DNA from: an uncultured Vicingus sp.
GTDB taxonomy: Bacteria; Bacteroidota; Bacteroidia; Flavobacteriales_E; Vicingaceae
Length of the DNA: 8,689 bases
Assembly: GCA_964422135.1 (NCBI GenBank)
Contig: CAYRAD010000003.1
Location: 15,973-24,661 of the forward strand
Direction: 5' to 3'
The notes beneath the pieces were generated by a model, which was not told the DNA's origin, made no database searches, and was given only the letters and a program-made list of their open reading frames with translations. The translations under genes were made by a program, and so were the position numbers. Of the stretch, positions 1 to 8,689 are shown piece after piece; within the stretch, counting starts at the first letter, position 1; every line of letters starts with the position of its first letter.

Positions 1-1172
1 ACATAGCAATAATTGGTCTTGGTGTTACCAAGTTTGGAGAACTTTTTAATCAAAGTTATGAAGACTTAGTTAGAGATGCCGCAACTCAAGCTGTTAAAGA
101 TGCAGGAATTGGATTAGATGAAGTACAAGGCGCATGGCTGTCAACTGCTTTTCCAGAGATAGGAGTTTTTAAAGGAAGGAGTGGAATGGATTTAGTTGAA
201 CCACTTAACCTCTATGGAATCCCGGTAACAAGAGTTTCTAACTTTTGTGCTTCAGGAGCTGATGCCATAAGAAATGCTGCCAATGCTTTAGCTGCTGGTG
301 AATGTGATGTGGCAATGGCATTAGGTGTAGAAAAATTAAGAGACCGTTCTCCGCAAGATAGTATTGTTAAGATGATGGTTGAATTGTCTCATCCTTATTA
401 TCAAAAAGGATTTACTGCAGCAGGAACTTTTGCAGTTTACGCCAAAAGAATGATGCATGAATTTGGTTTAACAAAAGAAGATATAGCCAATGTTTCAGTG
501 AAAAATCACCTTCATGGAACATTAAACGAAAAAGCACACCACAGGATAGCTTGCACAATGGAACAAGTTATGAGTTCACCAATGGTTGCAGATCCATTAA
601 CGGTGATGGATAGTTGTCCTACAACTGATGGAGCAGCTTGTGTAATTATGGTTCGAGCAGAAGATGTTGACAAGGCAAAACACAATCCTGTTTTTGTTGA
701 TGGAATTGGTTTATCAGTTTCAACAGGATGGGATTTACCATTTTTTGACCCTAAATGCGATTTTCTTTCTTTCCAAGCGACAAAAGATGCCGCAGCTATG
801 GCCTATAAACAAGCAGGAATTACCAAACCAATTGATGAAATAGATTTGGTTGAGGTGCACGATTGTTTCTCGATAGTTGAATTGTTGACTTACGAAGATT
901 TAGGATTATGTAAGCCAGGTGAGGCGAAAGATATGATTAGAGGAAAGTCAACTCAGTTTGGTGGCGAAATTCCGGTAAATGTAAGTGGAGGATTGCTTTC
1001 ATGTGGCCATCCAGTTGGTGCAACAGGAGTAAGAATGGTTGTTGAAATTGCCAATCATCTGAGAGGAACTGCTGGAGAACGACAAGTAAAAGGAGCCAAA
1101 AGAGGCATCTCACATAATATCGGTGGTCCAGGAGCAATTGCTTCTGTAATAATATTAAATAATGAAAATTAA
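1..1172 (+). CDS. SCP2/SCPx-type thiolase (acyl-CoA C-acyltransferase), 5'-partial
   Basis: The frame is open from nt 3 and reads IAIIGLGVTKFGELFNQSYEDLVRDAATQAVKDAG, the canonical thiolase N-terminal strand. The Met at 186 in the ORF track is therefore internal and the real start is upstream of the window. The nucleophile Cys sits in VSNFCASGADAI (tgt 246-248). An HDCF motif (858-869) replaces NEAF, as in SCP2-type thiolases. GGLLSCGHPVGATG is the thiolase C-terminal signature, and there is no CxG cysteine near the C-terminus, again SCP2-like. Stop is TAA 1170-1172. Confidence 0.9.
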   Translation, partial: IAIIGLGVTKFGELFNQSYEDLVRDAATQAVKDAGIGLDEVQGAWLSTAFPEIGVFKGRSGMDLVEPLNLYGIPVTRVSNFCASGADAIRNAANALAAGECDVAMALGVEKLRDRSPQDSIVKMMVELSHPYYQKGFTAAGTFAVYAKRMMHEFGLTKEDIANVSVKNHLHGTLNEKAHHRIACTMEQVMSSPMVADPLTVMDSCPTTDGAACVIMVRAEDVDKAKHNPVFVDGIGLSVSTGWDLPFFDPKCDFLSFQATKDAAAMAYKQAGITKPIDEIDLVEVHDCFSIVELLTYEDLGLCKPGEAKDMIRGKSTQFGGEIPVNVSGGLLSCGHPVGATGVRMVVEIANHLRGTAGERQVKGAKRGISHNIGGPGAIASVIILNNEN

Positions 1173-1174
1173 AA

Positions 1175-2167
1175 ATGGATAACATGATAAATCAACAAAC
1201 ATTCAAATTAGCAATTATCCTATTGCTTTCTTTCGTTTCAACTTTAGGTTATTCTCAAGTTGCCACTGAGAATAGTAGCGAATCAACTACGCCTTCAGTA
1301 AATTCTGATATCGGAAATACAGAAACCAGGCATATATTTAAAAGAAAAGGAAATTTATATTTCTATTGGGGTTATCCTAAAGCTTATTATAGCCACAGTG
1401 ATATTAGTTTTACTGGTGATATATATGATTTTACTATTACTGATATAATGGCTACGGATGATTCTTACAAGCATGATTTTACTACTTATATTAATCCTGG
1501 AACATTCAGTATTCCAATGTATAACTGGAGATTGGGTTATTTTATTAATGACAAAACATTTATCACTTTTGGTCAGGATCACATGAAATATGAAATGAAG
1601 AAACAAGCAACATACCTTACTGGAGAAATTAGAAGTGGGGAATTTGAAGGAGTTTATGATCACACAATGGTAGTTGTTGGAGAAGATTCTAATGAAGAAA
1701 TTCTTCATACTGATTATTTAGATTCTTTACCAGGTGAATTTGTTGCAGAGTTTGAACATTGTGATGGATTAAATGATTTCGGATTTGAAATAGGTAGATT
1801 GGAGCAACTATGGATTTCAAAGAATTTGAAAAATGCGCTTTCAGTACAGGGTACTTTTGGCATGGGGATGATGATTCCGGATTCAGAAGTAGAAATAATT
1901 GAGCGTAAACCAAAACATAATAACGCAGAAGGAAGAAAATCATTTCATCTAGCAGGATACAGTTTTTCAGCAAGTATTGGAATGCAATTTGATTTTTTTA
2001 AGCACTTATTTATATTGGGAAAACTGAAAGCTGGATATATAAATTTACCTGATATCCTTACTTCTTTGGAGGGAGGAACTGCAAGCCAGCATTTTAATTT
2101 TCTAGAACCTAGTCTTGTAGTTGGTTATTCTGGGTCTATTAGTAGAAAGAAAAAAGAAAAAAAATAA
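1175..2167 (+). CDS. Secreted hypothetical protein, possible outer-membrane beta-barrel; family not recognised
   Basis: ATG 1175 lies 2 nt after the thiolase stop (alternative ATG at 1184). The N-terminus KLAIILLLSFVSTLGYSQ looks like a Sec signal peptide without a lipobox Cys. The mature part is rich in Tyr/Phe/Trp/Gly, with alternating-hydrophobic stretches (LYFYWGY, YNWRLGYFI, FHLAGYSFSASIGMQFDFF, LFILGKLKAGYI, SLVVGYSGSI) that suggest amphipathic beta strands. It ends in a Lys-rich tail, RKKKEKK, rather than a terminal aromatic residue. Function is an inference only. Confidence 0.65.
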   Translation: MDNMINQQTFKLAIILLLSFVSTLGYSQVATENSSESTTPSVNSDIGNTETRHIFKRKGNLYFYWGYPKAYYSHSDISFTGDIYDFTITDIMATDDSYKHDFTTYINPGTFSIPMYNWRLGYFINDKTFITFGQDHMKYEMKKQATYLTGEIRSGEFEGVYDHTMVVVGEDSNEEILHTDYLDSLPGEFVAEFEHCDGLNDFGFEIGRLEQLWISKNLKNALSVQGTFGMGMMIPDSEVEIIERKPKHNNAEGRKSFHLAGYSFSASIGMQFDFFKHLFILGKLKAGYINLPDILTSLEGGTASQHFNFLEPSLVVGYSGSISRKKKEKK

Positions 2168-2188
2168 ACGTGAATTCTTAATTTAAAA

Positions 2189-2707
2189 GTGAGTACAGTA
2201 GTAAAAATAGAAAACATCGCATCTCAGGTGTTATTTGTGAGAAGTGAAAAAGTATTGCTTGATTTTCATTTAGCTAAGTTATATGAAGTAGAAACGCGTG
2301 CCTTAAAACAGCAAATTCGTAGGAATATAGAAAGATTTCCTGAAGATTTTATGTTTCAATTAACTAAACCTGAATGGCAGGAGCTCATCACAAATTGTGA
2401 TAACCTTAGTCAGTTTAAGTTTTCACCTTCACTTCCTTTTGCTTTAACCGAACAAGGAATTGCAATGCTGTCAAGTGTTTTGAGGAGTAAAAAAGCAATT
2501 GAAGTGAATATCGCGATAATGAGAACATTTGTTCAGCTCAGAAAATTAATGAGTACAAATGAAGAACTCGCAAACAAAATTGAAAGATTAGAGACAAAAT
2601 ATGATGAGCAATTTCAAATTGTATTTAACGCAATAAAGAAATTAATACATCAGGAAAATAAACCAAGAAAAGAAATAGGTTATAAAACTAACAAGAAACA
2701 GAAATAA
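2189..2707 (+). CDS. ORF6N-domain (KilA-N-related) DNA-binding protein
   Basis: GTG 2189 is the only plausible initiator. The frame opens after TGA 2171-2173, and the first in-frame ATG is deep inside the conserved domain. VLLDFHLAKLYEVETRALKQQIRRNIERFPEDFMFQLT and LPFALTEQGIAMLSSVLRSKKAIEVNIAIMRTFVQLR match the ORF6N consensus as I remember it (VMLDxDLAxLYGVxTxxLNxxVKRNxxRFPxDFMFQLT ... AFTEQGVAMLSxVLxS). The C-terminal tail is charged and coiled-coil-like. Confidence 0.82.
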   Translation: MSTVVKIENIASQVLFVRSEKVLLDFHLAKLYEVETRALKQQIRRNIERFPEDFMFQLTKPEWQELITNCDNLSQFKFSPSLPFALTEQGIAMLSSVLRSKKAIEVNIAIMRTFVQLRKLMSTNEELANKIERLETKYDEQFQIVFNAIKKLIHQENKPRKEIGYKTNKKQK

Positions 2708-2710
2708 GAA

Positions 2711-2738
2711 TTCTGAACTCAACATTCTGAATTCAAAA
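2711..2738 (+). repeat. Tandem 14-bp imperfect direct repeat carrying GAATTC-centred palindromes
   Basis: TTCTGAACTCAACA (2711-2724) and TTCTGAATTCAAAA (2725-2738) share 12 of 14 positions. They overlap the 8-bp palindromes AGAATTCT (2707-2714) and TGAATTCA (2728-2735). A third TGAATTC lies at 2171-2177, on the other side of the ORF6N gene. Confidence 0.6.
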
Positions 2739-2748
2739 TCATATAAAA

Positions 2749-3132
2749 ATGAAAGTATTATTAAGTAAACCAGGATTAGACGGACATGATGTAGGTGTTA
2801 AAGTACTTGCTCACGGTTTAATTGAAGCTGGATATGAAGTTGTTTATACAGGATTAAGAAAATCTATTGAAGATATTGTTCGAATGGCAATAGAAAATAA
2901 AGTAGATACCATTGGTCTTTCTATTCTCTCAGGAACACATTTAGTGTTAGCTCAAAAGATGAAAGAAGTAATGGATGAAAATAAGTTAAATATACCTTGG
3001 TTTGTTGGAGGAAATATTCCAGCACAGGATGTGGAGAAATTAGAAGCGATTGGTGCTTCAAAAGCATTTCCAACAAGTACAAAGGTGGATGAAGTTGTAG
3101 AATATTTTAATACTGTTATGATAAAAAATTAG
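2749..3132 (+). CDS. Coenzyme-B12-binding small subunit of a split acyl-CoA mutase
   Basis: The DxHxxG base-off/His-on motif is present as LDGHDVG (2779-2796). The SxL motif is in GLSILSG and the GG motif in FVGGNIP. The length (127 aa) fits a flavodoxin-like fold, and the overall pattern KPGLDGHDxGxKV...GYEVVYTGLRxSxEDIV matches methylmalonyl-CoA-mutase C-terminal domains and IcmB/HcmB-like small subunits. Confidence 0.92.
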   Translation: MKVLLSKPGLDGHDVGVKVLAHGLIEAGYEVVYTGLRKSIEDIVRMAIENKVDTIGLSILSGTHLVLAQKMKEVMDENKLNIPWFVGGNIPAQDVEKLEAIGASKAFPTSTKVDEVVEYFNTVMIKN

Positions 3133-3151
3133 AACACAGATAACGCAGATG

Positions 3152-3185
3152 AATATGATTTATTAAGATAGAATTAAATCATATT
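3152..3185 (+). promoter_or_regulatory. AT-rich hairpin between the mutase small and large subunit genes (possible attenuator, processing site or operator)
   Basis: AATATGATTTA (3152-3162) is the exact reverse complement of TAAATCATATT (3175-3185). The loop is 12 nt and TT-A-T follows the stem. Only one G:C pair is present, so it would be weak as an intrinsic terminator. A five-codon mini-ORF, ATG AAT ATG ATT TAT TAA (3149-3166), overlaps the 5' arm. Confidence 0.3.
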
Positions 3186-3227
3186 TTATCATAACAATCA
3201 GTGTTCCATAAATAATTTAGAAAGAAA

Positions 3228-4856
3228 ATGAGTACAACAAAAAATAAAACAAAGATTACAGCCGAAGATTTAGGTGTTAAAAAAGTTCACCTTGAATCAG
3301 GTATTGAAGTAGATCCTATTTATACGGCCGCTAATGTGGAAAATTCTAATAGCAAACACGAAATGCCCGGAGAATATCCTTTTACAAGAGGAATCCATAA
3401 TACGATGTATCGTAAAAGACCTTTTACCATTCGTCAGTATGCGGGGTTTGCCTCTCCTGAAGAAACCAATGAACGTTTTCAGTTTTTAATTGCCAACGGA
3501 CAATCAGGTTTAAATGTGGCCTTTGATTTACCTACTCAATGTGGATTGGATTCCGATGATCCAAGAGCTATGGGTGAAGTTGGTAGGGTTGGGATGACAG
3601 TAGATACATTAGATGATTTTGAAATTGCCTTTAAAAATATTGATTTAGATAAAATTACCGTTTCATTAACCATTAATGGCTCTGCAATTATTGCAATTGC
3701 CATGTATGTAGCTATGGCAGAAAAAGCAGGGTACGATATTAGTAAGTTAAGAGGAACAGCTCAAAATGATATTTTAAAAGAATTTATTGGTCGTGGAACC
3801 TGGATTTTTCCAGTTGATAAATCAGTAAAATTGGTTGTTGATACCATAGAATATTGTGCACAACATGTACCTAAATATAGTCCGGTTAGTGTTTGCGGAT
3901 ATCACATCAGAGAAAGTGGTGCTAACCCAATACAAGAAATGGCATATGCCTTTTGTATTGCAAAAGCTTATACTGATGGTGCATTAAGCAGAGGAATTGA
4001 CATTGATGATTTTGCATCTAGATTATCGTTTAACTTCGATATTTATGGAAATCTATTTGAACAAATTGCTAAGTTTAGAGGAGGAAGAAGATTATGGGCA
4101 AAAATAATTAGAGAAGAATATGGAGCTAAAAATGATAAATCATGTTGGTTAAGAATGATTGCCGGTGGTGGTGGAGGTGGATTAACCAAAGAACAACCAG
4201 AAAATAACATAATAAGAAGTGCCTATTATGCATTGATTAGTGCGTTATCAGGAACACAAACTATGGCTTTATGCAGCTATGATGAAGCCTACACTATTCC
4301 AACAGAACATTCTGCAGAAATCTCTTTAAGAACCATGCAAATAATGATTCATGAAATGGGAATTTGTGATACTGTTGACCCTTTAGGAGGTTCTTATTAT
4401 GTAGAATCGTTGACCGATACTTTTGAAGAGAAGATTAAGGAAGAAATGAAAACGGTAGATGAGTGGGGAGGAATTGTAAATGCAGTAGCAACTGGAAAAA
4501 TTCAAGAATCTGTTTCTAAGCAAGCATATACCAGAGAGATGGGAATGCAAGCAGGAGATGTAGATAAAGTTGGAGTAAACATTTTTACAAGAGAAGAAGA
4601 AAGTAAAGAAGTAGAATTTCATCCATACAATCAAGAGGCTGCTGACAAACAAGTTGAGAAGTTAAAACGAATTAAAGCTTCTAGAAACAATGATTTAGTA
4701 AAACAAAAACTGGATGCAATTAGAAAGGATGCTGAGGAAGATAAAAACCTAATGCCTTCAATAATAGAAGCAGTAAAAGAATATGCAACAGTTGGAGAGA
4801 TAGTACAAGTGATGAAAGATGTTTATGGTGAATTTGAAGAGCCAATTTTTTTTTAA
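3228..4856 (+). CDS. Acyl-CoA mutase large (substrate-binding TIM-barrel) subunit, methylmalonyl-CoA mutase family, divergent
   Basis: YPFTRGIHNTMYRKRPFTIRQYAGF, GLNVAFDLPTQ, GTAQNDILKEFIGRGTWIFP, GYHIRESGA, NNIIRSAYYAL and SYDEAYTIPTE align with MCM-family large subunits, most like the split archaeal type. The carboxylate-contacting pair of MCM is retained: the Tyr89 equivalent is Y71 (tat 3438-3440) and the Arg207 equivalent is R189 (cgt 3792-3794). YH (Y225-H226) is also retained. The normally conserved RxHxQT(S/A)GxSLT segment reads RMIAGGGGGGLT (4149-4187). Confidence 0.92.
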   Translation: MSTTKNKTKITAEDLGVKKVHLESGIEVDPIYTAANVENSNSKHEMPGEYPFTRGIHNTMYRKRPFTIRQYAGFASPEETNERFQFLIANGQSGLNVAFDLPTQCGLDSDDPRAMGEVGRVGMTVDTLDDFEIAFKNIDLDKITVSLTINGSAIIAIAMYVAMAEKAGYDISKLRGTAQNDILKEFIGRGTWIFPVDKSVKLVVDTIEYCAQHVPKYSPVSVCGYHIRESGANPIQEMAYAFCIAKAYTDGALSRGIDIDDFASRLSFNFDIYGNLFEQIAKFRGGRRLWAKIIREEYGAKNDKSCWLRMIAGGGGGGLTKEQPENNIIRSAYYALISALSGTQTMALCSYDEAYTIPTEHSAEISLRTMQIMIHEMGICDTVDPLGGSYYVESLTDTFEEKIKEEMKTVDEWGGIVNAVATGKIQESVSKQAYTREMGMQAGDVDKVGVNIFTREEESKEVEFHPYNQEAADKQVEKLKRIKASRNNDLVKQKLDAIRKDAEEDKNLMPSIIEAVKEYATVGEIVQVMKDVYGEFEEPIFF

Positions 4857-4861
4857 AATAA

Positions 4862-4908
4862 GCTATTAGCCTTTTGCTATTGGCTGCTAAGAGCTAAAGG
4901 CTAATCGC
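4862..4908 (+). repeat. Imperfect 13-bp inverted repeat (stem-loop) in the mutase/CoA-transferase intergenic region
   Basis: GCTATTAGCCTTT (4862-4874) pairs with AAAGGCTAATCGC (4896-4908) with one mismatch, and the loop is 21 nt. The loop contains a near copy of the left arm (GCTATTGGCT, 4876-4885). An alternative pairing exists between CTTTTG (4871-4876) and CAAAAG (4909-4914). The region is richer in G+C than the flanks and has no downstream T-tract. Confidence 0.5.
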
Positions 4909-4922
4909 CAAAAGTTAGATAA

Positions 4923-6098
4923 ATGACAAAACAAAAAACCATATTAGCTCTCGAGCAAGCATTAACGTTACCTTATGCAACAGAACGTTTTGCTCAGTTA
5001 GGTTGGAGGGTAATTCGTATAGAAACTTCTGGTAAACCCGGACAAAAAAGTCCTGGTGACCCAAATAGATATATTGGTGAAGATACTGGTGTGGATGATT
5101 TGCATGCTTATTTTATGGCTCCTAATTTAGGAAAGGAAGCCATAACTTTAAACTTAAAAGATACCAATGATCAACAGGTGCTAAAGCAGATCATCAAAGA
5201 ATTGGAAGTAGATGTGTTTATGTGTAATACACTTCCTAAACGTTACCAACAATTTGGAATTGATTACGATATTTTAAAAGAAGCGAATCCTGCATTGATA
5301 TGGTGTGGAATTTCTGCTTTCGGACCTGATTATCCTGATAGAGCTGGTTATGATCCAGCATTACAAGCCATGTTAGGTTATATGCATTTAACAGGAGAAC
5401 CAGATAGAGATCCTATGCTTTGTGGTTTGCCACTAATAGATTTAAAAGCTGGTGACGAAGCTTTTGCCCAAGTTCTCTTAGCAATGTTAGAACAAAAAGA
5501 AACAGGAAAAGGAAAACGAATTGATATTTCTATGGCACAATGTGCTACTTCGTGGTTAATTACAGCTTTACCTCAAACCCAGTTTGCTGAAGATGTTTCT
5601 AAATTATTTACAAGGAGTGGAAATGAACACAGAAGTTTTGTGCCATCTAACTGCTACCCTACAAAAGATGGCTATGTGTATTTGGCTGTTGGTAGTGATT
5701 CGCAATGGCAAAAAGTAACGGAGATTGAAGGTTTTGAGCATTGTGCTAAAGAGAATAGAACAACAAACAATGGAAGAAAATTAGATAAAGAGAACGTTTA
5801 TGCGGATATCCGAAAAGGCTTGGAAAATTATACAACAACTGAATTTATTGAAGTCTGTTTATCTCTTGGTTTAGCTGTTGCTCCAGTTAACGATGTAAAA
5901 CAAGTTGGAGAATTAGATTTCATTAAAAAGCTGATGGTAAAAACAGTATTGCCAAATGGTGAGGAGGTGATGTTATTTCCAGCACCAATGGATACGGATT
6001 ATCTAAAAGAAAGAAACAATGTAATGAGTTTGCCTCCACGATTAGGAGAGCACAACGATAAAGTGTTTAAAGAAGCAGGGATAATTGATCAAGATTAA
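4923..6098 (+). CDS. Family III CoA-transferase (CaiB/BaiF/AMACR superfamily)
   Basis: The N-terminal ILALEQALTLPYATERFAQLGWRVIRIE...GDPNR corresponds to the VLDLSxxxAGPxAxxxLADLGAxVIKVE...GDxxR motif. The central GISAFGPDYPDRAGYDPALQAMLGYMHLTGEPDRDP...IDLKAGDEAF contains the conserved Asp-x3-Gly position of the catalytic aspartate. The length (391 aa) is typical. The stop overlaps the next start (TAATG, 6096-6100). Confidence 0.9.
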   Translation: MTKQKTILALEQALTLPYATERFAQLGWRVIRIETSGKPGQKSPGDPNRYIGEDTGVDDLHAYFMAPNLGKEAITLNLKDTNDQQVLKQIIKELEVDVFMCNTLPKRYQQFGIDYDILKEANPALIWCGISAFGPDYPDRAGYDPALQAMLGYMHLTGEPDRDPMLCGLPLIDLKAGDEAFAQVLLAMLEQKETGKGKRIDISMAQCATSWLITALPQTQFAEDVSKLFTRSGNEHRSFVPSNCYPTKDGYVYLAVGSDSQWQKVTEIEGFEHCAKENRTTNNGRKLDKENVYADIRKGLENYTTTEFIEVCLSLGLAVAPVNDVKQVGELDFIKKLMVKTVLPNGEEVMLFPAPMDTDYLKERNNVMSLPPRLGEHNDKVFKEAGIIDQD

Positions 6099-8689
6099 TG
6101 GAAAACAAAGTAGTTGACATATTAACTTCTTATTCCACTCCTCACAAAGTGAGTGCAATTGGTAACGAAGCTATTGCTAGAGGTGCTATTGAGGCTGGAG
6201 TTAATGGTGTTTTCTCCTATCCAGGCACACCATCTACTGAGATTTCAGAAATCTTTAACCTAGTTAGTAATCATCAGATTGCTGAGAATGTAGAGGATGC
6301 TACTTATTTTGAATACAGCATCAACGAGAAAATTGCTTTAGAAAAAGCCATTGCCTTTTCAATAGGAAATAAAAGTGCTTTGTGTGTGATGAAAAATGTG
6401 GGAATGAATGTTGCTTCCGACCCATTAATGTCTATCACTTATCAAACCATTATTGCACCATTAGTCATTATCGTTTGTGATGATCCTGGTTGTCACTCTA
6501 GTTCTAACGAGCAAGATTCTAGGTATTGGGGAAATATGGCTTCAGTGCCAGTTTTTAACCCTGCTACTCCAAAGGATGCTTACGAAATGACAAAGCAAGC
6601 ATTTAAGCTTTCAGCAGAATTGAGATTACCCGTTATTGTAAGAACAACCACTCGTGTTTCACATACTAGAGGAATGTTAGCGTACAATGAAATAAATACA
6701 GATAACAGAGAAGCCCATTTTGATAGAATGCCTGAGCACATTAATATTCCAGCTCGTACAGCAGCAGCTCATCAAAAATTACTCAATAAATTACACAGCG
6801 AAACAGTTGAACCTTTCTTCAAGCAATTCAATAGAATAATATTGAATAACAAGGGTAAATTAGGAATAATCAGTAGTGGAGTTGCAACAACTTATCTGTT
6901 AGAAATCATCAAACGAAACGAATTAGAAAATCAAGTTCAGCTATTAGATTTAGGTTTAATCTTTCCTTTTCCAGAACAAGATGTATTAACATTTTTACAA
7001 AAAGGAGTTGAAAAAGTGATGGTGGTTGAAGAATTAGATCCCATTATTGAAAATGCTGTTAGAAATAGTGTTCAAAAAAATAATCTGAACTGTCAGATTG
7101 TAGGAAAACAAGAAAGCAGTTTAAGTACTACAGGGGAATTTACTTTAGGTCAAATAGATAAAGCCATAGCGAATTTCTTTGAAATAGAAACAGTAGGAAA
7201 AGAAGGATTGAATGATGTTGCAGCTTATGATGAGAACTTACCTCCACGACCACCGGCTTTATGCTCAGGTTGTCCACACCGAGCAAGTTATTATGCATTA
7301 AAACTAATTGTTCCTCAGAAAAATTCACTTTCAGGAGAGGGAGTTCATGATACTATATTATGTGGAGATATTGGTTGCTCAGGATTGGGAGCCTTGCCAC
7401 CATTAAAAATGATTGATACCATTAACCATATGGGAATGAGCATTTCCATGGCTCAGGGACTTTCTCAAGCATTAAATACTAATTCTCCCCCTTTAGGAGA
7501 GATGTCCGAAGGACAGAAGGGGACTAAAGTGGTAGCTATGTTGGGTGATGGCACTTTTTTTCACTCTGGAATATCCTCTTTATTGAATGCGGTCTATACC
7601 AAAACTAATATGTTGGTCATTATTTTTGATAATAGAACCATCGGAATGACGGGGCATCAGGATCATCCCGGGGCTACTCACCAAGACAAATATCACGAAA
7701 TTGAAATTGAGCCTTTAGTGAAAGGAATGGGGGTGGAATTTGTAGAAACACTGATGCCTTTCGATATGAAAGATACCTATAAGAAAGTGGAAGACGCAAT
7801 GGCTCAAGAAGGTGTTTCAGTTTTAGTCTCAAAAGCACCATGTGTTTTCTTGCCCGATTATATCAACTACACCAAGCAAGATTCAAAAATTATTATTGAC
7901 CATAGCCGGTGCAATACTTGTCATAATCATGCTGATAGTGAAATTATTTGCTCAAAAATGGCAAATTCCAATTCGAGTTTAACTCGGGCTATTGCTAAAA
8001 TTAAAGCCGAGAAAAGAGTAGATTCTAAAGATCAAGCATGCCCGGCAAACATTTGTAACCATGGCTTCTTTAATTCAATTTTAGAAAAAGATTACAAAAC
8101 TGCATTGAATATGGTTAGGGATAAACTGTTGTTTTCACGAACCTGTGGAGATATCTGTCATAGACCATGCGAATTGTTCTCCAATCATGAATCAGATTCT
8201 ACAATTCCAATTAAGCAGTTAAAGAAATTTGTTTCAAACATCGATGAGAATTTTGAAGATTTTTCCACAACATTTTTACAAGTAGAAAATGCAACAAAAA
8301 AAGACAAAAACATAGCAATAATAGGAGCTGGACCTGCCGGATTAAGTGCTGCTTACGATTTAATACGAACAGGATATAAGGTAACCGTTTTTGAGAAAGA
8401 AGCTGAAGCAGGTGGCTTAATTAAGTATGTGATTCCTGATTTTAGAATGGATAAAAAAGGATTTGATTTTGAAGTTGGACAGCTTGCAAAAATGGGTGTT
8501 CAATTTAACTTCAATACTTCGCTTGGAAAAGATATTTATTTGGACGAACTATCGAATCAATATGATGGATTAATCATTGCACTGGGATTAGGAAAATCAA
8601 AAGAACTGGATATTATTAAATCAGTTTCAGATGAACAGAAATTTGATGCGTTGACCTTTCTTATAGCATACAATCACATATCTCCAACT
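6098..8689 (+). CDS. IorA-type TPP-dependent 2-oxoacid oxidoreductase fused to a GltD/NfnB-like Fe-S + FAD/NAD(P)H oxidoreductase module, 3'-partial
   Basis: This ORF is not in the supplied track. I translated frame 2 from ATG 6098 to nt 8689 as 864 codons with no stop. IorA hallmarks are GNEAIARGAIEAGVNGVFSYPGTPSTEI, RPPALCSGCPHR (around 7247-7282) and the TPP motif GDGTFFHSG...IIFDNRTIGMTGHQ (GDG at 7544-7552). From about residue 605 (nt 7910) there are eight Cys in a GltD-like N-terminal arrangement, including ACPANICNHGFF and SRTCGDICHRPCE. A dinucleotide-binding fold follows: NIAIIGAGPAGLSAAYDLIRTGYKVTVFEKEAEAGGLIKYVIPDFRM (from 8309). The ORF continues beyond the window. Confidence 0.87.
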   Translation, partial: MENKVVDILTSYSTPHKVSAIGNEAIARGAIEAGVNGVFSYPGTPSTEISEIFNLVSNHQIAENVEDATYFEYSINEKIALEKAIAFSIGNKSALCVMKNVGMNVASDPLMSITYQTIIAPLVIIVCDDPGCHSSSNEQDSRYWGNMASVPVFNPATPKDAYEMTKQAFKLSAELRLPVIVRTTTRVSHTRGMLAYNEINTDNREAHFDRMPEHINIPARTAAAHQKLLNKLHSETVEPFFKQFNRIILNNKGKLGIISSGVATTYLLEIIKRNELENQVQLLDLGLIFPFPEQDVLTFLQKGVEKVMVVEELDPIIENAVRNSVQKNNLNCQIVGKQESSLSTTGEFTLGQIDKAIANFFEIETVGKEGLNDVAAYDENLPPRPPALCSGCPHRASYYALKLIVPQKNSLSGEGVHDTILCGDIGCSGLGALPPLKMIDTINHMGMSISMAQGLSQALNTNSPPLGEMSEGQKGTKVVAMLGDGTFFHSGISSLLNAVYTKTNMLVIIFDNRTIGMTGHQDHPGATHQDKYHEIEIEPLVKGMGVEFVETLMPFDMKDTYKKVEDAMAQEGVSVLVSKAPCVFLPDYINYTKQDSKIIIDHSRCNTCHNHADSEIICSKMANSNSSLTRAIAKIKAEKRVDSKDQACPANICNHGFFNSILEKDYKTALNMVRDKLLFSRTCGDICHRPCELFSNHESDSTIPIKQLKKFVSNIDENFEDFSTTFLQVENATKKDKNIAIIGAGPAGLSAAYDLIRTGYKVTVFEKEAEAGGLIKYVIPDFRMDKKGFDFEVGQLAKMGVQFNFNTSLGKDIYLDELSNQYDGLIIALGLGKSKELDIIKSVSDEQKFDALTFLIAYNHISPT

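Follow-up and report, generated by a model that had tools for sequence, protein, structure and literature searches.

The stretch of DNA analysed here, hereafter the window (8,689 nt), most probably carries the middle third of an iaa-type cluster for the oxygen-free breakdown of the indole ring. The cluster is real, and its pathway is a known one that appears to be fed in an unusual way. The original prediction had proposed a route for an aryl- or alkyl-substituted dicarboxylate or 2-oxoacid rather than housekeeping succinyl/methylmalonyl-CoA interconversion. With an aryl-substituted succinate or a 2-oxoacid as the substrate, this is supported by the mutase clade and the iaa-type neighbourhood, and the same neighbouring genes show that it was right to cite the iaa cluster as an example. 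Its description of the pathway type as uncharacterised was not borne out, as the type is that of the iaa pathway for the indole ring of auxin, already known from Aromatoleum (PMC8360864). The substrate, said to be unreadable from the sequence, can be narrowed by the gene context to a class, the indole ring.

The ORF listing and translation gave seven genes on the + strand, separated in order by 2, 21, 41, 95, 66 and -1 nt, in exact agreement with the earlier description. No terminator-like sites were found in the + strand intergenic gaps of the window. The genes are as follows.

1..1172, + strand: 3-ketoacyl-CoA thiolase of the SCP2/DUF35-partnered type, cut at the 5′ end with 4 codons missing (Thiolase_C_1 and Thiolase_N)
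1175..2167, + strand: predicted outer-membrane beta-barrel, 330 aa with a signal peptide (no Pfam family)
2189..2707, + strand: ORF6N/anti-repressor-like protein, 172 aa (Pfam ORF6N, 99 bits)
2749..3132, + strand: B12-binding small mutase subunit, IaaH-type (Pfam B12-binding, TIGR00640)
3228..4856, + strand: large substrate-binding subunit of a B12 acyl-CoA mutase (Pfam MM_CoA_mutase, 631 bits)
4923..6098, + strand: family III CoA-transferase, IaaL-like (Pfam CoA_transf_3, 238 bits)
6098..8689, + strand: IorA (TPP subunit of indolepyruvate oxidoreductase) in fusion with a GltD-like [4Fe-4S]/FAD/NAD(P) module, cut at the 3′ end (IOR_alpha, Fer4_20, NAD(P)/FAD Rossmann)

Pfam and NCBIfam searches confirmed the five functions named in the original title, which had passed over the 330-aa signal-peptide protein and the 172-aa ORF6N protein without interpretation.

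Comparison with near-identical and related contigs shows that the window belongs to a co-linear cluster of ~16 genes. The contig of locus L001 is 99.5% identical to positions 1..4835 of the window and extends upstream, and that of L009 shares ~81% DNA identity with it; the lactamase, the molybdenum enzyme and the IaaF-type dehydrogenase lie outside the window and were inferred from L001 (upstream only) and L009. The cluster genes, which are all on one strand in the contigs with an 89-96%-identical mutase, are ordered as follows.

First half: HADH/ECH, HydA, HydB, RidA, ACAD, KAS::DUF35, thiolase, B12 subunit
Second half: mutase, CoA-transferase, IorA::GltD, IorB, Fer2, MoCo, FAD subunit, aminotransferase

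Beyond the window genes, the cluster encodes a hydantoinase-like lactamase, RidA, an IaaF-type acyl-CoA dehydrogenase, IorB, a three-subunit molybdenum hydroxylase and an aminotransferase of the HisC type (histidinol-phosphate family). Among the loci that extend as far as the gene in question, the B12 subunit adjoins the large subunit in 74/79 and the CoA-transferase follows the mutase in 66/71; the mutase is co-conserved with ACAD (58/63), HydB (50/57), HydA (47/51), Fer2 (47/58), IorA::GltD (45/63) and MoCo (41/54), and the counted partners are nearly all on its strand. In an independent lineage (L087/L088) the mutase is 51% identical and fused to the B12 domain, and the same gene set is found in a changed order. 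The carrier genomes found are all MAGs, from uncultured Bacteroidota, Ignavibacteria and Marinimicrobia. The extended neighbourhood, which the original prediction had proposed to inspect, contains the DUF35 partner, IorB, the IaaF-type dehydrogenase, the lactamase and the molybdenum hydroxylase rather than propionate genes, and its genes are strongly co-conserved and co-linear in ~80 genomes.

As a reference we used the canonical iaa operon of L094, which belongs to an uncultured Burkholderiales MAG and not to the experimentally studied Aromatoleum strains. Its order (ligase, HydA of 705 aa, HydB of 564 aa, ACAD, B12 subunit, mutase, FAD, Fer2, MoCo, CoA-transferase) matches iaaB-L (PMC9613470, PMC8453981, PMC8360864). 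Between the neighbouring genes of L003 and their L094 equivalents, identity is 32-66%, or 43-66% when the FAD subunit is left out. In sequence comparison the large mutase subunit of the window is the orthologue of the iaa-operon mutase, with 64.6% identity (689 bits) to that of L094. The small subunits are 47.5% identical, and that of the window matches TIGR00640 in NCBIfam (108 bits) and shows the motifs DxHxxG (LDGHDVG), SxL and GG in its translation. Mutase relatives are present in 354 GTDB species genomes.

In the large subunit the Tyr (RQYAGF) and Arg (GRGTW) of methylmalonyl-CoA mutase (MCM) are conserved, but MIAGGGGGGLT stands where MCM, HCM and ICM have HxQT(S/A)G, and this AGGGGGG strand is common to the window and L094 mutases. 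By analogy with MCM crystal structures, the poly-Gly strand presumably lines the substrate pocket. Among PDB entries, HcmA matches with no more than 487 bits and human MCM with 415 bits. In the phylogeny the large subunit forms a clade apart, and its 32 nearest neighbours include no representative of the HCQTSG or xQTxG type; it thus sits outside the MCM clade, a placement on which the original prediction had hinged. A housekeeping MCM for propionate or succinate metabolism, surrounded by unrelated genes, would agree with the conserved Tyr and Arg, which bind the substrate carboxylate, and with the many database records that name the homologues 'methylmalonyl-CoA mutase'. However, identity to canonical MCM representatives is 34-41%, AGGGGGG stands in place of the invariant HCQTSGW strand, and the mutase is tightly linked to iaa-type genes in ~80 loci. 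The earlier statement that epimerase, propionyl-CoA carboxylase and MeaB are missing from the window was correct, and the full Pfam tables of L003/L004 and L005 likewise contain none of them within +/-10 kb of the mutase. Clade, strand, neighbourhood and linkage together indicate that the window mutase is not a housekeeping MCM; the housekeeping reading is effectively refuted, and we consider it next to impossible.

Further links to the iaa pathway come from the dehydrogenase and the CoA-transferase. Dehydrogenases of the IaaF subclass have GGG where others have YEG, and the GGG type has been reported only from indoleacetate clusters (PMC8360864). All of the cluster ACADs (66/66), L001 included, contain ...GGGTSE/NE...; three of them carry the JGI name 'benzylmalonyl-CoA dehydrogenase'. 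The CoA-transferase had no NCBIfam equivalog above cut-off and is 44.5% identical to the enzyme at the iaaL position of L094. The function of IaaL was assigned from PMC8360864 and PMC11659651, and IaaL shows intermolecular activity (PMC8360864). The window enzyme would activate (2-aminophenyl)succinate and/or shift CoA intramolecularly to give the regio-isomer accepted by the mutase.

The CoA ligase IaaB, a defining iaa gene, is absent from all cluster loci. The last gene of the window encodes 864 of ~1133 aa of the IorA fusion. TIGR03336 (IOR_alpha) matches residues 20-624 with 575 bits, below its cut-off of 651; GltD-family models match residues ~590-860, and Fer4_20 and NAD_binding_8 were found by Pfam and NCBIfam. 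In L009 the full-length protein has 1133 aa and is 79% identical to that of the window; Pyr_redox_2 and a C-terminal 2x[4Fe-4S] domain complete it, and IorB comes next. The distant L087 cluster has this fusion too, while some phyla have a different IorA-IorB fusion in its place, and one or the other architecture is found on the same strand in nearly every locus long enough. Judged by domain content, with a GltD-like module inserted in IorA, the fusion probably uses NAD(P)+ as electron acceptor and not ferredoxin. IOR-family enzymes accept several arylpyruvates. A TrpB-like gene, scoring 738 bits where the cut-off is 366, is located within the cluster in 15 of ~80 loci; in the lineage of the window itself none was seen. 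On gene content, IOR and the aminotransferase, joined by the TrpB-like enzyme in these 15 loci, replace IaaB. This replacement suggests a route from tryptophan or indole via indoleacetyl-CoA to 2-aminobenzoyl-CoA, and tryptophan seems to be what enters the pathway, by way of a fused 2-oxoacid oxidoreductase rather than a CoA ligase.

The IOR fusion and the aminotransferase could alternatively be an independent module of aromatic amino-acid fermentation that adjoins an indoleacetate (auxin) operon, in which the CoA-transferase performs the activation. This would fit the mosaic character of the CoAT-IorA-IorB block, which is 57-60% identical where lineages share 85-95% identity in the flanking genes, and the exchange of IorA::GltD in some phyla. 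Nevertheless, the near-constant presence of an IOR on the same strand, its retention in the rearranged L087 cluster, the 1-nt overlap of the IorA and CoA-transferase genes in the window and the lack of a CoA ligase in any locus make this highly improbable.

The same enzymatic logic (2-oxoacid to acyl-CoA, molybdenum hydroxylation, lactam hydrolysis, substituted succinyl-CoA, B12 rearrangement and beta-oxidation) might also act on an N-heterocyclic or aryl 2-oxoacid or amino acid other than tryptophan, for example an imidazole, quinoline or substituted-indole derivative, or on free indoleacetate that is imported and then activated by the CoA-transferase, given the intermolecular activity of IaaL (PMC8360864). 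The sub-threshold IorA score, the HisC family of the aminotransferase and the TrpB-like gene, with its presence in only 15 of ~80 loci and none seen in the window's lineage, leave room for this, as do related mutase and CoA-transferase pairs in other N-heterocycle-type clusters (L089). We consider it unlikely, though. Identity to the canonical iaa operon is 51-66% for the mutase, the lactamase, the dehydrogenase and the molybdenum enzyme, which share its special motifs; the GGG-type dehydrogenase has been reported only from indoleacetate clusters; and the TrpB-like genes are hard to account for with a non-indole substrate.

The thiolase matches NF004810 (410 bits, cut-off 403) and shows the Cys nucleophile (NFCASG) and an HDCF motif in its translation. 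Its best PDB relatives are 4yzo, the thiolase of the archaeal thiolase/HMGCS/DUF35 complex (6esq) and BbsB (7pxp). In L001 the IaaF-type dehydrogenase and a PhlA-like::DUF35 fusion lie upstream of the thiolase gene; the PhlA/HMGCS-like domain of this partner lacks a Cys at the position aligned with the nucleophile. About 1/3 of the clusters have an ordinary thiolase and a long enoyl-CoA hydratase instead of the DUF35-type system.

The 1175..2167 protein had no match in Pfam, NCBIfam or PHROGs, and of its 91 homologues all those with a named organism are from Bacteroidota and labelled 'hypothetical'. Its AlphaFold2 model is all-beta (pLDDT 84, pTM 0.76), and Foldseek retrieved only outer-membrane barrels (OmpA, OmpW, Pla, OpcA, FadL/TodX) at TM <=0.4. 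The gene also directly follows the thiolase in L012, L016, L018, L041, L048 and L081, and it is predicted to encode an outer-membrane beta-barrel as a recurrent accessory, possibly a channel for aromatic-acid uptake. A 54%-identical homologue lies inside a benzoyl-CoA-reductase-like cluster in L091. The ORF6N protein matches PHROG anti-repressor families; its gene occurs only in the window, L001, L002, L009 and L053 and is missing from the same junction in most loci. It is a lineage-specific insertion and probably stands outside the pathway.

From the gene identities, cluster conservation, orthology to the canonical iaa operon and diagnostic motifs that we observed, we infer the following substrates, step order and electron acceptor for the favoured tryptophan-fed route. 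The HisC-type aminotransferase would convert tryptophan, in some genomes made beforehand from indole by the TrpB-like enzyme, to indole-3-pyruvate, which IorA::GltD and IorB would oxidize with CoA and NAD(P)+ to indoleacetyl-CoA, CO2 and NAD(P)H. C2 of the pyrrole ring would then be hydroxylated by the xanthine-dehydrogenase-family molybdenum enzyme, and the ring opened by the ATP-dependent hydantoinase-like lactamase to (2-aminophenyl)succinyl-CoA. After the family III CoA-transferase (4923..6098) has provided the correct regio-isomer, the two-subunit B12 mutase would interconvert (2-aminophenyl)succinyl-CoA and (2-aminobenzyl)malonyl-CoA, and oxidative decarboxylation by the IaaF-type dehydrogenase would yield 2-aminocinnamoyl-CoA. 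The hydratase/dehydrogenase fusion would lead on to 2-aminobenzoylacetyl-CoA, which the thiolase and its DUF35 partner would cleave in the last step to 2-aminobenzoyl-CoA and acetyl-CoA. Genes for the fate of 2-aminobenzoyl-CoA were not found in the regions seen.

Compared with characterised enzymes, the window mutase shares fold and family (PF01642) with MutAB of P. shermanii, human MMUT and HcmAB (PDB 4r3u), and resembles HcmAB in its split large and small subunits. Its B12 subunit has the DxHxxG His-on motif, and the MCM Tyr and Arg are retained, but the AGGGGGG strand and the gene context are unlike those of MCM and HcmAB. BbsB, the 6esq thiolase and PhlC are homologues of the window thiolase, whose upstream partner contains a PhlB/BbsA-like DUF35 domain; in contrast to BbsAB, the archaeal complex and PhlACB, this partner is one polypeptide in which a PhlA/HMGCS-like domain is fused to DUF35. 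IorA-like PYR and TPP domains and a separate IorB are common to the cluster and IorAB of the Pyrococcus and Methanobacterium type, whereas the cluster IorA has a GltD-like Fer4_20, FAD and NAD(P) module between the TPP and C-terminal ferredoxin-like domains. We know of no characterised example of such a fusion.

Earlier studies of the iaa operon in Aromatoleum are reportedly those of Ebenau-Jehle 2012 and Schuhle 2016. In Aromatoleum aromaticum EbN1 and A. evansii KB740, indoleacetate is degraded anaerobically by means of the operon iaaA-R (Schuhle 2021, PMC8360864). It has in common with the cluster the IaaGH mutase, IaaL, the GGG-type decarboxylating IaaF dehydrogenase, the hydantoinase-like lactamase IaaCE, the three-subunit molybdenum hydroxylase and beta-oxidation enzymes. 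The cluster differs in that IaaB is missing and IorA::GltD with IorB, the HisC-type aminotransferase and, in 15 loci, the TrpB-like enzyme are present; its thiolase is of the SCP2/DUF35 type with a PhlA-like::DUF35 partner, and some lineages have added the unannotated outer-membrane barrel. While the iaa hosts are denitrifying Betaproteobacteria, those of the cluster are uncultured Bacteroidota, Ignavibacteria and Marinimicrobia; among uncultured Bacteroidota the cluster is widely conserved.

The window carries seven genes on one strand with gaps of 2, 21, 41, 95, 66 and -1 nt, as had been predicted from the sequence, and the ORF coordinates agree exactly with this layout:

1..1172, + strand: SCP2-type thiolase (domain search)
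1175..2167, + strand: 330-aa signal-peptide protein assigned to no family (domain search without a match)
2189..2707, + strand: ORF6N protein (domain search)
2749..3132, + strand: B12-binding mutase subunit with the DxHxxG motif (domain search)
3228..4856, + strand: acyl-CoA mutase large subunit (PF01642, 631 bits)
4923..6098, + strand: family III CoA-transferase (domain search)
6098..8689, + strand: IorA-like TPP protein, the C-terminal part resembling GltD-type Fer4_20/FAD/NAD(P) modules (domain search)

Domain searches confirmed the five functions named in the original prediction, the title of which omits the 330-aa signal-peptide protein and the ORF6N gene. No terminator-like hairpin was found in the + strand intergenic gaps of the window, and Rfam searches of the window, the near-identical JGI contig L001 and the related loci L003 and L009 found neither a B12 riboswitch nor any other RNA family. 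A sigma-70 promoter scan, which is ill-suited to Bacteroidota, returned fewer sites than in shuffled controls.

Homologues of the mutase large subunit with 80-96% identity are present in many Bacteroidota. When the library was clustered at 50% identity, the clade fell into a single cluster, the next clusters being only 49-51% identical, and the window protein is 34-41% identical to sequences with the canonical methylmalonyl-CoA mutase (MCM) motif. In a neighbor-joining tree, it grouped with P0121, a representative of the L087 type that also has a poly-glycine strand, with the representatives P0122 and P0124 next. The 32 nearest representatives included no HCQTSG-type sequence, and neither MCM-type nor HCM/ICM-type sequences were found among them. 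The substrate-binding Tyr and Arg segments are kept, as RQYAGF and GRGTW align with RQYAGF and VRNTY of human MCM; we take these residues to be the equivalents of Tyr89 and Arg207 in P. shermanii MCM numbering. They typify mutases acting on any carboxylate-bearing substrate and hence are not MCM-specific. The strand reading THCQTSGWSLT in MCM and FHTQTAGSTLT in HCM/ICM-like proteins is RMIAGGGGGGLT in the window mutase, in P0121 and in the mutase of L094, a Burkholderiales operon, so that an AGGGGGG strand is common to the window and L094 enzymes. The Gln of the HxQTxG strand presumably lines the MCM active site, and on this basis we infer that the loss of these side chains could make room for an aryl substituent. 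A literature search for a part played by this strand in the active site gave no result, and we therefore put this enlargement of the pocket forward as a suggestion.

Methylmalonyl-CoA epimerase, propionyl-CoA carboxylase/transcarboxylase and MeaB were absent from the window, as the prediction had stated and domain searches bore out, and from the 10 kb on either side of the mutase in the close Bacteroidota relatives L003, L004 and L005. A housekeeping MCM was rejected, given the position outside the MCM clade, the missing HCQTSG strand and the propionate partners that were not found in the window or near the mutase in L003-L005. The mutase clade, its motif and the gene context instead support the prediction that the route is not a housekeeping one but serves an aryl-substituted succinate or 2-oxoacid, the indoleacetate (iaa) pathway being its analogue. 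Plasmid sequences searched by tblastn yielded generic homologues only, with at most 47.5% identity for the mutase and at most 41% for the IaaF-like dehydrogenase.

The next-nearest mutase clades (46-49% identical; L089 504-10929 and L086 10001-16605) are also paired with a family III CoA-transferase. Their contexts include a GntR regulator, cyclic amidohydrolases, PreT/PreA-like dihydropyrimidine-dehydrogenase subunits and a glyoxalase-type protein, and may represent further uncharacterised N-heterocycle routes with a mutase and CoA-transferase module.

L001 encodes a small-subunit protein identical to that of the window, matches window positions 1..4835 at 99.5% DNA identity and reaches 2.5 kb further upstream, where it carries genes for an acyl-CoA dehydrogenase and for a 459-aa protein in which a KAS III/HMGCS-like domain is joined to a DUF35 domain. 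Contigs with 96% and 89% identical mutase homologues harbor one co-directional cluster. It begins with a 3-hydroxyacyl-CoA dehydrogenase/enoyl-CoA hydratase fusion, hydantoinase A (HydA), hydantoinase B (HydB), RidA, acyl-CoA dehydrogenase and KAS::DUF35 and continues with thiolase, B12 subunit, mutase, CoA-transferase, IorA::GltD (~1130 aa), IorB, Fer2, MoCo, FAD and a class I/II aminotransferase. IorA::GltD is a predicted TPP subunit of indolepyruvate oxidoreductase (IOR) fused to a GltD-like NAD(P)/FAD module, and Fer2, MoCo and FAD are subunits of a xanthine-dehydrogenase-family enzyme. Partners that the prediction had suggested looking for beyond the window were located, namely DUF35 in the upstream fusion of L001 and L003, and IorB, acyl-CoA dehydrogenase and enoyl-CoA hydratase in the clusters of the relatives. 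HydA, HydB and MoCo are likewise encoded in the relatives, outside the window.

A scan of GTDB species genomes identified 354 that encode a close relative of the mutase, most of them from uncultured FCB-group bacteria. The best 80 of these 354 are all metagenome-derived or uncultured assemblies from Flavobacteriales, Saprospiraceae, Chitinophagales, Cytophagales, Prolixibacteraceae, Ignavibacteria, Neomarinimicrobiota/Fidelibacterota and a few others, and the closest among them is an uncultured Vicingus sp. (Flavobacteriales). We analyzed co-conservation by tblastn with reference proteins and ORF clustering of all loci, taking as denominators the loci long enough for each gene. The expected conservation of the neighborhood was borne out by strong co-occurrence, nearly always on the mutase's strand: the B12 subunit was found in 74/79 loci, the CoA-transferase, which adjoins the mutase on its downstream side, in 66/71, acyl-CoA dehydrogenase in 58/63, HydB in 50/57, HydA in 47/51, Fer2 in 47/58, IorA::GltD in 45/63 and MoCo in 41/54. 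Loci without IorA::GltD carry an 846-aa fused IorA-IorB accompanied by an OYE/dienoyl-CoA-reductase-like flavoprotein, a ferredoxin and a glyoxalase-type protein, and the KAS::DUF35 and thiolase pair is swapped in about one-third of the loci for an ordinary thiolase and a long enoyl-CoA hydratase. In L087 and L088, the mutase is only 51% identical and fused to the B12 domain, and the same gene set appears in a different order; its retention in this separate lineage independently supports a functional module.

Several loci depart from this layout. The CoA-transferase/IorA/IorB block is only 57-60% identical between lineages with 92-95% identical mutases and 85% identical Fer2/MoCo (window 4923..8689 versus L003 11630-16817 and L008/L009), a mosaic that suggests replacement of the block by recombination. 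A 1465-aa 'CoA enzyme activase' with two BcrAD_BadFG ATPase domains and DUF2229 lies between the CoA-transferase and IorA in two lineages (L016 12982-17379 and L022). Besides IorA::GltD, L016, L018, L020, L025, L048, L052 and L060 have an extra four-gene 2-oxoacid:ferredoxin oxidoreductase before the B12 subunit, which is of the conventional type with a small ferredoxin and alpha, beta and gamma subunits. The ORF6N gene, which has matches to phage anti-repressor families, occurs at the window junction in few lineages only and is most plausibly a hitchhiker. Other lineages have small, apparently unrelated genes inserted at different junctions, namely those for a 23S-rRNA-IVP, PDDEXK_3, a RelA/SpoT-domain protein and a miaA-like IPPT. 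Inserted genes lie at 2189..2707 in the window and at 3262-3675 and 7737-8813 in L009; PDDEXK_3 is inserted in L012, L013, L015, L025, L037, L060, L063 and L082, and IPPT in L015, L063, L077 and L084.

The gene set matches the iaa operon for oxygen-independent indoleacetate degradation, which, as Ebenau-Jehle 2012 reportedly described, also encodes a molybdenum hydroxylase. In Aromatoleum, this operon encodes the CoA ligase IaaB, the hydantoinase-like 2-oxoindoleacetyl-CoA lactamase IaaCE, the decarboxylating benzylmalonyl-CoA dehydrogenase IaaF, the mutase IaaGH and the phenylsuccinyl-CoA transferase IaaL (PMC8360864; PMC8453981; PMC5214803; PMC9613470). IaaF belongs to a subclass confined to iaa clusters, which has GGG instead of the YEG of other acyl-CoA dehydrogenases (PMC8360864). 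The GGG motif was present in 66/66 cluster dehydrogenases, including that of L001 (RFTLIGGGTSEIL), the dehydrogenase gene itself lying outside the window. Three of the cluster dehydrogenases, on contigs also carrying the mutase, are annotated by JGI as 'benzylmalonyl-CoA dehydrogenase'.

As the iaa reference, we used L094 from an uncultured Burkholderiales MAG, which was reached via a homologue and stands in for the studied Aromatoleum strains. This operon (GC 70%) runs thiolase, AMP-binding ligase, HydA (705 aa), HydB (564 aa), dehydrogenase, B12 subunit, mutase, FAD, Fer2, MoCo and CoA-transferase, which reproduces the iaaA-L order of Aromatoleum, and the HydA/HydB sizes match those published for IaaC (707 aa) and IaaE (564 aa). 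Compared with L094, the window proteins show identities of 64.6% (mutase large subunit, 689 bits), 47.5% (small subunit) and 44.5% (CoA-transferase, whose L094 equivalent occupies the iaaL position); for L003, the values are 50.6% (HydA), 66.2% (HydB), 54.4% (dehydrogenase), 52.1% (MoCo), 42.9% (Fer2) and 32.3% (FAD subunit). By sequence, the window mutase is a predicted two-subunit AdoCbl enzyme orthologous to IaaG/IaaH, and 4923..6098 encodes a mutase-linked, IaaL-like family III CoA-transferase with predicted activity. The AMP-binding ligase (IaaB) of L094 had no tblastn match at E <= 1e-5 in the FCB-type and outgroup loci L001-L093, and the Pfam tables of L003-L005 and L087 list no AMP-binding gene. 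The activation enzyme is therefore the sole defining iaa gene absent.

IOR-family enzymes convert arylpyruvates directly to arylacetyl-CoA, and a CoA ligase is thus unnecessary. The window IorA::GltD is 79% identical to a full-length 1133-aa protein of L009, which comprises PYR/TPP, Fer4_20, an FAD/NAD(P) module (Pyr_redox_2) and C-terminal 2x[4Fe-4S] and is followed by the IorB gene. The 3'-truncated window IorA scored 575 bits against TIGR03336 (cut-off 651), and IorB downstream in the relatives 149 bits (cut-off 238). The cluster aminotransferase passes the HisC model (315 bits, cut-off 277); HisC-type enzymes often transaminate aromatic amino acids. In 15 loci, the cluster contains a TrpB-like PLP enzyme of the PRK12391 family (~450 aa; NF009057, 738 bits, cut-off 366), encoded on the mutase strand in 14 of the 15. 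The gene is located between HydB and RidA (L010, L011, L019, L027, L028 and L069), before HydA (L024, L026, L058, L062, L065, L074, L076 and L079) or on the opposite strand (L044), and its embedding suggests that free indole may be fed in via tryptophan. The best match of the MoCo large subunit is 4-hydroxybenzoyl-CoA reductase alpha and that of HydAB is caprolactamase, which fit a CoA-ester substrate and lactam hydrolysis. From IOR, the HisC-type aminotransferase, the TrpB-like enzyme and these matches, we propose tryptophan or indole as the starting substrate: tryptophan, or indole via the TrpB-like enzyme, would be converted to indolepyruvate and then to indoleacetyl-CoA, which would enter the iaa route to 2-aminobenzoyl-CoA. 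On the basis of transcriptomics, Aklujkar et al. in 2014 reportedly suggested that Ferroglobus placidus has an iaa-like route fed by tryptophan; the idea may therefore not be entirely novel.

The thiolase has the Cys nucleophile (NFCASG) and a VHDCF motif and is closest to DUF35-partnered thiolases (6esq, BbsB (7pxp) and PhlC), and in the fusion encoded upstream of it in L001 and L003, the DUF35 part matches BbsA, PhlB and 6esq_E. The HMGCS-like domain of the fusion aligned best with PhlA and lacks a Cys where the nucleophile would be expected. We take this partner to be a probable scaffold and not an HMG-CoA synthase, which argues against a mevalonate pathway. The mevalonate/HMG-CoA-synthase reading was rejected since the HMGCS-like domain scored far below cut-offs, PhlA was the best match and the Cys nucleophile is missing.

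The 330-aa protein has 91 homologues, all of the organism-named ones from Bacteroidota and annotated as 'hypothetical', and is 100% identical to the outer-membrane protein record P0311. Its model is confident (pLDDT 84) and all-beta with a signal peptide, and its sole resemblance, a weak one, is to outer-membrane barrels. The gene directly follows the thiolase in six other loci. A 54% identical homologue is encoded in a Bacteroidota cluster (L091 477-15189) with BcrAD/BadFG ATPases, HGD-D, an NDP-forming acyl-CoA synthetase, a thiolase, a zinc alcohol dehydrogenase, two hydratases and an HADH/ECH fusion, which may constitute a benzoyl-CoA-reductase-type ring-reduction pathway. Given the barrel likeness, the recurrence beside the thiolase and the L091 context, we consider the protein a candidate channel through which aromatic acids could be taken up.

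The window is the core of a predicted iaa-type cluster in which an aminotransferase and IOR replace the ligase entry, with all functions predicted. The variant is new and widespread in uncultured FCB-group bacteria, but the pathway type is not uncharacterised, as the original prediction had it: the underlying iaa pathway was already known. It is quite possible, if somewhat short of probable, that the FCB-group cluster encodes a complete undescribed oxygen-independent route from tryptophan to 2-aminobenzoyl-CoA, starting also from free indole where the TrpB-like gene is present, with the NAD(P)+-reducing IorA::GltD and the poly-Gly mutase clade as its novelties. To our knowledge, little is understood about the genes behind complete anaerobic degradation of tryptophan or indole, and the iaa pathway has so far been studied only for auxin degradation, for the most part in a small number of denitrifying Betaproteobacteria. 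If the proposal is true, the NAD(P)+-reducing fusion would be new and make the entry step ferredoxin-independent, a clade of aryl-succinyl-CoA mutases with a poly-glycine strand as its defining feature would also be new, and one conserved cluster would join protein-derived tryptophan to benzoyl-CoA-type aromatic pathways. This could explain how abundant uncultured Bacteroidota, Ignavibacteria and Marinimicrobia mineralise the indole ring in sediments, aquifers and the dark ocean. Biochemical targets are the IOR fused to a pyridine-nucleotide module, the AGGGGGG strand as a putative pocket variant, which could mark aryl-succinyl-CoA mutases now mis-annotated as methylmalonyl-CoA mutase, and the new predicted outer-membrane barrel family associated with aromatic-acid clusters.

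The window mutase shares the Tyr/Arg segments with MCM but differs in the strand corresponding to THCQTSGWSLT, in its clade and in its genomic partners. The thiolase is like DUF35-partnered SCP2-type thiolases, which likewise have a Cys nucleophile, an HDCF motif and an adjacent DUF35 protein. In canonical IorAB, the TPP domain is followed directly by 2x[4Fe-4S] and the acceptor is ferredoxin, whereas in the window type Fer4_20 and FAD/NAD(P) are inserted before the C-terminal Fer4. Compared with the iaa operon of Aromatoleum, the cluster lacks the CoA ligase IaaB but has the same mutase, CoA-transferase, GGG dehydrogenase, lactamase and molybdenum hydroxylase.

Follow-up and report, generated by a model that had tools for sequence, protein, structure and literature searches.

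A glycine run and a second remodelled strand in a B12-dependent acyl-CoA mutase with a probable arylsuccinyl-CoA substrate

The mutase pair of the window (the whole stretch of DNA that was analysed, 8,689 nt) is probably a working IaaGH-type (2-aminophenyl)succinyl-CoA/(2-aminobenzyl)malonyl-CoA mutase. Its bulky substrate would arise when tryptophan or the plant hormone indoleacetate is degraded without oxygen. Its large subunit (542 aa) carries a run of six glycines in a conserved strand of the active site. Judged by sequence comparison, the glycine run (G-run) marks a large, uncharacterised branch of the B12 acyl-CoA mutases. The run is only half of the remodelling: on the strand that follows, MALC replaces LHTN in nearly every G-run protein (349 of 351). 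Three points are inferences: which substrate is used, as judged by the gene neighbours, how the pocket is shaped, and that the pathway starts from tryptophan.

The features of the window are collected in Table 1.

Table 1. Features of the window (all on the + strand; A1, alignment of 89 sequences)
Feature	Position	Strand	Remarks
SCP-x/BbsB-type thiolase, 5' end cut by the window	3..1172	+	Pfam Thiolase_C_1, Thiolase_N
Protein with N-terminal signal-like hydrophobic stretch, between thiolase and mutS	1175..2167	+	ORF
ORF6N-domain protein	2189..2707	+	PF10543, 1.8e-28
Mutase small subunit (mutS, B12-binding domain)	2749..3132	+	PF02310; TIGR00640 108 bits, cutoff 57
DGHDVG, DxHxxG cobalamin His-ligand motif of mutS	2779..2796	+	residues 11-16, regex
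Mutase large subunit (TIM barrel, substrate-binding), G-run/MALC subfamily	3228..4856	+	PF01642; ORF translation
Y71	3438..3440	+	MCM Tyr89 (carboxylate contact); RQYAGF; invariant in A1
R189	3792..3794	+	MCM Arg207 (carboxylate contact); FIGRGTW/GRGTW; invariant in A1
Y225-H226	3900..3905	+	MCM Tyr243-His244; GYHIR; invariant in A1
LRMIAGGGGGGLT	4149..4187	+	residues 308-320; barrel strand and following loop; counterpart of MCM L325-T337
QTMALC, second remodelled strand	4257..4274	+	replaces MCM Q361-S-L-H-T-N366; specificity-position analysis
Family-III CoA-transferase, predicted IaaL-like arylsuccinyl-CoA (intra/inter-molecular)	4923..6098	+	PF02515, 2.2e-70
Indolepyruvate:ferredoxin oxidoreductase (IOR) alpha and GltD-like 4Fe-4S/FAD/NAD(P)-binding module, 3' end cut	6098..8689	+	Pfam POR_N, TPP_enzyme_C, Fer4_20, Pyr_redox_2; frame open to window end

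Sequence and conservation of the two strands

The mutase belongs to the AdoCbl-dependent acyl-CoA mutase superfamily (PF01642 and PF02310). PF01642 covered the large subunit over its full length (1.7e-189, profile positions 3-512 of 512), and the best PDB match in phmmer was the HCM large subunit (9e-145). The NCBIfam model PRK09426 was not reached (526 bits, cutoff 876), which is in part expected, as the large subunit has no fused B12 domain. The mutS gene adjoined that of the large subunit in 74 of 80 loci.

The hexaglycine within residues 308-320 described in the initial annotation was confirmed from the ORF translation and from the codons ggt ggt ggt gga ggt gga at 4164-4181. Given 7.7% glycine in the large subunit, 1.2e-4 runs of six are expected by chance. 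Against P. shermanii MCM L325-T337, LRMIAGGGGGGLT aligned without gaps, with H328 replaced by I, Q330 by G and T331 by G. The equivalent positions (window and MCM) were I311 and H328, G313 and Q330, G314 and T331, G316 and G333, G317 and W334, and G318 and S335. The phmmer matches to PDB chains were likewise gapless, to LRFHCQTAAATLT in HCM, LRAHCQTSGWSLT in human MCM and LRTHSQTSGWSLT in the M. tuberculosis and P. shermanii enzymes, which bore out the claim that the flanks match the MCM family with unchanged length.

All solved MCMs have the canonical strands R-x-H-x-Q-T-S-G-W-S-L-T and S-L-H-T-N. Both are absent here, and the mutase has RMIAGGGGGGLT and TMALC instead. Further subfamily-specific changes were found at the equivalents of MCM S114 and F287 (both to N). 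Altogether, the subfamily differed invariantly from MCM at no fewer than ten positions of the active-site segments (S114, F287, H328, Q330, T331, S362-N366). The earlier statement that RxHxQT(S/A)GxSLT is near-invariant did not hold for the whole superfamily: H-x-Q-T was found in 44 of about 150 listed 50%-identity representatives, and it was paired with LHTN in 30. Only the enzymes that have been solved or characterised (MCM, HCM, IcmF) carry it without exception.

The glycine run is under strong purifying selection, since all 80 related genome loci kept the amino acids RMIAGGGG(G/A)GLT while the synonymous sites were saturated. The 80 loci had 80 different nucleotide versions of the motif, and every glycine position used all four glycine codons. 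A slippage or low-complexity artefact was rejected on these codon data. A variant, [RK]M[IL]AGGGGxGLT, was still found at about 50% identity, among Chloroflexi, Myxococcota, Planctomycetes, Acidobacteria and Thermoplasmata. Across many phyla, the motif was retained by proteins of 50-67% identity, in split as well as in fused mutase architectures. In A1, which spans many phyla with a mean column identity of 68%, M310, A312, G313-316, G318, L319 and T320 were invariant. The segment is thus a conserved active-site strand, as had been proposed, and a variable surface loop was rejected on account of the gapless fit to the barrel strand and the invariance in A1.

The AlphaFold2 (AF2) model of the large subunit (pLDDT 80.9, pTM 0.86) had a strand at residues 309-314 and coil at 315-323, with low confidence at both remodelled strands (pLDDT of about 59 at residues 311-320, less than 50 at 345-358). 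The retention of Y71, R189 and H226, already pointed out, was found again in the motifs given in Table 1. Q179, the equivalent of MCM Gln197, was also invariant in A1.

In homologue searches from the window protein, from the fused mutase P0121 and from the 'Deltaproteobacteria' mutase P0335, uncultured lineages dominated among the best 120 listed matches of each; the best homologues lay on Bacteroidota contigs of 1.5-3.3 Mb. The mutases found by tblastn against plasmids were all below 48% identity and included no G-run member. A literature search turned up no account of the glycine signature.

Gene neighbourhood and predicted pathway

The homologue survey of 80 loci, many of which end at contig ends, showed that the run defines a clade co-occurring with a specific gene neighbourhood, as had been suspected. 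The operon set comprised an aminotransferase, IOR, a Mo-hydroxylase, a HydA/B pair, the family-III CoA-transferase, the mutase, β-oxidation genes and an acyl-CoA dehydrogenase (ACAD). The CoA-transferase gene was downstream of the mutase in 69 of the 80 loci, mostly directly adjoining, and also in L083 and L086-L090. IOR was found in 62 loci and the thiolase gene upstream of the mutase genes in 39. The counts for HydB (51), Fer2 (50), HydA (47) and the MoCo subunit (44) were limited by the contig ends. The same gene set was present in Myxococcota (L086), Chloroflexi (L087), a 'Deltaproteobacteria' MAG (L089) and a locus with a fused mutase (L083). The archaeal locus L088 had no lactamase and no Mo enzyme within 10 kb.

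The best NCBIfam matches of the thiolase were thiolase-domain proteins including the benzoylsuccinyl-CoA thiolase BbsB, all below cutoff. HydA/B is an ATP-dependent lactamase-like pair with caprolactamase alpha/beta as the best NCBIfam match. The Mo subunit matched XdhA and 4-hydroxybenzoyl-CoA reductase alpha, and the OFOR matched IOR alpha/beta best. The full-length oxidoreductase homologue of L081 (1127 aa) had TIGR03336 IOR_alpha as its best match (584.6 bits, cutoff 650.9), and an IOR beta-like gene came next after it. No NCBIfam equivalog reached its cutoff for the transferase, the lactamase, the Mo enzyme or the ACAD, so these assignments rest on family and synteny.

Two genes of the window were rare in the sample. 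The ORF6N gene was found only in L004 and L048 and is an insertion outside the conserved operon. Homologues of the protein encoded at 1175..2167, which had no match in Pfam or NCBIfam, lay between thiolase and mutS only in L007, L011, L013, L036, L043 and L076.

The ACAD gene is outside the 8.7-kb window. In the loci having an ACAD, GGG replaced YEG in 60 of 60, and likewise in L081, L083, L086, L087 and L089. In the literature, GGG is found in every member of the IaaF subclass, every member is encoded in iaa-type operons, and the authors linked the change from YEG to GGG to bulky alpha-substituted substrates (PMC8360864). A phenylsuccinyl/benzylmalonyl-CoA mutase, IaaGH, has already been proposed for the Aromatoleum iaa (anaerobic indoleacetate) operon (PMC8360864), where a function of this type was predicted in 2012. 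Our literature search found the IaaGH activity as a proposal and no enzyme assay. Hence, the 'new mutase subfamily' of the initial annotation stood as a distinct conserved clade, but the concept itself is not new. Its expectation of a bulkier substituted succinyl- or malonyl-CoA agrees with a neighbourhood pointing to an aryl-substituted substrate, and phenylsuccinyl-CoA was on its list of proposed assays. IaaL is described as a phenylsuccinyl-CoA transferase of family III, and 2-oxoindoleacetyl-CoA gamma-lactamases belong to the hydantoinase family (PMC5214803).

In the predicted pathway, tryptophan would be converted to indolepyruvate by a HisC-family aminotransferase and then to indoleacetyl-CoA by the IOR fused to the GltD-like module. 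The Mo-hydroxylase would yield 2-oxoindoleacetyl-CoA, and its ring would be opened by the ATP-dependent HydA/B-type gamma-lactamase to give (2-aminophenyl)succinyl-CoA. The family-III transferase would shift the CoA onto the other carboxyl group, and the mutase would then form (2-aminobenzyl)malonyl-CoA. From this, the IaaF-type GGG acyl-CoA dehydrogenase would produce 2-aminocinnamoyl-CoA and CO2, and a hydratase/dehydrogenase and thiolase would give 2-aminobenzoyl-CoA and acetyl-CoA.

The chemistry of the mutase step would be that of MCM, with the free carboxylate and the thioester held by Tyr71, Arg189, Gln179, Tyr225 and His226. The aryl ring of the substrate would sit on the carbon losing its hydrogen to the adenosyl radical. 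Room for it may come from side chains stripped from the two barrel strands facing that carbon and the corrin (H328/Q330/T331/S332/W334/S335 to I/G/G/G/G/G, and L363-H-T-N366 to M-A-L-C). The glycines would thereby enlarge the pocket for the aryl ring. The next dehydrogenase in the pathway would use the same trick with YEG to GGG.

We put at about even the chances that the G-run/MALC mutase and the GGG dehydrogenase mark a B12-dependent, oxygen-independent route from tryptophan to 2-aminobenzoyl-CoA via indolepyruvate and indoleacetyl-CoA, spread far beyond the few anaerobic aromatic degraders with a known iaa pathway. The two stripped strands of its mutase would then be a new means by which acyl-CoA mutases accept an aryl group on the radical-bearing carbon. 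The same estimate covers the occurrence of its core operon in many Bacteroidota, Marinimicrobia, Ignavibacteria, Chloroflexi, Myxococcota, Planctomycetes, Acidobacteria and some archaea.

Known systems and alternative readings

The described system with the greatest likeness in gene context is IaaGH of A. aromaticum/A. evansii (Ebenau-Jehle 2012, Schuhle 2016, 2021), a two-subunit B12 mutase. The comparison covers gene context and published descriptions. Shared are the IaaL-type family-III CoA-transferase, the IaaF-type decarboxylating GGG ACAD, the hydantoinase-family lactamase and 2-aminobenzoyl-CoA as the end product. The Aromatoleum iaa cluster is also said to include a Mo enzyme. The entry step differs, being aminotransferase and IOR here and the IaaB ligase with the IaaM binding protein in Aromatoleum. 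No gene for an ETF turned up in the loci inspected, a further difference from the iaa operon. The hosts here are mostly Bacteroidota and other uncultured lineages, whereas iaa hosts degrade aromatics by denitrification or sulfate reduction. Two observations count against the IaaGH reading: a good number of the Bacteroidota hosts are aerobic, although the known iaa pathway is one of anaerobic or denitrifying aromatic degraders, and the archaeal locus L088 has neither lactamase nor Mo enzyme nearby.

With MCM (P. shermanii 1REQ/4REQ, human 2XIJ), the mutase shares the fold (Foldseek TMq 0.82-0.84, 34-40% identity), the equivalents of Tyr89, Gln197, Arg207, Tyr243, His244 and Glu370, and His-on B12 binding by DxHxxG. 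It differs from MCM in the split subunits, the genomic context, both remodelled strands and the changes of S114 and F287 to N. HcmAB (4R3U, TMq 0.83), the source of the best PDB match, shares the split into large and small subunits, but HCM retains HCQT and LHTN, and the G-run mutase has neither. HCM, whose hydroxy-acyl substrate is uncharged, has other residues in place of Tyr89 and Arg207; the G-run mutase, unlike HCM, keeps the Tyr and Arg. Ecm/MeaA acts on 2-substituted succinyl-CoA or substituted malonyl-CoA, with the substituent on the carbon losing the hydrogen. In its chemistry, it is the closest characterised analogue; its substituent is a methyl group, and that of the substrate proposed here is aryl. 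The benzylmalonyl-CoA dehydrogenase IaaF, encoded by ebA2055 (WP_011236983) in the iaa operon of A. aromaticum EbN1, is a design parallel in the same pathway rather than a homologue; it shares the step from YEG to GGG, but fold and chemistry differ (PMC8360864).

The mutase could act on another bulky 2-substituted succinyl-CoA, derived from N-heterocyclic or aromatic 2-oxoacids or of the alkylsuccinyl-CoA type, in which case the cluster would encode a pathway other than that of tryptophan/indoleacetate. We consider this unlikely. In its favour, IOR-type enzymes take several arylpyruvates, the transferase, lactamase, Mo enzyme and ACAD are below the NCBIfam equivalog cutoffs, and the oxidoreductase of Marinimicrobia-type loci has an identity of only 25-27%. 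Moreover, two sister clades, whose motifs are related but not the same, have other gene contexts: P0124 (FAGGNGISLT) occurs with dihydropyrimidinase- and dihydropyrimidine-dehydrogenase-like genes and P0122 (LAGGNGSLLT) with a carboxyltransferase. However, the ACAD has the IaaF-specific GGG, which is tied to iaa operons (PMC8360864), and the logic of Mo-hydroxylase plus lactamase requires a ring CH beside N, as at C2 of indole. The invariance of the motif across phyla argues for one substrate. In L090, a fused G-run mutase and the CoA-transferase adjoin kynurenine-formamidase-like and kynureninase genes. By its gene content, this locus provides an independent link of the mutase to tryptophan.

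That the enzyme is an ordinary methylmalonyl-CoA mutase (succinyl-CoA to methylmalonyl-CoA) with an active-site strand merely tolerating glycines is improbable. The database name, the common fold and the retained substrate-site Tyr, Arg, His and Gln of MCM would fit it, but they are set against the at least ten invariant active-site differences and against HxQT in every solved MCM, HCM and IcmF structure. The mutase is also locked to the arylsuccinyl-type transferase and the IaaF-type dehydrogenase, and no propionyl-CoA carboxylase or MeaB-type chaperone was seen in the gene lists of L081, L086, L087 and L089; of these, L087 alone has a glyoxalase-fold gene, a possible epimerase. The protein could instead be a degenerate paralogue that has lost its activity, as in the case of the MutA beta chain of P. 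shermanii MCM, or the run could be an artefact. Both are highly improbable, even though runs of glycine commonly serve as linkers, the AF2 confidence at the run is low and the window codons are a near-repeat. Inactivity had been left as a possibility by the initial annotation; it was rejected because of the strong purifying selection on the run. The large subunit also has a B12 partner of its own that carries DxHxxG, and none of the catalytic residues varies in an alignment that remains well conserved over many phyla. The true beta chain matched weakly (8e-20) compared with the catalytic chains (1e-99 to 1e-145). The IaaGH-type function thus remains our preferred reading.

Implications for the mutase family

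Until now, a few residues, chiefly Tyr89/Arg207 versus Phe/Gln or Ile/Asp, have served to explain which substrates the B12 acyl-CoA mutases take. The G-run subfamily keeps the Tyr89/Arg207 equivalents, and it is two other strands that have lost their side chains. The two-strand signature would be a testable genome rule for mutases of aryl- or bulky-substituted succinyl-CoA, which are now all labelled 'methylmalonyl-CoA mutase'. It may also be a starting point for mutase engineering toward benzylmalonyl-CoA-type polyketide extender units. The distribution of the operon suggests that environmental Bacteroidota, and several other phyla with them, commonly have a cobalamin-requiring, oxygen-independent catabolism of tryptophan or auxin. 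If true, this would matter for the B12 demand of such communities, for their auxin turnover and for their supply of anthranilate.

The glycine run and its partner strand

Residues 308–320 of the mutase large subunit (mutL) were LRMIAGGGGGGLT (nucleotides 4149–4187), and both this reading and its codons agreed with the initial annotation. When all PDB chains were searched with phmmer, the run aligned to LRFHCQTAAATLT in 2-hydroxyisobutyryl-CoA mutase (HCM; 4r3u), LRAHCQTSGWSLT in human methylmalonyl-CoA mutase (MCM) and LRTHSQTSGWSLT in M. tuberculosis and P. shermanii MCM. All matches were gapless, so the earlier claim of no length change held; the subfamily had no member in the PDB. The P. 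shermanii equivalents (numbering: chain index + 1) are H328 (I311), Q330 (G313), T331 (G314), S332 (G315), G333 (G316), W334 (G317) and S335 (G318).

The motif MIAGGGGGGLT was found in 120 of the 120 best database matches listed (80–96% identity), and RMIAGGGG(G/A)GLT in all 80 genome loci (71–96% identity). The chance expectation for a six-glycine run is 1.2e-4 at the protein's own composition. The 80 loci carried 80 distinct nucleotide versions of the motif, and all four glycine codons were used at each glycine position. Glycine itself is therefore under selection. A slippage repeat was ruled out by the same observations.

Among 1.84 billion representatives at 50% identity, the window clade was a single cluster with 993 bits, falling to 573 at the next representative (P0121). 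The latter is a fused B12-domain/barrel protein with 51% identity and the motif MMAGGGGGGLT. In searches from P0121 and a 'Deltaproteobacteria' member, [RK]M[IL]AGGGGxGLT was retained at 50–67% identity to the window protein, in split and fused mutases and in hosts including Chloroflexi, Acidobacteria, Planctomycetes, Myxococcota, Acidimicrobiales and Thermoplasmata. Variation within the run was limited to the fifth position, where G, A, S, K and M occurred. An alignment of 89 sequences over this range had M310, A312, G313–G316, G318, L319 and T320 as invariant residues. The same was true of Q179, Y225 and the residues earlier described as kept, Y71, R189 and H226 (MCM Tyr89, Arg207 and His244).

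The subfamily was compared with 44 representatives keeping HxQT, the MCM strand replaced by the run. Subfamily-invariant differences were N96 (MCM S114), N269 (F287), I311, G313, G314, T345-M-A-L-C349 (MCM S362-L-H-T-N366) and M370. The MALC strand (residues 346–349), which replaces LHTN, was present in 349 of 351 proteins with the run. HxQT was paired with LHTN in 30 representatives, and clades losing one mostly lost the other, which fits adjacent barrel strands around one cavity. The signature spans two strands, the glycine run making up one half and MALC the other.

The MCM/HCM fold was confirmed by Foldseek (TMq 0.82–0.84). In the AF2 model (pLDDT 80.9, pTM 0.86), R309–G314 formed a strand and G315–E323 a loop at its C-terminal end, with low confidence here and on the MALC strand. 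In a TIM barrel, the catalytic face lies at the C-terminal ends of the strands. We take MCM H328 and Q330 to line the substrate site, G333 to contact the corrin and E370 (E353, kept in the window protein) to contact the adenosyl ribose.

Gene content and neighbourhood

The window is AT-rich (35% GC), and every gene lies on the same strand.

Genes of the window
Feature	Position	Strand	Remark
Thiolase	3..1172	+	5' end cut by window
Unknown protein, signal-bearing, 330 aa	1175..2167	+	signal-like N-terminus
ORF6N-domain protein	2189..2707	+	
B12-binding subunit (mutS), 127 aa	2749..3132	+	
Mutase large subunit (mutL), 542 aa	3228..4856	+	
Family-III CoA-transferase	4923..6098	+	
Open frame (IOR alpha fused to GltD-like module)	6098..8689	+	runs past 3' edge

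The order thiolase, mutS, mutL, CoA-transferase, oxidoreductase was conserved over 80 loci. The two extra genes between thiolase and mutS are local insertions. The 330-aa protein had no family match in Pfam or NCBIfam; homologues occupy the same interval in six loci (L007, L011, L013, L036, L043 and L076), and it may serve the pathway as an accessory in uptake or at the outer membrane. The ORF6N gene was seen only in L004 and L048 among the 80 loci and resembles an inserted mobile or regulatory element.

Locus L081 reads FadB-like hydratase/dehydrogenase, hydantoinase A, hydantoinase B, small hydrolase, RidA, acyl-CoA dehydrogenase (ACAD), DUF35/condensing-enzyme-like protein, thiolase, mutS, mutL, CoA-transferase, indolepyruvate:ferredoxin oxidoreductase (IOR)-alpha/GltD fusion, IOR-beta, three-subunit Mo-hydroxylase (2Fe-2S, MoCo, FAD) and HisC-family aminotransferase. 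Across the 80 loci, many of which end at contig edges, we counted mutS in 74, transferase in 69, IOR in 62, ACAD in 60, HydB in 51, Fer2 in 50, HydA in 47 and MoCo in 44. The same gene set surrounded the mutase in MAGs of Myxococcota (L086), Chloroflexi (L087) and, as a compact 11-gene operon, 'Deltaproteobacteria' (L089), and in a fused-mutase locus (L083). The suggested survey of homologues thus found the run to mark a clade sharing a conserved neighbourhood, in the 80 loci and in these.

Some loci differed in layout. In L037, L063, L065, L070 and L071, a canonical thiolase and a ~700-aa enoyl-CoA-hydratase-family protein lie between mutS and mutL and replace the upstream SCP-x-type thiolase/DUF35 pair. 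The IOR alpha fusion with its GltD-like 4Fe-4S/FAD/NAD(P)-binding module (1127–1171 aa; complete in L081:12848-16231, IOR beta next) suggests a 2-oxoacid oxidoreductase coupled straight to pyridine nucleotides in place of free ferredoxin. A far more distant oxidoreductase (25–27% identity) occupies this position in some loci labelled Marinimicrobia (e.g. L028, L041). In L086:6756-10004, HydB, ACAD and B12 subunit were merged by the gene call into a 1082-aa product; as the ACAD C-terminus with GGG is in another frame, frameshifts in this GC-rich MAG are likely, not a true fusion. The archaeal locus L088 had only β-oxidation genes and a transferase near the mutase. In L090, the fused mutase and CoA-transferase adjoin a class-III aminotransferase, a kynurenine-formamidase-family cyclase and a kynureninase-like gene (L090:10001-16704), with no lactamase or Mo enzyme in that vicinity. 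This arrangement hints at cross-talk between a kynurenine route and an iaa-like route toward anthranilate.

Predicted pathway and mechanism

In Aromatoleum, indoleacetate is degraded anaerobically by the iaa pathway, which ends at 2-aminobenzoyl-CoA (PMC9613470). The pathway includes activation to indoleacetyl-CoA, a family III phenylsuccinyl-CoA transferase with intra- and intermolecular CoA transfer (IaaL), a proposed benzylmalonyl/phenylsuccinyl-CoA mutase (IaaGH) and then decarboxylating benzylmalonyl-CoA dehydrogenase (IaaF) (PMC8360864). IaaF-subclass enzymes, whose genes all lie in iaa-type operons, carry GGG at the place of YEG of other acyl-CoA dehydrogenases without exception, which the authors linked to bulky alpha-substituents (PMC8360864). 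The dehydrogenase next to the mutase in L081 reads ..IGGGTSEI.., and GGG replaced the catalytic YEG in the operon ACAD of 60 of 60 loci and in L083, L086 (shifted frame), L087 and L089. This ACAD (L081:5957-7084) lies beyond the window edges, in the same operon. The gene set matches the iaa pathway. The ligase entry step of Aromatoleum is replaced by aminotransferase and IOR, which suggests tryptophan as feedstock, not only free indoleacetate.

In the proposed mechanism, ring opening of 2-oxoindoleacetyl-CoA would give a succinyl-CoA bearing a 2-aminophenyl group, the transferase would shift CoA onto the carboxyl adjacent to the aryl-bearing carbon, and the mutase would move the thioester carbonyl in a 1,2-shift of the MCM type. 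In the direction from malonyl to succinyl, hydrogen would be abstracted from the benzylic CH2, and this would place the aryl ring on the carbon nearest the adenosyl radical and corrin. MCM strands 328–335 and 363–366 presumably lie near that carbon. Gly, Ala, Ile, Met, Leu and Cys as strand side chains would create a largely apolar cavity, while Tyr71, Arg189 and His226 would keep hold of carboxylate and thioester. The change from YEG to GGG in the pathway's IaaF-type dehydrogenase follows the same design as the mutase strands.

Alternative readings and superfamily diversity

NCBIfam best matches of the neighbours (IOR alpha and beta, caprolactamase alpha and beta, and XdhA/4-hydroxybenzoyl-CoA reductase alpha for the Mo subunit) fit the proposed roles. 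All were below equivalog cutoffs, the HisC-family aminotransferase being the exception above its cutoff. For this reason, and because sister clades with different glycine-rich motifs occupy different gene contexts, another bulky substituted succinyl-CoA as substrate retains a small but real probability. An ordinary MCM, the database name of these proteins, is unlikely, as the active-site changes are concerted and propionate-pathway neighbours were not found in L081, L086, L087 or L089, a glyoxalase-fold gene in L087 (possibly an epimerase) apart. The degenerate, inactive enzyme considered in the initial annotation is very unlikely, because motif and catalytic residues are invariant and the DxHxxG histidine-ligand motif is kept in the small subunit; a dead paralogue or artefact is excluded for practical purposes.

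The arylsuccinyl-CoA mutase of the iaa pathway is an idea reportedly dating from 2012. In the literature searched, the mutase was mentioned only in PMC8360864, without sequence features or assay. Given this record, the PDB result and the database name, the window enzyme is filed as a putative arylsuccinyl-CoA mutase of the kind already predicted, likened by gene set and ACAD motif. The new subfamily proposed earlier thus stands in part: the two-strand signature and the breadth of operon distribution appear undescribed, while the enzymatic idea was already there.

The nearest sister clades (48–50% identity) may be further uncharacterised mutases on substituted succinyl-CoA. P0124 (L085; FAGGNGISLT/IHVP) neighbours a CoA-transferase, two amidohydrolases, PreT/PreA-like dihydropyrimidine-dehydrogenase genes and a glyoxalase-fold protein, and P0122 (L082; LAGGNGSLLT/VETA) a carboxyltransferase. 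HxQT, previously called near-invariant, is so in characterised enzymes only: just about 44 of ~150 listed 50%-identity superfamily representatives (P0121–P0269) kept it. Dozens of clades among them showed different combinations of residues on the HxQT and LHTN strands as well as at the Tyr89/Arg207 positions, and this diversity points to many uncharacterised substrate specificities.

Follow-up and report, generated by a model that had tools for sequence, protein, structure and literature searches.

A conserved IorA-type oxidoreductase subunit of uncultured Bacteroidota with a predicted NfnB/GltD-type flavoprotein insert, encoded in an operon that looks like the iaa pathway

The window (the whole stretch of DNA analyzed, 8,689 nt from an uncultured Vicingus sp.) carries part of an operon on the + strand. 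At its left edge is a gene for an SCP-x/BbsB-type thiolase (positions 1 to 1172, +; Thiolase_N and Thiolase_C_1), the 5′ end of which lies outside the window; the frame is open from base 3. Farther along are genes for a B12-binding small mutase subunit (2749 to 3132, +; B12-binding and acid_CoA_mut_C), a candidate IaaH-like protein, and for a B12-dependent acyl-CoA mutase large subunit (3228 to 4856, +; MM_CoA_mutase, E = 2e-189), a candidate IaaG-like protein that scored 526 bits, under the methylmalonyl-CoA mutase equivalog cutoff of 876. The family III CoA-transferase that follows (4923 to 6098, +; CoA_transf_3, E = 2e-70), an IaaL-like candidate, scored under the cutoffs of all named equivalogs. 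It is translationally coupled to an iorA::nfnB-like fusion gene (6098 to 8689, +, the 5′ 864 codons), the ATG of which overlaps the CoA-transferase stop (TAATG).

The fusion gene was recognized by its open frame and by its identity to full-length homologues. From the ATG at 6098 to the window end at 8689, the frame 2 translation has 864 codons and zero stops; given the composition of the window (GC of 0.35, stop probability of 0.080 per codon), the chance of such a run is ∼4e-32. As the preliminary description had correctly claimed, the gene was absent from the list of ORFs only because its 3′ end runs past the window. The stop codon is past the window edge, and the full gene is predicted to have ∼1,120 to 1,135 codons. 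The window protein is 84% identical to homologue P0001 (1,121 amino acids [aa]), and identities to >100 full-length homologues were 53 to 84%; its N terminus agrees with theirs. Full-length homologues (∼1,107 to 1,170 aa) were found in 218 species-level genomes, mostly of uncultured Bacteroidota, and metagenomes of independent projects have the same continuous ORF on hundreds of contigs. Because of these 218 genomes and the size of the family (∼30 to 35 clusters at 50% identity), a one-off fusion was rejected.

The window has one copy only, and that one is truncated, which might suggest that an assembly or sequencing artifact had merged two genes by a lost stop or a frameshift. The probability of this is negligible, and the idea is already refuted by the spread of the homologues and by the collinearity of the junction. 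The junction (about 7860 to 8310), where the preliminary description had placed the risk, is free of stops and frameshifts; three independent assemblies (L007, L010, and L001) align across it collinearly, in single BLASTN segments of 75 to 80% nucleotide identity, and its residues are invariant among the homologues. The fusion subunit is a real, widely conserved, and uncharacterized enzyme subunit. Full-text literature searches found no description of an IorA with an inserted NfnB/GltD-like module, in agreement with the earlier statement that its author knew of no characterized IorA-GltD fusion.

The first 585 aa (6098 to 7852, +) make up the IorA core, consisting of OFOR domains I and II and the TPP domain VI. 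The NCBIfam family IOR_alpha (TIGR03336) matched aa 20 to 624 (E = 1e-172), and the Pfam families POR_N and TPP_enzyme_C (aa 424 to 576) were matched above their cutoffs. All of the motifs quoted in the preliminary description were found, and in the order given: GNEAIARGAIEAGV (aa 22 to 35), YPGTPSTEI (aa 41 to 49), and RPPALCSGCPHR (aa 384 to 395) of IorA; GDGTFFHSG (aa 483 to 491) and DNRTIGMTGHQ (aa 511 to 521) of the TPP domain; and IAIIGAGPAGLSAAYDL (aa 739 to 755) and VTVFEKEAEAGGLIKYVIPDFRM (aa 762 to 784) of the flavoprotein. The TPP/Mg motif GDG...DN occupies aa 483 to 512, and the TPP-proximal [4Fe-4S] cysteines (C389, C392, C422/C427, and C582) are kept in 85 to 87 of 87 homologues. 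The core is 38% identical over ∼580 aa to the canonical IorA P0155. Its IOR_alpha score of 575 bits is under the NCBI curated cutoff of 651, and the IOR_beta score of 136 bits is under that of 206. The domain matches here and in the next module bear out the prediction of a true IorA-type TPP enzyme with a covalent link to an Fe-S flavoprotein of the NfnB/GltD/SudA type.

The flavoprotein module begins with a Cys-rich N-terminal domain (aa 605 to 692; 7910 to 8173, +) that matches Pfam Fer4_20 (aa 646 to 715; 29.6 bits versus a cutoff of 25.8) and aligns with the Fe-S domain of StnC (8oh5_C). Its eight cysteines (605, 608, 618, 648, 653, 683, 687, and 691) and Glu692, kept in 83 to 85 of about 85 homologues, are enough for two [4Fe-4S] clusters. 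The FAD-binding Rossmann fold (8312 to 8689, +) is cut by the window end; it has the motif GAGPAGL (aa 743 to 749) and matches Pfam Pyr_redox_2/NAD_binding_8 above the cutoffs (aa 738 to 839), and NCBIfam GltD/NfnB-type families cover aa 640 to 860. A GltD-like module after the TPP domain is what had been expected of such searches. By sequence, its nearest solved relatives are StnC 8oh5_C (E = 4e-53), NfnABC 9bov_A, NfnB 4ylf_B, and NfnI-L 5jca_L, and the TM-scores of the predicted model (pLDDT 84, pTM 0.70) to Xfn, NfnI-L, and NfnB were 0.74 to 0.77. With the NfnB, NfnI-L, Xfn, StnC, and NfnABC large subunits (E = 1e-36 to 4e-53), the module shares the two-cluster N-domain and the FAD and NAD(P)H Rossmann folds; remoter relatives are GltD, SudA, and the N-terminal half of dihydropyrimidine dehydrogenase (DPD). 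The fusion differs from the NfnB-type proteins in that it is without an NfnA-type partner, has an insert of ∼29 residues in the first cluster motif, and has C671 (P0001 numbering) in place of the E-x-x-C cysteine. In the window's clade, the NADPH-binding YRR motif of NfnB-type proteins is also replaced, by C-x-E in 76 of 81 homologues. Judged from this single motif, the acceptor in this Bacteroidota clade is probably NAD+ rather than NADP+. Thus, the NAD(P)+ acceptor claimed earlier is still predicted, with NAD+ the likelier of the two.

Three parts lie past the window end and are known from homologues only (the closest being 84% identical): the NAD(P)H fold, the IorA ferredoxin domain, and the iorB gene. 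P0001 continues with GGGNSAID (aa 863 to 870) and ends in a 2×[4Fe-4S] domain (aa 1063 to 1115). P0155 aligns with aa 22 to 600 of P0001 at 38% identity, and a further alignment, of the P0155 ferredoxin domain, covers aa 1059 to 1113 (41% identity, E = 7e-10); in NCBIfam, the C-terminal domain has its top match in the last stretch of IOR_alpha itself (profile positions 550 to 595 of 595, E = 5e-12). By these alignments, a predicted NfnB/GltD-type module of ∼460 aa is inserted between the TPP domain and IorA's own ferredoxin domain. The covalent joining that had been claimed therefore stands, but the C-terminal position of the flavoprotein does not, since the IorA ferredoxin domain resumes after it in the full-length homologues. 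This architecture was observed directly, as was the conservation of the cofactor ligands: all 22 Cys/Glu ligand positions of the five [4Fe-4S] clusters are retained in 79 to 87 homologues, and the motifs GDG...N, GxGxxG, and GGGxxAxD vary little or not at all.

The IorB partner and the composition of the operon were likewise seen directly in the homologous loci. An iorB gene is ≤600 nt downstream of the fusion gene, frequently with a 4-nt overlap, in 65 of the 71 loci whose sequence extends far enough downstream. The IorB-like gene that the preliminary description had thought might follow does so in the homologous loci, and the earlier claim of a self-contained oxidoreductase has to be given up. 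The fusion shares with IorAB (indolepyruvate:ferredoxin oxidoreductase; Pyrococcus furiosus and Methanobacterium type; TIGR03336/TIGR03334) the domain I-II-VI core, the TPP motif, the domain VI cluster cysteines, the C-terminal 2×[4Fe-4S] domain, and the separate downstream IorB gene, and it is ∼38 to 44% identical to canonical IorA proteins of 600 to 650 aa. It differs in the Fe-S flavoprotein of ∼460 aa that separates domain VI from domain V, in scoring below the curated equivalog cutoffs, and in its predicted acceptor, NAD(P)+ instead of free ferredoxin.

The recurring gene order, HydB-RidA-ACAD-DUF35-Thl-B12s-MCM-CoAT-FUSION-IorB-Fe2S2-MoCo-FAD-AT, spans Bacteroidota, KSB1, Ignavibacteria, Krumholzibacteriia, and Caldithrix. 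The thiolase is in the same slot in 36 loci, the B12-binding small subunit and the mutase large subunit were found in 55 and 59 of 79 loci, respectively, and the CoA-transferase adjoins the fusion upstream in 58 of 72 testable loci. GGG replaces YEG in 41 of 41 operon ACADs; this motif characterizes the IaaF subclass of benzylmalonyl-CoA dehydrogenases (PMC8360864). In the iaa pathway, the CoA-transferase IaaL is of the family III type and the mutase IaaGH depends on B12, and hydantoinase-like 2-oxoindoleacetyl-CoA lactamases are predicted for it (PMC5214803). The nearest relative of the operon hydantoinase is caprolactamase, and that of the Mo subunit is 4-hydroxybenzoyl-CoA reductase, a CoA-thioester enzyme. 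The Mo-hydroxylase comes with an FAD subunit of its own, and the aminotransferase is scored as a HisC. An IaaB-type CoA ligase was not seen in the operon, and an AMP-ligase motif was present in just 3 of the retrieved loci, all from Gammaproteobacteria MAGs.

This conserved operon looks like the anaerobic indoleacetate (iaa) pathway, which would mean oxygen-independent tryptophan/indoleacetyl-CoA breakdown in uncultured Bacteroidota. Hence, the neighbors to which the fusion had been said to supply acyl-CoA appear to be those of an iaa-type indoleacetyl-CoA pathway, not generic CoA enzymes. Compared by description, the operon shares with the iaa operon of Aromatoleum aromaticum and A. evansii a GGG-type IaaF-like ACAD, a B12 mutase, a family III CoA-transferase, a hydantoinase-like lactamase, and an XDH-family Mo enzyme. 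Ebenau-Jehle et al. are said to have described, in 2012, a Mo-hydroxylase in the Aromatoleum iaa cluster. The operons differ in their hosts, here mostly uncultured Bacteroidota, and in that the fusion operon is without the IaaB CoA ligase. Because entry would be by an aminotransferase and an oxidoreductase, the likely growth substrate is tryptophan/indolepyruvate, not free indoleacetate.

The iaa-type neighbors point to indolepyruvate as the substrate. The substrate, the direction, the order of the electron path, and the preference for NAD+ are all inferred, and we favor, with moderate confidence, the reading that the fusion serves as the alpha subunit in an indolepyruvate oxidoreductase that is linked to NAD(P)+ and makes indoleacetyl-CoA for an iaa-type route. 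Together with the separate IorB (the CoA-binding gamma domain), it would convert an arylpyruvate to the acyl-CoA by oxidative decarboxylation. The likeliest substrate would be indolepyruvate, which the HisC-family aminotransferase would form from tryptophan; the oxidoreductase would then yield indoleacetyl-CoA, which canonical IOR-type enzymes do make from indolepyruvate (bioRxiv 10.64898/2026.01.29.702580). Electrons would pass from TPP to the domain VI [4Fe-4S] cluster, then through both clusters in the IorA ferredoxin domain and the cluster pair of the NfnB-like N-domain to FAD, and finally to the pyridine nucleotide; because the ferredoxin:NAD(P)+ reductase would be hard-wired in the enzyme, no free ferredoxin would be needed. 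The Mo-hydroxylase would then yield 2-oxoindoleacetyl-CoA, the hydantoinase-like lactamase would open its ring, the CoA-transferase and B12 mutase would convert (2-aminophenyl)succinyl-CoA to (2-aminobenzyl)malonyl-CoA, and the IaaF-type decarboxylating dehydrogenase and thiolase would lead on to 2-aminobenzoyl-CoA. If this is true, the oxidoreductase stands in for the ATP-consuming IaaB CoA ligase of Aromatoleum.

The same architecture could instead serve a broad-range or different arylpyruvate/2-oxoacid:NAD(P)+ oxidoreductase (candidate substrates are phenylpyruvate, 4-hydroxyphenylpyruvate, imidazolepyruvate, and branched-chain 2-oxoacids) in an operon for another N-heterocyclic or aromatic compound. 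Characterized IORs accept several arylpyruvates (PMC5109826), HisC-family aminotransferases have broad aromatic specificity, and in remoter clades of the same architecture (35 to 38% identity) iorA*-iorB pairs lie outside any iaa-like operon, so the architecture is not tied to indolepyruvate. However, the set of Mo-hydroxylase, lactamase-type hydantoinase, B12 mutase, family III CoA-transferase, and GGG-type ACAD is, as described, specific to the indoleacetyl-CoA route, and the steps past ring opening require an ortho-aminophenyl-succinyl skeleton; we therefore regard another substrate as unlikely, although it is the strongest of the alternatives.

Nor is a simple linear electron wire the sole option, because the closest solved relatives of the module, the bifurcating subunits of NfnAB, NfnABC, and StnABC, are electron bifurcating. 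The NfnB-type FAD might be a true bifurcating/confurcating center that joins low-potential electrons from the 2-oxoacid with high-potential electrons of another donor (the IaaF-type dehydrogenase or the Mo-hydroxylase) to reduce NAD(P)+, or that splits NAD(P)H electrons between two acceptors. A Cys3-Glu-type ligand pattern, C-x3-C-x3-C-E, is conserved, and the re-oxidation partner of IaaF is unknown according to PMC8360864, which names confurcation as a hypothetical route. Yet the nonbifurcating GltD, DPD, and Xfn have an identical fold and ligands, no NfnA-like partner (FAD_binding_6/NAD_binding_1 with [2Fe-2S]) or ETF gene is in any annotated operon, the Mo-hydroxylase already has an FAD subunit, and coupling is unneeded because the oxidation of a 2-oxoacid with formation of NAD(P)H is exergonic by itself, all of which make bifurcation improbable. 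Still less credible is the reductive direction, i.e., an NAD(P)H-driven arylpyruvate synthase carboxylating arylacetyl-CoA for amino acid synthesis or salvage: OFORs are in principle reversible and the operon encodes an aminotransferase, but NAD(P)H (∼−320 mV) is too weak for 2-oxoacid synthesis (∼−500 mV) without bifurcation, and the remaining operon (thiolase, ACAD, lactamase, and Mo-hydroxylase) is catabolic.

An indolepyruvate:NAD(P)+ oxidoreductase of this kind would have counterparts in design. Pyruvate:NADP+ oxidoreductase (PNO) of Euglena and Cryptosporidium is an OFOR covalently linked to an NADP-reducing flavoprotein, bypassing ferredoxin; it is a PFOR with a C-terminal cytochrome-P450-reductase-type FMN/FAD module, whereas the fusion is an IorA with an internal NfnB-type Fe-S/FAD module. 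PadEFGHI of Azoarcus/Aromatoleum is made up of five distinct Por/Kor-type subunits. As mentioned in PMC5109826, with reference to Hirsch et al. 1998, it is a phenylglyoxylate:NAD+ oxidoreductase of aromatic amino acid catabolism and, by that description, resembles the fusion as a 2-oxoacid:acceptor oxidoreductase that reduces NAD+ through an added FAD-containing component; in the fusion, the flavoprotein lies inside the IorA chain. The fused IorA-IorB family (PRK13030/PRK13029, “indolepyruvate ferredoxin oxidoreductase family protein,” ∼1,170 aa) has a comparable length and the same IorA-type core, but it fuses IorA to IorB, which for the window protein is a separate gene; the match to this family covers aa 123 to 529 only (E = 7e-34).

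The fusion gene occupies 6098-8689 (+), and its frame (frame 2) is open from the ATG to the end of the window, as the preliminary description stated; translation gives 864 sense codons and no stops. At the window GC content of 0.35, the chance of a stop-free run of 864 codons is ~4e-32. The ORF list lacks this frame only because no stop is reached before the 3' end of the window. Its ATG shares bases with the stop codon of the upstream CoA-transferase gene (TAATG, window 6096-6100), which joins the two genes, and the N terminus of the window protein agrees with that of the full-length homologues. All of the motifs quoted in the preliminary description were found, in the order stated there, and the predicted succession of a TPP domain followed by GltD-type Fe-S and pyridine-nucleotide domains was recovered with both Pfam and NCBIfam. 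Pfam found POR_N and placed TPP_enzyme_C at amino acids (aa) 424-576, Fer4_20 at aa 646-715 (29.6 bits against a cut-off of 25.8), and Pyr_redox_2/NAD_binding_8 at aa 738-839. The NCBIfam profile IOR_alpha (TIGR03336) covered aa 20-624 (E 1e-172, profile positions 5-570 of 595), and GltD/NfnB-like families covered aa 640-860. The IOR_alpha score, 575.5 bits, lies below the curated equivalog cut-off of 650.9 because the protein is truncated by the window and carries an insertion.

The TPP/Mg-binding GDG...N motif is present (GDG at aa 483-485, DN at aa 511-512), and the cysteines that bind the [4Fe-4S] cluster of domain VI, the TPP domain (C389, C392, C422/C427, and C582), are kept in 85 to 87 of 87 homologues. 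The surface loop ahead of the GDG motif is an insertion hot spot. The window protein has ~12 additional residues there (SPPLGEMSEGQKG, window 7478-7516, aa 461-473), as does the homologue P0013; P0115 has a long low-complexity insert, and P0041 and P0061 have an in-frame insert of ~148 aa (aa 480-627 in P0041) with DUF559/REase_MTES_1575 endonuclease-like domains.

The window stops at codon 864, and the NAD(P)H fold, the C-terminal ferredoxin domain, and iorB were read from homologues alone. In P0001, a full-length homologue of 1,121 aa that is 84% identical to the window protein, the position of the window end is followed by a second Rossmann fold (GGGNSAID, aa 863-870) and then by a C-terminal 2x[4Fe-4S] domain. 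This ferredoxin domain, which lies outside the window, is present after the insertion in all full-length homologues. When it was scanned alone in P0001, its best NCBIfam match was the end of IOR_alpha (positions 550-595 of 595, E 5e-12). BLASTP aligned residues 17-571 of the canonical IorA P0155 to P0001 22-600 (38% identity) and the ferredoxin domain of P0155 (554-611) to P0001 1059-1113 (41%, E 7e-10). Because the C terminus of P0001 matches domain V, the IorA ferredoxin domain, a flavoprotein module of ~460 residues with Fe-S clusters sits between domains VI and V. As judged from sequence, the module is an insertion, not a tail fusion. The preliminary description was right that an IorA and a GltD/NfnB-like module share one ORF; the module is internal, however, and the IorA ferredoxin domain resumes after it. 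P0151, a 600-aa protein with the IorA core alone, was considered as a natural split form and rejected since its gene is cut by a contig end.

The closest solved sequence relatives of the module are StnC (8oh5_C, E 4e-53), NfnABC (9bov_A and 9n5u_A), NfnB (4ylf_B), and NfnI-L (5jca_L); GltD (1e-23 to 3e-24) and DPD (1e-18) are remoter. Judged by these relatives, the inserted module is of the NfnB type. An AlphaFold2 model built from a 105-sequence alignment (pLDDT 84, pTM 0.70) matches the folds of Xfn, NfnI-L, and NfnB at TM-scores of 0.74 to 0.77, and its Foldseek lists are dominated by NfnB and DPD chains; a model from a 14-sequence alignment was poor in the IorA half (pLDDT 59.7). No whole-chain structural analogue appeared among the Foldseek matches, the best query-normalized TM-score being 0.34.

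In the full-length proteins, TPP, five [4Fe-4S] clusters, FAD, and NAD(P)H all have their ligands. The 22 Cys/Glu ligand positions, essentially invariant across 79 to 87 homologues, are divided among domain VI (5 Cys positions, one cluster), the NfnB-like N-domain (8 Cys plus Glu, two clusters), and the ferredoxin domain (8 Cys, two clusters). The N-domain cysteines are at aa 605, 608, 618, 648, 653, 683, 687, and 691 of the window protein, and the 8 Cys and 1 Glu are kept in 83 to 85 of ~85 homologues. The FAD Rossmann fold (GxGxxG, aa 739-755) is inside the window; the NAD(P)H Rossmann fold (GGGxxAxD) is known only from homologues, e.g., P0001 aa 863-870. The glycine motifs for TPP, FAD, and NAD(P)H are conserved among the homologues. 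In the locus L086, from a deltaproteobacterial metagenome-assembled genome (MAG), a large chimeric gene (15278-18664, -) near a distant fusion homologue combines sulfite/nitrite-reductase domains (NIR_SIR) with the same Fer4_20/Pyr_redox_2/Fer4 module; it therefore looks as if Fe-S enzymes have taken up the NfnB-like module repeatedly.

More than 120 full-length relatives, 1,107 to 1,170 aa long and 53 to 84% identical, came out of a search of 5.8 billion proteins. They are currently named "FAD-dependent oxidoreductase" at NCBI and "IOR alpha subunit" at JGI, names that the assignment as a fusion corrects. In a HMMER search of 1.84 billion cluster representatives, the best 150 matches included ~30 to 35 distinct 50%-identity clusters with the long architecture, after which canonical IorA proteins of 600 to 650 aa appeared at 36 to 44% identity. 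When one genome per GTDB species was scanned, 218 encoded a relative, and the best 80 of these 218 were nearly all metagenome assembled. The carriers are mostly uncultured Bacteroidota (Flavobacteriales, Saprospiraceae, Chitinophagales, Vicingaceae, and Weeksellaceae) from water, groundwater, and soil; others belong to KSB1, Ignavibacteria, Armatimonadetes, Krumholzibacteriia, Hatepunaea, and Caldithrix and, among the gammaproteobacteria, to Arenicellales and Acidiferrobacteraceae. The window DNA is 75 to 84% identical to, and collinear with, three independent Flavobacteriales assemblies, and single alignments span the junction, so an assembly artifact or a frameshift at this point is excluded. 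With so many full-length relatives in addition, the chance that the fusion arose from misassembly or sequencing error is negligible.

The preliminary description had envisaged a self-contained 2-oxoacid:NAD(P)+ oxidoreductase and had raised the question of a following IorB-like gene. Such a gene does follow, and the protein is not self-contained: among 71 loci with enough downstream sequence, 65 have an IorB gene within 600 nt downstream of the fusion gene. In the window itself the corresponding position lies past the end, and iorB is seen in the homologous loci. The encoded protein (~200 aa) contains a POR gamma domain (IOR_beta, E 2e-39). Because this separate subunit is encoded next to the fusion, the holoenzyme is expected to be alpha-beta, like canonical IOR. 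Overlaps of 4 nt between iorB and the fusion gene are frequent (for example, at 13393-13396 in L004 and 13426-13429 in L086), and the stop/start overlaps along the operon suggest translational coupling.

For 79 loci, operon content was determined from tblastn searches with reference proteins and from the reconstructed gene order. The order is fixed: Hydantoinase A/B, RidA, an acyl-CoA dehydrogenase (ACAD), an HMGCS-like/DUF35 protein, and an SCP-x-type thiolase; then the small and large subunits of a B12 mutase, a family III CoA-transferase, the fusion gene, and IorB; and last the [2Fe-2S], MoCo, and FAD subunits of an XDH-family hydroxylase and a HisC-family aminotransferase. Some loci also have a second thiolase, an alcohol dehydrogenase, and enoyl-CoA hydratases, and the operon of a Krumholzibacteriia MAG is a minimal version. 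The window covers the part from the thiolase to the fusion. The same set of enzymes makes up the anaerobic indoleacetate (iaa) pathway of Aromatoleum, as matched by family and by a GGG motif. The preliminary description had the fusion supplying acyl-CoA to neighboring CoA-dependent enzymes; such neighbors are indeed fixed in the operon, and the set is specifically of the iaa type.

In the iaa pathway, indoleacetyl-CoA is handled by IaaL (phenylsuccinyl-CoA transferase), IaaGH (B12 mutase), and IaaF (decarboxylating benzylmalonyl-CoA dehydrogenase), and in the IaaF subclass GGG replaces the catalytic YEG motif of other ACADs (PMC8360864). All 41 of 41 operon ACADs have this motif (...TLIGGGTSE...). 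The B12 mutase and the CoA-transferase are conserved and belong to the right families for IaaGH and IaaL; they score under the cut-offs of all named equivalogs, which would fit a distinct specificity. Hydantoinase-like 2-oxoindoleacetyl-CoA lactamases have been predicted in the pathway (PMC5214803). The operon Hydantoinase_A and _B are closest to caprolactamase, an enzyme that hydrolyzes a lactam. XDH and 4-hydroxybenzoyl-CoA reductase, the latter with a CoA thioester as its substrate, are the nearest relatives of the three-subunit Mo enzyme; Ebenau-Jehle et al. (in 2012) reportedly gave a Mo-hydroxylase a role in the Aromatoleum pathway. The caprolactamase-like hydantoinase, the reductase-like Mo subunit, and the sub-cut-off mutase and CoA-transferase all fit the iaa reading. 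Unlike the Aromatoleum pathway, the operon has no IaaB-type CoA ligase: no AMP-binding gene was found in the Pfam-annotated operons examined, and an AMP-ligase motif occurs in only 3 of the fetched loci. Entry is instead by the aminotransferase and the oxidoreductase.

For the large mutase subunit (window 3228-4856, +), the closest solved relative is the 2-hydroxyisobutyryl-CoA mutase HcmA (4r3u_A, E 9e-145), ahead of methylmalonyl-CoA mutases. The protein retains "RQY" and "GRGTW," which we take to be Tyr89 and Arg207 of methylmalonyl-CoA mutase and which presumably mark dicarboxyl-CoA (succinyl-type) substrates; as a lead only, their retention agrees with a succinyl-type substrate.

With this architecture, partner, and operon, tryptophan would be transaminated to indolepyruvate, and the alpha-beta enzyme would convert indolepyruvate and CoA to indoleacetyl-CoA and CO2. 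Canonical IOR-type enzymes turn indolepyruvate into indoleacetyl-CoA (bioRxiv 10.64898/2026.01.29.702580). Electrons would pass from TPP to the domain VI cluster, the two ferredoxin-domain clusters, the two NfnB N-domain clusters, FAD, and finally the pyridine nucleotide, a path that is an ordering argument and not one from cluster distances. The ferredoxin domain would serve as the enzyme's own ferredoxin and dock on an equally built-in ferredoxin:NAD(P)+ reductase, and a soluble low-potential carrier would therefore be dispensable. Such carrier-free wiring makes sense in the mostly aerobic or facultative lineages that bear the operon. In NfnB-type proteins, a YRR motif binds the 2'-phosphate of NADPH, and an acidic residue at that position is typical of NAD-specific Rossmann folds. 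In place of YRR, 76 of 81 homologues, the closest ones among them, have C-[IVL]-E; YRR or RR remains in just 5 homologues, all deep branching and outside Bacteroidota. Because of this acidic residue, we predict with moderate confidence that the acceptor in the window's clade is NAD+.

Other readings of the enzyme were weighed. In distant clades, genes of this architecture form iorA*-iorB pairs that lie outside iaa-like operons, so the architecture itself is a general solution; for the enzyme of the operon, we consider a different or broader 2-oxoacid substrate rather unlikely. The nearest relatives of the module are bifurcating subunits, and the physiological acceptor of IaaF is an acknowledged unknown (PMC8360864), both of which point toward true flavin-based confurcation at the inserted NfnB-type flavin. 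However, neither an NfnA-like nor an ETF partner is encoded (an NfnA-type [2Fe-2S]/FAD subunit or equivalent is absent from the annotated operons L001, L004, L005, L006, and L062), and the reaction is exergonic without coupling, which makes confurcation quite improbable. Less probable still is a specific form in which the flavin would merge the very low-potential electrons from indolepyruvate oxidation with high-potential electrons of another operon enzyme, the IaaF-type benzylmalonyl-CoA dehydrogenase being the prime candidate donor, to give NAD(P)H; if true, IorA with a confurcating flavin would represent a new class of bifurcating enzymes, one based on a 2-oxoacid oxidoreductase. That the enzyme runs reductively is highly improbable given unfavorable thermodynamics and the catabolic context of the operon.

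In function, the fusion enzyme resembles two others. Phenylglyoxylate:NAD+ oxidoreductase (PadEFGHI) and PNO, a PFOR-CPR fusion, are also 2-oxoacid:ferredoxin oxidoreductases (OFORs) that reduce a pyridine nucleotide through an added flavoprotein. Pad, an OFOR of the Por/Kor type, has five subunits, one of them a separate FAD subunit; its likeness to the fusion enzyme is a functional analogy only. The fusion is an IorA-family protein with a score under the TIGR03336 equivalog cut-off, and its NfnB-family module lacks the NADPH motif and an NfnA partner. In full-text literature with few subscription journals among it, so that an earlier mention is possible, we found neither an IorA-NfnB/GltD chimera nor any Bacteroidota operon of the iaa type described, in keeping with the earlier statement that no characterized IorA-GltD fusion is known. 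The components and the underlying idea are familiar; what the literature covered does not describe is the topology of the insertion, the wire of five clusters plus FAD, and the connection with a route from tryptophan to indoleacetyl-CoA.

OFORs are usually viewed as ferredoxin-dependent enzymes of anaerobes. The fusion family appears to hard-wire a ferredoxin:NAD(P)+ reductase, with five Fe-S clusters and FAD in one polypeptide, in at least 218 species-level genomes. If so, organisms without a low-potential ferredoxin pool would have a way to use OFOR chemistry, and phyla for which the iaa pathway has no prior description would have an ATP-saving, oxygen-independent route from tryptophan to indoleacetyl-CoA. 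Pathway engineering might also profit from the enzyme as a compact NAD-linked module that forms acyl-CoA.

The rest of the window gave several minor observations; Rfam had no match anywhere in the window. The thiolase gene (1-1172, +) runs off the 5' end and is open from base 3, the listed ORF 186-1172 being only the part from an internal ATG. Between the thiolase and mutase genes, a 330-aa ORF (1175-2167, +) without a match in Pfam, NCBIfam, PHROGs, PADLOC, or PDB sequences has a signal-peptide-like N-terminal segment and is rich in strands and aromatic residues, features that suggest an outer-membrane beta-barrel. Four other loci (L010, L018, L022, and L082) have this ORF at the corresponding place in the operon, and it may therefore be an uptake channel for the pathway substrate. 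An ORF6N/anti-repressor-like gene (2189-2707, +; Pfam ORF6N, E 2e-28; PHROG anti-repressor; PADLOC candidate defense family PDC-S05, E 3e-54) lies inside the catabolic operon, and the locus L007 has the same insertion. In L001 (3885-4244) and L006 (9581-9958), a small 23S_rRNA_IVP (four-helix-bundle) gene separates the fusion gene from the mutase or CoA-transferase gene; thus, different small, seemingly unrelated genes fill the intergenic slots of the operon, depending on lineage.
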